Source: Caldisericia bacterium (GTDB lineage Bacteria; Caldisericota; Caldisericia; JAAYUI01). Taken from it: a stretch of DNA of 64,000 nucleotides. A program made the position numbers and the translations under genes. Shown in pieces: positions 1 through 64,000 of this stretch. Where the stretch lies: the NCBI GenBank assembly GCA_963674785.1, contig OY771555.1:1824001-1888000 (forward strand), given 5' to 3'. Numbering within the stretch: position 1 is the stretch's first letter; the number at the start of each line of letters is the position of its first letter. The notes under the pieces were generated by a model, which was not told the DNA's origin, ran no database searches, and saw only the letters and a program-made list of their open reading frames with translations.

Positions 1-6
1 TCATCC

Positions 7-34
7 TTGACACTTTAAATCGATTTGATATATT
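7..34 (+). promoter_or_regulatory. sigma70-type promoter for the tRNA-Ile/tRNA-Ala pair
   Basis: TTGACA (7-12), 16 bp spacer, TGn-TATATT extended -10 (29-34), 12 nt before tRNA-Ile. Confidence 0.7.
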
Positions 35-46
35 AGTGGCTCATGT

Positions 47-123
47 GGGCCTCTAGCTCAGTTGGTTAGAGCGCATCCCTGATAAGGATGAGGTCAGTGG
101 TTCGAGTCCACTGAGGCCCACCA
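47..123 (+). tRNA. tRNA-Ile(GAT)
   Basis: GGGCCTC/GAGGCCC acceptor stem, TAGCTCAGTTGGTTAGAGC D-arm, CATCC-CTGATAA-GGATG anticodon arm, GGTTCGAGTCC T-arm, encoded CCA. Confidence 0.97.
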
Positions 124-134
124 CTTTTACGGAT

Positions 135-210
135 GGGGACGTAGCTCAGCTGGCAGAGCGCCTCCCTTGCACGGAGGAGGTCGAGCGTTCGAATCGCTTC
201 GTCTCCACCA
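135..210 (+). tRNA. tRNA-Ala(TGC)
   Basis: GGGGACG/CGTCTCC acceptor with the G3:U70 Ala determinant, CCTCC-CTTGCAC-GGAGG anticodon arm, GTTCGAATC T-loop, encoded CCA. Confidence 0.97.
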
Positions 211-450
211 TCCACCTCCCACTGAAGTTTTTTGCTCGTATTCTTATTTAATTCGACCGCATCTCACTTATATGGCACGGAGTTAGGTCTTGGATTAGAA
301 TCGCTTCGACTCCACCATCCACTCCTCTTCAATGAATAACTCTTATCGTTGTTTTATTCGACCGCATCTCACTTTAGGGCACGTAGTTAGGTCTCGGATT
401 AGAATCGCTTCGTCTCAATCATCCACTTCTTTTCAAGGTATTCACTCTTA
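191..450 (+). repeat. tRNA-linked tandem repeats (period ~105 bp) containing the tRNA-Ala 3' end
   Basis: GAATCGCTTCG(T/A)CTC(C/A)A(C/T)CATCCAC at 191, 298 and 402; block ATTCGACCGCATCTCACTT...GGCACG.AGTTAGGTCT.GGATTA at 251 and 356. Confidence 0.85.
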
Positions 451-691
451 TTCATTCCGGTGCATCACATCTCTCTTTGCATTAAGGAAAATAGGATAAG
501 AATTCAAATCCCTATCAGAATCTACAATCCTACTCACTTCAGAATATGTGTTCTTATCATTTATTATTTGACAATATCTCATAAAATCTTGTGAAATTCA
601 CAACTCATAAACAATAATATGAAACACCGACTTGCTACTTCAGAGAATTCCAATATTATAGTTCAGACTTAGTTCCTGGAGGAAATGAAAA

Positions 692-3136
692 ATGAGTAAG
701 TATGATTTCGTAACGCTTGAAGCAAAATGGCAGAAAAAATGGGATGATGTCGATCTTTACAAGACAACAGAGGACAGCTCAAAAGAATCCATGTACTGCC
801 TTGATTTCTTTCCATATCCATCAGGAGCAGGACTCTCGGTTGGTCACTGCCGAAACTATGTACCAACAGACACCTATTCAAGGTTTTTCAGAATGAAGGG
901 TTTCAATGTGCTTCACCCAACAGGTTGGGATGCGTTTGGGCTTCCCGCTGAAAACTATGCAATCAAGATGGGTGTTCATCCAGAAGAGACCACGAGAAAA
1001 AACACAGAAAATTACAAACGCCAGATGCGTTTGATCGGCACAACATACGACTGGAACAGAGAGGTGAACTCATCAAGCCCAGAATATTACAAATGGACAC
1101 AGTGGTTCTTCCTGTTACTTTTCGAAAAAGGACTCGCATACCAGGATTACGGTTCTCAGTGGTGGTGTGATGACTGCAAAACAGTTCTTGCAAACGAACA
1201 GGTCGAAGATGGAAAATGTTGGAGATGTGGACACGAAGCCAGAAAAAAAGACCTCAAACAGTGGTTTTTCAAAATCACTGAGTATGCTGACAGATTGATC
1301 GATGACCTTGATGACCTTGATTGGCCTGAACCAATCAAGATTATGCAGAGAAACTGGATTAACAGGTCACACGGTGCAAAGGCAGTTTTTAAAGCCGAAA
1401 CCGGTGACGATATTGAAATATTTACTACTAGACCAGACACCCTCTTTGGTGCAACGTACATGGTACTTGCCCCAGAACACAAGCTTGTACCAAAACTTAC
1501 AACACCCGGACAAAAAGAAGAGATTGAAACATACATCAAAGAGAGTGCAAAGATTTCCGAAATAGATAGACTCTCAACAGACAAAGAAAAAACAGGTGTT
1601 TTCACAGGCTCGTATGCAACAAATCCAGTAAATGGTGAAAGAATCCCAATCTGGATTGGTGATTATGTACTTGCAAGCTACGGAACTGGTGCAATCATGT
1701 GTGTTCCAGCACACGACACAAGGGATTTTGCATTTGCAAAAAAATTCGACCTTCCTATCGTTGAGGTTGTCTCTCCTGACGGAAACCCACATGAACTGTC
1801 CGATGCTTACACTGAGTCTGGCATCATGATTAACTCGGGTGAATATGACGGCAAGAACTCTGAAGAGTTCAAAAAAATAATCACTGATTGGCTTAAAGCA
1901 AATGGTAAGGGCGATCAGGATATCAATTATAAGATGCGTGATTGGCTCATCAGTAGACAGAGATATTGGGGAGCACCAATTCCAATCATTCACTGTGAAA
2001 AATGCGGAACTGTTCCTGTTCCAAAAAAAGACCTTCCAGTAAAACTTCCACACATCGAAAACTTTGAACCAGCCGGTGATGGAAAATCACCACTTGCAAG
2101 AGCCACTGAATTTGTAAACGTTAAGTGTCCAAAATGTGGTGGAGATGCAAAAAGAGAAACCGATACAATGGATGGTTTCGCATGTTCTTCATGGTATTTC
2201 CTCAGATTTGCAAGCCCACATGTTCATGACAAAGCATTTGATTCAGAAAAGGTGAAATATTGGCTTCCGGTTGATGTGTATGTTGGTGGAGCAGAACATG
2301 CCGTCATGCACCTCATCTATGCGAGATTCTGGACAAAGGTTATTTTTGATGCAGGTCTTATTGACTTCAAAGAGCCGTTTACAAAACTCCTCAACCAGGG
2401 AATGCTTCTGGCTTCCGACCACCAGAAAATGAGTAAATCGAAGGGTAACGTTGTTACACCAGATTCGATGGTCGAAAAATACGGAGCTGATGCTCTTCGA
2501 GGATATATCCTTTTCATGGGGCCATTTGAAGGTGAGGTCATCTGGGATGAAAAGGGATGTGCTGGGGTCCATAGATTTCTTGGAAGACTCTGGGAAATGG
2601 TGACAGGAAATGAATATGATGTTGGTGGGTTGGATGAAAAAACTGAAACAGAACTTAGAAGAATCCAACACAAATTGATTCTAAAGGTTACATCCGACCT
2701 TGAAAACTTCAGGTTCAATACGTCAGTTTCTGCATTCATGGAATCGTATAACAACCTTTTCAAGTATTTTGAGAACAAGGAAGTTACAAACTCAAAGGTT
2801 TGGAGAGAGGTAATTGAGACATATCTGATTTTGCTTGCCCCAATCTGTCCATACATCACAGAGGAAATGTGGGAATCTGTTGGTCACACTGAATCAATCC
2901 ACAAACAGATGTGGCCAAAAGGTGACAGTAGCCTTGCAAAAGATGATGTTGTCAAGATTCCTGTTCAGGTGAATGGAAAACTTCGAGATGTACTCGAGAT
3001 TGAAGCAGGGCTACCCGAGGAAAAACTCAAAGAGCTTGCACTTGCATCAGAAAGTGTTCAGAGGCACATCGCAGACAAACAGGTTCTCAAGGTAATCATA
3101 CCAAAAGGCAAACTTGTCAGCATCGTTGTAAAATAG
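692..3136 (+). CDS. leuS: leucine--tRNA ligase
   Basis: FPYPSGAGLSVGH (HIGH variant), KMSKS, editing-domain FTTRPDTLFG, WLISRQRYWG; GGAGG SD. Confidence 0.98.
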   Translation: MSKYDFVTLEAKWQKKWDDVDLYKTTEDSSKESMYCLDFFPYPSGAGLSVGHCRNYVPTDTYSRFFRMKGFNVLHPTGWDAFGLPAENYAIKMGVHPEETTRKNTENYKRQMRLIGTTYDWNREVNSSSPEYYKWTQWFFLLLFEKGLAYQDYGSQWWCDDCKTVLANEQVEDGKCWRCGHEARKKDLKQWFFKITEYADRLIDDLDDLDWPEPIKIMQRNWINRSHGAKAVFKAETGDDIEIFTTRPDTLFGATYMVLAPEHKLVPKLTTPGQKEEIETYIKESAKISEIDRLSTDKEKTGVFTGSYATNPVNGERIPIWIGDYVLASYGTGAIMCVPAHDTRDFAFAKKFDLPIVEVVSPDGNPHELSDAYTESGIMINSGEYDGKNSEEFKKIITDWLKANGKGDQDINYKMRDWLISRQRYWGAPIPIIHCEKCGTVPVPKKDLPVKLPHIENFEPAGDGKSPLARATEFVNVKCPKCGGDAKRETDTMDGFACSSWYFLRFASPHVHDKAFDSEKVKYWLPVDVYVGGAEHAVMHLIYARFWTKVIFDAGLIDFKEPFTKLLNQGMLLASDHQKMSKSKGNVVTPDSMVEKYGADALRGYILFMGPFEGEVIWDEKGCAGVHRFLGRLWEMVTGNEYDVGGLDEKTETELRRIQHKLILKVTSDLENFRFNTSVSAFMESYNNLFKYFENKEVTNSKVWREVIETYLILLAPICPYITEEMWESVGHTESIHKQMWPKGDSSLAKDDVVKIPVQVNGKLRDVLEIEAGLPEEKLKELALASESVQRHIADKQVLKVIIPKGKLVSIVVK

Positions 3137-3220
3137 ACAGAACAATTTAGGAAACTAATCTGTAATGTTTTTGATAGGACTCAGTCTTAATTATAAAGAA
3201 CTGAGTTCGGAGAGAGAAAT

Positions 3221-4384
3221 ATGAGAAAATTGCTTTCTGTTATGATGTGCCTTTTTCTGGCACTAATATTCGCCGTTGATACATCAAAGACATCTTTAGC
3301 TCAAACAAACGCCAGTTATCCCAATATTGATCTTGAGGAGCTCAGAACAGATTTCTTTAAAAAAATAAATAACCAGCGTAATAAAGCTGGGGTTGCCGAA
3401 CTTATATATGATAATCGACTTGAGATTATCTCTCAAAAACATGCCGAATACATGATGGAACACTTTCTCAATAAAAATGATGCATACAATAGAAATCCGG
3501 GCAGAAGACTTGAAGCAGAAGGATTTGAATGGTGGGCTATCGGTGAAAACATAGGAATCATTTATTTGGATAGCAACATACAAGAAGTTTTAAAAAATCG
3601 TGAGTGGATATTTGAATACACTCCAAACGATCCTTTAACAAACAGGCTTGATAAGGACTTCACTAATGTTGCAATTGGTGTGAGCGTCAATGAAGAGAAG
3701 AAATTTATATATATCTGTGTTGATTATTATACCCCTTACACAAATCAGAAAGAACGCAAGAGACCATATGCCGAACTAATTCCAGGAGATGTCACAGCTT
3801 GGTATAATGATGAAGATGGAATATACAGATCTTATTTCAACTTCAGAAATACTGGAAACACAAACCTAACAGATATTCAAATCGAAGTAAATCTAGAAAA
3901 CTTAGATAACGAGGAAAAGATCATTGCAACTGGAACACTAGACTTTAAAGATATTCTAACTCCCGGCCAATCTGTAACCCTCTACTACGAAACTGAACCA
4001 TTTACATATGATGAAGAAAAAAGCTATATACACATTTATAATATCAAATCATTCAAACCAACAAAAAAGGAACATCCAGAACACTACTTCACAAAGAATT
4101 TTTCAATGAAAAAAGGTGAAGATGGAAAGATCACTCTAGATGCAAGACTCGCAAACATGTCGGAAAAAACATACAGCTTCCACTGTTACGCAACATACTT
4201 CGTACCCTCATCATATGGATACGGATTTGTGTTTCCTGTTGGAAAAAGTAAAACCGTTTCCAAATACTCAATCCAGCCTGGAACAGGTAGGGACATCATC
4301 ATTGATGACTACAGCATCAATCCAGAAAATGAACCTTATATTTCAAAAGTTGAGATAACTTATTGGTTTGAAATCGAAGAATAG
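3221..4384 (+). CDS. secreted CAP/SCP-domain protein with C-terminal Ig-like (FxLYD-like) domains
   Basis: Signal peptide; INNQRNKAG...L..ISQKHAEYM...GENIG...NVAIGV CAP pattern. Confidence 0.7.
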   Translation: MRKLLSVMMCLFLALIFAVDTSKTSLAQTNASYPNIDLEELRTDFFKKINNQRNKAGVAELIYDNRLEIISQKHAEYMMEHFLNKNDAYNRNPGRRLEAEGFEWWAIGENIGIIYLDSNIQEVLKNREWIFEYTPNDPLTNRLDKDFTNVAIGVSVNEEKKFIYICVDYYTPYTNQKERKRPYAELIPGDVTAWYNDEDGIYRSYFNFRNTGNTNLTDIQIEVNLENLDNEEKIIATGTLDFKDILTPGQSVTLYYETEPFTYDEEKSYIHIYNIKSFKPTKKEHPEHYFTKNFSMKKGEDGKITLDARLANMSEKTYSFHCYATYFVPSSYGYGFVFPVGKSKTVSKYSIQPGTGRDIIIDDYSINPENEPYISKVEITYWFEIEE

Positions 4385-4388
4385 TTAC

Positions 4389-5420
4389 CTATGCGCTGTG
4401 TCTGAAGTTGATGATGTCACCATCAACAACAGTGTATTCTTTTCCCTCAAGTCTAAGTTTGCCTTGAGTTTTTGCTTCTTTGAGTGAATTATCACAAGCT
4501 ATGAAATCCTCATATGAACAAACCTCTGCTCTGATAAACTGTTTTGCGATGTCAGTGTGAATCTTCCCCGCGGCAGTAACAGCGTTATCACCTTTTCTGA
4601 TTGTCCACGCACGACACTCATCTTCTCCTGCTGTGAAGAAAACCTGAAGGCCCAAGATATCAAAAACATGCTGGATGACTTTTCCCGATGCAGTGTCTTT
4701 GATTCCATACTCTTCCATGAACACTTCTCTATCTTCATCTTCAAGCTGAGTAATTTCGGCTTCAATAGACGCACAAAGTTTCGTATGTGAGACACCCTTC
4801 TCATCAAGAAGCTTGATGATTTCTTTCGTTGTGTCTGAATCATCATTAATTTCATCTTCAGATATGTTCAAAACAACAAATATCGGGAATCTCGTGTAAA
4901 GCTCAAGACCAGAAAGAGATTTCAATTCAGCGGCACTAAGCTCGACCTCTTTAAGATACTTCCCATCCTCAAGCTCTTTGTGGAGTTTATTCAAAAGCTC
5001 GAGTGACGGTCCGGTGTATTTTGGATCAATCTTAATTTTGTTCTCTTTTTTGAGCATTTTTTCAATCATCTCAAGGTCACTCAAAAGAAGTAGATCGAAT
5101 ATATCCTCAAGCTCTTTTTTGGCACCATCTCTAAAACATGGCACAGTCACAAGCAGAGCTGAAACAGTTTTTATAAAATTCAAAAATCCCTGATCAGCGC
5201 CACCTTTTCTTGTTGGTTTTGGTGGTGGTGCATCGATGAAATTGATTGTTGCATTTATCTGTTTTTTTGGTTTGAAGATTGATGTTAGATAATCCAGTCT
5301 TTCATCAGGAACTTTGACAACGGCGCGTTTTCCCAGTTCATGTCCTGGATCGATTCCAGTGATTGCGTTAAACAGAGTTGACTTTCCCGATCTTGGTGAT
5401 CCAATAATTCCAATATCCAT
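4389..5420 (-). CDS. ychF: redox-regulated ATPase YchF (Obg family)
   Basis: GSPRSGKST P-loop, VPDERLD, FFTAGEDECRAWT, AAGKIHTD, EGKEYTVVDGD; start set at the ATG 5420 just after the sucD stop. Confidence 0.93.
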   Translation of the reverse strand: MDIGIIGSPRSGKSTLFNAITGIDPGHELGKRAVVKVPDERLDYLTSIFKPKKQINATINFIDAPPPKPTRKGGADQGFLNFIKTVSALLVTVPCFRDGAKKELEDIFDLLLLSDLEMIEKMLKKENKIKIDPKYTGPSLELLNKLHKELEDGKYLKEVELSAAELKSLSGLELYTRFPIFVVLNISEDEINDDSDTTKEIIKLLDEKGVSHTKLCASIEAEITQLEDEDREVFMEEYGIKDTASGKVIQHVFDILGLQVFFTAGEDECRAWTIRKGDNAVTAAGKIHTDIAKQFIRAEVCSYEDFIACDNSLKEAKTQGKLRLEGKEYTVVDGDIINFRHSA

Positions 5421-5422
5421 TT

Positions 5423-6289
5423 TTATATCTCCTTCAATAGTTCCGGAATCTGCCAAGGAAGCCTCGCAACTTTTATTCCAGAATCTTCAAGTTCTTTAAT
5501 TTTTTCACTAGCACTCATTCCTTTTCCGGCAATGATTGCTCCCGCATGTCCCATCTTTTTTTCAGGTGGGGCATTTCTTCCAGCGATATATGCGACGATA
5601 GGCTTTTTTATCTTACCATCTCTGACAAGTTTTGCGACTTTCTGCTCTTCGTTTCCACCAATCTCACCAATCATGACAATTGTTTTTGTTTCAGGATCAT
5701 CGCCAAACATCTGGACAACTTCAGAAAGCCTTGTTCCCACAATCTGGTCGCCTCCAACTCCGATCGCAGTTGAGACGCCAAACCCATCTTCTTTCATATC
5801 AGAAAGAATCTGATAGGTAAGAGTACCAGACCTTGAAACCAATCCAACATCACCGCACATAGTGATGTGTGGTGGAATAATGCCAGCCAGAATAACACCT
5901 GGAATAAGCATTCCCGGGGTATTTGGACCAACAATTCTTACATCTTTTAAACTGGCTTTTTTGTATATCTTTATCATCTCATGAACAGGAATACCCTCTG
6001 TTACAACGATGATTGTTTTTATCCCTGCATCAATCGCCTCATTTATTGCGTTTGGGGCAAATCTCGCTGGCACAAAAATTATGGATGAATTGGCATCGGT
6101 TTCTAATAAGGCTTTTTCAACGGCATCAAAAAGAGGGAATCCTTTGTTTGTGAAACCATTTTTTTTAGGGGTGACTCCACCAACAACAACTCCACAATAA
6201 TCATTTATCTTTTTTGCATGGAATGAGCCATCGCGTCCGGTAATTCCTTGAATCAAAATCCTGGAGTTTTTATCAAGAATAATACTCAT
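5423..6289 (-). CDS. sucD: succinate--CoA ligase (acyl-CoA synthetase) alpha subunit
   Basis: QGITGRDG, GGVTP, GPNTPG, SRSGTLTY, GEIGG, phospho-His motif MGHAGA. Confidence 0.95.
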   Translation of the reverse strand: MSIILDKNSRILIQGITGRDGSFHAKKINDYCGVVVGGVTPKKNGFTNKGFPLFDAVEKALLETDANSSIIFVPARFAPNAINEAIDAGIKTIIVVTEGIPVHEMIKIYKKASLKDVRIVGPNTPGMLIPGVILAGIIPPHITMCGDVGLVSRSGTLTYQILSDMKEDGFGVSTAIGVGGDQIVGTRLSEVVQMFGDDPETKTIVMIGEIGGNEEQKVAKLVRDGKIKKPIVAYIAGRNAPPEKKMGHAGAIIAGKGMSASEKIKELEDSGIKVARLPWQIPELLKEI

Positions 6290-7409
6290 GATAAACCTCT
6301 GAGACATGCTCTAAAGCGCTTTTCATCGAAGAAAAACTTCTAGCTCTTGTGTTCATAAGCATCTGTTTTGCTTGTATAGACTCATTTCCAGAAAGATGAA
6401 CCACCAACGGAATCTTCAAATCGATTCTTTTGAGGGTCTCGATTATTCCATTTGCAATATCGACACACCTTGTTATTCCGCCAAAAATATTTATGAAAAT
6501 TATTTTTAAACCTTTATTTCTCAAAAGGATGTTCACAGCTTTAACCATTTTATCAGTTGAAGATGATCCACCAACATCAAGAAGATTCGCTGGTTTTAAT
6601 CCAAATTCAGATATTGCATCAACTGTTGCCATTGCAAGTCCTGCACCATTTACAACACAGCCAATATCTCCATCAAGTTGAACATAAGATAGACCGGCAT
6701 TCTTTGCTTCAAGTTCAATATCTGTTAGATTTGTACTTGTATCTATACCTAGTTCATCCAATTTTGACAGCGAATAATCATCGATTCGAATCTTTGCATC
6801 AACAGCAAATAACTCATTTTTTTTATTCACAGAAAGAGGATTTATCTCAATAAGAGTGGCGTTATATTTCCAAAAACCTGAAATCAGGCTGTGGATTAAC
6901 TCAGAAAAGGATTGATACAAGCGTTCATCAAGAGTAAGAAATTCAAAAATCTCCTTGATCTTTTCATCATTCATATCTGAATCTATCGGAACAATTGTTT
7001 TGAGAATAGCATCTGGATTTTTTTCTGATACTTCCTCGATATCAACTCCACCCTCTTTTGAAGCAAGGATAACGGGTTCTCCAGTAGATGTATCCAAGAG
7101 AATTGAAAGATAATATTCTCGCTTAATATCAACAGCTTTCGCAATCATTATCTTTTCAACTGGAATCCCACAAATTTTCTTCGAAAATAATTCTGACGAT
7201 ACGGATTCAACCGTTGATACATCACACAGCTTAATACCACCAGCTTTTCCACGAGAGCCGACTCCAACCTCGGCTTTTAAAACAAGCAGCCCATCAAGAC
7301 CGCTTGCAACATTAACCGCCTCGTCTACTGATTTTACGAGATACCCATCATAGACAGGGATGCCGATATCTTTGAAAATTTTTCGCGCATCTGTTTCTGT
7401 TAGATTCAT
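6273..7409 (-). CDS. sucC: succinate--CoA ligase beta subunit (ATP-grasp)
   Basis: RGKAGG, EGGVDIEEV, EINPL, VNGAGLAMAT, NIFGGITRC. Confidence 0.95.
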   Translation of the reverse strand: MNLTETDARKIFKDIGIPVYDGYLVKSVDEAVNVASGLDGLLVLKAEVGVGSRGKAGGIKLCDVSTVESVSSELFSKKICGIPVEKIMIAKAVDIKREYYLSILLDTSTGEPVILASKEGGVDIEEVSEKNPDAILKTIVPIDSDMNDEKIKEIFEFLTLDERLYQSFSELIHSLISGFWKYNATLIEINPLSVNKKNELFAVDAKIRIDDYSLSKLDELGIDTSTNLTDIELEAKNAGLSYVQLDGDIGCVVNGAGLAMATVDAISEFGLKPANLLDVGGSSSTDKMVKAVNILLRNKGLKIIFINIFGGITRCVDIANGIIETLKRIDLKIPLVVHLSGNESIQAKQMLMNTRARSFSSMKSALEHVSEVYHEYYS

Positions 7410-7432
7410 AGAACAACAAATATAGTATTAGT

Positions 7433-8335
7433 TTATGATTTATTCAAGCGAAGTTTTTCAAGCATGAGCTTGAAGTTTTCGGGAGGATCATAAGACAGGT
7501 CATAATCTTTCCCGTTAAACGCAAAGGAAAGCTTGCCACAGTGAAGATATGGATACTCTGCTGGATACCTAGAATCAGCACCACCATAAACGATGTCACC
7601 CAAAATTGGATGTCCAGTATAGCTCAAATGAACTCGAATCTGATGTGTTCTACCCGTAACAAGCTTAACACGCACATACGTATGTTCTTTTAATCTTTCA
7701 ATCTCTTCAACTTTTGAGATTGACTCTCTTCCCTCTTCATCGATTGTCATCTTCCATCTGTGATTCAAATCCCTTGCAATAGGCGCATTGATAACAATTC
7801 TTTCGAGATCAAAATAACCTTTAGCAATTGCTACATATTGCTTATCAATCGTTCGCTTTTTGAACATCCTGGAAAACTCTTTTAGGGCAAAATCAGTTTT
7901 AGCAATCACCATCAAACCAGACGTACCTTTATCCAGTCTATGAACAATTCCAGGACGTTCCTTTCCAATCATTCCAGAAAGCTTCCCTCTACAATGGTGA
8001 AGCATTGCATTGACAAGAGTTCCACTTTTTGTATGACCTGTTGGATGAGTGAGCATTCCTTGTGGCTTCATTGCAACAAGGAAGTCATTTTCTTCATGAA
8101 CAATTGGCACAGGCAACTCTTCAGGTTCTATTTCGAGTTTTTCCTGTCTTGGAAGCAGCACATCGATACTGTCTCCATAAACAAGTTTATAGGATGGTTT
8201 GATGTCTTTCTTGTTCACCTGCACCGAACCATCCTTTATCATGCCAGCAATCTGGTTTCTTGATAAAAAAGAAATTCTCGAAGAGAGAAAGGAATCAATC
8301 CTTTCGCTCTCCTTTAAATCATAATCTATATGCAT
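7433..8335 (-). CDS. rluD: RluA/RluD family pseudouridine synthase with S4 domain
   Basis: S4 N-terminus, VHRLDKGTSG catalytic motif, TGRTHQIRVH. Confidence 0.9.
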   Translation of the reverse strand: MHIDYDLKESERIDSFLSSRISFLSRNQIAGMIKDGSVQVNKKDIKPSYKLVYGDSIDVLLPRQEKLEIEPEELPVPIVHEENDFLVAMKPQGMLTHPTGHTKSGTLVNAMLHHCRGKLSGMIGKERPGIVHRLDKGTSGLMVIAKTDFALKEFSRMFKKRTIDKQYVAIAKGYFDLERIVINAPIARDLNHRWKMTIDEEGRESISKVEEIERLKEHTYVRVKLVTGRTHQIRVHLSYTGHPILGDIVYGGADSRYPAEYPYLHCGKLSFAFNGKDYDLSYDPPENFKLMLEKLRLNKS

Positions 8336-8341
8336 AAAAAA

Positions 8342-10093
8342 CTAATCTGGATTTGGATAGGTGATTTTTACCTGTCTGGTATCTGCGAACCATTCAACCT
8401 TTGCACCTAGGTTTTCGGTGATAAACCTTACGGGTACAACTGTTCTTCCATTTCTAATTAATGGTGCCTGATCCATTTCAACCGCAACACCATTTTTTTT
8501 GGCTGTTGTTTTGTTTATCCACACCTCAACCAAAACATGCCCTTCAACTGCAGAATCAATCTCATACCACACTTTTTCAACTGCTGCATCTTTTGGTGAG
8601 TAATCGAGTGTTGCACCGATCCTTTCACCAATAAATCTAAACGGGATAACAGTTCTACCGCTACTAGCAACAATAAAAGGGGCGGTATCTAGTGGTTGTG
8701 GCCATTCAATTCCATTTATATATGTAGTTGTTGAACCAATTGTAAAAAGCATGATGATTTCTTCCTGTACACATTTAACAAAAAATGGCCCAATTGTTTC
8801 CGAGTCACCAAGTTCATTTTCAACGGTTATTGTGTATTCAACAGTTTGACCAGGAGTAAGTGGAATTTTCGCCTCATAATTACCGTCTTCATCAGCGATG
8901 ACCTCAACCTCACCAGAGATTCCAGATGGTTTAAGTTTCCACTTGATTACAACTTTTGAGCCAGGGGTTGCAGTACCTTTGACAGTATACTCGCTACCCA
9001 CAACCTCAACTGTTTCTCCTGGTTTTGGAAGATTTGGATCAACACTCAAAACAGGCTTTGATGGTTGTGCTTTTGCATGATATGAACAGGCAACGTTATA
9101 GTCAGTTGCAGTTACACAACAGACCTTGTAGGTATAGTTTTCTCCATTATCAACATTGCTATCAAGCCACTCTGTTTCGCCATCAATGAGCGGGAAGTCA
9201 TGAATCTGAATCCACTCTCCACCTTCTTTTTGTCTATAAACCCTGTAACCATAGCAACTATCTGACTCCTCAGGTGGCTCCCACTTCAATAATACCTTTC
9301 CATCACCATTTATCGCTCTAACATTGAGGGGAGATTCTTTCTGCTGTAACCAACCAGAACCCATCACATAATAGAGCATATGACAGAAAATTCTCTTGAT
9401 TTCAACATTTCCAAAAGCCATACCAGTGTTCCCAACCGCAATATATCCAGCCTTTGCTTTCGAGGATTCACATGATACTTCATTTGTCCAAACGGTTTTT
9501 ACACCCTCATTTGTCTGCGCAATAAGATGAGTAGAAGGATAACAGATTGGTTCATGAATTGTCCCAAGATGACACTGAAATGATTGGGCCACATCTCTTA
9601 CAATCTCATGGTCCATATCAATCACTCTGACCATTGTTCTACCAACGCTTGTTTCTTCTTTGTGTTGAGCACCAACAAGTTTCTGAAGTATTTTATTGTT
9701 CGCAGATGGTTCAAGAAGATAACCAGAGACAATGAGTCCGGAAACACCATTGCAACATCGGTCTTCAATGAGTTTTTCAAGTTCTTCAGGCATATCATGA
9801 TTTGCTGCTTTATCAGTATCAAAAAGGCAGATCACATGGTAACCATTATACTTGAGTTTCTCTTCAAGTTTTGAAAATGAAGTCACCAACACTGGATCAT
9901 TTGCAGTATTAACATTTCCTCCGGTAAGGAGAATATTATTGACAACAAGATTTACTGTAGAAGGACTACTCCAAACGATAATATCAAGGTATTCACGGAA
10001 TTCCCCAATTGCATTTGTGGTTTCAACTCCGGTATATGTAAACCCAAATAATATGAAAACAATGACAAGAATAGCAATGAATTTCTTTCTCAT
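8342..10093 (-). CDS. secreted protein with Fn3/Ig-like domains and C-terminal stalk (copper amine oxidase N-like) domain
   Basis: Signal peptide; LKWEPP...GYRVYR...YTYKV Fn3 pattern; GRTVVPVRFITENLGAKVEW stalk motif. Confidence 0.75.
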   Translation of the reverse strand: MRKKFIAILVIVFILFGFTYTGVETTNAIGEFREYLDIIVWSSPSTVNLVVNNILLTGGNVNTANDPVLVTSFSKLEEKLKYNGYHVICLFDTDKAANHDMPEELEKLIEDRCCNGVSGLIVSGYLLEPSANNKILQKLVGAQHKEETSVGRTMVRVIDMDHEIVRDVAQSFQCHLGTIHEPICYPSTHLIAQTNEGVKTVWTNEVSCESSKAKAGYIAVGNTGMAFGNVEIKRIFCHMLYYVMGSGWLQQKESPLNVRAINGDGKVLLKWEPPEESDSCYGYRVYRQKEGGEWIQIHDFPLIDGETEWLDSNVDNGENYTYKVCCVTATDYNVACSYHAKAQPSKPVLSVDPNLPKPGETVEVVGSEYTVKGTATPGSKVVIKWKLKPSGISGEVEVIADEDGNYEAKIPLTPGQTVEYTITVENELGDSETIGPFFVKCVQEEIIMLFTIGSTTTYINGIEWPQPLDTAPFIVASSGRTVIPFRFIGERIGATLDYSPKDAAVEKVWYEIDSAVEGHVLVEVWINKTTAKKNGVAVEMDQAPLIRNGRTVVPVRFITENLGAKVEWFADTRQVKITYPNPD

Positions 10094-10158
10094 TTATCGC
10101 TCCTTAGTTTCAAAAACACAAATCAGATTCTAGCGAGTTTGGGGAAATTATCAATCTT

Positions 10159-12303
10159 CTAAGCTTTTTCGATTGGTGCATACCTGAGATTCAGAAGCTT
10201 TATTCCTACTGAACCAAAGGCTATCTCTGCTCTGTCACCATCAACAGACACAACGATCCCTTTTCCCCAAGCTTTGTGACTGACACAATCACCCTCTTCA
10301 ACTTTGATAATTTCCTTTTTCTTCTTTTTATGTAACGTTTCAAACGCACTAATGGTTCCACTGGTTTTAATACTTCCAGCTAACCCTCTGGTTTCAATAT
10401 TACTGTTACTTTGAATCTCTTTGATAAATCTTGATGGAGTGCAAACCTTGGGTACACCGTGGATATGTCTGTTTGTTACATACGAGATATGCAAGACTTC
10501 CTTTGCTCTCGTTATACCAACATAAGCAAGGCGTCTCTCCTCTTCAATGTCCTCTTCTGATTCAAGCGACCTTTGATGGGGAAGTGTTCCTTCTTCAAGG
10601 CCACAGAGGAAAACAACAGGAAACTCTAGACCCTTCACTTGATGGATTGTTGTCATCAAGACCTTGTCAGCCTCAGAGTCGCTTTGGTCAATGTCTGCAA
10701 TCAGAGAAACTGATGCGAGGAACGCCTCAAGTCCGCGTTCATCCGAGAAGTTTTCAAATTCAGCTGAGAGATTTAAAAATTCCTCTATGTTTGCAGCTCT
10801 TGCTTCACCCTCTTCTGTTCCATCTGACCTCAACCTGTCAATAATCTCTAACCTATCAACTAGACTTTCAACAACCTTTGATGCGGATTCATTGTCAGAA
10901 ATTGATCGAAGTTCAGCAATGAGTTCAAGGAATTTTTCTGCATTAATCGTTGCTGTTTTATTCAATTGTCCTTCTTCAAGAAGTCTCGAAAGGGATTCCT
11001 CAAGAGTCACTTTAAATTCTGTTGCAATCAATTCCATCCTGGCGAGAGTTGAATAACCTATGCTTCTTTTAGGATTCATCAAAGCTCGCCTGAAAGAGAC
11101 CTTGTCTGCAGGATTCACAATAATCCTAAGGTAAGCAAGAAGGTCTTTTATTTCCTTTCTGCCATAAAACCTTATCCCACCAATCAACTGATATGGGATT
11201 CCTCTTGAGATTAACGCTTCCTCAAAAGACCTACTTTGAGCATTTGTCCTATAAATTATTGCAAAATCCGAATACTTTCGACCTGTTTCAAATCCTTTTT
11301 GAATCTCTCTTGCTACATAATATGCTTCATCAGAAGGCTCAACCCCACGGTAAAGATAAACTTTTTCACCCTCACCGGCATGGGCAACAAGCTTTTTTTC
11401 AACCCTTTTTTTGTTTCTTCTGACAAGCTGATCTGCAACCGATATGACTGAACCGGTCGACCTGTAGTTGATATCCAACATGATTTTTTCGAGCCCCGGA
11501 AAATCAGACTCGAAATCAAGCATGATTCCAGGAGTAGCACCTCTAAAAGCATAAATTGACTGATCGTCATCACCGACAATCATGATATTACCAGAGTCCG
11601 CAAGGATTTTTATAAGCATGTGTTGGGAAGGATTGATGTCTTGGTACTCATCCACAAGGAAGTACTCAAATTGGTTTTTGTACTTGTCTGCGATGTCTGT
11701 GTACATCGATAAAAGCCTGATTGTTTTTCCAATCAGATCATCAAAATCCATCGAGTTCATCTCTTCGATTGTGCTTTGATACCTTCTGTATACCGATGAG
11801 ATTGATTGTGCTCTCTGGGTTTTTGCCATCTGAGCATACTCGTCAACCCCAACAAGTGAATTCTTCGCGGAAGAAATAGCATTCCTGACAAGTCTTGGAT
11901 TTAACTGTTTTGGATTGATGCTCATGTCTTTCATAATGTTTTTGACAATATCAAGCGTATCTTCAGTATCTAAAACCGTGAATCCTGGAGAGTATCCAAG
12001 ATGTCTTGCATCTCTTCTTAAAATTCTATAACAGATTGAATGAAACGTACCAATCCAAAGTCCCTTGGCTTTTTCACCAATGAGTTCAGTTACCCTTTCC
12101 TTCATCTCTCCCGCAGCTTTATTTGTAAAAGTGCAAGCCAAAATTGCTGAAGGAGAAACCCCAAGCTCAGATATGAGCCTTGATATTCGATAAGTTACCA
12201 CACGAGTTTTTCCTGATCCGGCACATGCAAACACAGCAATCGGACCCTTGTCATGGGTAACGGCAGATTTCTGTCTGTCGTTTAGAATTCCATCATAATT
12301 CAT
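10159..12303 (-). CDS. pcrA: ATP-dependent DNA helicase PcrA/UvrD
   Basis: AGSGKT, TFTNKAA, VDEYQD, VGDDDQSIY, NYRS, EERRLAYVGITRA, C-terminal Tudor-like domain. Confidence 0.95.
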   Translation of the reverse strand: MNYDGILNDRQKSAVTHDKGPIAVFACAGSGKTRVVTYRISRLISELGVSPSAILACTFTNKAAGEMKERVTELIGEKAKGLWIGTFHSICYRILRRDARHLGYSPGFTVLDTEDTLDIVKNIMKDMSINPKQLNPRLVRNAISSAKNSLVGVDEYAQMAKTQRAQSISSVYRRYQSTIEEMNSMDFDDLIGKTIRLLSMYTDIADKYKNQFEYFLVDEYQDINPSQHMLIKILADSGNIMIVGDDDQSIYAFRGATPGIMLDFESDFPGLEKIMLDINYRSTGSVISVADQLVRRNKKRVEKKLVAHAGEGEKVYLYRGVEPSDEAYYVAREIQKGFETGRKYSDFAIIYRTNAQSRSFEEALISRGIPYQLIGGIRFYGRKEIKDLLAYLRIIVNPADKVSFRRALMNPKRSIGYSTLARMELIATEFKVTLEESLSRLLEEGQLNKTATINAEKFLELIAELRSISDNESASKVVESLVDRLEIIDRLRSDGTEEGEARAANIEEFLNLSAEFENFSDERGLEAFLASVSLIADIDQSDSEADKVLMTTIHQVKGLEFPVVFLCGLEEGTLPHQRSLESEEDIEEERRLAYVGITRAKEVLHISYVTNRHIHGVPKVCTPSRFIKEIQSNSNIETRGLAGSIKTSGTISAFETLHKKKKKEIIKVEEGDCVSHKAWGKGIVVSVDGDRAEIAFGSVGIKLLNLRYAPIEKA

Positions 12304-12304
12304 A

Positions 12305-13774
12305 TTAGATTAGGTGTTTTTTATCCTTGGTTCTTACTCTCAGCCTTAATTTCCTGATGGCTTTTGCCTCGATCTGTCTGATTCTCTCTCTTGTTACCTT
12401 GAAGATTTGACCAACCTCTTCAAGTGTGTGAGGGTATTCTGACGAAAGACCGAATCTCAACATGATAATCTGTTTTTCACGTTCAGTAAGAATGTCAAGT
12501 ATAGTGTTCATCTGCTCTCTGAAATATTTTGTAACAATTTTTTCCTCAGGAGAGATGACAGTTTCATCTGGCAAGAAATCACCGAGTCTGTTATCTTTTT
12601 CTTCACCGATAGGTGTTTCAAGAGAAAGTGGTTCAAGATTGATTTTCTGGTAATCTCTGATTTTTCTTGGTGTTGTTCCCATCTTTGCCGAAAGCTCTTT
12701 GAAAGTGGGCTCTCTTCCAAGGTCTTGATAGAGTGCTCTTCTGATTTTTGTGAGTTTGTTAATCGATTCGACCATATGAACAGGAACCCTGATAACTCTT
12801 GATTGATCAGCTAAAGCTCTTGTTATTGCCTGTCTTATCCACCAAGAGGCATAGGTTGAGAATCTGAAACCTTTTCTGTAATCAAATTTTTCAACCGCAC
12901 GAATCAAACCTATATTTCCTTCTTGAACGAGGTCAAGGAAAGAAAGTGAGTTTCCCGTATATTTTTTTGCAATTGATACAACAAGTCTAAGATTAGACTC
13001 GATGAGTTTTTGTTTTGCTTCTTGACAACCTTTTTCAACTCTCTTTGAAAGGTTTATCTCACCATGGATTGTAAGAAGATTAATCTTTCCAATCTCTTTC
13101 AGATACATTCTGATTGGATCAGAAACCTCGGCACTAGTTGAAACCCTCATCTTCTTAGTCTTTGTCGTCGATTCAGTCTTGATTACACCCTTTTTGTCTA
13201 CATCACCAAATGATATTCCAGCCTCAGAAAACATCGAATATATTTCATCAATTTGGTCAGGGGACAGATCCATTCGACCCATCAAATCCATTATCTCTCG
13301 ATACGAGACAACCTTTGAAGATTCATGTTTTTTTATGAGCGTAACCAATTCAGGAACCTGCAGAAGGTCGGCCCTGATTGCATTTTGTCGAGGGGTTTTT
13401 CCAGTCATATCTTTGCCGATAATTGTTCTTAATAATTCATCAGCATCAATTTCAGGGGCGTTAGGCTCCTCGGAAACCTCATCTTCAGTTTTTTTGGTAA
13501 CTTTTTTTGGTTTGGATGATTTTGCAGCAGATGTATCTTTTTTCGCTTTTGTGGTCTTCTTTTTTGTGGACGATTTGGAATCCGACTCTTTAGTAGAAGA
13601 TGACGTCTTCGTCGATTTCGAGCTCTTCTTCGGCTCTTGTTTCACCGAATTGGTTTTTCCTGAAGTCTTTGTCGAAGTCTTCTTTGCGGTCTTTTTCTTC
13701 TCCGCTTTCTCTTCGGAAGCTTCTTCTTTCTTCACTTTTTTCGGTTTTGTCTTTTTTTCTGTTTTTTCTGCCAC
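12305..13774 (-). CDS. rpoD: primary RNA polymerase sigma factor with Lys/Ser/Thr-rich N-terminal extension
   Basis: [56 protein letters not shown]; GTG start with GAGGGA SD; downstream of dnaG. Confidence 0.93.
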
Positions 13775-15437
13775 GTATTTCCCTCTGTAACCTTTGATAC
13801 AACTCGAACTCCTCCGAGGTTAAGCCTTGATTATCATATTTTTTTCTTAATATTTCAAGGCTATAACGAGTTATATCGTTGAGAACCTGAGAAACGAATA
13901 ATTTTTCATCCTCATTGATAGACTCATCTACCATCATACCAGCAATTACAGAAGAAAGTTCATCATCAAAAACTCCCCCATTAAGGCTTTTCTGAAGCTC
14001 CGAAACCTTACCATCGACTTTTTTTATTAACTCAAAAATCTCTCTGAATATACCTGATCTGAAGTAATCCGATGTTGCAACATCCAGAACCTGCTTGGAA
14101 ACATCTTGGTCTTTACACATCACGGAAACGATTCGTCGCTCATAAGAAGTCCGTGCATCGCTCGTTTTCAGGTTCACCTTTGGTTTCCTTTTGATAAACG
14201 AGCTTATCGCAGCTTTCGGAACATTTATAGTTTTTGCAAGTTTTTCAAGGTATTCTTCTCTGATTATTGGATCAGGAGTTGCACTTACAACCTCCCATGA
14301 TTGCTTGGCTATTCTTGATTTTGCAGATGCAAGATTTGGGTCAGTCTCAAGTTCAGAAAAATACTTGATAACAAAATCAACTGATTCCAAAGAGTTTTTG
14401 ATGACATCTTCAACGGCTTCTTTTCCACCCTTTGCTAAATCATCTGGGTCTTTACCTGTTGGATTCTGGATAACAAAACAATCAAGTCCCTGGGTTAGGC
14501 AAGCTTTTATCGCACCAATTGTTGCGTTTTTCCCTGCTGAATCGGAATCAAAAAACAGATACACATTATGAGTAAATCTTCTAATAATCTTTGCATGAAG
14601 ATCAGTAAATGCTGTTCCGAGTGTGGAGACTGTTTCTGAGAATCCAACCTTGTGCATCGAGATAACATCCATATATCCTTCAGAAACAATCACTCTTTTT
14701 TTGAGCTGAATCTCTCTTTTGGCGATGTTTATCCCAAATAGAGTTTTTGATTTATCAAAGATTGGGGTAGCTGGAGAATTCAGATATTTTGGGTTCTCAT
14801 CACCCATTGTTCTTCCACCAAAAGCAACAACTCGACCACGCATATCAAGAATTGGGAAGATTACACGATCTCTCATGTAGCCATAAAAAGAACCATCTTT
14901 TGATCTACCTAAAACTCCCAGTTTTTCAGCAAGCTCAAAACTGTAATCTACATCTTTTAAAAATTTCGGAAGATAACTTCCACTTGCTGGAGAATATCCA
15001 AGTCTGAACCTGTTTGATAATCCTTCATCAATTCCCCGGGATTTCAGGTATTCTTTTGCTCGATTATTCACTTGGAGTTGTGAGGAAAAATATTCAGAAA
15101 CTCTCGACATCAGTTCATACTCATCAACCGATGATTTGGGTTTCTTAACAAAATCGACTTCAATTCCTACCTCATCAGCAAGAGTCTTTAAAGCCTCCAT
15201 ATATGAGAGACCCTCAATCTTACTTAAAAAGTGAACAACGTTGCCACCAGCTTTACACCCAAAACAATAGAAAAAACCTTTATCGGGGGAAACAGTAAAA
15301 CTTGGAGTTTTTTCGGGATGAAATGGACAAAGGCCGACATGATTCCTGCCGGCCTTTCGAAGTTTGACATATCGACCTACAACGGTCGCTATGTCAAGTC
15401 TACTCTCAATCTCTTCAACAATTCGATCGAGATCCAT
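13590..15437 (-). CDS. dnaG: DNA primase
   Basis: CPFH...CFGC zinc finger, FGGR, KYLNSP, EGYMDV, FDSDSAG TOPRIM, KDPD. Confidence 0.96.
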
Positions 15438-15452
15438 TAATAACTTCTAATC

Positions 15453-18086
15453 CTACTTTTCTCTAATTACTGCTTGTGCCGCTGCAAGTCTTGCAATTGG
15501 AACTCTGTATGGTGAACATGAAACATAGTTGAGTCCGATTCTATGACAGAATTCAACACTGCTTGGCTCTCCACCATGCTCGCCACAAATACCACATTTA
15601 AGGTCCTTCTTTGTTGAACGACCCTTATTAACTGCAATCTCAACGAGCTGTCCGATTCCTTCCTGGTCAAGAACCTGGAAAGGATCATATTCGAAGATTC
15701 CTTTTTCTACATACTCTGGGATAAATTTTCCAACGTCGTCACGGCTAAATCCAAATCCCATCTGTGTAAGGTCGTTTGTGCCAAAACTAAAGAATTCTGC
15801 TTCTTCAGCGACCTTATCGGCTGTGAGTGCTGCTCGTGGAATTTCGATCATTGTTCCAACAAGGAAATCGATCTTCGCGCCCTTTTCTGCAAATACCTTT
15901 TCAGCAGTTTCAAGTACAACTTTTTTCTGGTTGGCAAGCTCTGCTTTTGAACCGATAAGCGGAATCATAATCTCTGGGAATACATCAATTCCTTTTGCTC
16001 TGAGTTCACAACCTGCTTCAAGAATTGCTCTTGCCTGCATCTCTGTGATCTCTGGGTATGTGATTCCAAGTCTGCAACCACGATGCCCAAGCATTGGGTT
16101 AACCTCTGCAAGCGCGGCAATCTTTTCTTTGAGTTTATCTTTCGAGACTCCCATCTCTTTTGCAAGTTCATCAATATCTTCTTCTTCTTTTGGAAGGAAC
16201 TCGTGAAGCGGTGGATCAAGAGTTCTGATTGTTACAGGATGACCTTTCATTGCTTCAAGGATTCCAAGGAAATCTGCTTTCTGCATTGGTAAAAGCTCAG
16301 CGAGAGCTTCTCTTCTACCAGCTTCATCGTCAGCAAGAATCATTTTTCTAACAGAAAAGATTCTCTCTGGAGCAAAGAACATGTGTTCTGTTCTGCAAAG
16401 ACCGATACCTTTTGCACCAAAATCAAGTGCGACTTTTGCATCATGTGGGGAATCAGCGTTTGTTCTGACACCAAGTCTCTTTACTTCGTCTGCCCATGAC
16501 ATGAAGGTTGTAAAGTTGTCGGAAAGTTCTGGATCTGATGTTTCAAGTTTTGTTAAATAAACCTCTCCTGTTGAGCCATCAAGTGAAACCCAATCACCTT
16601 CGGAGATTTTTTTACCAGCGACTTCAAAATATTTACCCTCTTCATTGACTTTGATTTCGCCGCAACCAACGACACAACACTTACCCATTCCACGACCAAC
16701 AACTGCAGCATGACTTGTCATTCCACCAGTTGATGTTAAAACGCCATTTGCCTTTGCCATTCCCATGACATCTTCAGGGGATGTTTCAACTCTAACAAGG
16801 ATGACCTGCTTACCATCATTTGCCCAGGCTTCTGCATCTTCTGCGGTAAAAACAACCTGTCCAACAGCAGCACCAGGTGATGCTGGAAGACCTTTTGCAG
16901 ATGATGTTGCATTTTTCTTTGCATCAGCAGAAAGTGTTGGATGAAGTAGCTGATCAAGAGCGTTTGGATTTATTCTCATGAGGGCGGTCTTTTTGTCGAT
17001 AACTCCCTCTTTTACGAGCTCAACTGCTATTCTTACTGCAGCCTCTGCAGTTCTTTTACCAGTTCTTGTCTGAAGCAGGTACAGTTTTCCGTCTTCGATG
17101 GTAAACTCAATGTCCTGCATATCTTTGTAGTGTGATTCAAGATTATCAAAAGCATCTGTGAGTTCTTTGTAAACAACTGGCATCTCTTCTTCGAGTTTTG
17201 CAATTGGTGATGGAGTCCTGATACCTGCAACGACATCTTCTCCCTGTGCATTTACAAGATACTCGCCGAAATATACATTTTCACCAGTGTTAGGATCTCT
17301 TGTGAAGGCAACACCTGTTCCTGATGTATTTCCGGTATTTCCAAAAACCATTGTCTGGATGTTTACTGCTGTTCCTCTGAGACCCTTGATGTCATTAATC
17401 TTTCTGTAGTCAATCGCACGAGGATTGTTCCATGAAGAAAGCACTGCTTCAATTGCGAGGTAGAGCTGCTCTCTTGGATCTTGTGGGAATTCCTTGCCGG
17501 TGGCTTCTTTTACAACATTTTTATATCCATCAATTACTTCTTTAAGCTTATCAGCAGTTAAGTCCTGATCGGTCTTTGCGCCTGCTGCTGATTTAACTGA
17601 AGTAAGAACATGTTCAAACTTTTCTGAGTTAATACCCAAAACAACATTACCAAACATCTGGATAAGTCTTCTGTAGCAGTCAAATGCGAATCTTTCGTCG
17701 CCTGTCTTTTTTGCAAATCCATCTGCTGTTACATCGTTAAGACCAAGATTTAAGATTGTGTCCATCATACCTGGCATTGATACAGCTGCACCAGAACGAA
17801 CTGACACGAGAAGCGGATTACTGTTAGAACCAAACTCTTTGCCTGTTTGCTTTTCAACTCCGGAAATATGAGCTAAAACATCTTTTTTAAAATCTTCCGG
17901 AAGCGTTTTGTTCCATTCGTTGTAATATGGCTCGCAAACCAATGTTGCAATCGTAAAACCAGGAGGAACAGGAAGTCCGATTCTTGTCATATTTGACAAC
18001 CCAAGACCTTTTCCGCCGAGGATTTCTCTTGCAGATTTCGCAGGCACTTCCTTTGCTGCTTCAAAATCGTAAATAAGTTTCTCCAT
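15453..18086 (-). CDS. ppdK: pyruvate, phosphate dikinase
   Basis: LGGKG, VSVRSGAAVSMPGMMDT, GGMTSHAAV phospho-His, GLCRTEHM, FGTNDL. Confidence 0.98.
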   Translation of the reverse strand: MEKLIYDFEAAKEVPAKSAREILGGKGLGLSNMTRIGLPVPPGFTIATLVCEPYYNEWNKTLPEDFKKDVLAHISGVEKQTGKEFGSNSNPLLVSVRSGAAVSMPGMMDTILNLGLNDVTADGFAKKTGDERFAFDCYRRLIQMFGNVVLGINSEKFEHVLTSVKSAAGAKTDQDLTADKLKEVIDGYKNVVKEATGKEFPQDPREQLYLAIEAVLSSWNNPRAIDYRKINDIKGLRGTAVNIQTMVFGNTGNTSGTGVAFTRDPNTGENVYFGEYLVNAQGEDVVAGIRTPSPIAKLEEEMPVVYKELTDAFDNLESHYKDMQDIEFTIEDGKLYLLQTRTGKRTAEAAVRIAVELVKEGVIDKKTALMRINPNALDQLLHPTLSADAKKNATSSAKGLPASPGAAVGQVVFTAEDAEAWANDGKQVILVRVETSPEDVMGMAKANGVLTSTGGMTSHAAVVGRGMGKCCVVGCGEIKVNEEGKYFEVAGKKISEGDWVSLDGSTGEVYLTKLETSDPELSDNFTTFMSWADEVKRLGVRTNADSPHDAKVALDFGAKGIGLCRTEHMFFAPERIFSVRKMILADDEAGRREALAELLPMQKADFLGILEAMKGHPVTIRTLDPPLHEFLPKEEEDIDELAKEMGVSKDKLKEKIAALAEVNPMLGHRGCRLGITYPEITEMQARAILEAGCELRAKGIDVFPEIMIPLIGSKAELANQKKVVLETAEKVFAEKGAKIDFLVGTMIEIPRAALTADKVAEEAEFFSFGTNDLTQMGFGFSRDDVGKFIPEYVEKGIFEYDPFQVLDQEGIGQLVEIAVNKGRSTKKDLKCGICGEHGGEPSSVEFCHRIGLNYVSCSPYRVPIARLAAAQAVIREK

Positions 18087-18170
18087 TTTTTTCTCCGTTT
18101 TGTTTGATACTGTTACTAATAACTGGTTTTAGCAAAACTGCAACAAAAGTGCTTATCTATTCAATTTTCC

Positions 18171-18200
18171 TTGACAAAATGAAGTAACAACTGCTAGAAT
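18171..18200 (+). promoter_or_regulatory. sigma70-type promoter of the rpmH operon
   Basis: TTGACA, 18 bp spacer, TGC-TAGAAT; GGAGG SD follows. Confidence 0.65.
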
Positions 18201-18230
18201 AGCTTCAATTGTTTTTTGGAGGATATACCC

Positions 18231-18377
18231 ATGCGAACTATGTTGAATCCGCACAATAGGAAAAAGTACAGAACATCTGGTTTCAGAGCCAGAATGAAAA
18301 CAAAGAGTGGCAGAGACGTTCTCTCACGCAGAAGAAGAAAAGGTAGAAAACGTCTATCAATCAGCGAATATAAATAG
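18231..18377 (+). CDS. rpmH: 50S ribosomal protein L34 (not in the ORF track)
   Basis: Translated by hand: [48 protein letters not shown]; GGAGG SD; precedes rnpA. Confidence 0.95.
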
Positions 18378-18412
18378 AATTTCGTGAACATCATGACTGA
18401 GAACTGAAATGA

Positions 18413-18733
18413 ATGAAGCTTCCACCGAGATTATCAAAACAGGAAGTGGAGCAAGTATTTCAGCGAGGCAAATCGAAAGCGTTTTCGCACATTCGATTTG
18501 TTTGGACAGGGGAGAACTCAAACTTAAAGGTCTCTTACTTGTCCCCTACAAAATTGGGGAATGCAGTAGTAAGAAATCACGTTCGAAGAATAATGCGAGA
18601 ATCTTTTTTCCCTCTAAGTCCGCAGATTCCAGCAGATGTTCACTTGGTTATTCTTGCAAGAAAATCAATTTCGACTTCATGTGTCGAAGAGTTGATGCAA
18701 ATTTTAAAGGTACTGGTTGAAAAATGCTTCTAA
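18413..18733 (+). CDS. rnpA: ribonuclease P protein component
   Basis: [20 protein letters not shown] motif; synteny. Confidence 0.92.
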
Positions 18734-18948
18734 CAAAGATTTTCACATATCCGCTTCTTGGTTTGATATGGATATACCGAAAACTTATTTCACCAATTTT
18801 TCCAAGTAGCTGCATCTACAACCCTACATGCTCACAATATGCTTTTGAGGCAATATCAAAACATGGTCTCAAAGGGATATGGATGAGCATTAAAAGAATT
18901 GCTAGATGTAGACCAGGGATGCCTGGGGGTTTCGATCCCGTACCTTAA
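18724..18948 (+). CDS. yidD: membrane protein insertion efficiency factor
   Basis: ISP...[15 protein letters not shown]...RIARC.P...GGFDPVP. Confidence 0.95.
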
Positions 18949-19001
18949 AACTACCAGTTTGCTGATGGATAGATAAATATCCTTAGACCCCTTAAGGAGG
19001 G

Positions 19002-20558
19002 ATGCTTACGATGCGTTTAAAGAAGATTTTAAACATCGCCATTGTTGCGATGGTTTTTTTTGGTTTGGCACTTTCGTTCACACCAGTTTTTGCCGGTTAC
19101 AATATCTCCATTGAAGCCGAAGGGATAGCACTGCAGGGTGCAAGAGATTCAATCTATGAGGTTAAAATTAAGAATCTTGGTAGTGAAAAAATTGACTCTG
19201 CCGAGGTATTCATAACTGAGATCGCTGGAAGACCCGTTACATCAGATGGTGATTACAAAGTTGCAAACAACCCACAGACAGTTACTTTCCTTGGAGAAAA
19301 GGGTGACCGATTAATCTTCCCAATCAGTATAAAAAAAGATGTCGAACCTGGTATCAAAGATGTCAAAATCAAAGTTATCATCGGCGAAGAGTCAATCGAA
19401 AAAACAGGAACTCTTCGGGTTGAAAAAAACTCGTCCTCCGCAATTATCACTGAAGACAACCCAATAAACGTTTCTTTAGCGAGAAAAGGAACACCCAACG
19501 AAAGCATGCTGCTCAATGTTATCATTGAGAACCCAAAATCAAACGTGTACGACATTAGCAATGTATCAGTTGAGTTGGTTGGTATTGCAACGAATCCAGA
19601 TTATACAGATGTTAGAGAAATCCCAACACACACCGGTGAAGAGTTTAAAGAGTATGACTTCTTCTCACATCCATCAAATCTTCCAAACACAACGAAACTT
19701 GAAGGGAAAGTTATTTCACCTGGAAAAAGCAACAAAGACATCGAGATCGTTGTTGCGGCTTCAGACGAACTTGCACTTGGAACATACTATCCCGTTTTCA
19801 ATGTTACATTCCAGACACCAGAAGGTCTCAACACAATTGAGGTCAAAGACCCAGCAACAATCAACATCGAAATAGTAAAAGTTCCGTGGTACAAGGCACC
19901 ATTCAGATGGTTCCTTGATATGCTAAAAAACACGGTTGGATTCGGAAGTTACGGAATTGCCATTATTATTCTTGGTATCCTACTTAAGGTTGTTCTCGTC
20001 CCACTTACAAACGTCCAATTTAAGAGCATGAAACAAAATGCCGAGGTTCAGCCACTAATCAAAAAGATCAACGAAAAGTATCCTGGCAAGGAAAACGCCC
20101 AAAAAAGGCAAGAAGAAACTATGAAGATTTACAAAGAACACAATGTAAATCTTTTTGCCGGCTGTCTTCCTCTTCTTGTGCAGATGCCAATCATCATTGC
20201 TCTCTATACAGCAATCAGCAACTATGCACCATTTAGCTTCTCAAGTTTCCTCTGGATACCATCACTTGGTGCGCCAGATCCAATTTGGATAATGGCAATT
20301 CTCATGGGACTCTCAACATGGTTCCAGCAGAGAGTTTCTCAGATGCCAGGACAGGAGTCCAATATGGCAATGCAGGTTATTTTCCCACTTTTCTTGTTCT
20401 ATATTGCTCTAGGATTCCCAACAGCACTTACACTTTACTGGGTAACATTCTCTGTCGTTTCAATTGCTCATCAGATGGTCTTCAACAAAAAATCATTTGG
20501 TTCGTATATCCTCAAGGTAACGAAACCAACACCAGCAGTTGTTGACAGTAAAAAATAG
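19002..20558 (+). CDS. yidC: membrane protein insertase YidC with large N-terminal extracytoplasmic region
   Basis: YGIAII, GCLPLLVQMPI, FLWI..L..PDP, LYW; synteny. Confidence 0.92.
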   Translation: MLTMRLKKILNIAIVAMVFFGLALSFTPVFAGYNISIEAEGIALQGARDSIYEVKIKNLGSEKIDSAEVFITEIAGRPVTSDGDYKVANNPQTVTFLGEKGDRLIFPISIKKDVEPGIKDVKIKVIIGEESIEKTGTLRVEKNSSSAIITEDNPINVSLARKGTPNESMLLNVIIENPKSNVYDISNVSVELVGIATNPDYTDVREIPTHTGEEFKEYDFFSHPSNLPNTTKLEGKVISPGKSNKDIEIVVAASDELALGTYYPVFNVTFQTPEGLNTIEVKDPATINIEIVKVPWYKAPFRWFLDMLKNTVGFGSYGIAIIILGILLKVVLVPLTNVQFKSMKQNAEVQPLIKKINEKYPGKENAQKRQEETMKIYKEHNVNLFAGCLPLLVQMPIIIALYTAISNYAPFSFSSFLWIPSLGAPDPIWIMAILMGLSTWFQQRVSQMPGQESNMAMQVIFPLFLFYIALGFPTALTLYWVTFSVVSIAHQMVFNKKSFGSYILKVTKPTPAVVDSKK

Positions 20559-20573
20559 AGGTTACCAAAGGAA

Positions 20574-21059
20574 ATGATCAATAATCGAAATCAAATGAAA
20601 CAACAAGAAGCAAAAGTTAGAGATTTTCTCTACGAGATGCTTCCAAAACTTTTTGGCTACATGGATGAAGAGATTGGAGTCAAAATCCATAGAGATTACG
20701 ACACTCTTTTCTGTTCTCTTGAGATGGAAAACTCAGCAATTTTCATTGGCAAATCCGGAGAATGTTTGGCCGCAATTCAGTATCTCGTGAACATGATTTT
20801 ACAAGAAAATGATTTCAACCTTGTAAGGATTACAATTGATATCGGCGGATACAAACGCAGACAGATCGAGATTCTGAGAAACATTGCCCAAAATGCAGCG
20901 ATCAAGGTTAAGAGATACAATAGACCTGTTGAACTTCAGCCGATGTCTGCTTTTGCAAGAAGAATCATACACACCGCGCTTAAGGACAATCCAGCTGTTG
21001 TCACTCATTCTATCGATGACGAACCAAGAAGAAGAGTCATTGTAGATATCAGAAAGTAG
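20574..21059 (+). CDS. jag: Jag/KhpB (KH-R3H) RNA-binding protein, short form
   Basis: IGKSGECLAAIQYL KH motif, RRIIH R3H, EPRRRV; synteny. Confidence 0.88.
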   Translation: MINNRNQMKQQEAKVRDFLYEMLPKLFGYMDEEIGVKIHRDYDTLFCSLEMENSAIFIGKSGECLAAIQYLVNMILQENDFNLVRITIDIGGYKRRQIEILRNIAQNAAIKVKRYNRPVELQPMSAFARRIIHTALKDNPAVVTHSIDDEPRRRVIVDIRK

Positions 21060-21072
21060 TTAATTTGGATTT

Positions 21073-22296
21073 ATGCCAGAAGATACTATCGTTGCACCAG
21101 CTTCTGCTCTTGTTTCCCAGGCAGTCGGCATAGTTAGAATTTCTGGCTCAAAATCATTTGATTTCGTTAAAGACATAATTTTTCCCGAAAAGCTCCCAGA
21201 ACCTGGGAGCTTTTCTTATAGAAAGATAATTGATTTTGAAACAAAGAATATTTTAGATACGGGGATTGTTCTTGTTTTTAAAAATCCCCACTCATTTACC
21301 GGTGAAGATTCTGTGGAAATACAGGTTCATGGAAGCCCAATAGTTTTAAATCGAATAACCGAACTTCTCGTCAAAAAAGGTGCAAGATATGCTGACCCTG
21401 GTGAGTTTTCATACAGAGCTTTCGTTAACGGAAAATCCACTATATCTGAACTTGAACTTGGCAATGTCATCACCAACGCAAAATCTTTTTCTGAAACAAA
21501 GGGAATTACTAAATCAATAGACAGAATTCGAAAATCTTTGACTGAGCTTGTTACTGAGCTTGAAGCTGCAATCAGTTACCCAAATTACACCGATTTCAAT
21601 GAAACGGTTTTCAACGACAAGCTTTCAAACCTCGTCAAAATGGTTAAATCACTGCTTGAATCATCTACCATCCCTGGTCTGCCTCAGGTTGTCTTAGCAG
21701 GACCACCAAATGCTGGAAAATCAACCTTGTTTAACCATCTTCTTGGATTTGAAAGAACTGTTGTCTCTGATAAGGCCGGAACGACAAGAGATTATGTAAA
21801 GGCAATTATCAACATAAATGACAGAGAAGTCGAAATAGTTGATGGCCCAGGTCTTGATATTGATAACCCAGACTCTGGACAGGATTTGGTAAAGACTCTT
21901 ATCTCGACATCTGATCTTGTGCTCTGGATGGATCCCGAAGAAAATCCTGTAAATATCAATAACAACCATCTTTTCATAAAATCAAAATCTGAAGGTCAAA
22001 CAGACACTTCGAACAACTGGATTGAAGTTTCAGTCAAAGAAAAAATCGGTGTTGATAGGTTAAAAGAGGCACTCATAAAATCACTTCCAAAACACGAATT
22101 TATTACTACAAAACGTCAATACAATATCCTAACTTCTCTCATGGACGCAGTAACAAGAGCGAATAATTCAACAGAGTTTGATATTAAAGCTTTCGAACTA
22201 AATTCCGCCCTGAAGATGGTTTCTGAACTTGATGGAATCAACTGCCCAACTGAAACACTAAAAAATATTTTTGGATCATTTTGTATCGGTAAATAA
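21073..22296 (+). CDS. mnmE: tRNA modification GTPase MnmE (compact, divergent)
   Basis: DTIVAPAS, VRISG, SFTGEDSVEIQVHG, PGEFSYRAFVNGK, GPPNAGKS, GTTRD, C-terminal FCIGK. Confidence 0.9.
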   Translation: MPEDTIVAPASALVSQAVGIVRISGSKSFDFVKDIIFPEKLPEPGSFSYRKIIDFETKNILDTGIVLVFKNPHSFTGEDSVEIQVHGSPIVLNRITELLVKKGARYADPGEFSYRAFVNGKSTISELELGNVITNAKSFSETKGITKSIDRIRKSLTELVTELEAAISYPNYTDFNETVFNDKLSNLVKMVKSLLESSTIPGLPQVVLAGPPNAGKSTLFNHLLGFERTVVSDKAGTTRDYVKAIININDREVEIVDGPGLDIDNPDSGQDLVKTLISTSDLVLWMDPEENPVNINNNHLFIKSKSEGQTDTSNNWIEVSVKEKIGVDRLKEALIKSLPKHEFITTKRQYNILTSLMDAVTRANNSTEFDIKAFELNSALKMVSELDGINCPTETLKNIFGSFCIGK

Positions 22297-23316
22297 TCAT
22301 TTCAAACTTGATCTCATATAGGTTCCACCTGGAAGTTTTTTTATAATATTTTTCAAATCTAAAACTGTTAAAACTGGTAAAACAGCCTCCGGAGGAAGAT
22401 TTAGAGCTGTGCAAAGTTCATCTAGTGTAAGCGGATTTGAACAAGCTGCAACAACCTTTGATTCAAGATCGCTTAAAACAGTTTCGTTACTCTGAAGACC
22501 CACACCAAGGACTTCAAGCACATCATTTGGGGAATCAACGAGGATCGCTGAATCCTTTATCAACCTGTTGCATCCAGCAAAACTGTTCATACCAGGAAGC
22601 CCTGGGCAAGCCATCACATCTCTTCCAAGCTCCATTGCTTTCCTTGCAGTTATTAATGCTCCAGACTTTTCTGGGGCTTCAACGACAACAATGGCAGATG
22701 AAAGTGCTGCAATTATTCTATTTCTCCAGGTGAATGTCCATTTGCCTGCAGGGAAATTATCTGGGAATTCCGAAACAATAGCTCCTTTTTTAATAATCCT
22801 CTCAGCAAAGGATTTTTTTCTACTTGTGAGCTTCCCGATACCTGAACCGATAACGGCAACAGTTGTTCCATCCGCATCAAGACAGCCTTCATGTGATGAG
22901 CTATCTATACCATCTGCAAGGCCTGAAACAATAGAAATACCAGAGCTTGCTATGTCTCTGGCAAACGATCTTGCAATGTGCATGCCCTGAGGTGTTGCCT
23001 TTCTTGTTCCAACCATGGCAACGGAATTTTTTGAAACTTCATTAAGATCTGCATTACCCCTCATAAATAAACAAACCGGTGGGCTTTCAAGGTGAAAAAG
23101 CGCCACCGGATATTTTTCATCATCCTGAGTAATAATCTCAGAATCAGACTCTCTTAACTCAACCTCAGCAAACTTTCGGGCTTCGCTGAGGGCTTTCTTA
23201 TCAATACTACCTAGAATACTGTCCGGACTATTTTCTTTTACAGCCGAACAGATGGAAGGCTTCCTGCTTGCAAGAATTGCAAGAGTCAACCAATCCAATC
23301 TAGATAACTCACTCAC
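22297..23316 (-). CDS. dprA: DNA-processing protein DprA
   Basis: VGTRKAT, VSGLADGID, RNRIIAALS, VVEAPEKSGALITA, C-terminal winged helix. Confidence 0.95.
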   Translation of the reverse strand: MSELSRLDWLTLAILASRKPSICSAVKENSPDSILGSIDKKALSEARKFAEVELRESDSEIITQDDEKYPVALFHLESPPVCLFMRGNADLNEVSKNSVAMVGTRKATPQGMHIARSFARDIASSGISIVSGLADGIDSSSHEGCLDADGTTVAVIGSGIGKLTSRKKSFAERIIKKGAIVSEFPDNFPAGKWTFTWRNRIIAALSSAIVVVEAPEKSGALITARKAMELGRDVMACPGLPGMNSFAGCNRLIKDSAILVDSPNDVLEVLGVGLQSNETVLSDLESKVVAACSNPLTLDELCTALNLPPEAVLPVLTVLDLKNIIKKLPGGTYMRSSLK

Positions 23317-23582
23317 TATAGCTTTTTATTATAGACCCAAGTCAATGAAGCCAAACCGGTGAAAACCAAAAAGGCACCGAAAGAGGCAACAACCCACTGC
23401 TGAAATGGAGTTTTGTCAAGCAGATATTTCATACTTCCTGCCGAACTCATCAATCTCTCAACTCTTTTAATGTTGTCGGGTCGAATGGCATCCCATACCT
23501 CAAGACCAATTATCAAACAAAGACAGAGGGCTGCAAGCGCCACAAGGACAAACATAATTGCGGTTGCTTTTTCTTCCTTCAT
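23316..23582 (-). CDS. small two-TM membrane protein, last gene of the Rieske/cytb-Flx operon
   Basis: Two hydrophobic segments; abuts the neighbouring genes. Confidence 0.7.
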   Translation of the reverse strand: MKEEKATAIMFVLVALAALCLCLIIGLEVWDAIRPDNIKRVERLMSSAGSMKYLLDKTPFQQWVVASFGAFLVFTGLASLTWVYNKKL

Positions 23583-23831
23583 CTATTTTTCCTTTCCTAA
23601 CAAATTCTCAAAAAATGATACTTTTCTTGTGATTCTTCCCCTTGCCTTTTCAGATGCATACATCCCAAAAACGAGAAGAAACATCGAAACCAAAAAGAGC
23701 AAAAAGAAAACAATAATCTGAAAATAGAGCATAAACCCACTAAAATCAGATTTGACTAAATTTACTATCTGAGAAACTGAGAATATCGCAGCAAACAAAG
23801 CCAAGAAGAAAAGTATCAAATGTTTGTTCAT
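23583..23831 (-). CDS. small two-TM membrane protein in the Rieske/cytb-Flx operon
   Basis: Two hydrophobic segments; 1-nt overlap with the cytochrome b stop, GAGG SD. Confidence 0.7.
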   Translation of the reverse strand: MNKHLILFFLALFAAIFSVSQIVNLVKSDFSGFMLYFQIIVFFLLFLVSMFLLVFGMYASEKARGRITRKVSFFENLLGKEK

Positions 23832-25885
23832 TATTCGGCTCTCACCTCTACCAAACCAGGGTCAATTCCGAGTTTTTCAGCAAGAACTTTCTTTTTATTG
23901 GATTTCCTCATACGCCACCAGACATAAAGCAGGAAGGCAACAATAAACACAAAAGCATTAAAGAGAAGAATTGCATTTATATACAACTGTCTTTGAGCAT
24001 CTTGGAACGGAATCCAATAAGCAGCCAATGAACCAAACAAGAAGAAGGTTAGACCGCCAATCGCAAGCGTGATAAGTCCAGGTCTTCCCTTGGCTGATCT
24101 TTCGGGTCGTTTGTCAAACAGTGGAAACATGACAAGGAAAACAATGAATAGTAGCGTAACGAGTGTTCCAACATATCCCGGAAGGAATTTCAAATAGAAG
24201 TAGACAAATAGGAAATACCAATCCGGCAGAATATGGTCGGGCGTTTTTACGGTGTTCGGAGGTGGTTCGTTTGCCGCAGGCAGATATAAACACGCGGAAA
24301 CAATTACAACCACAAGCAATAGTATTGCAATCCAATTTATCTTTGGTCGCTTTTTCCTTGATCTGATAAAGTATATCTCTGCCATCATAAATAGAAGGAT
24401 CGGCAAGAAATAATGGATAATATTGAATCTGAGGATTGTTGTTTGTCCAACCTGATGAGCTCCAAGACCCATATACTTTAGAGCTGAACCAAGACCTAAT
24501 TGTCCAATAACCGGCATACTATCCAGAGAATTCATCATCTGAGTACCAACAGTCGTAGCCCAGTATGCCCTTTGGTCGAATGGAAGAAGGTAACCTGTGA
24601 CACCAGAGAATGTTATTAGAACGACAATGATTGTAAGGAGTATCCAAGTAAGTTCGCCTGGTTTTTTAAACTCACCACAGAAAAACATTCTTATCCACCT
24701 AAGCATAAGAAGTGCAATAATTCCGTATGCACCATATCTATGGATTCCTCTTATCCACTGGGTAAGAGGTTTTTTTGAGATTTCTGCAACAGAATTATAA
24801 GCTCTGGTTACTGTCACGCCCAAATCTTCTGTGATTGTGTCGGCAGATTTTCCCATCAAACCAGTAAGTTCTTCAACAGCAATCTTCACAGCATCATCTT
24901 TACCATGGGCAAAATGATGGAGCTTTTCTTTCTGTTCTTCCGACAGGTTAGCAAAAATTGGTTCAAGTTTTTGAGATTCTTCGATTGCATCGGGAATAGG
25001 TAATCCAGCATATGTTGTACCATCAATGACTTCAGCTTTTGTTTTTCCCGCAAACTGAAGAATGCTTCTCTCATAATCAGTGACCGTATCGCTTTCCTTG
25101 AGCATTGCTTCATCTGCTTCAGCAATCATATCATCAATTGTGATAGTTGTCTTTTCACCATTTTCAATCTTTGCTATAGGTAGCCCATAAGAAAGAAGTG
25201 TTGTAGAATCCTCGCTCAACCTATAAATAGAAAACAACTCAATGATATGGTCTCGAAGAACATCAGCTTCATCAATGGCCTCGGTTATCTGAGTTTCTCC
25301 ATGATATGTTCCGGCAACCAAATCATCAGCATCCTCAGAGGCAAGTTCCATGATTTTAAGATAGTTTTCATCACAGGCAACTTGCTCTTCATCTGTCATC
25401 TTCTTGTATTCTTTTTCATGACTTTTACCAAGAGTAATGAGTCCCTCAAGGTCTCTGACAGGTGAATCGATCTCAAGATTTTCGACTACATATTCAAAAT
25501 CCTTTTTTCCAACAACCTCAAAAATCTCTCTCTGGTGTTCAGAATCAAAATCATAATGCTCGATAAAAAGATGATGAATCTCCTCTGCCTCTTCCATCAC
25601 CATCTCATATGTATGTCCATGTGAATACGTAACAAGCCCGGGTTCAACTTTATCAACTGGTGTGGTGTCAGGAATATAGAGGAATGTCAACACAAGCCCG
25701 AGGCAGACCTGCAAAATGAGCAACACATATATCATAGAACCCATCCAGTAGAATGGATTCGATTTCTTATACTCAGGTGTATTTTCATCCAGAATATTCA
25801 TATTCTGGGCTCTATCTCTCCACCATCTCATCCACTTTTTCGAGAAGTTTGAGAGCCAAATTGCAAATTTATCTGTAATACTCAC
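23831..25885 (-). CDS. cytochrome b (Rieske/cytb family) with ~285-aa insert; Qo motif PDWY, bL His retained, bH His replaced
   Basis: IRGIHRY, FKKPGELTW, TGYLLPFDQRAYWA, GQTTILRF..IH, TPDHILPDWYFL; His382/His491 present, Arg396/Tyr505 at the bH positions. Confidence 0.92.
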   Translation of the reverse strand: MSITDKFAIWLSNFSKKWMRWWRDRAQNMNILDENTPEYKKSNPFYWMGSMIYVLLILQVCLGLVLTFLYIPDTTPVDKVEPGLVTYSHGHTYEMVMEEAEEIHHLFIEHYDFDSEHQREIFEVVGKKDFEYVVENLEIDSPVRDLEGLITLGKSHEKEYKKMTDEEQVACDENYLKIMELASEDADDLVAGTYHGETQITEAIDEADVLRDHIIELFSIYRLSEDSTTLLSYGLPIAKIENGEKTTITIDDMIAEADEAMLKESDTVTDYERSILQFAGKTKAEVIDGTTYAGLPIPDAIEESQKLEPIFANLSEEQKEKLHHFAHGKDDAVKIAVEELTGLMGKSADTITEDLGVTVTRAYNSVAEISKKPLTQWIRGIHRYGAYGIIALLMLRWIRMFFCGEFKKPGELTWILLTIIVVLITFSGVTGYLLPFDQRAYWATTVGTQMMNSLDSMPVIGQLGLGSALKYMGLGAHQVGQTTILRFNIIHYFLPILLFMMAEIYFIRSRKKRPKINWIAILLLVVVIVSACLYLPAANEPPPNTVKTPDHILPDWYFLFVYFYLKFLPGYVGTLVTLLFIVFLVMFPLFDKRPERSAKGRPGLITLAIGGLTFFLFGSLAAYWIPFQDAQRQLYINAILLFNAFVFIVAFLLYVWWRMRKSNKKKVLAEKLGIDPGLVEVRAE

Positions 25886-25899
25886 CTATCTCCTCCTTC

Positions 25900-26742
25900 T
25901 CAAAATACCGGCATTTCATCAACTTGTGCAGCTGAGAAAACTGGACCATCCTGACATACATAGTGATGTCCAACATTGCACCGACCACATTTTCCAAATC
26001 CACAATTCATTCTTGCTTCAAGTGAAACAAAAATGTTTTCTTTTGGGAAGCCAATCTTATCGAGTGCTATCAATGTGAACTTGATCATTATCGGTGGACC
26101 AGACGCTATAACTGCAGTATTGGTAAATCCTGGGTCATCCTTAAACAGAAGCGATGACTTGTTTGCGAATTCTTTATCATAGAACTGAGGTACAACACCT
26201 ACATCGTGAGTCCAATTTTTGTCACCGTTATCAACAGTCAGCTTGATGTCAAAGTCTTTGACAGATTTCCATTCATCAAGTTCTGGTTTGAAAACAAGGT
26301 CACCTGGTGTTCTTGCTCCATACAAAAGCTCCATTCTTTTGAAGTCATTTCTGTTATCAAAAGTATACTGCATAATGTTGCTAATAGCTGGAAGCCCAAC
26401 ACCACCAGCCATGAATGAAATATTCTTGCCTTTAAGTTTGTCTACTGGGAAGCCATTTCCAAATGGTCCCCTGAATGTGAGATTGTCACCAACTAAGTGC
26501 TCATGGATTTTTTCAGTAACCGCACCAACACTGGCAATAGTAAGCTTGATAAATCCCTTCTGAGTTGGGGATGAACCGATAGAGATTGCGGATTCACCAA
26601 CACCCGGAACACCAACAATACAAAACTGACCAGGATTATAATTCAAATCATTCTTGAGTTTCAGCTTGAATGATTTTATAGACTCTGTTTCATTGATAAT
26701 TTCTAAAATTTCAACTATTTCTGGTTTTGACATATCTGTCAT
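25900..26742 (-). CDS. FAD/NAD(P)-binding [2Fe-2S] oxidoreductase (FlxA / sulfhydrogenase gamma / AsrB-like)
   Basis: PGQF...GESAISI, RGPFGNGF, GGVG, YGART, GPPIM, CGFGKCGRC...VCQDGP; AGGAGG SD before ATG 26742. Confidence 0.9.
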   Translation of the reverse strand: MTDMSKPEIVEILEIINETESIKSFKLKLKNDLNYNPGQFCIVGVPGVGESAISIGSSPTQKGFIKLTIASVGAVTEKIHEHLVGDNLTFRGPFGNGFPVDKLKGKNISFMAGGVGLPAISNIMQYTFDNRNDFKRMELLYGARTPGDLVFKPELDEWKSVKDFDIKLTVDNGDKNWTHDVGVVPQFYDKEFANKSSLLFKDDPGFTNTAVIASGPPIMIKFTLIALDKIGFPKENIFVSLEARMNCGFGKCGRCNVGHHYVCQDGPVFSAAQVDEMPVF

Positions 26743-27782
26743 AAAACACCTCCTAATGAGGCTAATGTGTCTGCAAGAGAGATTCCAGCAGGACAAAGGT
26801 CTGTGCATCTTCCACAACCTGTACATGCAATCTCGCCATAGAGAGTCACATGATATTCAAATTTATCCAAGATTCTGTTTTTGAATCTGTCAGCGGTTGT
26901 TGGTCGCGGGTTGTGTCCGGATGCCTCAAGGCTGTATGTGCAGAAACTACAAGAGTCCCAGCATTTAATCTTTTCAGATTCATCTGGTTTCGTCTTGATC
27001 TCTCTGGTTTCAAAACAGTGACATGTCGGGCAAAGAAGGGTACAGACACCACATGTGATACAACCCATGCTAACTTCTTCCCAAACATCTGTTTTCTTGT
27101 AGAGATCCATGAGTTTTCCGGCGTTTTCTGTTGGAACCTTCAAAGTAATCATGGATTCACATTTTTTGTTTGCCTCAGCCTGGGCAGCAGCGGGATTTCC
27201 ATCATCTGTGAAGAAGGATTTATTATCAGCAAGGAATTTTTTTCCTTTTTCTGAAACCTGCATCACAGTGTATCCACCAATGTCTGGAATAAAGAGAAGG
27301 TCTGAACCCTTTTCATCTGCAGGATGAATTCCAAGTGATGTACATGAACAGGTTGAAAGAGGTTTTGTGCAGGCAACCGAAAAAACAAGGGTTTTTTCAC
27401 GATGTTTCTTCCACTGTGGATCAATATGCTTCTGCTCTCCACCATCTTTTCTTTTTGTGTCCATAAAGAAATTATCAAGGAGCATAAATCCTTTTGCATC
27501 GCACGGTCTCACACCAAAAATTACAGTGTTCTCGATTTCAGGTGCTTCTTTAATTTCAAGTATTTTTCCAGCGGTCGATCTTGTTGTAAGAATTTTTTCT
27601 GTCTGCGGAAAGATAATCTCTTTTGGTGGTGTTTTTGTTCTAACTGTATCCAAATCTATTTTTGCATTTTCAGCAATTAGATGAAAATTTGTTGTTCCAT
27701 CAATCTTCTGAGGGACAAAAACTCTCGCATTATCAGAGATTGTAAGAAGAAGTTCGTTAAGTTTATCGTGTGTAATCTTCAT
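26739..27782 (-). CDS. 4Fe-4S protein (FlxB / sulfhydrogenase beta / AsrA-like)
   Basis: PKEIIFP, GVRPCD, CITCGVCTLLCPTCHCF, WDSC, CTGCGRCTDLCP. Confidence 0.88.
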   Translation of the reverse strand: MKITHDKLNELLLTISDNARVFVPQKIDGTTNFHLIAENAKIDLDTVRTKTPPKEIIFPQTEKILTTRSTAGKILEIKEAPEIENTVIFGVRPCDAKGFMLLDNFFMDTKRKDGGEQKHIDPQWKKHREKTLVFSVACTKPLSTCSCTSLGIHPADEKGSDLLFIPDIGGYTVMQVSEKGKKFLADNKSFFTDDGNPAAAQAEANKKCESMITLKVPTENAGKLMDLYKKTDVWEEVSMGCITCGVCTLLCPTCHCFETREIKTKPDESEKIKCWDSCSFCTYSLEASGHNPRPTTADRFKNRILDKFEYHVTLYGEIACTGCGRCTDLCPAGISLADTLASLGGVL

Positions 27783-27787
27783 AAAAA

Positions 27788-28780
27788 TCAACCCCCTAAA
27801 ACTTCCTCACCCTTTATGAGTGACAATGGGGATGTAGCCTTTTCAGAGATTCCAGCGGCAAATTCCCAGTTTTCCTTCTGCATCAGTCTGAGCTGGTCTG
27901 TAATAATATTCAATGGAATATTCTCAGGACACGCCCTTGTACATTCGCCACAACCAGTGCATCTGTCTGAAAGGTGGTAAAAGTGAATAAAATGATACTG
28001 CAGAATGTCTTTTAGTTCGTGTGATTTATGAATGAATGGTTCAGGAAGCTTCTGCCTGTCCATAACACAGTTCTCATTACAATGACAGCCTGGGCAGGCA
28101 TCTCTACACGCAAAACACATTACACATCTTGAGAGGTGTTTTAAAATGAAGTCCTGTCTCACATGGAATGGTTTATCTTTATATTCAGAAACCCAATCCA
28201 TATTCATTTCATCCTTTGACTCTCTTGGATCGTCATCTGGAATCAAAAGATCGAAGTTATCTGGTTTTGTGATTGAACAATGGATACATTTTGGAAGCAA
28301 CCAATCTTCTCTCTCGAGTTTCATCTTTGAACCATCGAGGAGTTCAAGCTGAATACTCTTTCCATCATCAATGATTTCTTTTGAGTCAATATGAAGTGAA
28401 TCTCTCATTCGAGATACATCAAGGTTTCCTGAGCAGTTTACTCCTAGTACCCAGAAACCGTGTCTGTCGAGTTTACTCTCAGAGACGCTGACTTTTATCG
28501 ATTTTGAATCACACCCTTTAACAAGAATTCCAATTTTTTTCTTTGGCTGTTTCAAAGATTTTATGAAGTTGCTTTTTCCTTCAATCATCCTCACAAGGTT
28601 TTGAGTGCAGAACGAATCGTAAACCAACTTATCAGCATCCTCTGCTGTCCTACAAACGAATGGTCTTCTTTTTCCAGATATTCCGTCTACTTTTCTATAA
28701 CCGATAAAAGCAGAGATTTTTCCAGAGTTAAGCTCATCTTTTACTACCTCGCGGAGGTACTCTAAAATCTGTGTGTTCAT
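27788..28780 (-). CDS. 4Fe-4S protein (FlxC / FdhB-FrhB-like)
   Basis: KGCDSK, KCIHC, CVMCFACRDACPGCHC, CTGCGECTRACP. Confidence 0.85.
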   Translation of the reverse strand: MNTQILEYLREVVKDELNSGKISAFIGYRKVDGISGKRRPFVCRTAEDADKLVYDSFCTQNLVRMIEGKSNFIKSLKQPKKKIGILVKGCDSKSIKVSVSESKLDRHGFWVLGVNCSGNLDVSRMRDSLHIDSKEIIDDGKSIQLELLDGSKMKLEREDWLLPKCIHCSITKPDNFDLLIPDDDPRESKDEMNMDWVSEYKDKPFHVRQDFILKHLSRCVMCFACRDACPGCHCNENCVMDRQKLPEPFIHKSHELKDILQYHFIHFYHLSDRCTGCGECTRACPENIPLNIITDQLRLMQKENWEFAAGISEKATSPLSLIKGEEVLGG

Positions 28781-29184
28781 ACAGCAACCTCCTTTTCAGC
28801 AAGATTCTTTTTTAGAGATGAGATTGTTCTTGTGAGTTGACCAGGGTCAAGCCTGTCTCTTTGAATGTAAACCATTCTCCATGGGTCAATTCCAAGAGCC
28901 TCAGCTACATTTTTTGCTGAGAAGACCCTTCTTTTTGCAAATTGGTTTCCATCAAAATTGTGGCAATCAAACTCGGGGCAGGCGTAAACAATAACACCAC
29001 CCGCACCCTCCATTAGTGACTTAAACATAACAATAGGGTTTACCATTCCAGCACAAGCAATTTCGACAAAATCGACGCTTGGAAACCTGTTTTTATGTTC
29101 TTCAAGATGTTTTCCTCGAAGAGAACCTTTACAATGAAGAACAATGATTTTCTCACCAATAGGAAGTTCTACTGACTTATGCAT
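28777..29184 (-). CDS. MvhD/FlxD-type [2Fe-2S] subunit
   Basis: Four-Cys pattern LHC...IACAGMVNP...GAGGVIVYAC...DCH..GN..AKRR typical of MvhD. Confidence 0.88.
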   Translation of the reverse strand: MHKSVELPIGEKIIVLHCKGSLRGKHLEEHKNRFPSVDFVEIACAGMVNPIVMFKSLMEGAGGVIVYACPEFDCHNFDGNQFAKRRVFSAKNVAEALGIDPWRMVYIQRDRLDPGQLTRTISSLKKNLAEKEVAV

Positions 29185-30239
29185 ATATCCCTCATTCCCT
29201 GGAGCAATCCTTTGCTCTCCATTCCTTCAAGTTCAATCACCTGAGGAAGACAACCAGCAACGCATATCCCACAAGCCTGACATCTTCTCGGCGTAACATA
29301 TGCAACCTGTTTGGTTTCAGTTCTGTTGATTTTATATGTTTTTTTGCTTATTGCATTTTTTGGACAAAGAGTAATGCATGCAAAGCAACCATTACATCTG
29401 GCAGGGTCAACTTTCGCTGCTTTTGTAATCTTTTTGCCAATAAGAGGTAATGCTACAAGCAGACCCACAATGCCAACCCAAACGATCTGTGCAATGTTTT
29501 GAGATGGCAGTTTTATCATCCATAATCCAACCCAATCAAATGAATATTTAGCAAATTTCATTTTCATTTCGGCTTCAGGGATTGGGAATAGTGCAATAAT
29601 TATTGCAAGGAAACCCAATGAGATAATCGTAAGAGCAATTGTTGGAACAATTGGTGGTCTCGAAATTCTGACGAAATGCCAAATGAGTCCAGCAAAAACA
29701 AGAATAGGAAGACCAATGTGTACAGCTCTGTAAATAACCAGCAGGGCACCAGAAGAAATCGACATCCCGAAGAACTCAACAATTTTAAATGACCTTGCAT
29801 CCATAGGAAGAATATATCCAGAAACAGTGATTCCAATGGTCATAATAAGAAGACCAATACCGACATACCAACCAACTGATCTTGTGCTTGTATGTCTTCC
29901 TGCAAAAAGTTTTCTGAGTAGATGCAATACAGCAAAGATTATCATTGCATCTGCTGCATACCTGTGGAGTGTTCTGATAAATAATCCATAAGGTACCATA
30001 TCAGACATAATGTAAAGAACAGAGTTTCTCGCATGTTCAATCGATGGCATATAAAAGAAACTAAGAAGGAACCCTGAGATTATCTGAACAAGAAAAAACA
30101 ATAATGTCAGAGAGCCAAGATGATTGAAAATATTAATTGATGAAAAACCTGCCTTTAAAACGTCAGCGATTCCAAGAAACCCATTAATGAAAAAATTAAA
30201 AGGTTTTCTAAGACTATAAGCATCTCGTCTACTCATCAT
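29169..30239 (-). CDS. cytochrome b (four heme His) fused to a C-terminal 2x[4Fe-4S] ferredoxin domain
   Basis: IRTLHRY...VLH (H92/H106), SGYILPMD, AVH...IWH (H174/H188); CNGCFACITLCP and CQACGICVAGC; no PEWY motif. Confidence 0.9.
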   Translation of the reverse strand: MMSRRDAYSLRKPFNFFINGFLGIADVLKAGFSSINIFNHLGSLTLLFFLVQIISGFLLSFFYMPSIEHARNSVLYIMSDMVPYGLFIRTLHRYAADAMIIFAVLHLLRKLFAGRHTSTRSVGWYVGIGLLIMTIGITVSGYILPMDARSFKIVEFFGMSISSGALLVIYRAVHIGLPILVFAGLIWHFVRISRPPIVPTIALTIISLGFLAIIIALFPIPEAEMKMKFAKYSFDWVGLWMIKLPSQNIAQIVWVGIVGLLVALPLIGKKITKAAKVDPARCNGCFACITLCPKNAISKKTYKINRTETKQVAYVTPRRCQACGICVAGCLPQVIELEGMESKGLLQGMRDICISQ

Positions 30240-30796
30240 GCTAGCCTTTCCGGAGTTTTTTTATCAATAATTATGCTTCCATCATCTTCAACAATAACCG
30301 TCCAAGGATGAAGAGGGCTTGGAGGTGGACCACCAAGGACTTTGGTCATAGTTGGGTCAAAGAAACCATCATGACATCTACAATGCCATGTTTTTGATTC
30401 TGTATTCCATCTGACAACACAACCAAGATGAGTACATTTTGCATCCCAAGCCATAAGCGTACCATTTGTATCCTTAATCAAAATTCCGGGTTCCCTAATT
30501 TTGATTGGCTTGTAAGGGATTGAACGATCTTCGGTGATGATCTCAAAAGAATATCCGACCATGCTTTCAAGCTCATCTTTTTTCGCAGGGACTGGTACGA
30601 AAGAATCACCAACGGGTTTCATGACGGATGCTAATTTGTTAACCGCAACGGGCGCTGGTGGCACCTCAAGTCCAATCTTACCAAATGGCTTCAAAAGTCT
30701 GAGAATCGGTGATAAAGCAGCTAGAATTGCTCCAAAAAAAGGAACAGCTAGCAGGACTTTTAGCAGTTGCCTTCGAGTGACCTTTTTTTCTTCCAC
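30236..30796 (-). CDS. Rieske [2Fe-2S] protein of a Rieske/cytb complex
   Basis: TRRQLL twin-Arg plus TM anchor, CTHLGC and CRCHDG boxes, GPPPSPL; AAGGAGG SD before GTG. Confidence 0.93.
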   Translation of the reverse strand: MEEKKVTRRQLLKVLLAVPFFGAILAALSPILRLLKPFGKIGLEVPPAPVAVNKLASVMKPVGDSFVPVPAKKDELESMVGYSFEIITEDRSIPYKPIKIREPGILIKDTNGTLMAWDAKCTHLGCVVRWNTESKTWHCRCHDGFFDPTMTKVLGGPPPSPLHPWTVIVEDDGSIIIDKKTPERLA

Positions 30797-30826
30797 AACA
30801 AGTCCTCCTTTCCATTTCCAGTAGCT

Positions 30827-30855
30827 AGATTATTCGGTTTTTTTTGGTATGTCAA
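30827..30855 (-). promoter_or_regulatory. sigma70-type promoter of the Rieske/cytb-Flx operon
   Basis: Minus strand TTGACA (30855-30850), 17 bp spacer, TAATCT (30832-30827). Confidence 0.7.
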
Positions 30856-30916
30856 ATATGTTTTATAAACAATAAGAGGTATTAACTTTAACAAAAAAGA
30901 CAGCTCAGAAAAGAGT

Positions 30917-30934
30917 TTGTAAGCATTTTCACAA
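30917..30934. promoter_or_regulatory. putative Rex operator
   Basis: TTGTAAGCATTTTCACAA, 12/14 match to TTGTGAAnnnnTTCACAA with the correct 18-bp length. Confidence 0.6.
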
Positions 30935-30990
30935 AACGAGTCAAGATGAAAAAAAAGTAAAAGTTCAGCATCAGAAAATTTGCTGATAAT

Positions 30991-31018
30991 AAAAAAGCGG
31001 GGCTCAAGCGAGCCCCGC
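30991..31018 (-). terminator. intrinsic terminator of the NHL/stalk gene
   Basis: Minus strand GCGGGGCTC-GCTT-GAGCCCCGC-TTTTTT. Confidence 0.85.
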
Positions 31019-31040
31019 CAACATAAAGTTTTTGTTTTAT

Positions 31041-33473
31041 TTACCCAATATTTGGGTTGACAGGATAGTAGATTTTGATTGACTTTGTTGCACCAATCCA
31101 CTCGACAGATGCACCAAGTGCTTCACTTATAAATCTGAGTGGAACAACAGTTCGACCATTGATGATCAATGGAGCCACAGACATAGAAACAACACTTCCG
31201 TTAACCATTGCTTCAGACACACCAACCCAAAGTATAACTTCTCTTCCTTCAAGTTTATATGTAACTTTTTTATCGGTTCCGTCCCACTCAATTTCTGCGC
31301 CGAGTGCTTCACCAATAAATCTTAGAGGAACGACAGTGCTACCATTTTTTATAACCGGTGCAGGGTCAACTGGCACCGATTCATTATTGATAATTGCAGT
31401 ATTGGAATTTATCTGCAACTCAATGAGATTACCGATTCTTCTTGCTTTGCACTCAATTGTCGCTGTTCCGCCATTTGATTTGATTGTAATTGTACCTGTC
31501 GCATCACCCCAGGCAGAAAGTTTTGAAACATCACAATACACCTTAACAGCAAGATTACCTGTGAAAGTATTATCTGAGAATCTTAACCAAGGAACGTCTG
31601 TTTCAATTGATCCACTAAGTGCCGCAGAAGTCGAATTTGTGATTGTAAATGAATCCTCTAGAATCCCTGATTTTGACTGTGGAAAGTTTATTGAAGTTTT
31701 ATCAACCGACAAAATTGGTTTTACAACGCCTTTTTCAAAAATCTGAACTCTCTGATTACCTGAGTCGAGAACATATATCTTGCCTTCACTTGTAGCAAGC
31801 CCGGTTGGATTATTGAATGTTCCAAGATGGCTCCAATAATCATCAATCGATGTTTTAGTATACATCGGTGTTTTGTCACCTTTTGAATACAAGTGTTTGC
31901 CATCAATTGAGAAAAAATGAAGTTTGTTGTTTCCGGTATCTGATACAACAACACTCAAATCATCGGTGATACAAATTCCAGTTGGATTTTTCATATTGAG
32001 AGATTCGCCAAACGATCTCTGGAATTCACCCTCTTTGTTGAAAACCTTTACTATTCCGTCTTCAGCATCAAGAACATAAATATTCCCATCCATACCATAA
32101 ACGAGATCAACAGGTTTTAAGAACTGTCCATCCTCAGAACCAAAACTTCCAAAATGGCTAACATACAATCCGCCCTTATTGACTCGTGTCACTCTACCAA
32201 ATAAGGTCGAGAGTGTCCATATTTCACCATTAAGCCCTGAAGAAAGCGCATTCATTTCGGGAATTTCGGCATCAAGTTTCAGTGTTTCAAGTTTAGAGCC
32301 GCTACAACTATAAAAAACAACTTCATGACTGCTTTTTTTATAACTGATTATCTGTTGGTTTGAATCTGTTGAAAGTGGGACAACAGATTGTTTCGATGCA
32401 TCGGTACTTCCTGCGGGACCACCCTCACCAAAAAACTGAATAGAGCCTTTACCAAGATCAAATACTGCCAAACCACCACCGGCACATGCCGCAACCGACT
32501 GAGGATCATTAAACTGCATTGGGTCGGCATCGAATTCAGATAGCTCTTTTAACAGTTCGCCCTTATCAGAAAGCATGAAAAATCTCTTGGAATCTACAAA
32601 AAATAAGTTTTTACCAGTAGCGACAAAATCTGTCGCGTTGTCAATTACAACACCGACACTTTCAATCAAATTTCCTGATTTTGAATATTTAGCCGACAGA
32701 CCATATTGAACTGTGAAGAGGAAAAGATCACCATTTTTGTCAAATCTAATTTTTCCAGCTTTTGGGTTCTTTTCTTCAGTTGCTAAAACATTCACTTCGC
32801 CAGTTTTCGTATAGTTGTCATTGAAAAAAGTTATTTTGATCTTGTTTGGTTCGATGTTATCTGGATTGTCTATCTCAGACTCAACAATTGAGAGGATTGC
32901 AATATCTCCGTCTCTCGAAACATCAACTGCAGTAATATTTGGAACATCGACACCTATGTTTATTGGTCTTTTAACATATTCGCCATGTGAATCATAGAGG
33001 ACGATTCCCTCACTTCTGTCAGCAACAAGGATTGACAAATCGTTCAATAAAAATGCAGAAATCGGGTTTGAAATATGGCTATTTATACCAGCACCAATTC
33101 TATTAATTATATCTCCACTTGTACTTGCTACGGTAACAAAATCATTTGAAATATAACAAATATTTCCCATTCTAGCAGAAATGGAAGTTTTTATCTCAGT
33201 AGGTAAAACACTTGATGGAAGCTTGAAAGACTTGAAATAATTTCCAGTCGAAAGATAAACTGAGCCGTTTCCTGTTGATCTGTCGATTACATATATTTTG
33301 TCGTTCTCATCGATTCCGATACAACCGGGTTTCATTAGCTGTCCACCAATTGGACCATAACCAATAACACCTGATGATTCATATTCTGAATCAGCAACAA
33401 GCCCAGAAACACCAAAATTTATAAAAGCAAAAATTAGCAAAAATGCAAGCATAAATGCAAGAAATCTTCTCAT
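31041..33473 (-). CDS. secreted NHL-repeat beta-propeller protein with BACON-like and stalk domains
   Basis: Signal peptide; GQFLKPVDL, VSDTGNNKL, FNNPTGLA...VLDSGNQRVQIF; two TVVPLRFI.EALGA.(I/V)EW motifs. Confidence 0.85.
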   Translation of the reverse strand: MRRFLAFMLAFLLIFAFINFGVSGLVADSEYESSGVIGYGPIGGQLMKPGCIGIDENDKIYVIDRSTGNGSVYLSTGNYFKSFKLPSSVLPTEIKTSISARMGNICYISNDFVTVASTSGDIINRIGAGINSHISNPISAFLLNDLSILVADRSEGIVLYDSHGEYVKRPINIGVDVPNITAVDVSRDGDIAILSIVESEIDNPDNIEPNKIKITFFNDNYTKTGEVNVLATEEKNPKAGKIRFDKNGDLFLFTVQYGLSAKYSKSGNLIESVGVVIDNATDFVATGKNLFFVDSKRFFMLSDKGELLKELSEFDADPMQFNDPQSVAACAGGGLAVFDLGKGSIQFFGEGGPAGSTDASKQSVVPLSTDSNQQIISYKKSSHEVVFYSCSGSKLETLKLDAEIPEMNALSSGLNGEIWTLSTLFGRVTRVNKGGLYVSHFGSFGSEDGQFLKPVDLVYGMDGNIYVLDAEDGIVKVFNKEGEFQRSFGESLNMKNPTGICITDDLSVVVSDTGNNKLHFFSIDGKHLYSKGDKTPMYTKTSIDDYWSHLGTFNNPTGLATSEGKIYVLDSGNQRVQIFEKGVVKPILSVDKTSINFPQSKSGILEDSFTITNSTSAALSGSIETDVPWLRFSDNTFTGNLAVKVYCDVSKLSAWGDATGTITIKSNGGTATIECKARRIGNLIELQINSNTAIINNESVPVDPAPVIKNGSTVVPLRFIGEALGAEIEWDGTDKKVTYKLEGREVILWVGVSEAMVNGSVVSMSVAPLIINGRTVVPLRFISEALGASVEWIGATKSIKIYYPVNPNIG

Positions 33474-33558
33474 TAACGATTCTCCTTTGCCACAATCGAT
33501 TGTCGCTTATACAAAAGCATACACTAACTTAGTAGGAATTGTTCAGATTATCAACAAT

Positions 33559-34191
33559 CTATTCAAAACGCCAGGATTGTTTTATGTCAGCCAAATCACC
33601 TAAGTGCGCTGTGCAATTCAATCTCTCCAAGGCAAACTCGCCATCCCAGGAGAAAACACTCATTCCGCAATTATCCATTCCAATAGTTCCTTTATGTTCC
33701 TTGATAGAATAACCCAAAACAAAAGGAACCATTACCCAAAGTATTCCACCATGGGATGATAATAGTATTCTTTCTCCACTATTCTCGTTTACAAGATCCT
33801 TTAAAAAACCAGTAGATCTTTTGAAAACCTCATCGAGTGACTCGCCACCTTCGACCTTATAGTCGTATCTTTCAAGAAATGGACTCCAATGTTGATTATC
33901 CTTTACCTCTGAATATTGTTTACCATCAAAAATTCCACAGGCTCTTTCTCGGATTCTCGAATCAAAGGAAAGTGGAACATCTATGTGCCCATTAATGATT
34001 TCTGCTGTTTCCTTTGCCCTTAAAAGATCAGAGGAAACAATCCTGTCGATTGCAGCTGTTTTCAAAAATTTACCAGCAAGATCTGCTTGAATTCTTCCTG
34101 TCTCTGTAAGTGGAGAGTCATGTGTACCACATATCAGACCATCTCGGTTTCCAACACTTTCACCATGTCTTATAAAAAATATCGTTTTCAT
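33559..34191 (-). CDS. histidine phosphatase (phosphoglycerate mutase family)
   Basis: RHGES, SSDLLRA.ETA, GGES, SHGG. Confidence 0.9.
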   Translation of the reverse strand: MKTIFFIRHGESVGNRDGLICGTHDSPLTETGRIQADLAGKFLKTAAIDRIVSSDLLRAKETAEIINGHIDVPLSFDSRIRERACGIFDGKQYSEVKDNQHWSPFLERYDYKVEGGESLDEVFKRSTGFLKDLVNENSGERILLSSHGGILWVMVPFVLGYSIKEHKGTIGMDNCGMSVFSWDGEFALERLNCTAHLGDLADIKQSWRFE

Positions 34192-34373
34192 AGCTCAAAT
34201 CTACAATTTTTTGTCCACAAATCAAATCAAAGAAGTTGAGTTGGTTTGAGGGTACCGGTTCAAAAAATCATGATATTACCTTGCATTCACCAGAATTTAA
34301 CTGCCCAAACCTTGCCACATTTAACCTTGCGTGCTTTACTGCGACTAATACTTAAAGGGGGTACTCTCTTATT

Positions 34374-37300
34374 ATGTTGAGTAGTCGCTCATTGGTTGTT
34401 TTAACGTTGGTTGTCGTATTGTGTATCGGTTTCATGCCATTTATGCACACCGGCACAGCAATGCAGGCAAGGTTATCAGGTGTTGAAGTTACTTACTTCA
34501 AGCCAAGTCAGGTTGATACAGCATCAACTATTCATCTTGCGGTTGATATTAATGAATATCTTCCAATTCATAGCTGGATAAAAATTATTTTCCCAGACGA
34601 ATGGACAATGCCTGACGTACCTCTTCCAACAAAGAATATTTCATCTGAAGACAAAAAAGAACTAGATAGAATTGTCACATCAATCTATCTCGGAACGTCA
34701 CCATGTACCTCTTGTCAGGGACTTCCCTATGTCAAAAATGTAGAGCGTGACGGAGAAAACTCTATTCAGTTCTGGACACATCTCGAGCTTAAACCAGATG
34801 GCCCATATGATCCAATTCCGATCATTGTCGCTTCTCGAGCTGGATTCATTAACGCCAAAGAACCTGGTTCATACAAAATTTGTGTCGCCACTGAAGAAGA
34901 ATCAACCCCAGTTTGCTCACAGGATATTCAGGTCGTAAGATCACAAATTGAGGCTGCGGATGTCACACTCTCAAGTGATGCAATTTCTTCAAGTTCAGGC
35001 TACACCATAAAGTTCAATGTTGGTGCCGGCGGATCACTCGATGCCAGAAGGTCAAAGGTAAGAATCCGATTCCCAGAAGGAACACAGCTTCCAGAGTTTA
35101 TTGAACCAACTCACATAAAAGTTAATGGTCAGCCCCTCAGTGTTGATGTAAACATTCATCAACCTTCCGCAACAATGAGTTTTGTCATTCCTGTGGATAT
35201 TACAAGCAATGGTGCAGTCAATATTGAGATTTCTGAACGTGCAGGGATTATCAACCCAGATACAGCTGGTGACTATAACCTCAGCATTTCTACAACTTAC
35301 GAACCAACCGTTGTAGAAAGCAAACCTTTTGCAGTCAAACGAGAGGGTCAAAAACCTGTAATCATCCCACCATACACAAGCCAGAAGGCATCGTATAAGT
35401 TTGCAGTTTTTATTCAGAACACAATTGAAAAAAATGACCTCATCGAAATCGTATTTCCAGCAAAAACAACAATCCCAAGTTTCATGTCAGCCACAAGCGT
35501 TTTGATGAATGGAAATCCATGCCAGCTTAAACCTCGCACAATTCCCGAAGAACATAAGATTCAGCTCTATGCTCCTGAGGCAATGGAAAAGGGAAGCATT
35601 ATGGTTGAATTCCTCAAAGAAGCAAAGATTGTCAACCCAGACACAGCAGGTGAATATACGATATCATTCAAAGATCAGGCATCCACAGAATATATCACAA
35701 CCGACCCATTCCAGATTCTTATCAAAAAAACAGAGATCACCGATGTAAAAGTTGTTCCATTTAATGCCGATATCACAGCAACATGGGAAATAAAAGGAAG
35801 CACATCATTCACAGGCGACATCGAACCAGGAGATGACTTTGCTGTCGAATTCCCCGCAGAAACAACGCTTCCAAAATCAATTGGAGCAGGGTCAATCACA
35901 CTTAACGGTGAAGAAGTAAAAAATATCACAATCGAAGGCAAAAAAGTTATCCTAACATCTCCAGTAAAGATTCTTTCTGGCGAAGAGTTTATCATCGTAA
36001 TTAAACCAGAGTCAGGAATCGTTAATCCTTCAAAAACCTCATCCACATATAAGCTCAAGGTAACAACATCAAAGGACAAAACAGGTGGAGAGTCAGTTGA
36101 ATTCTTTATTGCCCCACCACTTCCAAAGACGACACTCCTCATCAATCCACCAAAACCAGATGGAAAAAACGGTTGGTATATTAAAGCTCCTGCAATCGAC
36201 TTTGAATGCACATCTGAAACTGCATCAATCTATATGTGGTGGAACTGGAAAAAAGATCAGGCTATCGCATGGTCGTCAGATGGATGGCTTCCAATGGCGG
36301 ACGAACAGCGTGTTGATACCCTCTATTATTATGCCGAAGACACATATGGAATTGAAGAACTTCAAGAGTTTGAGTTCAAAATCGACACTGTTGCCCCAAC
36401 ATTTACAATCACAAAACCTATTGGTGGTCAGTCAGATGACACCGTTGAAGACACATACATCATCGAAGGAACAGCTGATGCAACAGAACTCTTCAGATAT
36501 GACGACAATGAAAAATCAAGCAAGGTTGTCCCAACAATAACAATCAATGGTGAGAAAGCAGATGTAATCCAGCCACCAGAGTTTGGTCTTGATGAAACAA
36601 CCGAAGGAGAAGGAAACTTCAAATTCGAGGTCAAAATCGAAGAGGGTTTAAACGAATTTGTCATCAGAGCAGAAGATGAAGCCGGAAACTTCCTTGAAAA
36701 AACAATTGAAATTAAAAAAGACACAATCGCCCCAACAGTCGAAATCACATCTCCTGAACCGGGATTCGCAAACAACACTGACGAGATTGAAATCAAAGGA
36801 ACAACAGAACCAGGTGCAATCCTTACTATCGACGGTGACTTCGTTGATGTAAATCAGGATGGCACATTCACATATGACTACATCGTTTATGATCTCAAAA
36901 AGATTCGTCATGACCTTAAGTATAAAGTTGAAGATATTGCCGGAAACACCGAAGGTGAAAAGACATTTACCGTTTGGTTTGGAACATATGCAGAAATTCC
37001 AACAACAGGGACTCTACCATCTATCAATGGCATAAATGGCGAAGATGAGCACAAAGCATATATAAGTACTAGCGGCAAAACAATGGTACCTTTCCGATAT
37101 CTCGCAGTTAATCTCATGGGAGCCGAAGTTGACTGGGAAGGCGCAACAAGAACTGCATCGATTAAAAGTACAAACCCAACATTTGAGATATATCACGTAA
37201 TCGGAACAAAGTTCTTCACCAAAATTGTTAATGGAGTTGAGACTAAAATAGATCTTCCAGCGGCATCTGAGATCAAAAACGGTAGAACCTACCTTCCAAT

Positions 37301-37394
37301 GAGAGAATTTATTGAAGGTGGACTTGGTGTTAAGGTTGGATGGGATGCAGAAACAAGAACTGCAATCCTTGAGGTTCCAGGAAAAGTTAACTAG
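34374..37394 (+). CDS. large secreted protein with repeated beta-sandwich modules and C-terminal stalk domain
   Basis: Signal peptide; about four FP..T.(L/I)P...NG...I.NP..AG.Y modules; PDGKNGWY; TMVPFR and RTYLPMR stalk motifs. Confidence 0.8.
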   Translation: MLSSRSLVVLTLVVVLCIGFMPFMHTGTAMQARLSGVEVTYFKPSQVDTASTIHLAVDINEYLPIHSWIKIIFPDEWTMPDVPLPTKNISSEDKKELDRIVTSIYLGTSPCTSCQGLPYVKNVERDGENSIQFWTHLELKPDGPYDPIPIIVASRAGFINAKEPGSYKICVATEEESTPVCSQDIQVVRSQIEAADVTLSSDAISSSSGYTIKFNVGAGGSLDARRSKVRIRFPEGTQLPEFIEPTHIKVNGQPLSVDVNIHQPSATMSFVIPVDITSNGAVNIEISERAGIINPDTAGDYNLSISTTYEPTVVESKPFAVKREGQKPVIIPPYTSQKASYKFAVFIQNTIEKNDLIEIVFPAKTTIPSFMSATSVLMNGNPCQLKPRTIPEEHKIQLYAPEAMEKGSIMVEFLKEAKIVNPDTAGEYTISFKDQASTEYITTDPFQILIKKTEITDVKVVPFNADITATWEIKGSTSFTGDIEPGDDFAVEFPAETTLPKSIGAGSITLNGEEVKNITIEGKKVILTSPVKILSGEEFIIVIKPESGIVNPSKTSSTYKLKVTTSKDKTGGESVEFFIAPPLPKTTLLINPPKPDGKNGWYIKAPAIDFECTSETASIYMWWNWKKDQAIAWSSDGWLPMADEQRVDTLYYYAEDTYGIEELQEFEFKIDTVAPTFTITKPIGGQSDDTVEDTYIIEGTADATELFRYDDNEKSSKVVPTITINGEKADVIQPPEFGLDETTEGEGNFKFEVKIEEGLNEFVIRAEDEAGNFLEKTIEIKKDTIAPTVEITSPEPGFANNTDEIEIKGTTEPGAILTIDGDFVDVNQDGTFTYDYIVYDLKKIRHDLKYKVEDIAGNTEGEKTFTVWFGTYAEIPTTGTLPSINGINGEDEHKAYISTSGKTMVPFRYLAVNLMGAEVDWEGATRTASIKSTNPTFEIYHVIGTKFFTKIVNGVETKIDLPAASEIKNGRTYLPMREFIEGGLGVKVGWDAETRTAILEVPGKVN

Positions 37395-37744
37395 ATAGAA
37401 ATACTATCAAACAGAATCACAACCGCTCCGGCGGTTGTGTCTGTATGAGAAACTGTTACTAAAACCGGTGACTCTACTCCTCGAAAGAGGATAAAGGGTT
37501 CACCGGTTTTTTTATGTCTAAGTTCAATATCCTTCCAGGAAATATTGTTTGATAATCCAGTGCCAATAGCTTTTAAAAAAGCCTCTTTGGCTGCAAAACA
37601 TCCAGCAAAATGAATCTCTGGTTTGAGATTATCCATTACATATTCAATCTCAGATTTGTTGAAAATCCGCTCAATTAGAGATTTTTTCACATCTTTGAAT
37701 CTTTTTACTTCGACTAAATCAAAACCAATTCCTGCTATGGACAA
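37391..37744 (-). CDS. acpS: holo-ACP synthase
   Basis: GIGFDLVEV.RF, FAAKEAFLKAIGTG, G.P, VSH. Confidence 0.92.
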   Translation of the reverse strand: MSIAGIGFDLVEVKRFKDVKKSLIERIFNKSEIEYVMDNLKPEIHFAGCFAAKEAFLKAIGTGLSNNISWKDIELRHKKTGEPFILFRGVESPVLVTVSHTDTTAGAVVILFDSISI

Positions 37745-37785
37745 ATTGTTCTCCTGATGTAGAATGTAACTAGGAATAATACTAT

Positions 37786-38229
37786 ATGTTGTGTGAGATT
37801 TGTAAAGAACGAGAAGCGACAGCGAGATATGTAAAGGTAGTTGGAACAGACAACGTTTTAGACCTACACATATGTAAACATTGTGCCGACAAACTTCTGA
37901 AATCAGATGCTCCAGACATCGATAATTCCAAGAATAAACGGAAGGAAAAGGGTGTGAGATTTAACTTGAGTGATTCAAAATTCTGCCCATCATGTGGAAG
38001 AACGCTTAGGGATTTTGTCGAAAACGACTATCTAGGTTGTGGCGATTGTTTCGATAGTTTCAGGGCATATCTTGGTGCTATCTCAAAACTTTTTCAATCA
38101 GATGAAGAAGCTGAGCAATCACTTACCGAACTAAAAGAATCCCTTAAAAAAGCAGTGACCGAAGAAAGATTTGAAGAGGCTGCTCTTATTCGAGACAAGA
38201 TAAAAAGGCTTTTATCAAAAAAGAATTAA
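37786..38229 (+). CDS. mcsA: McsA-like protein (four CxxC motifs plus UVR domain)
   Basis: CEIC, CKHC, CPSC, LGCGDCF, EERFEEAALIRDKI. Confidence 0.8.
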   Translation: MLCEICKEREATARYVKVVGTDNVLDLHICKHCADKLLKSDAPDIDNSKNKRKEKGVRFNLSDSKFCPSCGRTLRDFVENDYLGCGDCFDSFRAYLGAISKLFQSDEEAEQSLTELKESLKKAVTEERFEEAALIRDKIKRLLSKKN

Positions 38230-38255
38230 ATTAATTGATTTGATTCAATACCAAT

Positions 38256-38288
38256 AAAAAAGGGGCTGGATTAACCAGCCCCTTTTTT
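38256..38288. terminator. bidirectional intrinsic terminator
   Basis: AAAAAA-GGGGCTGG-ATTAA-CCAGCCCC-TTTTTT between convergent genes. Confidence 0.9.
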
Positions 38289-38294
38289 ATTTTC

Positions 38295-41200
38295 TTACCA
38301 ACTTGGTATTGATGAGAACTCTACATCAAATGTTGAGTTTTCTTCTGTAACAGTACATCCCTGGCAGAGCAGATAATATGGTCCTTTTTCAGGAATCTTA
38401 AGGAGAATCCTCTCATCAGATGATGGTGATGTTGATGCCCCAATTCTTTCATCCTTATCAATCTTACCATCGTTATTCTTATCCTGGTAAAGGAAGATAT
38501 CCAAATCTAGCGATGCAGTTTTGGACGATGTTTTTATGAGGAAATAATCCAACTCATCAGCAACTGTAAATGGACCAAATGTCCAAGATACACCTTTGAG
38601 TGGATCAGGCTGATCCTGGAATACTGGTTGATCCAGAAATTTATTTGTCGGCAAAATCTCAATATCAACAGAATCAGTAACCTCCCTTACAAAATCATTG
38701 AAAACCACACCAGCCTTCAAATAAAGCTTTTTGATTCCGGGTTTTGGAGGTCCACCCATTCCAGTTTTAAGGATATAATCTTCACCAAAATCAAACATGT
38801 TACCTTCATCCCATCCCCACATCAGATAAACAATTGGGGAGGTAGATTTTGGATTCATATCAAGCTTGAATGATTCACCCGATTTAACTTTGATGATTTC
38901 TTCGGGAAGCCCAAAGTCAAAAGAAAACTCAGGAAATTCGACTCTTGCCTTCAGCGTGATTTCTTTCCAGGAAAGATTAGACCTGTTCGTCAAAACAAAT
39001 TTATCACTTTTACCAAGGTAGAAATCTGAATCCGATGTAATTCCATACTCTGAACTTCCAACAGAAAGCATCGTTTGAGTTTCAGCAACAATATGTTTGT
39101 AATCCTCGACTCCACGATAACCATAGTTCTCAGCAAGGAAGCTGCCCAGCCTGTAACCAAAACTTGAAATTCTGTTTGGTGGTCTCAGATATTCCTTTGT
39201 TTGTGAAACCTCAATCTTGTATCCATCTCCATCATCCATCTCATTCAAGGTTTTGGCTTTCTTAGGGGCAGCTCCTGGAACATAAAGATTAACGCTGCAA
39301 TCTTCACCCTCTTTAACAACAAATCTCGATAAACCAGTTGAACCATAAGGGGATACACAATCGATTATGTAGTATGGCTCATAACCAAGATCAATCATGC
39401 AAACGCCATCAGCATTTGTATAATCCCAATAGCTCAAGCTATTCCTGGCATTCCAGCCAGACCTGACAAGAAGCATTGCCCCTTCAACCGGGTTGCCGTT
39501 TACATCAAAAACATTGAAAGTAACATTTGAGACATCTGTATAACCAGCATCAAGAATAAAGTCCTGTTCTTCATAGTCGCCACCATGGACAGTTGCAGTT
39601 GTTGGGAAGAAATAATCATCTCCACGCCAACCCCAGACTGTGGACACAGTTTTTTTCCAACCAGTTTCGTAAACTCTTGGATTATCAATTGGATTATCAC
39701 CGAAGTTCAAATCAAAATGTGTCCATCCTTGAGGCAACCAAACCTCATTCCATTGGTGATCTTCGCCAGCATTAACGACAATGTAATTTGGAATAAGGAC
39801 GGTTCTTGCGCATGATGCAAAGAGCTGCGACTGTTCACCACAAGAACCATAGTGTTTTTTATAGATATGCCAAGGATAAAGGTCACCTGTCAGATAACCA
39901 AAAATATTATGTGTTTCTTTTCCATGCTTTAGAAGTGAGTGTAAACTGAAAATAGCATCATCGAGAGTTACTTGGTTTTTTGTGGCATCGATGACTGTGT
40001 TTCCAAATGAGTTATCTTCAAACAAACCCTCTCTCCAAAACTCTCTTTTCTCTCCCTCATAAAATGTCTCAGGATCAATAGAATGCTTCCACCAATCCTC
40101 CTGGCTCATTTCTCTTTCTTCATAAGAAATCTCCCACCAGGATGCGTCAACTGCAACAGGGAGTTCATAGAGGGTGCGAGGATGAACAACATACCAATAG
40201 TAATCTTCTTTTGGTAGAACTACCTCACCTTTGTTTGTGTGGTAGACACATTTTGTGTAATCGAGTTCATCAATAAGCTCAACGTAGTCGAGTTCGGTAT
40301 CGGCTTTGTAAACCATCTGAGCATTTCGTTTAAAGATATCAGCTTGTCCCATTCTCGCCATGGTTCTGAGGATCTCTGATGATGTGTGGGCAACACAAAA
40401 TGCTGTCTCATCGATTATCTGTTTTGGGCACGACATTAGCAAATCAACATATTTTTTTACTGACTCAATATCGTCATTCCATTTGAAAAGCGGGGCGTCG
40501 CGGTAGTATCTTTTGTAATAATCCTGAATTTCATAATAGGGGTACCCTGGAGTAAACGACCAGGAGTTATATTCCTGCCAGCCATCGGGTGTTGCTTTGT
40601 AAGTGAATGTCTCACCAAAAACATTCGTTATGACCAAATCATCTCTGCCATCGCCATCAAAATCTGTGAAACTTGGATACGAAAAATCACCCACATCAAT
40701 TGTGCTCAGGATATCAGCTTTATGCCAATCTGGAGCAAGGAAAACCTGGAGAGTTCCCTCATCAGAACCAAGGATGATGTCGTTTTTCTCATCACCATTT
40801 GCATCACCGATAGCTGGATAAAAAAGCTTTCCTTCAAGCTCAGGAATCTCTATCGCCATCTCTTCAAAAGAACTTCCTTCGAAAACTGAAACCCCACCAT
40901 TTTGAATAGTTATAAACTCTGGTATATTGTCTGCAGTGATGTCACCAACTGCAATTGTTGTTTCTGTCCAAAGATTGAGTTTTTCTTTTTTGTTCCAGTT
41001 TGGCCCATATGCAACAAAAACGCCGTCTAAATCTGACCAAACTAAATCAGCAACATTATCTAGGGAGAAATCGATCATCTGTGGGCAGACTTTATTGCCA
41101 AACTCGAGGTCGAGTTTTTCATACACGTTAATAAAACTCCCATGTTCATTCTTTTCAAGAATCTGAATCCCACTATCAAATGTTCCCACATAAAGTTTGT

Positions 41201-42068
41201 CATCGTGGAAGGTAAGGTGAGATTCTCCATCAAAGTTGGGAACAATTGTCATTGAATCAGATTTGAAAATCTGAGGTTTATCATCAATTACTCTGAAATA
41301 TCTTATGTCTGACTCTGCATCAACAAACAGAAGACCTTTTGATGAAAGAGAAGCAAAACAGTTCGGATAATCATAAATAAACTCAGATTTATCAATCGCT
41401 TTAATCTCATCATCGTCATTTAAAAATGAAATTCCTGAAACCATTGGAGAAATTTCATATGTATCAGAGAGCTTTGGGTTAGTAAGTGGATAAAGCTGTT
41501 TTCTTCCCCATTCACTCTTGATTCCATCTCCCTCGTTTGAAATCGCAAACGAAGGGCCAGATAACCAATACCATCCACCACTTTCAGGACAAACGATAAG
41601 GTCTGAAAAGTTATCATAATTCAAATCAGCAAACGAGAGTTTTGCATTTTTATCGATATTTTTTGGGAGAATGTCAAGTTTATCCGTTGTATTAAGATCA
41701 ATGATTATTGGATGGTCATCAAAACCTGAAATAATCATCGCTTCCATATCTTCTGGAAGAAGAGTGAAAGCCTGTACATAGGCACCTTCAGGTAATCTTT
41801 CTGCGGATTTTGAAAGGCTTTTGAGATTGAGGTATAGATCAGTTCTCAGCCATTCAGGAATTTTGGTCATAAGCTGATCGAATCCCTGAATATTATTATC
41901 AGTGTTGAAAATACCATTTTCAAATGATACTTCAACACTTTCACCTGGAGGTATCAAAACAGTAATTTCTGTTTCATACCAGTTCTCCTCAGAGGAGAAG
42001 GAGGTAACGGGCAGAACTGTGAAGAGGAAAACAAAAAGTGTAGAAAACACAAGCAATTTCTTTATCAT
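38295..42068 (-). CDS. secreted transglutaminase-like protein with FG-GAP/VCBS repeats
   Basis: Signal peptide; GDANGDEKND and DFDGDGRDD repeats; GSCGE...DHQWNE...WTHFD Cys-His-Asp triad. Confidence 0.75.
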   Translation of the reverse strand: MIKKLLVFSTLFVFLFTVLPVTSFSSEENWYETEITVLIPPGESVEVSFENGIFNTDNNIQGFDQLMTKIPEWLRTDLYLNLKSLSKSAERLPEGAYVQAFTLLPEDMEAMIISGFDDHPIIIDLNTTDKLDILPKNIDKNAKLSFADLNYDNFSDLIVCPESGGWYWLSGPSFAISNEGDGIKSEWGRKQLYPLTNPKLSDTYEISPMVSGISFLNDDDEIKAIDKSEFIYDYPNCFASLSSKGLLFVDAESDIRYFRVIDDKPQIFKSDSMTIVPNFDGESHLTFHDDKLYVGTFDSGIQILEKNEHGSFINVYEKLDLEFGNKVCPQMIDFSLDNVADLVWSDLDGVFVAYGPNWNKKEKLNLWTETTIAVGDITADNIPEFITIQNGGVSVFEGSSFEEMAIEIPELEGKLFYPAIGDANGDEKNDIILGSDEGTLQVFLAPDWHKADILSTIDVGDFSYPSFTDFDGDGRDDLVITNVFGETFTYKATPDGWQEYNSWSFTPGYPYYEIQDYYKRYYRDAPLFKWNDDIESVKKYVDLLMSCPKQIIDETAFCVAHTSSEILRTMARMGQADIFKRNAQMVYKADTELDYVELIDELDYTKCVYHTNKGEVVLPKEDYYWYVVHPRTLYELPVAVDASWWEISYEEREMSQEDWWKHSIDPETFYEGEKREFWREGLFEDNSFGNTVIDATKNQVTLDDAIFSLHSLLKHGKETHNIFGYLTGDLYPWHIYKKHYGSCGEQSQLFASCARTVLIPNYIVVNAGEDHQWNEVWLPQGWTHFDLNFGDNPIDNPRVYETGWKKTVSTVWGWRGDDYFFPTTATVHGGDYEEQDFILDAGYTDVSNVTFNVFDVNGNPVEGAMLLVRSGWNARNSLSYWDYTNADGVCMIDLGYEPYYIIDCVSPYGSTGLSRFVVKEGEDCSVNLYVPGAAPKKAKTLNEMDDGDGYKIEVSQTKEYLRPPNRISSFGYRLGSFLAENYGYRGVEDYKHIVAETQTMLSVGSSEYGITSDSDFYLGKSDKFVLTNRSNLSWKEITLKARVEFPEFSFDFGLPEEIIKVKSGESFKLDMNPKSTSPIVYLMWGWDEGNMFDFGEDYILKTGMGGPPKPGIKKLYLKAGVVFNDFVREVTDSVDIEILPTNKFLDQPVFQDQPDPLKGVSWTFGPFTVADELDYFLIKTSSKTASLDLDIFLYQDKNNDGKIDKDERIGASTSPSSDERILLKIPEKGPYYLLCQGCTVTEENSTFDVEFSSIPSW

Positions 42069-43225
42069 ATCAACAAACTCCTTCTATTAAAAATAGCAAC
42101 CAAAATGATCGCAAGAGAAACAATAGCTGCGAAAATCATCACATATGTCCAAGACGAACTTATATCATAAACAAATCCAGCAACTGGGGGTGCCAGGAGC
42201 ATCCCAATTGTACCAAACATATTTATTTTTCCAACAGCATAACCTGAGTTTTGCCGACTCTCAAACTTTGATGGAGTAGAAAAAACGATCGGAGGAATAA
42301 TTGATGCGAAGATTCCAAGAGTAATCGCAGCAATTATCCAAATGATTCCATTGATAGACATCAAAAGAAGAGAAATCGAGATAATAATGGATGAAAGAAT
42401 CATAAGCCAAAACCTTGATACCTTTTTGTCCATTATCTCACCAACAACAGGAGATATAAAAAGTGGTGGGATCATCAAAAAAGCTGAACCAAAAACTGAT
42501 AAATACAATGGGATCCCGTGACTTTTTCCTATAACTGTTCCTAGATACAAAAAAACTGCAGTTGATCCTGAAAAAAGCATCCAAGCAGTTGCCATGGAAT
42601 TGGTGATTGGCTTAAGTTTTGATGCTGAATATGTTTTCGGTTTTGATGTGTCCACATCAAACTCTTTATTCACGACCACTGATAAAACTATACCGATTAT
42701 GGAAAACAAAATGCATGGGATATAGACAAAGGTGTAACCAAAGTTAGTGCCTAGCCATGCACCAGAAAAAAGCATAATTATTGCACCAATCGGTGCACCG
42801 AGTGTTTGAATGGTCATCATTCGATTTTGAATTTCTTTTGGATAAACCATCTGTGGGAGTTTGAATGCAATCACAAGAAGGGGGGCAAACGCAACACCAG
42901 CAAGCAGCCTCAAAATCAAAATGGTGTAGAAACCATGTGCAAAAAGTCCAACAAAAGAAAGTGAGAAAACAAAAATAAATGCGTAGAGAGAAACCAAAAC
43001 AGGATTGTTCCTATCCAAAAATCTCCCAGAAATCGAGCTCAGAAGAATAATAAAGAATGATGGTGAAGAAACGAGTACAGTGGCCAAAAAACTGGAAATT
43101 CCATTTGCAAGTTTTAGTTGATCAAGTACAGCTGAAAATGAAACCTGGAAAGCCATAACACAGATTGAAGCAGTAAGAGTAAGCATCAAAACAGTTTTGT
43201 AAGATTTCCTGCCTTCAATATCCAT
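42065..43225 (-). CDS. MFS transporter
   Basis: About 12 TM segments, GRFLDR motif A, LRLLAG. Confidence 0.85.
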   Translation of the reverse strand: MDIEGRKSYKTVLMLTLTASICVMAFQVSFSAVLDQLKLANGISSFLATVLVSSPSFFIILLSSISGRFLDRNNPVLVSLYAFIFVFSLSFVGLFAHGFYTILILRLLAGVAFAPLLVIAFKLPQMVYPKEIQNRMMTIQTLGAPIGAIIMLFSGAWLGTNFGYTFVYIPCILFSIIGIVLSVVVNKEFDVDTSKPKTYSASKLKPITNSMATAWMLFSGSTAVFLYLGTVIGKSHGIPLYLSVFGSAFLMIPPLFISPVVGEIMDKKVSRFWLMILSSIIISISLLLMSINGIIWIIAAITLGIFASIIPPIVFSTPSKFESRQNSGYAVGKINMFGTIGMLLAPPVAGFVYDISSSWTYVMIFAAIVSLAIILVAIFNRRSLLI

Positions 43226-43377
43226 AGGCTCATTTTACCCTACTATTTTGATTAAACAATATACTCATCAGAAATCTCACATCAGATCAGAATGCAAAAA
43301 AGTGTGCCACAAGTTGACAATTATTGACAGTATCATAAACTAATATTGAAATTGAATTGATTATTCATGGAGGCGAA

Positions 43378-44211
43378 ATGGCCCTAGTAGGCGATATAAA
43401 ATCATTCAAATTGAACTCACTTTTTCAGCTTATAACAATGGAAGGTAAGTCTGGTGTTCTCACGATTGATGAGGGTATGAGACAGGCAAAGTGTTACTTC
43501 CAAACTGGAAAATTGTATCATTGTTCATTATCAAAATTAACTGGAGCTTCCGCTTTTTTTGAGCTTCTAACGTGGGAAGAGGGCGAGTTTTCATTTAATG
43601 ATCGTGGGCGAATCGACCTCAGATCGGTTTATGAGCCAATTGACTCATTACTTATACAAGGCTCAAAACAACTCGAAGAATGGCAAGTAATAAAAACTCA
43701 GGGGCCTTTCCCTGACGAGGTTTTTGAAGTTTCGGATAATGCACCTGATTCAATGACAGAATTCACAATGAACCCAGACTACTGGAAAGTTTTAAGGTTG
43801 ATTGACGGAAAACTTACCTGTAATCAGATCGCCGAAAAATCAGGTCTTGGTTATCTCGCATCTTATCGGATAATTTTTGACATGAAATCTGCTGGTTTGA
43901 TTCGCTCTCTTGAATATAAACTTCTTGACATGACACTCATCCCAGTTCCATCCCGAGGCAGAAGTCTTTTTGTGCCAAGAGGGTCAATTGGAAACACTGC
44001 AATCGGTGTTGAAACCGCGATGCAGGATCTTGTGTATAGAAAAATTGATAGCAGGAGAAATCTTGGCAGAATTGCAGGACTTCTGAAGCTTGATCAAAAA
44101 AGAATTTCAATGGTTATAACACAGCTTTCGAGACAGGGACTTATTTCGCTTGTTGACAAAAATGGTTCCATGGTATCAATTGACAAAGCAGGTGTTGGCG
44201 AGAGGGTTTAG
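43378..44211 (+). CDS. DUF4388 (PATAN-like) domain protein
   Basis: LVGDIKSFKLNSLFQLI..EGKSGVL...LTWEEGEFSF; two IDG/IDS..IA wHTH-like segments; GGAGG SD before ATG 43378. Confidence 0.75.
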   Translation: MALVGDIKSFKLNSLFQLITMEGKSGVLTIDEGMRQAKCYFQTGKLYHCSLSKLTGASAFFELLTWEEGEFSFNDRGRIDLRSVYEPIDSLLIQGSKQLEEWQVIKTQGPFPDEVFEVSDNAPDSMTEFTMNPDYWKVLRLIDGKLTCNQIAEKSGLGYLASYRIIFDMKSAGLIRSLEYKLLDMTLIPVPSRGRSLFVPRGSIGNTAIGVETAMQDLVYRKIDSRRNLGRIAGLLKLDQKRISMVITQLSRQGLISLVDKNGSMVSIDKAGVGERV

Positions 44212-44213
44212 TT

Positions 44214-44837
44214 ATGTCATTTTTTAGCAACATGACTGGATGGATTCTCGTCATTAGTGGATCCATACTAGTTATCCCTGTTATTACGACAATTACTAGG
44301 TTCTATTACACCCACAGTTTCAGAAACCTTGCTTGGACATTATCTTTTTTTACATTGCTTTCTGGAATGTTTTTTCTTGGAATTTCAATAATCCTGAATA
44401 ATCCACAGTTTTTACTAATTTCATCCATATTCATTTTCTTCTTTGTTTTCTCTGTGCTGTGGACATTATTTATTGGTTACAACCTATGGTATAATGAACA
44501 GAGAGCTTTTAGCCTTGTTCTAGCAATATTGCCATGGGTGTTTATTGTTGTTGTTAATCCACTGGTTGGATTACCTCATTTTCATATCAATTTCCATATA
44601 TGGTCCGCAATTGCTCTGACAATACTCTTTTGCACCTGGTTTTTCAGTTTCATTTCATCAAGACTGAAAAAACTTGATATGAGAATGTCTATTTCGACGT
44701 TTTTTATGGCGATCGCCTCATGGATACTCGTTTTTGATAAAACTCCTGAGGGGATGTTTTTAATTTCTATACTATTCCTTTTTGGAATAATTTTAATGAC
44801 TTACACATGGGTGAACTATGGACAAAAAACAGATTGA
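44214..44837 (+). CDS. multi-pass membrane protein of unknown function
   Basis: About 7 hydrophobic segments; tightly packed in the operon. Confidence 0.7.
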   Translation: MSFFSNMTGWILVISGSILVIPVITTITRFYYTHSFRNLAWTLSFFTLLSGMFFLGISIILNNPQFLLISSIFIFFFVFSVLWTLFIGYNLWYNEQRAFSLVLAILPWVFIVVVNPLVGLPHFHINFHIWSAIALTILFCTWFFSFISSRLKKLDMRMSISTFFMAIASWILVFDKTPEGMFLISILFLFGIILMTYTWVNYGQKTD

Positions 44838-46026
44838 AGAACTTGAAGAACTGAAATACGGTTGCGAAGAAATTATTCCAGCAAATGGAATCGAAGAAAA
44901 GCTAAAGCTTGGAAGACCCTTGATAATCAAGCTTGGAGCCGATCCGACTGCTCCGCACTTGCATCTTGGACACGCTGTTGTTTTAAAAAAACTTAGACAG
45001 TTTCAAAAGTATGGACACAGGGTAATTTTTGTTGTTGGTGATTATACTGCAATGATTGGTGACCCATCAGGAAGAAGCGAAACAAGAAAACCTCTCACAG
45101 AAGAAGAGGTAAAAAACAGTGCGAGAACATACCTTGATCAGGTTATCAGGATTCTTGAACCACAAGAGGGAATGATAAGGTTTAACAGTGAATGGTGTGG
45201 CGAACTTGGGGCAAAAGAAATCATCAAGCTCATGGCAAAATTCACCGTCGCAAGAATTCTTGAAAGAGATGATTTCACAAAAAGAATGAAGGCTGAGGCT
45301 CCAGTTTACCTTCACGAACTTCTATATGTTGTTGCACAGGCTTTTGATTCTGTTGCAATAAAAGCTGATATCGAAATCGGTGGAACAGACCAGAAATTCA
45401 ATTTCCTCGCCGCAAGAGATCTTCAGCGAGAAATGGGTCTAGAACCACAAACAATCATCACAATGCCAATCCTTCCAGGGCTCGATGGTAAAATAAAAAT
45501 GAGTAAATCAATTGGCAATACCGTCGATTTGCTCGACAAACCAAATGATATGTTTGGTAAACTGATGAGCATCCCAGATGATATGATTTTGACATATCTC
45601 AAATACACCGCTGATGTCAGCAAAAGTGAACTTGACGAATTCAAGGCAAAACTTGACTCTGGCACAAACCCACGTGATGTAAAACTGGAACTTGCCAAGA
45701 GAGTAACAGACCTTTGGCACAAAGAGGGTAGTGGAGAAGCAGCAAAACAAGAGTTCCTCAATGTATTCTCAAAAGGCAACCTGCCTGAGGACATCCCCGA
45801 AAAAAGCTCCTCAGATATGACATTCCCAATAAATCTTGCACAGTTAATTGTTGATCTTGAAATGAGTCCTTCAAAGTCTGAAGCTCGAAGACTCATTAAA
45901 TCAGGTGCTGTAAAGATTGATGATGAGCAGATCGGTGATATTAACTTTGATGTTGAAAAACCAAAAACATCAATCTTGATAAAAGTTGGAAAAAGGAGAT
46001 TTTTGAGACTTCTGGGGGATAGCTAA
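44818..46026 (+). CDS. tyrS: tyrosine--tRNA ligase
   Basis: GADPTAPHLHLGH, IGDPSGRS, GGTDQ.FN, KMSKS, S4 C-terminus. Confidence 0.97.
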   Translation: MDKKQIEELEELKYGCEEIIPANGIEEKLKLGRPLIIKLGADPTAPHLHLGHAVVLKKLRQFQKYGHRVIFVVGDYTAMIGDPSGRSETRKPLTEEEVKNSARTYLDQVIRILEPQEGMIRFNSEWCGELGAKEIIKLMAKFTVARILERDDFTKRMKAEAPVYLHELLYVVAQAFDSVAIKADIEIGGTDQKFNFLAARDLQREMGLEPQTIITMPILPGLDGKIKMSKSIGNTVDLLDKPNDMFGKLMSIPDDMILTYLKYTADVSKSELDEFKAKLDSGTNPRDVKLELAKRVTDLWHKEGSGEAAKQEFLNVFSKGNLPEDIPEKSSSDMTFPINLAQLIVDLEMSPSKSEARRLIKSGAVKIDDEQIGDINFDVEKPKTSILIKVGKRRFLRLLGDS

Positions 46027-47354
46027 TGAAAAAAATTACCGGCTTCATAAGCATTGTTCTTCTAATTTCTATCGCTCTCACTACTGTTTCTTTTGCAGCC
46101 CCAACACTTGAAGTCTCTGAATTTATAACGAAAACCTGGCCTGATGCCTCAGTAGACTGTATTATTACCGATTTTACAGAGGATTACGACCCTGATTTTT
46201 CATTGATTATCGATAATCAAGAACATATCCCCATCAAGACGGACAGGATTGAGAATAACGGAATCCCCTTAAACATTCTGTTCCTTGTCGATATTTCCGC
46301 GAGCATGGAAAAAACCTTTGACACATACAAAAAATATATGTCAGAGATTGCAGGTGAATTTAGAAGCAACGACACATTCTCGATGATCACATTTGCAAAT
46401 GAGATAAAAACAGAAATCCTTTTCAGTGATAATCCGGCTGAAGCAGGCTTAAAAATGGGTGAACAGGTAGCCAGAGGTTCTATTACCAAGCTTTATGATG
46501 CCCTCATAGAGGGTAATGACCTTCTTAAGAAGAATAATAAGGCTGGTGTAATATTTCTTTTTTCTGATGGTTATGATGATGGAAGCATACAAGCTGACCC
46601 ACCATTAATCGATTTTCCAGTTGTTCCAATTGTAAAACCCGGAAGAGGAATAAATGATGATCTGTTGGCGTCTCTTTCCAAAGAGACTGATGGTTTCTTC
46701 ATGAGGAATTACAATATCGAAGGGATTATCCCACACATCATCAAATGGAAGAAGATTTCTGGAACAGGATACAGGGTTTCATTCTCAGGTCTTCCAGAAT
46801 TTGAACCACCTGTCGAAAAAGACATTGTTCTCAAAGCAAAAATTGGCAACGAACTTGATCTTCAATACACACATAAATTGGTGATTGAAAAACCTAAAAG
46901 TCCCATATGGTTATGGATTCTCTTGATCATTGCGGGAATTGCGATAATTGCCCTTCTGGTTCTGAGAGCACTAAGACTCAGAGTTCCAAAGGGAAAGATA
47001 AAAAAGCAGAAAAGGGTTAAGGGTAATATTCACTACATTGCCTGGCTGAAAATTATTGGCTCAGATGACGACCAGTTGCGAATCAGAAAAAAAGTTTTGA
47101 CAATCGGCTCAAATCCCGAATCAACCATTCATCTTGATGATCCAACTGTTTCACCGTTACATGCCAAAATAACTGAAACCACCGAAGGTTATGTTATTTC
47201 AGACGAGAACTCTGCAAGTGGTATTTTTATTAATGAAGAAAGTATTATTGGAAAACAAGTTCTAAAAAACGGAGACAAGATAAGAGTTGGAAAATCTGTA
47301 ATTGAGTTTACACAGAGTGATTTCACATACGTTTCCGACAGAAAGGTAATATAA
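46026..47354 (+). CDS. VWA-TM-FHA membrane protein
   Basis: Signal peptide; DISAS MIDAS, FSDG; TM helix; C-terminal FHA-like TIGS...VSPLHA...L.NGD.I. Confidence 0.8.
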
Positions 47355-47359
47355 ACATC

Positions 47360-49060
47360 ATGGGTAACTACAACATCTCATACGAAAATGACGCCCCAAA
47401 AGAACAGATTAAGGCAAGAAGAGGAACTGAGCTTGTCTGCAAGGGATGGCTTCAGGAAGCTGCACTCAGAATGCTTCAAAACAATCTCGAGCAAACAAAC
47501 AAATGGAAAGAGCTTATCGTTTATGGTGGCACAGGAAGAGCCGCAAGAGGATGGGATTCCTACAGTGCAATTGAAAAATCTCTCATGAATCTTGAAAATG
47601 ATGAAACACTTCTTGTCCAATCAGGAAAACCTGTCGGAATCATGAAGACTCACGAAGATGCTCCAAGGATTCTTATTGCCAACTCAATGATCGTTCCATT
47701 CTGGTCAAACCAGGAATACTTTGACGACTTGGAGCGCAAAGGTCTTATGATGTATGGGCAGATGACTGCCGGCTCATGGATTTACATTGGTACACAGGGA
47801 ATCCTTCAGGGAACCTACAATACTCTCGCCGTGCTTGCAGAAAAACATTTTGATGGAAGCCTTAAAGGCACAATCACACTCACAGGTGGATGCGGACAGA
47901 TGGGTGGAGCACAACCACTTGCTGTCACAATGAATGGTGGTGTTTGCCTTATTGTTGATATAGATGAGGTCATGATTGATGAACGTATCTCAGAAGGTTA
48001 TCTCGACAAAAAAACCCACAATATTGACGAAGCGATTAAATGGACACTTGAAGCCAAAGAAAAAGGTGAGGCTTTATCAGTTGGTTTGGTTGCAAATTGT
48101 GCTGATGCCCTTCCTGAATTACTTAAGCGTGATTACATCCCTGATGTCCTTACCGACCAAACATCGGCACATGACATGCTTGGCGGATATGTTCCAAATG
48201 GAATGACGTATGAAGCAGCTCTCAATCTCAGAAAAACTGATCCAAAAAAATATCTGAAAGAATCTTTCAGAACGGTCAAAGAACATGTCGAAGCGATGCT
48301 CGAACTTAAAAAACGTGGGGCAATAACCTTTGATTACGGTAATAACATCAGACAGCAAGCAGTACAAGAGGGGCTCAATAGAGATGATGCATTCTCATTC
48401 CCAGGATTTGTACCAGAATATATAAGACCACTTTTCTGCGAAGGAAAAGGACCATTCAGATGGGCAGCACTCTCTGGTGACCCAAATGATATCTATGTGA
48501 CTGACCAGCTCATTAGGGAGATGTATCCAGATGATACAGCTCTTATCAGATGGATCGACATGGCATCAGAAAAGCTTAAGTTTGAAAATATCCCGGGTCT
48601 ACCATCAAGAATCTGCTGGCTTGGATATGGAGAAAGAGACAGATTTGCTCTTGCAGTAAATAAGCTTGTTAGAGAGGGCAAAATTTCTGCACCAATCGTT
48701 TTTGGTCGTGACCATCTTGATTGTGGTTCTGTTGCATCACCAAACAGAGAAACAGAATCAATGAAGGACGGCTCTGATGCTGTGGCCGATTGGCCAATTC
48801 TTAATGCACTTCTCAGCACTGCATCAGGTGCATCATGGGTTTCTGTACACAATGGTGGAGGTGTTGGAATTGGATACTCACTTCACACAGGTCAGGTGCT
48901 TGTAGCAGATGGGACAGAGGCAGCTGATAAGAGAATCAGCAGGGTGCTTCTTAATGACCCGGGAATGGGAATCATAAGGCATGTTGACGCAGGATACGAA
49001 GAAGCTGAAAAATGTGCAAAAGAAAAGGGTGTCAGGATTCCGCTCTGGGAAAACAAATGA
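47360..49060 (+). CDS. hutU: urocanate hydratase
   Basis: [45 protein letters not shown]. Confidence 0.97.
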
Positions 49061-49887
49061 GAGAAATTCTCGACAAATTCATAGAATTACTCAACAAACA
49101 TAACGTACCTGAAATCTCGGAATTATTCGATTCCGAGATTTCTTTTATGGATATGAATGGTTACTCAACCTCAAGCCGAGATGAAGTCTCCCTTGGTGTA
49201 GCTGAGTACTTCAAAATGTTCCCAGATTACAATGTTCAGGTGTTAGACATTGAAGAGATGATGGGCTCATTCAAAGTAATCGTTCAAACATACGGAACAC
49301 TATCTGATGAAAACAGAGAACAGATAAAACAAGCATACGGAAAAGTTCCAACTCCTGAAGAACTCCACCCACCACAGCTTTGGAAGATTGGCTTTCACGA
49401 AGAAAAAATCTCCATGTGGATGATGGAGTCAATTATTGATTCCAAAGACCCAAAACATGTAGCACTTTCATTTGTCTGGGCAATCAACACCGGAAAAGCA
49501 GAAAACGTAATATCAAGAATGGCCAACACTCTGATTCAAGATGTAATGGGAGCTTCCGAAACCAGAAAAAAGGAAGATTGGTTGAAGGCATGGGAAGGAT
49601 ACTATAAGCTTTTCCCTGACTATAAAGTTTTCCCAGAAAATATCCATATGCGCGGAAATGAAGTTATCATGCTTGGATATTCTGATGGCACCATGTCAGA
49701 TTTTGCAAAAGAAACTCTAAAACATGAAGATGGGACACCAAAAACAAAAGAAGAACTCCAAGGTTCTGCCATTTGGAGAGCAGTGGTAGAAGATGGCAAG
49801 GTTAGCCAGTGGCACGTCTACTACTATAATCAAGCATCAATCGATGAACTTGAATTGGCTGATTACGGTTACAAACCAAGATATTAA
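49057..49887 (+). CDS. tandem SnoaL/NTF2-like domain protein
   Basis: Two similar halves ([14 protein letters not shown] / [14 protein letters not shown]); ATGA overlap with hutU. Confidence 0.7.
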
Positions 49888-49891
49888 GCTG

Positions 49892-51142
49892 TTATCCTAG
49901 CTCCGCTGCAAACTTTTCTACCTGAGCAATTGTTTCTTCCAGGTCAAAGGTCTGGATTTCTCTATCCCAAACGACAAATTCTCCATCAACCATCACATGT
50001 TTTACATCGGTATGATGAACACAATTTACAAGATGTGATGTTGCTGAGAATCTTGGTTTCAAGTGTGGTTTTGACATATCAACGACAATAATATCGGCGG
50101 TTGCACCTTCTTTTATTACTCCGAGATTATTAAATCCCAATGCTTTTGCTCCATCTTTTGTCGCAATTTCAAGTGTTCTTTTTGCAGGAAGAACCGTTGA
50201 GTCACCAAATGATTTCGCTATAAAACTTCCCCATCTAAGCTCTTCCCACATATCAAGGTCATTATTTGATGCTGTGCCATCCGTTCCAAAGCTTAGGTTC
50301 AGACCTTTTTTCTCCATCATATCAATCCTTGCTCTTCCGGATGCAAGTTTGAAGTTTGATGATGTATTCAAAGAAACATAAACATTTTTATTCTTAAAGA
50401 TTTCCATATCAGAATCAGTCAGATGTACACAGTGAGCAGCGAGAAAATGACCATCAAAAGCACCAAGCTCATCTAGGATCTCTGGTGGTGTTTTTCCGTA
50501 TTCATTTATACAGTTTTTAACTTCTGTTTCTGTTTCTGAAACATGCATCTGCATCAGCAAATTATGCTTCCTTGATAGTTCGATAACTTTTTTCATGAAT
50601 TCAGGTGGGCAAGTATAGATCGCATGTGGCCCAAGCATTGTTTGAATTCTTCCATTTGATTCATTATTCCACTTTAATGCAAACTCAAGCCCTTCGATAA
50701 GACCCTTTTCGCTTGCTGTACCTTTCGATAGAGATGCTCTTATTCCTGTTTCAGCAACTGCTTTTGCGACATTATCCATCTGAAGATACATATCAGTAAA
50801 TGTTGTTGTGCCGCCAAGAAGCATTTCGGCAATCGCCAGTTTTGCCCCCCAGTAAATCATATCAGCAGTTAGTTTGTCTTCCCTGGGAAAAATCTCTTTT
50901 GTAAGCCAATCCATAAGCGGGAGATCATCAGCAACCCCGCGAAGCAGAGTCATGCTTGCATGCCCGTGAGTATTGACTAAACCATGCATAATCACAAGAT
51001 CATCACTATCAATTATTCTATCAAAGCTTCCCTCAGGCTTTTTCTTTGAAACAGAGATGATTTTCTTCCCATCAACCACAACATATCCATCAAACTCATC
51101 TGCACCCGTAGATGGAATAATAATCCCTTTAAAAAGTATCAT
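49892..51142 (-). CDS. mtaD: amidohydrolase, 5'-methylthioadenosine/SAH deaminase-like
   Basis: NTHGH, LRGVADD, PHAIY, HVSET, AHCV, GTDG..SNN. Confidence 0.8.
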   Translation of the reverse strand: MILFKGIIIPSTGADEFDGYVVVDGKKIISVSKKKPEGSFDRIIDSDDLVIMHGLVNTHGHASMTLLRGVADDLPLMDWLTKEIFPREDKLTADMIYWGAKLAIAEMLLGGTTTFTDMYLQMDNVAKAVAETGIRASLSKGTASEKGLIEGLEFALKWNNESNGRIQTMLGPHAIYTCPPEFMKKVIELSRKHNLLMQMHVSETETEVKNCINEYGKTPPEILDELGAFDGHFLAAHCVHLTDSDMEIFKNKNVYVSLNTSSNFKLASGRARIDMMEKKGLNLSFGTDGTASNNDLDMWEELRWGSFIAKSFGDSTVLPAKRTLEIATKDGAKALGFNNLGVIKEGATADIIVVDMSKPHLKPRFSATSHLVNCVHHTDVKHVMVDGEFVVWDREIQTFDLEETIAQVEKFAAELG

Positions 51143-52695
51143 CCTGTTATCTCCTTTATCACATTTGGAACCATATCTGCAACCTCTGAACCTAGAACCC
51201 CATGTTTAGAAACTTCATCTGAAGCCATTTCGGCAGCTTTCCCCAGAAGATACGATCCCAAAACACTTGCTTCATAGGCTGAGTTTCCTTGGGCAACCAA
51301 ACCTGCAATAATCCCCGTAAGAACATCACCGGAACCACCTTTTGAAAGAGACGAGTTACCTGTGATATTGATGTGATAACCTCCAGAAGGCGAAGATATA
51401 ACAGTTCTAGCAGATTTCAAAACTGTGATTGTTCCAAATCTTCTTGAAAATCTAACCGCAGTTGAGATTGGATCTTTTGTAATATCAAACGCAGTCGAAC
51501 CAAATCGACTCGCTTCACCCCAATGAGGTGTGATGATTGTTTTCCACCCATGCTCAGCCCTCAAATGAAGTCCCTGTGGAGCTGAGGCAAGTGCATATAA
51601 AGCATCTGCATCAATTATCAAAGTTCCTTGAACCTTTGTCATCAGCTCAGCTACAAAATTCCTGAGATCATCAAATCTTGAAAGCCCTGGCCCAACAACT
51701 GTCACAGTTGATTTGTCAGCCAATTCCAAAACTTTATCAAGTGAGGAGGTTGAGAAAGTCCCATCATCAGTTTCTGATACGGGGTTAACAATCATTTCCG
51801 GATACCTACATGCAATAGATGGATAGATTGACTTCGGGACAACGAGCCTTGTTATTCCAGCACCAGTCCTTAGTGATCCCAAGCCAGAAAGTACCGGAGC
51901 ACCTGGGTATGAAACTGAACCACCAACAATTAGAACGTTTCCGAAATTGCCTTTATGTGATGAGTCGAACCTTGATGGGATTATCGACAAAACATCATCA
52001 TCACTCAAAATATTTCCCGGAAGCTGTGGGTCTTCCAAAAGAACCTCTGGAAAACCAACATTTACAAGCATGAGTTTTCCAACATTCTTTGCACCGGGAT
52101 TTAGAAGCTGACCAATTTTTGGTAAGCCAAAAGTAACGGTTAAATCAGCAAAAACAGCGATCCCTGGAACATGCCCAGTGGAACCATCAACTCCTGATGG
52201 CATATCAACAGATAACACTGGTGAGGAGACTGCGTTGATAAGTTCAATCGCCTGTGCAATGGCACCCTTTGGAGCTTTTGATAAACCAGTTCCGATCAGT
52301 GCGTCAACAATTATGTCTGATTTTTGGACTTCAGCACAAAGCTCACCCATCGCCTTAGGGTCGGTTCCAACATGGAGCTCAACCATCCCAGAAAAACCTT
52401 TTGTTAGAATCCCAAAATTAATCTCAGGATCACCTTTTAAGTCCTCAATATTTGCAAGTAAAAAAACCTTTGATTGAATACCATTCATCGCAAGATGTCT
52501 TGCACAAACAAATCCATCACCACCGTTGCCACCCCTCCCACAAACAATGACTGGATTAGAAAAATCGAACTCTTCCATCATAATTTCGGCAACTTTTGAA
52601 CCGGCGTTTTCCATCAAAGTAATCGATGGTACACCAAATCGATTTATTGTTTGCCTATCTATCTCTCTCATCTGCTCAGAATTAGTAATCTTCAT
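51139..52695 (-). CDS. nnr: bifunctional NAD(P)HX epimerase/dehydratase
   Basis: LMENAG, GNGGDG, DALIGTG, HKG.FG, DADA, TPH.GE, GGSGDVL. Confidence 0.95.
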   Translation of the reverse strand: MKITNSEQMREIDRQTINRFGVPSITLMENAGSKVAEIMMEEFDFSNPVIVCGRGGNGGDGFVCARHLAMNGIQSKVFLLANIEDLKGDPEINFGILTKGFSGMVELHVGTDPKAMGELCAEVQKSDIIVDALIGTGLSKAPKGAIAQAIELINAVSSPVLSVDMPSGVDGSTGHVPGIAVFADLTVTFGLPKIGQLLNPGAKNVGKLMLVNVGFPEVLLEDPQLPGNILSDDDVLSIIPSRFDSSHKGNFGNVLIVGGSVSYPGAPVLSGLGSLRTGAGITRLVVPKSIYPSIACRYPEMIVNPVSETDDGTFSTSSLDKVLELADKSTVTVVGPGLSRFDDLRNFVAELMTKVQGTLIIDADALYALASAPQGLHLRAEHGWKTIITPHWGEASRFGSTAFDITKDPISTAVRFSRRFGTITVLKSARTVISSPSGGYHINITGNSSLSKGGSGDVLTGIIAGLVAQGNSAYEASVLGSYLLGKAAEMASDEVSKHGVLGSEVADMVPNVIKEITG

Positions 52696-52805
52696 TATTA
52701 TCCTCCAACAACTCTTATCCGACTAGATAAATGATAACAGCAATTATATTATTTACCAAACATAATTTTACCTTTTGTGTCAAAGGTGTATGAAGGGGGA
52801 CATTT

Positions 52806-54257
52806 ATGGAATGGTTCACTTGGATAATGTGGTTAGGAATAGCTATCGTCTTCGGTCTAATCGAAGTAATAACTGTTAATTTTTATACGATTTGGTTTGC
52901 TATATCTGCGATAATAACAGCTATTATTGCGGTTTTTATATCAGATCCGATTATTCAGATTGTCTGCTTTGCACTGATTTCTTTGGTGCTTGTGATTCTT
53001 TCGGAAAAGCTATTGAGAAAGCTGATCTTTGGAAACAAGGATCATATCGCAATGAATGTTGAGGCAATGTCTGGAAAAACCGGTATTGTAGTTTCTCAAA
53101 TAAGAAACGATAGAGGGGAAGGAGTCGTAAAAGTTGATGGCGTAAGCTGGTCTGCAAGATCAGTTAATGGGGATCGAATTGCTCAAAATCAAAGGGTAAA
53201 AATTCACCGAATAGAGGGGGTTAAATTGATAGTATCACCAGAATCAAGAGATAGTGTTGTTAAAACTGCTCTGACAAATATGTCAAGAAATATTTCAAAT
53301 ACGAAAATTGTTGAATCTCAATCATACAAAAAGGTCTTCGATAAAGAGATACAGGGTTTAAAGATCGACCTTGATGATGATAAAATTGACAGAACTGACA
53401 TTGAGATATTTGAAAGTGATGAGGTAACCTGTGAATACGACATCGGCTTAAAGGACAAGTCGCAAGATCGGGAGTTCGAGATATGTTCCGAAATCAATGG
53501 TGGGGAGTTTATCATCAAATCGGTTAACAATTCAATTGCTGGAGACACCCACTACAGCATTGCGTTAAGACTTGGTATTCCATCAAAAACAAGATTGAAG
53601 ATTAATGCTGTGCTTGGTAGAGTTATTGTCAAAAGCAAATGGAACGCAGACATAACAATAAATGATCTTGGAGACTTGGATATTGAAACAATGGATGTTT
53701 CCGGAGACCTTTCAATCAGAAGCACCTCTGGTGATGTCAGTGTTGGCAAAATCAACAACATAGAGTTAAAATCTGCTGCAGGCGATACATCAATCAAATC
53801 CTGCGAATCAGCAAGAATCAAAACCTCATCTGGTGATGTCTCGATTGGTTCCGTCGAAGAAGGTACAATACAGGTTACATCAGGTGACCTTTCAATTGAT
53901 TCTCTCGATGGCAACCTTACCGTGTTTTCGTCATCAGGTGATATTTTGATAAAAGAATGCAGATGCAGAAACTCTATTTCAATTACTGTAAAATCAGGAG
54001 ACTTGCAGATTGGAAAATATTTTTCTAAGTCCTGCCAGAACACAATCCACACAACATCTGGAGACATCAGTATTGGAATCGATAAAAACTCTTCACTTAT
54101 AGGAAAATGTGAAAATGTAAGCGGGGATATTTCAATCATTGGCGCTCAAAATGAAAAGAGCATAACCGAACATAAAAAAGAGTTCACGATCGGATCGGGT
54201 GAAGGGACTCTTACCATATCATCAATCTCAGGTGACATGGTTGTGAAAACAAACTAG
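52806..54257 (+). CDS. NfeD-like membrane protein fused to a DUF4097 beta-repeat domain
   Basis: Three N-terminal TMs plus OB-fold G.VKVDG.SWSA; nine (S/A)GD-x-x-(I/V) repeats in the C-terminal half. Confidence 0.8.
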   Translation: MEWFTWIMWLGIAIVFGLIEVITVNFYTIWFAISAIITAIIAVFISDPIIQIVCFALISLVLVILSEKLLRKLIFGNKDHIAMNVEAMSGKTGIVVSQIRNDRGEGVVKVDGVSWSARSVNGDRIAQNQRVKIHRIEGVKLIVSPESRDSVVKTALTNMSRNISNTKIVESQSYKKVFDKEIQGLKIDLDDDKIDRTDIEIFESDEVTCEYDIGLKDKSQDREFEICSEINGGEFIIKSVNNSIAGDTHYSIALRLGIPSKTRLKINAVLGRVIVKSKWNADITINDLGDLDIETMDVSGDLSIRSTSGDVSVGKINNIELKSAAGDTSIKSCESARIKTSSGDVSIGSVEEGTIQVTSGDLSIDSLDGNLTVFSSSGDILIKECRCRNSISITVKSGDLQIGKYFSKSCQNTIHTTSGDISIGIDKNSSLIGKCENVSGDISIIGAQNEKSITEHKKEFTIGSGEGTLTISSISGDMVVKTN

Positions 54258-54265
54258 GAGGAGAA

Positions 54266-55156
54266 ATGGAATATTGGTATTGGTTTATTGCAATAACTGC
54301 GTTGATTCTCGTGATTGTCATTATCACTCAGGTTGTAAAGATGGTAAGACAGGCAACAGTTATCGTGGTTGAGAGGCTTGGAAGATACTCAAGAACACTT
54401 GGTCCCGGACTTCACATTATCGTTCCATTCATTGAAAAAATCAGGGAAACTGTCGATCTGAGGGAACAGGTTATGGACTTCCCACCACAGTCGGTCATCA
54501 CAAGAGACAATGTTCCAACAGATGTCGATACTGTAATCTACTTCTTCATAACCGACCCAATCAAAAGCATCTATGAGATAAAAAATCTCAAGCAGGCGAT
54601 CATCAAACTTGCGATGACCACGATGAGAAATATCATTGGTAATATTGAGCTTGATGAACTTTTAAGCTCAAGAGAACAGGTCAACAAAAGACTTCGCACA
54701 GTTATTGATGAAGCAACTGACCCATGGGGTGTCAAAGTAAACAGGATTGAACTTAAAACAATTGATCCTCCAGCAGAAATTCTTGAGGCAATGACCAAAC
54801 AGATGAAGGCCGAAAGGACAAAAAGGGCACAAATCCTTGAGGCCGAAGGTGTCAAGCAATCAAACATACTTCAGGCTGAGGGTGAAAGAAAAGCGAGGAT
54901 ACTCGAAGCAGAGGGTGAAGCAAAGGCTTGGGAATCTGTTTGGGAAGCAAAAGCAAACGCAATTGAAACCTACTTTAAAGCAATCCATAATGGAAACCCT
55001 GACAAAGATGTTATCGCAGTCAAATACCTTGAAACACTGTCAAAACTTTCTGAGGGTGATAACTCTAAGATATTTATTCCATATGAGGCCTCTGGAATCC
55101 TTTCATCAATCGGCTCAATAAAGGAAATCTGGAAGGATAGCAAAGAAACTAAATAA
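54266..55156 (+). CDS. SPFH/Band 7 (QmcA-like) protein
   Basis: VVERLGRY, PQSVITRDN, DPWGVKV.RIE, QMKAER..RA.ILEAEG; follows nfeD. Confidence 0.92.
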   Translation: MEYWYWFIAITALILVIVIITQVVKMVRQATVIVVERLGRYSRTLGPGLHIIVPFIEKIRETVDLREQVMDFPPQSVITRDNVPTDVDTVIYFFITDPIKSIYEIKNLKQAIIKLAMTTMRNIIGNIELDELLSSREQVNKRLRTVIDEATDPWGVKVNRIELKTIDPPAEILEAMTKQMKAERTKRAQILEAEGVKQSNILQAEGERKARILEAEGEAKAWESVWEAKANAIETYFKAIHNGNPDKDVIAVKYLETLSKLSEGDNSKIFIPYEASGILSSIGSIKEIWKDSKETK

Positions 55157-55174
55157 CAGTTAATATCCAGTAAA

Positions 55175-55190
55175 TGGCATGTTTCTTGCA
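55175..55190 (+). promoter_or_regulatory. putative sigma54 (-24/-12) promoter or binding site
   Basis: TGGCATGTTTCTTGCA, exact GG-N10-GC spacing, upstream of rapZ-yvcK-rpoN. Confidence 0.65.
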
Positions 55191-55253
55191 CTGCCAAAAA
55201 GAATCTGTTAGAATTACGCCAGCATATGGAGGTTATGTGCTGGCGTAACTATT

Positions 55254-56123
55254 ATGAAGAGGACTTTAGTAATTATTACAGGCCAATCTGGGGCAGGAAA
55301 ATCAGTTGCACTTGGTGCTCTTGAAGACTTGGGTTATTTCACCGTAGAAAACCTTCCAACAGAGCTAATATCCAAATTTGTTGGACTTGGTGAAGATGCA
55401 CCAGAAAAAATGTCCCATATGGCAGTCACATTGCGAATAACAAACTCCACAAATGTTGACATGTTGAAGGAAGAACTCGCAAGGCTGCAGGCTGAAAACA
55501 TTGAAACAGAGCTACTTTATCTTGCATCAAACACTGACACACTCATACGAAGATTTCAAGAAACAAGAAGAAACCATCCGCTTATAAACGAGAGTGGTTC
55601 AATCTTTGATGCCATTCAAAAAGAACAGCTTATCCTCAAGGCCGTAAAAGATATTTCAACCCACATCATTGATACATCATACCTTAAATCTCACGACCTC
55701 AGAATAATGATAAAGAAAAGATACCCAATAAAAAGCGAGAACGGCTCGCTTAGGGTGACACTCATGTCTTTTGGTTTCAGGTTTGGTGTACCAACAGAAG
55801 CTGATCTCGTTATGGATGTCAGGTTCATAAACAACCCATATTACGACGAATCACTCAGAGAGTTTGATGGACTAAATCAAAAAATAATAGATTTCGTAAT
55901 GAAAGATGAGTCTGCGGTCAAGTTTATTGAAAAGTTTGAAAAACTTCTAAAATTCCTTCTCCCACAATATCTTGCCAGAGAAGGAAAAAGTCATATCACA
56001 GTTGCCTTTGGTTGTACTGGCGGAAAACATAGGTCGGTTGTTGTCACAGGACAATTGGCAAAATTCCTGACAGATCTCGACTACGATGTCACAATAGTCC
56101 ATAGAGACAGAGGTCGCCATTGA
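55254..56123 (+). CDS. rapZ: RNase adapter RapZ/YvcJ
   Basis: GQSGAGKS, RRFQETRRNHPL, SFGF, DVRF..NPY, GCTGGKHRSV. Confidence 0.95.
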   Translation: MKRTLVIITGQSGAGKSVALGALEDLGYFTVENLPTELISKFVGLGEDAPEKMSHMAVTLRITNSTNVDMLKEELARLQAENIETELLYLASNTDTLIRRFQETRRNHPLINESGSIFDAIQKEQLILKAVKDISTHIIDTSYLKSHDLRIMIKKRYPIKSENGSLRVTLMSFGFRFGVPTEADLVMDVRFINNPYYDESLREFDGLNQKIIDFVMKDESAVKFIEKFEKLLKFLLPQYLAREGKSHITVAFGCTGGKHRSVVVTGQLAKFLTDLDYDVTIVHRDRGRH

Positions 56124-57415
56124 CAAGACGCGACCTACTTAATCGACTAGTAAGACCTGGAATAATGGTCAAGAGATGGTATGTTTTATCTCTTTTCGGT
56201 GTAGTTATTGTTATAATCACAATGATCTCTCTGGATTGGGTTTATAACAATGGGCTAGTTTTGAATTGGTTTCCCGAAATACTACAGAGGATTTTTGATA
56301 ACCCCTCTCTTCCCGATTGGTTTCTCCCAGTTTTTTCATGGGTAGGTCTCATTCTCGGTCTAGGAATTGTCATTTATGGGGCTATCCAGGTTGCATTTTC
56401 GTTAATCCCTCACTATGGTGCAACTGCAAAAAAACAAGCACCAAAAGCTGGAATCCCCAATGTTGTTGTGATTGGTGGAGGTTCTGGAACATTCCCTGTA
56501 CTTAAAGCTCTCAGGATGCTTGAAGTGAACACAACCGCAATCGTAACGGTTGCAGATTCGGGTGGTTCAACTGGAAAACTTCGTGATGAAATGCATATCC
56601 CTGCAATGGGAGACATCAGAAGATGTTTGCTGGCATTATCTGATAAACCTGTTTTTGATAAAATTATCCAGCACAGATTCAACAAAAATGGATCTCTTGC
56701 TGACCACTCTCTTGGAAACCTTATCATCGCAGGGCTGACATCAACTGAAGGTGATTTTGCTGAAGCTGTATATAGACTTTCAAAACTGATGGCTACAAAA
56801 GGGCAGGTAATCCCGTTTTCAATTGAAAACATCTCTCTTTGTGCAAAATTTGAAGATGGAACAACAGTCAGTGGTGAAGCTGAAATCCCAAAAATTGGAA
56901 AGAAAATCTCAAAGGTTTTCTTCAATCCACCACACGCGAAACCATATGTAAGGGTTCTTGAAGCCTTGTCATTTGCTGATGTGATTATCATTGGCCCCGG
57001 AAGCCTCTACACTTCACTTCTTCCTGCACTTTTACTCTCACCAATTGTCGATGTAATAATCAATTCAAACGCAAAAAAGATTTTTATTTCAAACATCATG
57101 ACACAAAAGGGTGAAACTGATGGATACTCTGTGAACGACCACATAAAGGCAATTGTTGATCATACGGGAACAGATTTCTTTGATAATATAGTTGTTACAA
57201 AATCGGATATTGATGTAGGGATACTTGAAAAATACAGGTCAATTGGCTCAACAAAAGTCGGAATTGACGTTGATATTGACCGAGAGAGAGTAGTTTTTGC
57301 TGATCTTGCAGAGGTTGATTCAGGTGTTATAAGACACTCTGTTACAGCACTGGCTCGAGTCTTGAATTCAGAAATCCCAAAAAGTAAAGTCAAAAAGTTT
57401 TCAGGAAAAGAATGA
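56120..57415 (+). CDS. yvcK: YvcK/GlmR UDP-GlcNAc-binding protein with N-terminal TM region
   Basis: GGGSG, DSGGSTG.LR, GDIRRCL, HSLGNL, GPGSLYTS. Confidence 0.92.
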   Translation: MTRRDLLNRLVRPGIMVKRWYVLSLFGVVIVIITMISLDWVYNNGLVLNWFPEILQRIFDNPSLPDWFLPVFSWVGLILGLGIVIYGAIQVAFSLIPHYGATAKKQAPKAGIPNVVVIGGGSGTFPVLKALRMLEVNTTAIVTVADSGGSTGKLRDEMHIPAMGDIRRCLLALSDKPVFDKIIQHRFNKNGSLADHSLGNLIIAGLTSTEGDFAEAVYRLSKLMATKGQVIPFSIENISLCAKFEDGTTVSGEAEIPKIGKKISKVFFNPPHAKPYVRVLEALSFADVIIIGPGSLYTSLLPALLLSPIVDVIINSNAKKIFISNIMTQKGETDGYSVNDHIKAIVDHTGTDFFDNIVVTKSDIDVGILEKYRSIGSTKVGIDVDIDRERVVFADLAEVDSGVIRHSVTALARVLNSEIPKSKVKKFSGKE

Positions 57416-58755
57416 TGGCCGAACAAAAGTTTAAACAAAATGCAAACATTAAGCTTCGCACCAATATTAGAGGTGTGATGAAAGTTCATGAGGCATTAAG
57501 GATTCTCGCAATGCCCGCAATTGATCTCAGGGAAACAATCCAGGGATATCTTGCTTCCAACCCCATTATTGAAGAAAAACCAGATAAAGAACCAGATGAA
57601 CAATTGGATTACACTGGATCAGACTTCTCAGTATCAGGCTCATATGACCCCCCAAACATCGAACAGTTAAAGACTGAGGATAAAACGATTCGTGAGATAC
57701 TGAAAGAAGATCCACAACTTTACTTTGAGGACGAAGCCGAACAAGAGATTCTCGATTATCTCATTGGAAATATTGATGATAATGGATTTATTATTTGCGA
57801 CCTTTGTGAGTTCTCTGAGCAATCAGGTCATTCCTTGGATGATATAAACAAAATAATAAAGATCATCCAGGAGACAGCCCCAGCTGGTGTCGGAGCAAGA
57901 TCAGCCGAAGAGGCTATTCTTCTTTGTGCCAAAAGAGATTTGGGAGATGAAGAATTCAGAATCGCTGAGGCAATCATCAAAGAATTCTATCCGATGCTTA
58001 AAAAAAGAAAATTTGGTGAAGTCGCAAGAGAGCTAAAAACTGAATCTGACATTGTTTATGAAGTATGGGAAAAGCTTTCAAGATACACGTTCTCACCAGG
58101 TGCCAACTTTGCACCAAAAGCTCACTATATCACTCCTGAAATATCTATTAGAGCTGATGGAAACCAGATATCTGTTACCCCTTTAAAAAATGGAATCCCA
58201 AAATTGAGTATAAACCAGGAATACGCATCTATGCTTAAAGAAACTGACGACAAAACCACGAGAGAATACCTGAAAGACAAAATGGATGAGGCAAACTGGT
58301 TGATAAAAGCAATCGATGAACGAAGAAGGAATATAATAAAAATTGTAAGAGAAGTGATAGAGATTCAAAAACCATTTTTCTTCAAAGAATCAGAGAACCT
58401 TAAACCACTCACATTAAAAGATGTTGCAGGAAGAGTTGGTCTTGCGACATCAACAGTTTCGAGAGCCGTTAACTCAAAATACATCCTAACCCCCTCTGGC
58501 ACTTTTCCTCTCAAGTACTTTTTTTCAGGAGGGTACAGTAATGGAAAAGATGTCATCTCAACAACTCAAGTGAAAAACCTCATAAACGAAGTCACTCATC
58601 AATCCGCAATAACCGACCTTGAGATAACAGAAATAATAATGGAGAAACTCAAAATCAAAGTCTCAAGAAGAGCAGTTGCACAATACAGGAAACAGCTCAA
58701 TATACCATCGTCGATTCAACGAAAAAAGATATTGAAGAATATGGATACCAACTAG
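57412..58755 (+). CDS. rpoN: RNA polymerase sigma-54 factor
   Basis: PAGVGAR, LKPLTLKDVA, STVSRAV..KY..TP.G, RpoN-box variant SRRAVAQYR. Confidence 0.93.
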   Translation: MMAEQKFKQNANIKLRTNIRGVMKVHEALRILAMPAIDLRETIQGYLASNPIIEEKPDKEPDEQLDYTGSDFSVSGSYDPPNIEQLKTEDKTIREILKEDPQLYFEDEAEQEILDYLIGNIDDNGFIICDLCEFSEQSGHSLDDINKIIKIIQETAPAGVGARSAEEAILLCAKRDLGDEEFRIAEAIIKEFYPMLKKRKFGEVARELKTESDIVYEVWEKLSRYTFSPGANFAPKAHYITPEISIRADGNQISVTPLKNGIPKLSINQEYASMLKETDDKTTREYLKDKMDEANWLIKAIDERRRNIIKIVREVIEIQKPFFFKESENLKPLTLKDVAGRVGLATSTVSRAVNSKYILTPSGTFPLKYFFSGGYSNGKDVISTTQVKNLINEVTHQSAITDLEITEIIMEKLKIKVSRRAVAQYRKQLNIPSSIQRKKILKNMDTN

Positions 58756-59759
58756 AAAATCAACATCGAATCGCCAAAACTAAAGAATCGATATTTTTCA
58801 TCTACTGCCTGTTTGTATGCCTTAAATATCAGCTCTTTATCAGCAAATGCCGAAACCAAAAGCAGTAGAGTTGATCCCGGAAGATGAAAGTTTGTTATGA
58901 GATGGTCAATTACCTTGTATTTGTACCCTGGTTTAATGAATAGATCAGTTTTTCCTGAGCCAGGGATAACCTTTCCATCTTCTGACACGTTTGATTCGAG
59001 TGTTCTTACAACCGTTGTACCGCAAGCAAATATTGTCCTTCCATCCTTTTTTGCATCATTGATGGTACTTGCAACACTTTCAGATATTTCAAACCACTCA
59101 AAATCCATTTTATGATCGTCGATATTTTCAACCTTAATGGGTCTAAATGTTCCAATTCCAACATGAAGAGTGACTTTCAAAACTGTCACTCCGATTTCTT
59201 CAAGTGTTTTAAGAAGTTTTGGTGTAAAATGGAGTCCTGCGGTAGGTGCTGCAACTGCTCCATCATTTTCTGCATAAACAGTTTGATACCTACTCCTGTC
59301 AACGGTCGAATTATGGATATATGGAGGAAGAGGTATCTCACCTGCACCAAAAATATCAGAGTCAATGGAATCAAATTCAATTATCCTCTCACCGGATTCA
59401 GTTCTATCAATGACCTTTCCTTTTACTCCATCAAAAAAAATCTCAGTTCCCACTTGAACTCTTTTACCGGGATTCACAAGGCATCGCCACGTTTTATCAG
59501 AAACCTTTTCAAGTAAAAACGCTTCAACATTTCCACCAGTTGGTTTCTTTCCATGAAGCCTTGCAGGAATAACCTTCGTATCATTTAACACAAGAACATC
59601 ACCATGCTTGAAATAATTTACAATGTCACTGAACACAAAACTCTTGACAGTCCGCGATTCTCTATCAACAACCATCAATCTCGATTCATCTCGAACCCTG
59701 GCTGGTTCTTGCGCAATCAGCTCTTTTGGTAACTCATAAACAAAATCAGAAAGTTTCAT
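58752..59759 (-). CDS. queA: tRNA preQ1(34) SAM ribosyltransferase-isomerase
   Basis: LIAQEP, NDTKVIPAR, PLPPYI, AAPTAGLHF, TNFHLP, YRFFSFGD. Confidence 0.97.
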   Translation of the reverse strand: MKLSDFVYELPKELIAQEPARVRDESRLMVVDRESRTVKSFVFSDIVNYFKHGDVLVLNDTKVIPARLHGKKPTGGNVEAFLLEKVSDKTWRCLVNPGKRVQVGTEIFFDGVKGKVIDRTESGERIIEFDSIDSDIFGAGEIPLPPYIHNSTVDRSRYQTVYAENDGAVAAPTAGLHFTPKLLKTLEEIGVTVLKVTLHVGIGTFRPIKVENIDDHKMDFEWFEISESVASTINDAKKDGRTIFACGTTVVRTLESNVSEDGKVIPGSGKTDLFIKPGYKYKVIDHLITNFHLPGSTLLLLVSAFADKELIFKAYKQAVDEKYRFFSFGDSMLIF

Positions 59760-59804
59760 TCTCTAAAAGGTAGCCAAACTTTGCCTTTTGTCTACAATAA
59801 AAAT

Positions 59805-60398
59805 ATGCGCATAATCAAATACAACGAAGTAAACTCAACTCAACTCGTTGCAAAAGGGTTAGCAAAAAGTGAAAACGACTTAACACTGGTTCTTGCTGAC
59901 AATCAAACATCAGGGATAGGAAGATACGATAGAAAATGGGTTTCGGGCATTGGTGGTCTTTGGGGAACATGGATCTTAAAGCAAGAAATCCCTATTGAGA
60001 AGCTTCCTTTTTTAGCACTTTTTGTGGGATACTTTATTCACCAAATGCTTTGGAAAGATAACATTAAAGTGAATCTAAAATATCCAAATGACATTTTGTT
60101 TGTGGACAAAAAACTTGCCGGAATTCTTTGTAATTCAAGTATTTGTGGGAATCAACATATCTACTCACTTGTCGGAATTGGACTAAATGTTTCGAATAAT
60201 CCACCACCTGAGGGGGTGTCACTCGACGAGATTTCAAAAAGGAGGTTTGAGATTCCAAACCTTATAAATGCAATCACAGATTCAATTGTTGAAGCCAGAA
60301 ATCTTCTTATTAAATCAGATCCAAAAATCATTTTTTCTAAACTAAGTGAAATAAATACATTGAATTTACCCCTTGACAATAATTTGAATTCATTATAA
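59805..60398 (+). CDS. birA: biotin--protein ligase (no HTH, short C-terminus)
   Basis: STQ, QTSGIGR..RKW.S, KYPND, KLAGIL, GIGLNV. Confidence 0.85.
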   Translation: MRIIKYNEVNSTQLVAKGLAKSENDLTLVLADNQTSGIGRYDRKWVSGIGGLWGTWILKQEIPIEKLPFLALFVGYFIHQMLWKDNIKVNLKYPNDILFVDKKLAGILCNSSICGNQHIYSLVGIGLNVSNNPPPEGVSLDEISKRRFEIPNLINAITDSIVEARNLLIKSDPKIIFSKLSEINTLNLPLDNNLNSL

Positions 60399-60408
60399 AA
60401 ACATTCGC

Positions 60409-60627
60409 ATGCCGATATACGAATTTATTTGTAAAAAATGTGGTGAGAAATTTGAGATTTTCACCCAGAAACTGAATGACAATAACGCATCTTGCCCAAA
60501 ATGTGGTTCTGAGGACACAAACAAGGTAATTTCTCCCCTTGGCTACATGAAGCACCCTGATGACAGCGGTCCAGGTCATAGACAATCAAATAGCTGTAGC
60601 ACAGGTGGTTGTGGCTCGGGAAAATAA
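60409..60627 (+). CDS. FmdB-family zinc ribbon protein
   Basis: MPIYEFICKKCG..FE...CPKCGS...KVIS. Confidence 0.88.
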   Translation: MPIYEFICKKCGEKFEIFTQKLNDNNASCPKCGSEDTNKVISPLGYMKHPDDSGPGHRQSNSCSTGGCGSGK

Positions 60628-61918
60628 CGAATCGATTAAGCAAGAAAACCCGTACATTAAACAGTTCCTTCATTGGTTTCTTGTTGAACGCGGAAGAAGC
60701 AAGAGAAGTGCTGACGCGTACAAGTGGGAGCTTGAGAAGTTCTTTGCGTTCCTCAAGAGTCATGAAGAAAAGATAAATATTGGTAAGGTCACAAAATTTC
60801 AGGTAAGAGAATATTTAACGACGCTTGATGAGCTTTCCGCAAGCACAAGGGAACGTGCCGTTTCGTGCCTCAAATCCTTCTTTAGATTCCTTTTGGTTGA
60901 GGGTTACATACCCAGCAACCCAATGGAGACGATTTATACTCCGGTCATCAGAAAAAAAGTTCCAAATTTCTTCTCAAAAAAGCAGTGTTTGAAACTGACC
61001 GATTACCTTGAAAAGAGAATCGAAGAAATAGAGGATGCCAGGGGAAAAATAATCCAAAAAATAATTGAGTATTCTGGCTCAGGTTTTTTCCTTGAACATA
61101 TAATCCTTCTTTTGATTGTTGGGGGACTATCAAAATCTCAGATAATAAACCTGAAGTTTTCAGACTGTAAAACAAAAACTGGCAAAATAATCCTTGCCAA
61201 CAAAGAATCAATAACGCTTCCAAAAAACCAAAGAAAACTTTTTGCAGGGTTTTTAAAGGCAATGAATCCTGACTTTGAAAAAAGTAATCTGAACATCTTT
61301 GAAAGTCACTACAAATTTGAAAATCAAATCCCATCAAAATCTGACTTGCTAAGAAAACTTGATTTTTCTAGTGACAACCCCGAATGGGAAACACTCTTAA
61401 AATCAATTGATCCCGCTACATTGGAATGGGCATATCGAGATCAAGCCATAATTGTACTTCTCTTATCAACAGGGATAAGGAGAATAGAGCTTTCAAATCT
61501 CACAATAAAGAATGTTGATTTGAAGGATGCCACGATAACGGTCACCAGAAAAGGTGGAGACCAACAAGTTATTGAGCTCAACAATGATTCAGTTTATTGC
61601 CTTGAACAATATCTAAAACTGAGGGACTCAAAAGAAAAAAGCCTGTTCGTATCGAGCAAAAACAAAAAGATGACTCCTGAAAGCCTTCACTATATAGTAA
61701 AAAAAATCATTTCTGATTGTGGGCTTAAGGGTTCTGCACATACCCTTAGACATACCTTTGTGACAGAACTCGTAAGAGCAGGTGTCCCTCTTCCGGTCAT
61801 TCAATCCCTTGTTGGACATCGAAACGCAAATACAACAATAAGATATACCCACATTATCTCCAAAGATCGAAGGTCTGCTGTTTCGAAAATAAACCTTGGA
61901 TTGAAAAAAACTAACTAA
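60611..61918 (+). CDS. Xer-type tyrosine recombinase with internal insertion
   Basis: SAM-like N-terminal domain; catalytic R (TGIRRIEL), K (RKGG), HTLRH, LVGH, TIRY; start uncertain (60560 or GTG 60611). Confidence 0.88.
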   Translation: MARENNESIKQENPYIKQFLHWFLVERGRSKRSADAYKWELEKFFAFLKSHEEKINIGKVTKFQVREYLTTLDELSASTRERAVSCLKSFFRFLLVEGYIPSNPMETIYTPVIRKKVPNFFSKKQCLKLTDYLEKRIEEIEDARGKIIQKIIEYSGSGFFLEHIILLLIVGGLSKSQIINLKFSDCKTKTGKIILANKESITLPKNQRKLFAGFLKAMNPDFEKSNLNIFESHYKFENQIPSKSDLLRKLDFSSDNPEWETLLKSIDPATLEWAYRDQAIIVLLLSTGIRRIELSNLTIKNVDLKDATITVTRKGGDQQVIELNNDSVYCLEQYLKLRDSKEKSLFVSSKNKKMTPESLHYIVKKIISDCGLKGSAHTLRHTFVTELVRAGVPLPVIQSLVGHRNANTTIRYTHIISKDRRSAVSKINLGLKKTN

Positions 61919-61968
61919 ACCCGTTTACAATGACGTATAAAACTGTATACTACAAGCAGGAGGTTGGT

Positions 61969-62487
61969 ATGCTTGAATGCAAACGGTGTGGAAGAGCCAA
62001 CATTGAAGGTTCACATTCGTGTGAGTTTTGTGGCGACCTTTTAGGGGCGCTAGGACATCAATTCGAAGAGATTCTGGCAAAACCAAACTACATAAGATTC
62101 CCTCATCCTCCGAGCACAGTTACCACCCCACATCCAGTGGTGAAAAAGAGGACAAACATGGTGGGTAAGCTTACGCTCAACGACATAAGAGAATTTATTC
62201 TCGAAGGAAAAGACACATTTTTAATTGGCAGGTCTGATAATATTACTGGTTCCCAACCAGAAATAGACCTTTCACCTTTTGATACAGAGATGGTCACATC
62301 AAGAAAACATGCTCAAATCCTAAAAAAGGGTGGTGCCTTTTTTATCGAAGATCTTGAGTCAACAAATTTTACATATCTAAATGGAAGAATGCTTTCACCA
62401 AATACACCAACAAAACTTGATGACGGTGATGTTATAAGAATAGGTAAGATATACCTCGTATATTCACTGGTATCAAAAGAACAATAA
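61969..62487 (+). CDS. zinc-ribbon plus FHA domain protein
   Basis: CKRC...CEFC; IGRSD...SRKHA...DLESTN.T; AGGAGG SD before ATG 61969. Confidence 0.88.
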   Translation: MLECKRCGRANIEGSHSCEFCGDLLGALGHQFEEILAKPNYIRFPHPPSTVTTPHPVVKKRTNMVGKLTLNDIREFILEGKDTFLIGRSDNITGSQPEIDLSPFDTEMVTSRKHAQILKKGGAFFIEDLESTNFTYLNGRMLSPNTPTKLDDGDVIRIGKIYLVYSLVSKEQ

Positions 62488-62544
62488 ACTTACATCCCCA
62501 GTATTTGTATTGTTTATTGTAATATTTTTTTCTAGGAGGAACAT

Positions 62545-64000
62545 ATGATGGACACCAAAGTACTTGTTAAAAAGTACAAGGTTCTTGAGCCGCTTGCCTC
62601 GGGCGGGATGGCAACTGTATACCTTGCAAAGAATATGGCAACCGATGAGATTGTGGTTGCAAAAATTCCAAATTTTACTGGTCTGCCAAACAAAGATAAA
62701 CTTGAACAAAGATTTATTAGAGAAGCTCAGATACTCTCAAGCATCAATAGCGAGTACGTCGTAAAAATCCATGATTACGGCAAAGATGAAGAATCAGGGG
62801 AACTCTTCCTGATTCTTGAATATCTTCATGGTAAAACCCTTGAAGAAATAACCATGAGTAGTGAACGGATTCCAATCCCCACGGTTGTTGATTTAACAAC
62901 ACAACTGGCACAGGTACTATCAGACTTGCATAATCAGGGAATCATTCATAGAGACATAAAAAGTAGCAACGTAAAACTTACATCCGCAGGAAACATAAAA
63001 CTTTTTGATTTTGGCATAAGTAAGGGTAAAGACCTTCCAGCAATGACGAGATCAACCGATTTCCTTGGGACTCTTCAATATATGTCTCCTGAGCAGGCAG
63101 ATGGAAGAGACGTTGATATAAGATCAGACATATACTCTCTTGGAATAGTGCTTTATGAGATGCTCTTTGGAGAGCTTCCATTTGATGCGCCATCACCAGT
63201 CGAAGTTCTTGAGATGCAGAGAAAACAAAACCCAAAAATCCCATCATCTGCAAACAGCCGAGGGATACCAGCATCTCTACTCTCTCTCATGCTTCGATGC
63301 ATGAAGAAAAACCCAGACGACAGATACCAAAATCCCGAGGAACTCTTAAGCGCACTAAGTGTTGTCTCTGAAGAAATTGGGATGTCTGATAAGGAACGAG
63401 AAAATCTCAGAAGAAAAAAACTCACCCAAATTTCCTCACGAATTGTACCTACGTATGAGAAAAGGAACCGAAAACGAAGAACAGCAGCAATTTCAATTAT
63501 TGTTGCTGGACTGATTGCGATCGGTGGAGGTATGTTTGCTTTGCGTAGCTGCGGAAAAGAACCAATTACCCCGGATTTCCAGGTTGCGCAAGGTGAAACT
63601 GTCAAATATGAACTTCCACTTTCCGCTCCGCAAGACGCAATTGATTTAAACGCAACAATTTCAGAGATACCAGATGGACTGATTGTAAATCTTGATGAGA
63701 TTGAAAATGATAGTGGTTCGAGTTGGGTCTTAACGACTTTTGCAAAATTCAAAACCCCAACAGATATCTACCCACTTAAACTAAACATTGAATATGTTTT
63801 TCCAGACAAAAAAGATAGTGATGAGCAACCGCTGTATATCGAGGTAATTACTGGAAATCTTGGAAGCAAAGCATTAAAGATTGTCAAAGTCTCAGACATT
63901 GAAGAGCTTGAAAATCAAACTGGTGAAAGGGTTGAAGATGCCGTATTGATTGATGGTAAAGCTTATATCCCAATCGATAAAATTGCCGATGCAACATCCG
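62545..64000 (+). CDS. Hanks-type Ser/Thr protein kinase with TM and extracellular region (runs off the window end; not in the ORF track)
   Basis: Translated by hand: LASGGMATVY, VVAK, HRDIKSSN, DFG, GTLQYMSPEQ, DIYSLG, then a TM helix; last residues GKAYIPI resemble a stalk domain; AGGAGG SD. Confidence 0.92.
   Translation, partial: MMDTKVLVKKYKVLEPLASGGMATVYLAKNMATDEIVVAKIPNFTGLPNKDKLEQRFIREAQILSSINSEYVVKIHDYGKDEESGELFLILEYLHGKTLEEITMSSERIPIPTVVDLTTQLAQVLSDLHNQGIIHRDIKSSNVKLTSAGNIKLFDFGISKGKDLPAMTRSTDFLGTLQYMSPEQADGRDVDIRSDIYSLGIVLYEMLFGELPFDAPSPVEVLEMQRKQNPKIPSSANSRGIPASLLSLMLRCMKKNPDDRYQNPEELLSALSVVSEEIGMSDKERENLRRKKLTQISSRIVPTYEKRNRKRRTAAISIIVAGLIAIGGGMFALRSCGKEPITPDFQVAQGETVKYELPLSAPQDAIDLNATISEIPDGLIVNLDEIENDSGSSWVLTTFAKFKTPTDIYPLKLNIEYVFPDKKDSDEQPLYIEVITGNLGSKALKIVKVSDIEELENQTGERVEDAVLIDGKAYIPIDKIADATS

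Follow-up and report, generated by a model that had tools for sequence, protein, structure and literature searches.

A conserved operon of Caldisericota appears to encode a heterodimeric Rieske/cytochrome b complex with an NAD(P)H-binding module

The 64,000-nucleotide stretch of DNA analysed here (the window) carries nine adjoining genes in which a Rieske protein and two cytochromes b are combined with proteins of the MvhD/Flx type. This raises the question of whether they encode one complex linking the quinone pool to NAD(P)(H), and in which direction electrons would pass through it.

Organization of the operon

All nine ORFs lie co-oriented on the minus strand (23316-30796) in the 5'→3' order Rieske, cytbFd, MvhD, FlxC-like, FlxB-like, FlxA-like, cytb2, sm1 and sm2. 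Their coordinates are those given in the first-pass annotation and bear out the overlapping or abutting ends it described, the successive junctions being overlaps of 4, 16, 4, 4 and 4 nt, a 14-nt gap, a 1-nt overlap and an abutment. The sm2 stop overlaps the dprA start by 1 nt. A terminator-like hairpin (30996..31019, minus strand; 10-bp stem with 8 G-C, T-run) sits after the upstream 810-aa NHL/Cu_amine_oxidN1 gene and, as a consensus match only, is the putative 5' limit of the operon transcript. The earlier domain calls agree with Pfam (Rieske, Cytochrome_B, Fer4, FlpD/MvhD, FAD/NAD), and none of the nine proteins gives an NCBIfam match reaching a curated cut-off.

Rieske protein and the two cytochromes b

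The Rieske [2Fe-2S] protein (30236..30796, minus strand; 186 aa; Pfam Rieske 1.9e-07) has an N-terminal twin-arginine signal (RRQLL) followed by a membrane helix, and its cluster boxes are bc-type (CTHLGC ... CRCH), disulfide cysteines included. Gly and Phe occupy the positions of Ser and Tyr in high-potential Rieske proteins, an exchange that affects the redox potential. The best solved match is 9rk3_A (2.1e-13), followed by b6f and Thermus Rieske proteins; the entry, titled 'similar to Rieske ... b6-f complex', may be an anammox protein, judging from that title.

The gene described earlier as a second cytb (cytb2; 23831..25885, minus strand; Pfam Cytochrome_B 3.4e-24 and Cytochrom_B_C 1.4e-10) does encode a cytochrome b, and the description needs correction, as the protein has 684 aa, an acidic insert of ~290 aa and a single haem-ligand pair. 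Its layout is of the full-length type, with helix A, the insert, placed on the outer side, and helices B onward. Alignment to cytochrome b6 reveals that the outer-haem ligands H382 and H491 are kept, while R396 and Y505 stand in place of the inner-haem ligands, a pattern suggesting that cytb2 can bind only the outer haem (bL). The Qo motif is PDWYF. These residues (H382/H491, R396/Y505 and D555-W556-Y557-F558) do not vary across 17 sequences, which come from Caldisericota and from MAGs bearing the labels Melainabacteria, Vampirovibrionales, cyanobacterium, Armatimonadetes or 'bacterium'. According to the accessible part of Kao & Hunte (2014, PMC4122944), PDWY accompanies menaquinone and a Rieske protein of low potential. 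Together with the Gly/Phe pair, it points to a Rieske/Qo type of low potential in the window.

The cytochrome b-ferredoxin, cytbFd (29169..30239, minus strand; 356 aa; Pfam Cytochrome_B 1e-24 and Fer4_7 2.9e-07), has six helices as judged by eye, all four haem histidines (H92, H106, H174 and H188 in the alignment to cytochrome b6), a Qo motif reduced to D-W and, at the C-terminus, a ferredoxin domain (2x[4Fe-4S]) with eight Cys. The haem ligands are invariant in sets of 23 and 27 sequences, the four His and eight Cys all being kept in the latter. Provided that the N-terminus is on the inner side, which is its place in cytochrome b, the ferredoxin domain is expected to face the cytoplasm. In the alignments to cytochrome b6, the position of the haem ci Cys is taken by His in cytbFd and by Trp in cytb2. 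No inner (Qi-type) quinone site was recognised in cytbFd; the fused ferredoxin domain might cover one.

Relatives from other phyla keep the complementary haem pattern without exception, which makes a heterodimeric b core of cytb2 and cytbFd likely. A predicted complex of cytb2 and cytbFd residues 1-270 lends weak support to this pairing, with a median ipSAE of 0.41 (runs 0.26, 0.52 and 0.41) against 0.00 for the best of three controls, at least 57% of contacts agreeing between runs and a partner pLDDT of at least 71. Among solved complexes the mark used is attained by 116 of 157, among mismatched pairs by 2 of 215; only 18 of the 157, plus both mismatched pairs that passed, score 0.60 or lower. 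The prediction drew on custom alignments, and resemblance to solved cytochrome b dimers may by itself yield a pass.

Cytoplasmic module and small proteins

The remaining genes, likewise on the minus strand, begin with an MvhD/FlxD-like protein (28777..29184; 135 aa; Pfam FlpD/MvhD 6.6e-19) whose four Cys are potential [2Fe-2S] ligands. The FlxC-like FeS protein (27788..28780; 330 aa; Pfam Fer4 families; solved match 8rvu_E, 8.5e-20) is a paralogue of the FlxB-like one, with an FdhB-like C-terminal part. The FlxB-like FeS protein (26739..27791; 350 aa; Pfam Fer4_22 1.3e-28), of the sulfhydrogenase beta/AsrA type, matches 9nez_B (sulfhydrogenase 1 beta, 1.5e-45), and the FlxA-like FAD/NAD(P)/[2Fe-2S] subunit (25900..26742; FAD_binding_6, NAD_binding_1 and DHODB_Fe-S_bind), of the sulfhydrogenase gamma/AsrB type, matches 9nez_C (sulfhydrogenase 1 gamma, 8.7e-50). 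The nearest NCBIfam models of this pair are ShyB/HydB/AsrA and AsrB/HydG. The longest FlxA-like ORF (25900-26826) has 308 aa; a Met at 26742, giving 280 aa, is the probable start as inferred from orthologue lengths of 280-300 aa. Two small membrane proteins, sm1 (23583..23831; 82 aa) and sm2 (23316..23582; 88 aa), give no Pfam family match.

The nine genes include no Hdr, hydrogenase or AsrC, as had been claimed. The statement that CxxCH is absent does not hold literally, for the FlxB-like and FlxC-like proteins each contain one, inside a Cys-rich FeS motif. Both are cytoplasmic FeS proteins, and the cluster can therefore still be regarded as free of c-type cytochrome genes.

Conservation and distribution

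The nine-gene order recurs in 6/6 close Caldisericota loci and in 4/4 loci of a second, more distant family, in which cytbFd identity is only 36-41% and MvhD is called in 3/4; the order is thus found in all 10 Caldisericota loci examined. The comparison supports the view that the arrangement is not due to chance and that the nine genes behave as one conserved unit. Both small proteins are kept in 6/6 close loci, and sm1 also in 1/4 second-family loci and one Vampirovibrionales locus (L011). dN is 0.13-0.29 against a saturated dS, and dN/dS is 0.06-0.08 where computable (5/9 genes), indicating purifying selection.

Among 93 Caldisericota genomes, full-length cytbFd is present in 23, comprising 11/11 of family f1, 1/2 of f5, 11/13 of f6 and 0/67 of the other families. 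It co-occurs with a MenA-like prenyltransferase (f1 11/11, f6 11/13, f7 1/9, rest 0/60) and with cytochrome c maturation genes (assembly family: f1 11/11, f5 2/2, f6 11/13, rest 0/67), a co-occurrence that rests on two or three lineages and not on independent events.

Cytochrome b, ferredoxin and MvhD are fused in 30/49 cytbFd homologues, and cytochrome b is fused to an FAD/NAD domain in 24/80 loci (Pfam check on L016). Fusions of cytochrome b with either domain, MvhD or FAD/NAD, have been in print since 2014. The wiring cytochrome b-ferredoxin-MvhD-FAD/NAD is supported because other lineages fuse these domains. By record titles, cytbFd relatives are frequent in iron- and sulfur-oxidising lithoautotrophs. 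A Rieske protein was detected in 12/80 loci, none of the fusion type. In 8/80 loci, of Melainabacteria-like and Armatimonadetes-labelled MAGs, a core without Flx genes occurs beside oxidases, consisting of Rieske, mono-haem cytochrome b, di-haem cytochrome b-ferredoxin and MvhD. Since the membrane core exists elsewhere without them, the Flx-like genes seem to have been added to it in the Caldisericota loci, the only ones that have them. The earlier proposal that a Rieske/cytochrome b core replaced an Hdr module is not suggested by this comparison.

Relationship to known systems

A close parallel in overall plan is found in anammox bacteria (Kuenenia Kuste4569-4574 and Kustd1480-1485; Hauser et al. 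2025, PMC12954380). As described in the accessible text of that paper, a Rieske/cytochrome b core is joined there to a cytoplasmic FeS/FAD/NAD(P) module, electrons are proposed to travel between the b haems and NAD(P), and doubt attaches to the inner quinone site. Differences lie in the cytochrome b, which in anammox is b6-like with four helices, is accompanied by subunit IV and is modelled as the conventional dimer, in the multihaem cytochromes c that the anammox operon encodes, and in Rieske potentials above +300 mV. In the window, two unlike cytochromes b share out the haems, MvhD and HydB/HydG-type subunits form the module, the operon has no cytochrome c gene and the Rieske/Qo type is one associated with low potential.

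The 'PDWF-FeS' clade (Kao & Hunte 2014, PMC4122944) and the cytochrome b fusions of eNOR operons (preprint 10.64898/2026.01.22.701106) are homologous to cytbFd (27-33% identity) and, as far as the accessible parts of these sources go, share with cytbFd a di-haem cytochrome b and D-W motif; the domains that come after it are either 4Fe-4S and MvhD or ferredoxin and FAD/NAD. They are single fused proteins with no Rieske nearby, beside oxidase or NO-reductase-like genes, whereas in the window the domains are separate genes to which a Rieske protein and a second, mono-haem cytochrome b are added. In the Melainabacteria 'Complex III/IV' operon (Matheus Carnevali et al. 2019, PMC6349859), petB and petC adjoin O2 reductases; the accessible text mentions neither lost haem ligands nor ferredoxin/MvhD parts. 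Such loci resemble the window in Rieske, a mono-haem cytochrome b with S/PDWYF, cytochrome b-ferredoxin, MvhD and two small ORFs (L012), but have no Flx-like genes and adjoin cbb3-type or COX1 oxidase and cytochrome c genes.

Cytochrome b6 is the best solved match of both window cytochromes b, and the Rieske boxes, TAT signal and PDWY Qo motif are shared with cytochrome b6f and menaquinol-type bc complexes. Unlike these, the window has no single subunit with both haems and the Qo motif, and it lacks a subunit IV split, a gene for cytochrome f or c1 and the haem ci Cys; cytoplasmic FeS and flavin subunits are added. The latter resemble FlxABCD-HdrABC of Desulfovibrio, sulfhydrogenase beta/gamma (PDB 9nez) and AsrAB in having an FAD/NAD/[2Fe-2S] subunit, two HydB-like FeS subunits and MvhD. 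The likeness to Flx is one of domain set; the order is D-C-B-A, and the genes do not adjoin hdrABC, a hydrogenase or asrC.

Genome context

In the window's own genome, a MenA-like gene scores 108.8 bits (cut-off 102.15) and MenG 217 bits, and MenD and MqnA/D give 0 matches, so that the quinone ring pathway is missing. MenA-like matches exceed the curated cut-off in 3/93 genomes, and outside the window's genus most fall below it; the prenyltransferase could therefore serve another purpose. A quinone link of the operon is plausible, given the PDWY Qo motif, the MenA-like and MenG genes and the co-occurrence of the operon with MenA-like genes. A c-type partner for the Rieske protein, encoded elsewhere, is likely, because CcmABCEF and two candidate mono-haem cytochromes c are found, all outside the operon.

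The nuo operon encodes 11 subunits (A, B, C, D, H, I, J, K, L, M and N) and lacks E, F and G. An Hdr cluster (G000:C1:1370058-1377254) has the order HdrC-HdrB-NAD(P)H oxidoreductase (Pyr_redox_2)-polyferredoxin-MvhD-HdrA. Two GlcD/GlcF-like pairs are also seen. No haem-copper oxidase, cytochrome bd, molybdopterin enzyme, sirohaem protein or AsrC was found in this genome, and NrfD is found in 0/93 Caldisericota genomes. Family f6 has the operon, and RnfD in 13/13. No other quinone enzyme is recognised in f6 among the families tested, because NuoH, cytochrome bd and NarI-type (each 0/13), SdhB/FrdB (0/5 genomes at least 90% complete) and NrfD are not found.

Proposed mechanism and alternatives

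As regards architecture alone, the nine genes probably encode a single membrane respiratory complex. The TAT-exported Rieske protein and cytb2 (PDWY) would form a menaquinol-oxidising site on the outer face, and cytb2 and cytbFd would associate as the two monomers of a bc dimer do. The chain would run from Qo through bL of cytb2, bL and bH of cytbFd, the 2x[4Fe-4S] domain, the MvhD [2Fe-2S] and the FlxC/FlxB clusters to the FlxA FAD and NAD(P)(H), while the Rieske electron would pass to a c-type cytochrome encoded elsewhere. For the direction, NAD(P)H as donor is tentatively favoured over quinol bifurcation, the complex then being an NAD(P)H:cytochrome c oxidoreductase with a built-in Q cycle. 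The Flx-like module would take in electrons from NAD(P)H, which would then pass to menaquinone at the inner haem of cytbFd or close by; menaquinol would then be oxidised at Qo, one electron going to Rieske, cytochrome c and an outer acceptor and the other being recycled through the b haems. The nuo operon without E, F and G, f6 without another recognised quinone enzyme, the lack of any high-potential acceptor enzyme found, PDWY and the Gly/Phe pair are counted for this direction. Against it, the genome yielded no terminal acceptor for the cytochrome c branch, so the chain is without a known end. The lack of a recognised Qi-type site in cytbFd, the missing quinone ring pathway and the frequency of cytbFd relatives in iron- and sulfur-oxidising lithoautotrophs also count against this direction.

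The main idea of the first-pass annotation, in which menaquinol is bifurcated to make NAD(P)H, is somewhat less probable. One electron would go from Qo via Rieske and cytochrome c to a high-potential acceptor, and the other through bL of cytb2, the cytbFd haems, the FeS chain and FAD to NAD(P)+. The architecture fits, as the Qo-bearing cytb2 without an inner haem cannot recycle electrons alone, and from its bL haem no way out is visible other than cytbFd, which ends in low-potential FeS domains. The same direction is proposed, in the accessible parts of the sources, for the anammox Rieske/cytochrome b complexes with NAD(P) oxidoreductase (PMC12954380) and for the Ferrigenium cytochrome b-FeS-FAD-NADH fusion, a cytbFd relative, as quinol:NAD+ oxidoreductase (preprint 10.64898/2026.01.22.701106). 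Many relatives occur in lithoautotrophs and beside oxidase-like genes, where a strong pull exists, and in f1 the 11-subunit Nuo could provide menaquinol. However, an outer acceptor well above ~+170 mV would be needed, and more if the membrane potential is counted (calculated from textbook potentials). In thermodynamic terms bifurcation asks much of this organism, since the search for a high-potential acceptor pathway (oxidase, molybdoenzyme, NrfD, cytochrome bd, sirohaem reductase) found none and the Rieske/Qo type is a low-potential one, as compared with more than +300 mV measured for the anammox proteins (PMC12954380, accessible text). In addition, f6 has the operon without a recognised independent quinone reductase among the families tested, and a presumably fermentative heterotroph would have little need of uphill NADH. 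The opposite direction is at least as likely.

The other alternatives are improbable to differing degrees. That the Flx-like module links the membrane core to a partner other than NAD(P)(H), such as polysulfide/sulfur, ferredoxin or an unlinked enzyme, is improbable: the closest solved relatives and nearest NCBIfam models are of the sulfhydrogenase/Asr kind, the cultured relative Caldisericum exile reportedly reduces sulfur compounds and the same core works without Flx genes in other phyla, but the FlxA-like FAD_binding_6 and NAD_binding_1 domains are complete, an FAD/NAD domain is fused directly to cytochrome b elsewhere (the 24/80 loci), no AsrC or sirohaem protein was found, and sulfhydrogenase is generally taken to reduce sulfur as a side reaction. 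Slightly more doubtful still is a shared operon of separate complexes, the MvhD/Flx-like proteins serving an HdrABC-like enzyme elsewhere and the Rieske/cytochromes b standing apart. Flx proteins are known Hdr partners (FlxABCD in Desulfovibrio), an Hdr cluster exists in the genome and the predicted cytb2/cytbFd complex is only weak; that cluster, however, has its own MvhD and NAD(P)H oxidoreductase, MvhD is fused to cytochrome b-ferredoxin in most homologues (the 30/49), and gene order and overlapping stops and starts are kept across large divergence. Least probable is confurcation, also named at first pass, in which NAD(P)H inside and reduced cytochrome c/Rieske outside reduce menaquinone at Qo. 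It is energetically allowed, the mean of ~-320 and ~+100 mV being close to menaquinone at ~-74 mV (calculated), surface-type candidate cytochromes c exist, and a weak external donor's electrons would thereby be drawn into the quinone pool; yet no menaquinol consumer was found except a reversed Nuo, and there is no apparent physiological benefit.

The literature search yielded no published description of the nine-gene operon or its respiratory design, and a heterodimeric Rieske/cytochrome b complex with an NAD(P)H-binding module appears to be a design without description in the literature searched. If NAD(P)H is indeed its donor, the complex would stand in for the NADH-oxidising module absent from the 11-subunit Nuo.

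Organization of the operon and matches in an RNA library

The nine minus-strand genes of the operon (23316-30796) all have overlapping or abutting ends. A Rieske protein (30236-30796; Pfam Rieske, 1.9e-07), a cytochrome b with a C-terminal 2x[4Fe-4S] domain (cytbFd, 356 aa; 29169-30239) and MvhD (28777-29184) are assigned from their ORFs and Pfam matches. They are followed by two HydB-like FeS proteins, the first of which is FlxC-like (27788-28780), with a C-terminal part like FdhB, and the second FlxB-like (26739-27791), with sulfhydrogenase 1 beta (9nez, 1.5e-45) as the closest solved structure. The FlxA-like FAD/NAD/[2Fe-2S] subunit (25900-26742) is closest to sulfhydrogenase 1 gamma (9nez, 8.7e-50); its longest ORF extends to 26826, and the shorter start at 26742 fits the orthologues of 280-300 aa and yields a 4-nt overlap. 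A second cytochrome b of 684 aa (cytb2; 23831-25885; ORF, Pfam) and the small membrane proteins sm1 (23583-23831) and sm2 (23316-23582) complete the operon. Every domain call of the first-pass annotation is matched by Pfam. Its statement that CxxCH is absent is literally incorrect, one such motif being present inside an FeS motif in each HydB-like protein, and is right in that the cluster carries no c-type cytochrome gene.

For the cluster proteins, no NCBIfam model reaches its curated cut-off, and the nearest names (b6f Rieske, cytochrome b6, ShyB/HydB/AsrA and AsrB/HydG) all score below it. No family matches were obtained for sm1, sm2 and the acidic insert of cytb2, and no CxxCH or Cys/His cluster motifs are visible in them by eye; a cofactor in sm1, sm2 or the insert was rejected on these grounds. 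The database protein closest to cytbFd (97% identity) is labelled Caldisericia bacterium, and the related loci belong to MAGs of Caldisericales/Caldisericota. The genome to which the window belongs is a single contig of 2.23 Mb, with an estimated completeness of 92%.

A strong terminator-like hairpin (31019-30996, minus strand) lies 3' of the upstream gene; no hairpin of comparable strength is seen on the minus strand inside the cluster, where the other matches have 3 G-C pairs. The promoter scan was uninformative, with 19 sites against 21.7 +/- 5.3 in shuffled sequences, and the terminator after the upstream gene is the only notable element. In an RNA-labelled wastewater run (X1), four contigs are 90-95% identical to the window, and come from a relative. 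They cover sm2/sm1 and pieces of cytb2, and a 982-nt contig spans the FlxA/cytb2 junction (25757-26738). These contigs establish presence in an RNA library only. Neither transcription nor a single transcript is provable from contigs, and gaps in their coverage carry no meaning.

The operon is flanked by a gene for an NHL/Cu_amine_oxidN1 surface protein upstream and by dprA downstream (Pfam). The upstream gene (31041-33473, minus strand) encodes an NHL-type beta-propeller of 810 aa, and a large beta-propeller protein with Cu_amine_oxidN1 domains adjoins the operon both in f1, the Caldisericota family of the window, and in the family f6. In f6 it is of the PQQ_2 type and lies downstream of the operon (899 and 913 aa at loci L117 and L119), with ORFs of similar length in the same place at L116 and L118. 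This adjacency may be a coincidence, because such proteins are frequent in these genomes. On the 5' side of the f6 operon (L119:215-3541, L117:10018-11039) there is a row of ORFs of ~160-200 aa, which includes type IV pilin-like (N_methyl/T2SSG) and prepilin peptidase-like proteins.

Conservation and relatives of the core

The same nine genes are found in the same order at all six Caldisericota loci from the genome scan. Of 93 Caldisericota genomes, 23 have a full-length cytbFd (E below 1e-40), distributed as 11/11 in f1, 1/2 in f5, 11/13 in f6 and 0/67 in the remaining families. At four excised f6 loci the order is kept at only 36-41% cytbFd identity, and MvhD is called in three of them. When compared with the closest locus, dN is 0.13-0.29 with saturated dS. 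The dN/dS of 0.06-0.08 (computable for five of the nine genes) argues against decay of the operon genes, those for both cytochromes b and for the small proteins among them. The arrangement reported in the first-pass annotation is hence real and conserved, as the order is kept in two Caldisericota families.

The MvhD domain lies in the same polypeptide in 30 of 49 cytbFd homologues, and the cytbFd-type cytochrome b is fused to a FAD/NAD-binding domain at 24 of the 80 fetched loci; the fusion at L016 comprises Cytochrome_B, Fer2, FAD_binding_6 and NAD_binding_1 by Pfam. A split form, with cytb2-type, cytbFd-type and separate MvhD genes but without Flx genes, occurs at eight of the 80 loci, whose labels are Melainabacteria, Vampirovibrionales, cyanobacterium, Armatimonadetes or 'bacterium', and a Rieske protein was detected at six of these. 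Its neighbours at three annotated loci are FixO/cytochrome c or COX1 genes. Among the fetched loci, L012 has two small ORFs between the cytochromes b, and L011 has a match to sm1. Since the split form recurs without Flx genes, the conserved core consists of Rieske protein, cytb2, cytbFd and MvhD. Separate FlxB/FlxC-like genes are found only at the six Caldisericota loci among the 80, and the NAD(P)-binding module looks, from gene content, like a Caldisericota addition. The earlier proposal that an Hdr module had been replaced by a membrane core is not favoured by this comparison, as the core exists elsewhere without Flx genes.

At L016, L014 and L069, from MAGs labelled Gallionella, Turneriella and Chloroflexi, cytochrome b-FeS-MvhD fusions adjoin COX1-family genes, and one of these fusions has a C-terminal cytochrome c domain. 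SCO1 genes are present at L016 and L014, and a UbiA-family gene at L016.

Division of haems and Qo site between the two cytochromes b

Alignment to cytochrome b6 revealed that cytb2 keeps the outer-haem (bL) histidine pair, H382 and H491, and has R396 and Y505 at the positions of the inner-haem (bH) histidines. Its C-terminal half is kept, with the Qo motif PDWYF (P-D555-W556-Y557-F558), so that the PEWY/PDWY motif of the ef loop, which marks the outer quinol-oxidising site, resides in this protein. Across 17 cytb2 orthologues, H382, H491, E503 and D-W-Y-F do not vary, and conservation is 90% or higher at R396 and Y505. This set spans two Caldisericota families as well as MAGs labelled Melainabacteria, Vampirovibrionales, cyanobacterium, Armatimonadetes or 'bacterium'. 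The four histidines and eight ferredoxin cysteines of cytbFd are invariant in sets of 23 and 27 sequences. By eye, cytbFd stops after about six helices, and of the Qo motif just D-W is left. If the N-terminus is inside, as in cytochrome b, the ferredoxin domain should lie in the cytoplasm.

Four histidines in one polypeptide, as in bc1 and b6f complexes, are therefore found only in cytbFd and not in the Qo-bearing cytb2; judged by these residues, neither protein alone is a working bc-complex cytochrome b. Between them, the two supply a single Qo site, at most two outer haems, one inner haem and an exit to the cytoplasm. Most simply, they would pair in the manner of the two monomers of a bc dimer, with an electron crossing from outer haem to outer haem. 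Complex prediction of cytb2 with cytbFd(1-270) gave a median ipSAE of 0.41 (runs 0.26, 0.52 and 0.41), the highest-scoring of three controls being at 0.00, with at least 57% contact agreement between runs and a partner pLDDT of at least 71 (own alignments used). Of 157 solved complexes 116 reach the ipSAE mark, as do two of 215 mismatched pairs; values of 0.60 or less are found in only 18 of those 157 complexes and in both passing mismatches. The score may also reflect likeness, because cytochrome b dimers have already been solved. The model lends no more than weak support to a heterodimer of cytb2 and cytbFd.

The length of cytb2 varies among loci (383, 490 and 665-684 aa; 383-421 aa without the insert in f6), and owing to this variation the acidic insert is not part of the core. 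The insert as a cytochrome c-linked docking site was dropped, because f6 possesses a gene for cytochrome c assembly but not the insert. Where cytochrome b6 has the haem ci cysteine (cytbFd residue ~40), cytbFd has His, which is also the family-consensus majority, and cytb2 has Trp. An inner quinone site is not recognisable in cytbFd.

Properties of the Rieske protein

The Rieske protein can be aligned to the b6f, Thermus and 9rk3 Rieske proteins, and contains the boxes CTHLGC and CRCH including the disulfide cysteines. A twin-arginine motif (RRQLL) and a membrane helix indicate its export to the outer side. Gly and Phe in the Rieske box occupy the positions of Ser and Tyr in high-potential proteins, a replacement that affects the Rieske potential. 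The Qo motif PDWY has been associated with menaquinone and low-potential Rieske proteins (Kao & Hunte 2014, PMC4122944). Together, PDWY and Gly/Phe suggest a low potential for the Rieske protein of the operon.

Respiratory context of the genome

The nuo operon encodes 11 subunits (A, B, C, D, H, I, J, K, L, M, N), without nuoEFG, and is located at G000:C1:1734800-1744661 of the assembly, directly upstream of the F-type ATP synthase genes. Within the phylum, the high-scoring NuoH type is confined to f1 (11/11); f6 lacks it (0/13) and has RnfD above cut-off instead (13/13). Cytochrome bd, molybdopterin enzymes, Rnf, sirohaem reductase, NrfD and SdhB/FrdB were not found in the genome, nor was a haem-copper oxidase by tblastn with five COX1/eNOR/FixO proteins from the fetched loci. 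The only cytochrome b genes of the genome are the two of the cluster. An assignment to sulfite reductase (AsrABC) was rejected, as NIR_SIR has no match genome-wide and the NCBIfam models AsrA (126.4 against 323.15) and AsrB (214.1 against 288.6) score below their cut-offs.

No CCG or HdrA genes are present in or adjoining the nine-gene cluster, so the absence of Hdr noted earlier is correct for the cluster itself; it does not extend to the genome. An Hdr cluster ~480 kb from the operon (G000:C1:1370058-1377254) encodes, in order, HdrC (177 aa), HdrB (293 aa), a Pyr_redox_2/Rubredoxin_C NAD(P)H oxidoreductase (411 aa), a polyferredoxin (220 aa), MvhD (259 aa) and an HdrA-like protein (1019 aa), and hence has its own MvhD and its own pyridine-nucleotide subunit.

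The genome contains a MenA-like prenyltransferase (108.8 bits against a cut-off of 102.15) and clearly contains MenG/UbiE (217 against 158.35); MenD and the MqnA/D family gave no match in it, and acquisition of the quinone ring by salvage is possible. The stand-alone MenA-like gene (G000:C1:577778-583983) adjoins prophage-like genes (tail tube, Mu Gp36-like, capsid), and MenG lies at a separate site, adjoining a GlcD/GlcF-like FAD oxidase and CCG pair. CcmA, B, C, E and F are encoded. No ORF has more than one CxxCH, and 13 have exactly one, which leaves the genome without a multihaem ORF. Two adjacent ORFs of 248 and 495 aa (G000:C1:1060877-1063259) each carry a Cu_amine_oxidN1 domain, a single CxxCH and an N-terminal hydrophobic stretch that is signal-peptide-like by eye, and the C-terminal end of the larger has a weak likeness to Cytochrome_CBB3 (E 7e-4). 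Both are candidates for surface-anchored mono-haem cytochromes c that could act as partners of the Rieske protein.

MenA-like matches (E <=1e-10) occur in 11/11 genomes of f1, 11/13 of f6, 1/9 of f7 and 0/60 elsewhere, and the cytochrome c assembly family in 11/11 of f1, 2/2 of f5, 11/13 of f6 and 0/67 elsewhere; these co-occurrences are suggestive and not statistical proof, because just two or three lineages are involved. CcmE is restricted to f1 (11/11 against 0/82). The sole MenA-positive f7 genome is also the only one with the SdhB/FrdB marker among the 55 genomes of at least 90% completeness.

Comparison with known systems

FlxABCD is encoded and works together with HdrABC. Compared by domains, the operon has the same set (FAD/NAD/[2Fe-2S] subunit, two HydB-like FeS subunits and MvhD), but, unlike Flx, is not encoded with HdrABC. 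With the anammox complexes it has in common Rieske/cytochrome b genes in one operon with a FAD/NAD(P) oxidoreductase subunit. The subunits differ, as the anammox complexes contain multihaem cytochromes c and their Rieske potential exceeds +300 mV (PMC12954380), whereas the operon is without a c-type cytochrome and its genome without a multihaem ORF.

The 'PDWF-FeS clade' described in 2014 comprises fused cytochrome b-4Fe-4S-MvhD and cytochrome b-ferredoxin-flavin proteins, and is stated in the available text of that survey to be without a Rieske partner (PMC4122944). The same text treats the four histidines as invariable and sequences devoid of one were discarded (Kao & Hunte 2014), a filter by which cytb2-type proteins would have been excluded. 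Melainabacterial petB/petC beside oxidases have been described as a complex III/IV combination (PMC6349859); the available text of this account does not mention the lost haem ligands and FeS parts. Full-text literature searches, judged by titles and the opening lines of abstracts, brought up no paper on the Caldisericota nine-gene operon. The system is classed, from its sequences, as a variant of Rieske/cytochrome b complexes, the unusual feature of which would be the division of haems and Qo site between two cytochromes b.

Proposed mechanism and direction of electron flow

The nine proteins probably assemble into one complex, with a chain that would run from the Qo site via the haems of the two cytochromes b to the fused ferredoxin, and from there over MvhD, the HydB-like clusters and FAD to NAD(P)(H). 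The Rieske protein would pass its electron to a c-type cytochrome whose gene lies outside the operon. In outline, this retains the earlier interpretation of a Rieske/cytochrome b core tied to an NAD(P)-type module; its evolutionary story, its statement on Hdr and its preferred direction call for correction.

NAD(P)H as the donor is ranked first, as a tentative preference. In this reading the b haems and menaquinone would receive electrons from NAD(P)H, and cytochrome c would be reduced through a Q-cycle-like oxidation at Qo. This direction is downhill throughout. It would also give NADH the entry that is missing from a Nuo without EFG, and would explain why f6 keeps the operon along with a MenA-like gene and cytochrome c assembly, without the other tested quinone enzyme families. 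Bifurcation of quinol at Qo to NAD(P)+ is ranked second and appears rather doubtful. The same direction has been proposed for the anammox complexes (PMC12954380) and for a Ferrigenium fusion related to cytbFd, as quinol to NAD+ (preprint 10.64898/2026.01.22.701106). From textbook potentials (menaquinone ~-74 mV, NAD ~-320 mV), it needs an outer acceptor above ~+170 mV, and higher when the membrane potential is counted; no strong-oxidant pathway was found in the genome, and PDWY and the Rieske Gly/Phe point to a low potential. The acceptor demand and the low-potential features, together with the downhill course, the Nuo gap and the f6 gene set, place NAD(P)H as donor above bifurcation. No terminal acceptor was found under either reading.

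A broader view can be offered as an unlikely but possible one: the core of Rieske protein, mono-haem Qo cytochrome b, di-haem cytochrome b-ferredoxin and MvhD would be a distinct, phylum-spanning enzyme class with an obligately heterodimeric cytochrome b, one half oxidising quinol and the other carrying the low-potential electron across the membrane into cytoplasmic FeS carriers. The Caldisericota version would be coupled to NAD(P)+, a strict anaerobe making NAD(P)H by quinone-based bifurcation, and the eNOR-/oxidase-linked fusions of iron and sulfur oxidisers would represent pared-down versions of the same device, serving reverse electron flow.

Few energy converters are as well conserved as Rieske/cytochrome b complexes, and the symmetrical two-haem cytochrome b and the Q cycle are textbook constants. 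Here, two unlike cytochromes b share the haem sites, and the haem wire would open at its inner end into FeS and flavin subunits. If confirmed, this would be a genetically simple system, free of multihaem cytochromes, in which to ask whether Qo couples directly to NAD(P)(H), a question that stands for anammox bacteria and iron oxidisers too. It would also explain the link from NADH to the quinone pool in some anaerobes whose complex I is without the NADH module, and would assign a role to the cytochrome b-FeS-MvhD family that is present in hundreds of uncultured bacteria.

Follow-up and report, generated by a model that had tools for sequence, protein, structure and literature searches.

The genome of this anaerobic Caldisericia bacterium appears to encode a quinol-oxidising membrane complex built on two unlike cytochromes b, one of which (cytb1) probably lacks the inner haem, and the other (cytb2) seems to be linked to an NAD(P)-binding enzyme by way of iron-sulfur proteins. 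Complex III is a symmetric dimer in all textbook descriptions, and a design with two different cytochromes b is absent from them. No paper on a natural two-cytochrome-b complex was found in a literature search. The new elements here are an NAD(P)-linked, cytochrome-c-less form in the Caldisericota and an insert of 280 residues in cytb1. The genes are located in the 64,000-nucleotide stretch of DNA that was analysed (the window). Both cytochrome b genes are on the minus strand, cytb1 (684 aa) at 23831..25885 and cytb2 (356 aa) at 29169..30239, and their products match Pfam Cytochrome_B (3.4e-24 and 1e-24, respectively). They are two diverged genes with a mutual similarity of only about 1e-6 to 1e-8. 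The genome contains one copy each of cytb1, cytb2 and the Rieske gene. The first-pass annotation described the pair as paralogs with complementary losses, and this observation was confirmed.

Cytb1 was characterised by the Pfam match, alignment with cytochrome b6, conservation and hydropathy as an eight-helix cytochrome b with the haem bL ligands His382 and His491, an intact cd region and the motif PDWY at residues 554-557. In a phmmer alignment with spinach cytochrome b6 (6rqf_I, E 3.3e-25), the first histidines of b6 helices B and D fell on His382 and His491, Arg396 was aligned with the second histidine of helix B, and Tyr505 with that of helix D. The codons, checked by translation, are HRYGAYGIIALLMLR at 24698-24742 and HYFLPILLFMMAEIY at 24371-24415. 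The earlier description of cytb1, with both bL ligands, the cd region and PDWY retained and both bH ligands lost, was thus borne out by the b6 alignment and the codon check, including the placement of Arg396 and Tyr505 under the inner-haem histidines. As an alignment control, histidine was seen in the Arg396 and Tyr505 columns of eight canonical cytochromes b with all four histidines, out of 119 database homologues. His382, Arg396, His491 and Glu503 were found in all 80 cytb1 relatives from other genomes, as was a [SP]DWY motif, and position 505 was occupied by a residue other than histidine in 79 of them. Since Arg396 and Glu503 are invariant and position 505 is almost never histidine, the ligand loss is not due to chance. 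The outward-facing loop that joins helix A to helix B holds an acidic insert about 280 residues long (24821..25660, minus strand; aa 76-355). This insert is absent from the 384-aa relatives, measures 111 residues in four loci and 276-309 in six, contains 68 Asp+Glu versus 24 Lys+Arg, and has no Pfam match.

Cytb2 is a six-helix di-haem cytochrome b, matching cytochrome b6 7r0w_I (2.3e-23) and, in addition to Cytochrome_B, Fer4 families of Pfam. Its histidines form two pairs, His92/His106 and His174/His188, each 14 residues apart according to the codons. The Qo motif is degenerate (FDWV at 234-237) and the cd region is short: the conserved tyrosine that closes helix C is 32 residues from the helix D histidine, versus 59 in cytb1. 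The initial account of cytb2 (four histidines, shortened cd region, FDWV) therefore holds for the histidine spacing, the cd distance and the motif position. The C-terminus is a 2x[4Fe-4S] ferredoxin domain (Cys282-330), placed on the cytoplasmic side by hydropathy and loop charge, as it follows the six helices on the Lys/Arg-rich side. The four histidines and eight cysteines were retained in 63 of 64 cytb2 relatives, the remaining one being truncated.

The two genes occurred together in 64 of 80 loci, the other 16 being cut by a contig end before the expected place of cytb2. The Rieske gene was detected in 67/80 loci. In the ef-loop segment, 9 of 21 columns were invariant in cytb1 versus none of 21 in cytb2, and in the cd segment 13/64 versus 3/37. 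The haem helices were equally conserved, with mean top-residue fractions in cytb1 and cytb2 of 0.71 and 0.73 for helix B and 0.70 and 0.68 for helix D. Selection on the two proteins is, to judge from these columns, reciprocal. The reciprocal losses recur in homologous operons across several phyla, as the first annotation had proposed to check, and the pattern is a family trait. The pairwise distances of cytb1 and cytb2 track each other (r 0.986; 500 shuffles reached at most 0.125), as is expected of any two linked genes.

The operon comprises nine genes on the minus strand, from 30796 down to 23316, with tight or overlapping junctions. A terminator-like hairpin (30996..31019, minus strand; 10 pairs, 8 of them G-C, followed by a T run) lies between an upstream NHL-repeat gene and the Rieske gene and marks the 5' limit. 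The operon is headed by a Rieske [2Fe-2S] protein of 186 aa (30236..30796; Pfam Rieske 1.9e-07) with an N-terminal twin-arginine motif, TRRQLLK, and a single hydrophobic helix spanning residues 14-32; TatC is also encoded by this genome. It carries the cluster boxes CTHLGC and CRCH and, after them, D-G-F-F (signature G-F). Its closest solved relative is Kustd1480 of an anammox complex (9rk3_A, 2.1e-13). Cytb2 is followed by an MvhD/FlpD-like small Fe-S protein (135 aa, 28777..29184; Pfam FlpD 6.6e-19), whose gene adjoins cytb2 in 62/80 loci. The next gene encodes a 330-aa Fe-S protein (27788..28780) with two CxxCxxCxxxCP motifs and Pfam matches to Fer4 families only. Similarity to FdhB, the beta subunit of F420-dependent formate dehydrogenase, is found in the C-terminal third of this protein (8rvu_E, 8.5e-20 over residues 200-315; 7bkb_E, 2e-14), with the N-terminal 200 residues unassigned, and the gene is confined to the Caldisericota operon type of the window, type A (17/80 loci).

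Two further subunits are related to sulfhydrogenase over their full length. The beta-like Fe-S subunit (ORF of 350 aa, 26739..27791) matches 9nez_B (1.5e-45) and Pfam Fer4_22 (1.3e-28); its true start is likely the ATG at 27782, as relatives align from residue 4. The gamma-like FAD/NAD(P)-binding subunit (ORF of 308 aa, 25900..26826) matches 9nez_C (8.7e-50) and Pfam NAD_binding_1, FAD_binding_6 and DHODB_Fe-S_bind, with a PyrK-type [2Fe-2S] site. Its relatives have 280 aa and align from residues 29-34, and the ATG at 26742, which overlaps the stop codon of the gene before it and gives 280 aa, is likely the true start. The Fer4_22, FAD/NAD and PyrK-type [2Fe-2S] domains are shared with sulfhydrogenase and AsrAB. 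The scores are far below the NCBIfam equivalog cut-offs, both for the beta-like subunit (171.8 versus 690, 169.1 versus 750, and 126.4 versus 323 for AsrA) and for the gamma-like subunit (175.6 versus 650, and 214.1 versus 288.6 for AsrB). Unlike in those systems, no [NiFe] hydrogenase subunits or AsrC adjoin these genes, and the neighbours are MvhD, the FdhB-like protein and the cytochromes b. The operon ends downstream of cytb1 with two small two-helix membrane proteins. The first (82 aa, 23583..23831), whose start overlaps the cytb1 stop by one base, has relatives in 21/80 loci of both operon types, and the second (88 aa, 23316..23582) in 10/80 loci, all within the window's own family. No gene for a c-type cytochrome (c1, f or dihaem c) was found within the window operon.

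The operon shares with bc1/b6f-type complexes a cytochrome b gene accompanied by one for a Rieske protein (CxHxGC and CxCH boxes), four-helix bundles closest to b6, a Qo motif in the ef loop of cytb1 and small membrane subunits. It differs in that its two cytochromes b are unlike and not copies of a single protein, that cytb2 carries a ferredoxin domain, and that no c-type cytochrome subunit is encoded. The two pairs of histidines typical of bc1/b6f are present in cytb2 but not in cytb1, and the Qo motif is present in cytb1 but degenerate in cytb2. At 122.5 and 95.9 bits, both proteins fell short of the NCBIfam cytochrome b6 cut-off of 325. Neither has a cysteine at what we take to be the b6 haem cn binding position.

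An engineered system offers a parallel, with a division of labour like that of the natural pair. Rhodobacter B-B fusions carrying the mutations G158W and H212N in opposite halves combine a dead Qo site on one side with the loss of bH on the other, and electrons cross from bL to bL (PMC4330944). The bL-to-bL route, which had been taken as established in the first-pass annotation, does operate in these cross-inactivated fusions. They are laboratory point mutants of one gene with electrons ending at Qi, whereas here two natural genes and an Fe-S arm are present. Cytb2 is related to the 'PDWF-FeS clade' of Kao and Hunte 2014, in which cytochrome b is joined to 4Fe-4S and MvhD domains in clusters described as lacking a Rieske protein (PMC4122944); about 30 such cytb-Fe-S-MvhD fusions (e.g., Turneriella, Magnetococcales) were retrieved as database relatives at 27-33% identity. 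The window operon departs from this pattern: MvhD is encoded by its own adjacent gene, cytb2 carries only the ferredoxin domain as a fusion, FDWV takes the place of PDWF, and the gene set includes a Rieske protein and another cytochrome b. Sequences missing any of the four histidines are described as having been dropped from that survey, so cytb1-type proteins would have been left out (PMC4122944). Two Rieske/cytochrome b complexes of anammox bacteria that include NAD(P) oxidoreductase subunits, Kuste4569-4574 and Kustd1480-1485, resemble the present operon in domain content, with a Rieske/cytochrome b core and a cytoplasmic Fe-S/FAD/NAD(P) module. PMC12954380 models both as homodimers whose four-His subunits are of the b6 type, and includes haem cN and multihaem cytochromes c, in contrast to the asymmetric core, G-F Rieske protein, absence of multihaem cytochrome c and sulfhydrogenase beta/gamma-type NAD(P) module found here.

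The genomic setting bears on the direction of electron flow. The Rieske signature was G-F in all 16 Caldisericota (type A) loci and S-Y in 49 of 52 other loci; G-F is read as low potential, about 150 mV, and S-Y as high potential (PMC4122944). A dihaem cytochrome c was encoded upstream in the four loci of the other operon type that were scanned, and no ORF resembling it was found in the present genome. The genome has no ORF with more than one CxxCH motif, and multihaem cytochromes c are accordingly absent; secreted proteins with single CxxCH motifs are present. A genome search for strong oxidant systems revealed no cytochrome bd, haem-copper oxidase, molybdopterin enzyme, NrfD or NarI-type cytochrome, and NadB was the sole protein with a full FAD_binding_2 domain. 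The genome also encodes a quinone reductase of the NDH-1 type with 11 subunits.

From these data, a heterodimer plus Fe-S arm is the probable architecture. Cytb1 would be the quinol-site (Qo) subunit, binding the outer haem bL only, and cytb2, without a working Qo site, would bind bL' and bH', its cytoplasmic end being fused to two [4Fe-4S] clusters. The arm would lead from cytb2 through MvhD and the FdhB-like protein to the sulfhydrogenase beta/gamma-like subunits, with FAD and NAD(P)(H) at its end. Because a haem bL without bH behind it needs a neighbour to take its electron, electrons would pass between cytb1 bL and the cytoplasmic side across the dimer interface, from bL to bL' to bH'; this being the only way to that side for cytb1 bL, the two proteins are suggested to be the halves of one cytochrome b dimer. 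In a low-potential anaerobe, NAD(P)H may be the donor, with electrons entering bH' through the arm and, together with quinol oxidised at the cytb1 Qo site, passing to the Rieske protein and on to an outer c-type cytochrome or acceptor. The simplest working form would have a single quinone-reducing site beside bH' of cytb2, which is assumed. The complete proposal, that the nine genes encode one such asymmetric complex with NAD(P)H as donor, is put forward at slightly less than even confidence, and the stated direction, resting on a rule of thumb relating sequence to Rieske potential, is tentative.

The direction can be weighed against the reverse flow. In the first annotation, the electrons of quinol were thought to leave through the Fe-S domain. 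Quinol would be oxidised at cytb1, with one electron going to the Rieske protein and the other over bL, bL' and bH' into the arm and to NAD(P)+, a bifurcation without a Qi site. This fits the same architectural evidence, including an arm that ends in an NAD(P)/FAD module, and it is the mechanism proposed for the two anammox complexes (PMC12954380), to one of which the closest solved Rieske relative belongs. The anammox Rieske proteins were measured at +303 and +335 mV (PMC12954380), whereas all 16 loci of the Caldisericota lineage have the low-potential G-F form; if the quinone is of low potential, the haems b would lie above NAD(P)+. Given the NAD(P)/FAD end of the arm, the G-F Rieske protein and the lack of a strong oxidant system in the genome, raising a quinol electron to NAD(P)+ looks unfavourable, and flow from NAD(P)H to the haems is suggested to be more likely. 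The exit of quinol electrons through the Fe-S domain is thus doubtful here, and bifurcation is considered unlikely in this organism; it may hold in the other operon type, with its S-Y Rieske proteins and upstream dihaem cytochrome c. An outward conduit without a Qi site, running from NAD(P)H through the arm, bH', bL' and bL to quinone at Qo, then to the Rieske protein and an outer acceptor, would dispose of reducing power with no energy conserved. The NAD(P)H module, the low-potential Rieske protein, the lack of another detected terminal reductase, the secreted single-CxxCH proteins and the near co-distribution of cytochrome c maturation (Ccm) genes with the operon are consistent with it. However, the cytb1 Qo site is under strong purifying selection, as in a true quinol-oxidising site, the quinol made by the NDH-1-type enzyme needs an oxidiser, and outward electron flow would dissipate membrane potential, which makes such a conduit improbable.

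The architecture has its own alternative: two separate homodimers, Rieske-cytb1 and cytb2-MvhD-Fe-S-NAD(P), expressed together but with no shared interface. Solved Rieske/cytochrome b complexes are all homodimers, and they are called homodimeric in PMC7908018. The cytb2 module can probably function without a cytb1 partner, because its MvhD-fused relatives occur in clusters described as lacking a Rieske protein (PMC4122944). In a cytb1 homodimer, however, the bL haems would have no outlet, and cytb2, to judge by its ef loop, lacks a conserved quinol site. Wherever the contig reached far enough, the two genes occurred together (64/64), and their distances track, though those of any linked genes would. 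Two separate complexes are therefore given little probability, and the single heterodimer with its arm is preferred.

Within the phylum, the operon was found in families f1 (10/10), f5 (1/2) and f6 (11/13) and in none of 67 genomes of the others, and the Ccm genes show nearly the same distribution (10/10, 2/2, 12/13 and 0/67). HemB and HemC are absent from the genome, and neither MqnA nor a MenB above the cut-off was found in the family, so haem and quinone would need to be scavenged; this, like the missing c-type cytochrome gene of the operon, counts against the proposal. The genome also contains a separate, genuine sulfhydrogenase-type operon at locus L084, with beta and gamma subunits and the small and large [NiFe] subunits.

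Nine closely packed minus-strand genes (30796 to 23316) make up the operon, with most junctions overlapping by 1-16 bases or spaced by at most 14 bases, and a strong terminator-like hairpin on the same strand (31019-30996) precedes them. The products were identified using Pfam and searches of solved structures; none of the nine proteins reached the cut-off of an NCBIfam model. In order, the genes encode a Rieske protein (Pfam); cytb2 (29169-30239), a 356-aa cytochrome b that carries a fused 2x[4Fe-4S] ferredoxin domain; an MvhD/FlpD-like protein; a 330-aa Fe-S protein with an FdhB-like C-terminal third (8rvu_E, 8.5e-20); full-length relatives of the sulfhydrogenase 1 beta (9nez_B, 1.5e-45) and gamma (9nez_C, 8.7e-50) subunits, the latter having sites for FAD, NAD(P), and a [2Fe-2S] cluster; cytb1 (23831-25885), a cytochrome b of 684 aa; and two small membrane proteins with two helices each. 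The operon adjoins a gene for a secreted 810-aa NHL-repeat protein with two Cu_amine_oxidN1 domains (31041-33473, minus strand), and similar large genes also border the operon in the other Caldisericota family. This gene was rejected as encoding a complex subunit: the terminator lies between it and the operon, and 110 genomic ORFs match its product (E below 1e-5), mostly via the C-terminal Cu_amine_oxidN1 domain, so its adjacency carries little weight. Contigs of one wastewater metatranscriptome cover 23314-23706, 24782-24922, and 25757-26738 at 90-95% identity; their source is a relative, DNA may be present in the library, and a contig spanning two genes does not prove one transcript. This RNA evidence was regarded as weak and was left out of the support.

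The alignment of cytb1 with spinach cytochrome b6 (E 3.3e-25) placed His382 and Arg396 at the first and second histidine positions of helix B, and His491 and Tyr505 at those of helix D. In b6, the second histidines are established as the inner-haem (bH/bn) ligands. The residues at the ligand positions of cytb1 were verified by codon translation, and PDWY occupies residues 554-557. Cytb2 has the pairs His92/106 and His174/188, each spaced by 14 residues, and FDWV at residues 234-237; between the conserved Tyr ending helix C and the helix-D His there are 32 residues in cytb2 versus 59 in cytb1. The first-pass annotation had described cytb1 as retaining both outer-haem (bL) ligands and the Qo motif with both bH positions replaced, and cytb2 as having all four His, a short cd region, and an altered Qo motif; all of these observations hold. 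Hydropathy and charge predict eight helices in cytb1 and six in cytb2, with all termini on the Lys/Arg-rich (cytoplasmic) side, which places the ferredoxin domain in the cytoplasm. Haem cn or another substitute cofactor in cytb1 was considered and rejected; a conserved substitute ligand is unlikely because Trp stands at the position presumed to be that of the b6 haem-cn Cys and residue 505 varies.

In cytb1, residues 76-355 (24821-25660, minus strand) are an acidic insert, roughly 280 residues long, within the outward-facing loop linking helices A and B, with 68 Asp+Glu, 24 Lys+Arg, and 12 His. Its length in cytb1 relatives was 111 residues in four loci and 276-309 residues in six. Conservation is low save for a His-Gly close to its start, G-K-[ST] stretches recur, and a Pfam search of the insert gave no match.

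A scan of one genome per species yielded 312 confirmed cytb1 relatives, from which 80 loci were kept; ORFs were called in these and then matched to the window proteins. Since the 80 loci were selected as the closest cytb1 relatives, the counts hold for that family and not for all cytochromes b. His382, Arg396, His491, and Glu503 were present in all 80 sequences, as was the Qo motif [SP]DWY, and residue 505 was Phe (38), Tyr (33), Leu (6), His (1), Trp (1), or Met (1). The four His and eight ferredoxin Cys were intact in 63 of 64 cytb2 relatives, the remaining sequence being truncated. In an alignment control with 119 database homologues of cytb1, residue 396 was Arg in 109 and Lys in 2; the eight with His are ordinary four-His cytochromes b without Glu503. 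The reciprocal losses thus recur in homologous operons, a check named by the first-pass annotation. Invariant columns made up 9/21 of the ef loop and 13/64 of the cd segment in cytb1 versus 0/21 and 3/37 in cytb2, and the mean top-residue fractions were similar in helix B (0.71 and 0.73) and helix D (0.70 and 0.68). This segment conservation suggests that cytb1 is maintained as a one-haem quinol-site protein and cytb2 as a protein with two haems and no conserved quinol site.

Both genes occur in 64 of the 80 loci; in the other 16, the contig stops short of the expected cytb2 position, so none of the 16 is a counter-example. Two operon forms were distinguished. Type A (Rieske, cytb2, MvhD, Fe-S protein, beta, gamma, cytb1) was found in 23 loci of Caldisericota, including one record labelled Calditrichota and one labelled just 'bacterium'. 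In the quick tree, cytb1 of the Calditrichota-labelled locus (L014), whose operon is type A, stands beside that of L019 among Caldisericota sequences, and the phylum label may be wrong. Type B lacks the beta/gamma module in the operon, and in the four annotated loci its order is cytochrome c maturation genes, a dihaem cytochrome c gene, Rieske, cytb1, one or two small ORFs, cytb2, MvhD; its records are labelled Armatimonadota, Sysuimicrobiota, Bacillota, or unclassified. The quick cytb1 tree, whose root is arbitrary, separated 17 type A from 47 type B rows by a branch with 100% SH-aLRT, and the short cd region is restricted to type A (32-37 residues versus 51 in 46 of 47 type B rows). In type B loci L031 (13082-14596) and L025 (13153-14874), MvhD is followed by a protein of 504-573 aa without a Pfam match and then by a FixO-like or monohaem cytochrome c gene; the 504-aa protein of L031 matched no solved structure.

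Rieske/cytochrome b complexes are described as symmetric homodimers in which the two bL haems face each other, and the in vivo importance of bL-bL electron transfer has been disputed for years on the basis of engineered mutants. The core encoded here belongs among these complexes, yet departs from them in two defining features: not every cytochrome b has four His, and the operon encodes no cytochrome c subunit. According to work on cross-inactivated Rhodobacter fusions, in which the Qo site is killed in one half (G158W) and a bH ligand is removed from the other (H212N), bL-to-bL transfer proceeds on the millisecond scale (PMC4330944). Cytb1 and cytb2 show the same division of labour as a natural pair and are on that account taken as halves of one dimer; by this analogy, we infer a cytb1-cytb2 heterodimer. 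Haem bL of cytb1, having no bH behind it, would have a neighbouring redox centre as its sole outlet. The path would run between the Qo site, bL, bL' and bH' of cytb2, the two [4Fe-4S] clusters, MvhD, the FdhB-like protein, beta, and gamma with FAD and NAD(P)(H), giving three b haems per cytb1-cytb2 pair. A rival explanation is that the two proteins form separate homodimers. Their pairwise distances are correlated over 64 pairs (r = 0.986; 0.915 within type B; at most 0.125 in 500 shuffles), which shows that they are inherited as a unit, a correlation expected of any linked genes and not proof of contact; neither a natural cytb1-cytb2 fusion nor a Fer4 domain was found among the best 120 matches of the fusion search.

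The remaining rivals concern the direction of flow. One is forward electron bifurcation, which follows the direction of the first-pass annotation, with quinol oxidised at cytb1 and electrons leaving through the ferredoxin domain of cytb2; the reciprocal losses on which that annotation built recur, but the Rieske signature and the lack of a strong oxidant speak against its direction. By the rule of ten Brink et al., as given by Kao and Hunte, the second and fourth residues after CxCH separate low-potential G-F proteins (about 150 mV) from high-potential S-Y proteins (above 260 mV) (PMC4122944). The window Rieske reads CRCH-D-G-F-F, and G-F was found in all 16 type A loci; type B has S-Y in 49 of 52 and S-F in one, the motif being absent from two unrelated small Rieske-like ORFs. 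In the anammox complexes that have been put forward as NAD(P)H producers, the Rieske proteins were measured at +303 and +335 mV (PMC12954380). The genome (a single 2.23-Mb contig, 92% marker completeness) was searched, and no cytochrome bd, haem-copper oxidase, molybdopterin enzyme, or NrfD or NarI-type cytochrome was found. Fumarate reductase was rejected as a second quinol oxidiser: the sole full-length FAD_binding_2 match is NadB, in a nadA-nadB-nadC cluster. Given a Rieske protein of low potential and the lack of a strong oxidant, it looks unfavourable to raise an electron from quinol to NAD(P)+ against the membrane potential. Electron flow from NAD(P)H into the b haems runs downhill, and a plain outward electron conduit, the third rival, could draw on the same input. 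An 11-subunit NDH-1-type complex (nuoABCDHIJKLMN, without the NADH-binding nuoEFG) adjoins the F-type ATP synthase (L083 2803-12662, C1 ~1734800-1744660); its quinol needs an oxidiser, and the two-cytochrome-b operon is the only candidate found in the genome. Taken together, the Rieske signature, the missing oxidants, and the NDH-1 quinol make a cross-dimer Q cycle the most coherent reading, in which a single quinone-reducing (Qi) site, assumed here, would lie beside bH' of cytb2 and NAD(P)H would feed in too. It is possible, though we hold it only tentatively, that the pair is a natural 'cross-inactivated' bc dimer, an obligate heterodimer in which each electron of the single Qo site hops between bL haems; the Caldisericota core would then be a self-contained NAD(P)H-fed machine with one quinone-reducing site by an Fe-S wire, doing the work of complexes I and III in one complex in an anaerobe without oxidases.

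Full-text searches, which do not reach subscription-only papers and supplements, found no report of a natural complex of two unlike cytochromes b or of this operon. The 'PDWF-FeS clade' (PMC4122944) has a split relative in cytb2 with MvhD, and about 30 database relatives of cytb2 (27-33% identity) are cytochrome b-ferredoxin-MvhD fusions. That paper states that sequences lacking any one of the four His were discarded, so cytb1-type proteins are not described there, and mentions Pyrobaculum cytochromes b with one bH ligand missing (PMC4122944). For the NAD(P) arm, the closest concept is the anammox proposal (PMC12954380). New here are the Caldisericota form, which includes the FdhB-like protein and an NAD(P)/FAD module, the operon without a cytochrome c gene, the G-F Rieske protein in a two-cytochrome-b operon, and the acidic insert of 280 residues that cytb1 carries in its outward-facing A-B loop. 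The family ranges over Caldisericota, Armatimonadota-labelled genomes, Sysuimicrobiota/CSP1-3, and relatives of cyanobacteria. If the reading is true, it would offer a system for studying bL-bL transfer, and a natural family with this transfer as its only route would settle its capacity for physiological flux. The Caldisericota form would identify a cytoplasmic partner, NAD(P)(H), not revealed by other operons, and would represent a design re-tuned from high potential (S-Y Rieske, cytochrome c) to low potential (G-F Rieske), with a bearing on energy conservation of Caldisericia in anaerobic digesters and on the complexes proposed to produce NAD(P)H in anammox bacteria.

Regarding the acceptor of the Rieske protein, every ORF of the genome contains at most one CxxCH, and no ORF is similar to the dihaem cytochrome c of type B. 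The genome encodes TatC and a complete system I Ccm cluster (CcmA, B, C, E, F); the cluster lies outside the window (L081 8076-13994, C1 ~1974000-1980000), together with a 505-aa protein of no known family. Among 93 Caldisericota genomes, the operon (cytb2 query, E <= 1e-25) was found in 23, comprising 10/10 of family f1, 1/2 of f5, 11/13 of f6, and 0/67 of other families; Ccm (PF01578) in 25 (10/10, 2/2, 12/13, and 0/67); and NuoH (PF00146) in 34 (10/10, 2/2, 0/13, and 21/67), the window genome, which has all three, being counted in the totals and not in the families. The operon and Ccm distributions almost coincide, whereas that of NuoH differs; since the surveyed genomes are kin, the coincidence may represent two or three independent events, and no statistic is attached to it. 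NDH-1 was rejected as co-distributed with the operon, NuoH being absent from all 13 genomes of f6, a family that has the operon. The matching operon and Ccm distributions suggest a c-type cytochrome partner for the complex. Two adjacent genes (L085 3773-5260 and 2878-3624; C1:1061772-1063259 and 1060877-1061623) encode secreted proteins with a single CxxCH each and the cell-surface Cu_amine_oxidN1 domain. The first, a 495-aa NHL-repeat protein, has a C-terminal CSKCH segment with a weak, sub-threshold cytochrome c match (7e-4); of the 10 other genomes in the window's family, 9 retain the segment, which was not detected elsewhere in the phylum. This protein is a candidate Rieske partner.

Neither HemB nor HemC was detected in the genome; MqnA was found in none of the 11 genomes of the window's family, and MenB in none above the cut-off, with sub-threshold matches alone, which we read as the kind expected from general enoyl-CoA hydratases. 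This gap contrasts with the two cytochromes b, Ccm, and NDH-1-type complex encoded in the genome. Haem, and perhaps the quinone head group too, would therefore have to be acquired by uptake, and the organism may depend on community haem and quinone precursors. The sole UbiA-type prenyltransferase gene of the genome adjoins phage portal, capsid, and tail-tube genes (L082 8326-14858, C1 ~579300-585860), a region that is probably a prophage. A sulfhydrogenase-type [NiFe] hydrogenase operon (beta, gamma, small subunit, large subunit, maturation protease) lies at L084 3116-7533 (C1 ~612100-616530), and its beta and gamma subunits are paralogues of those in the window operon.
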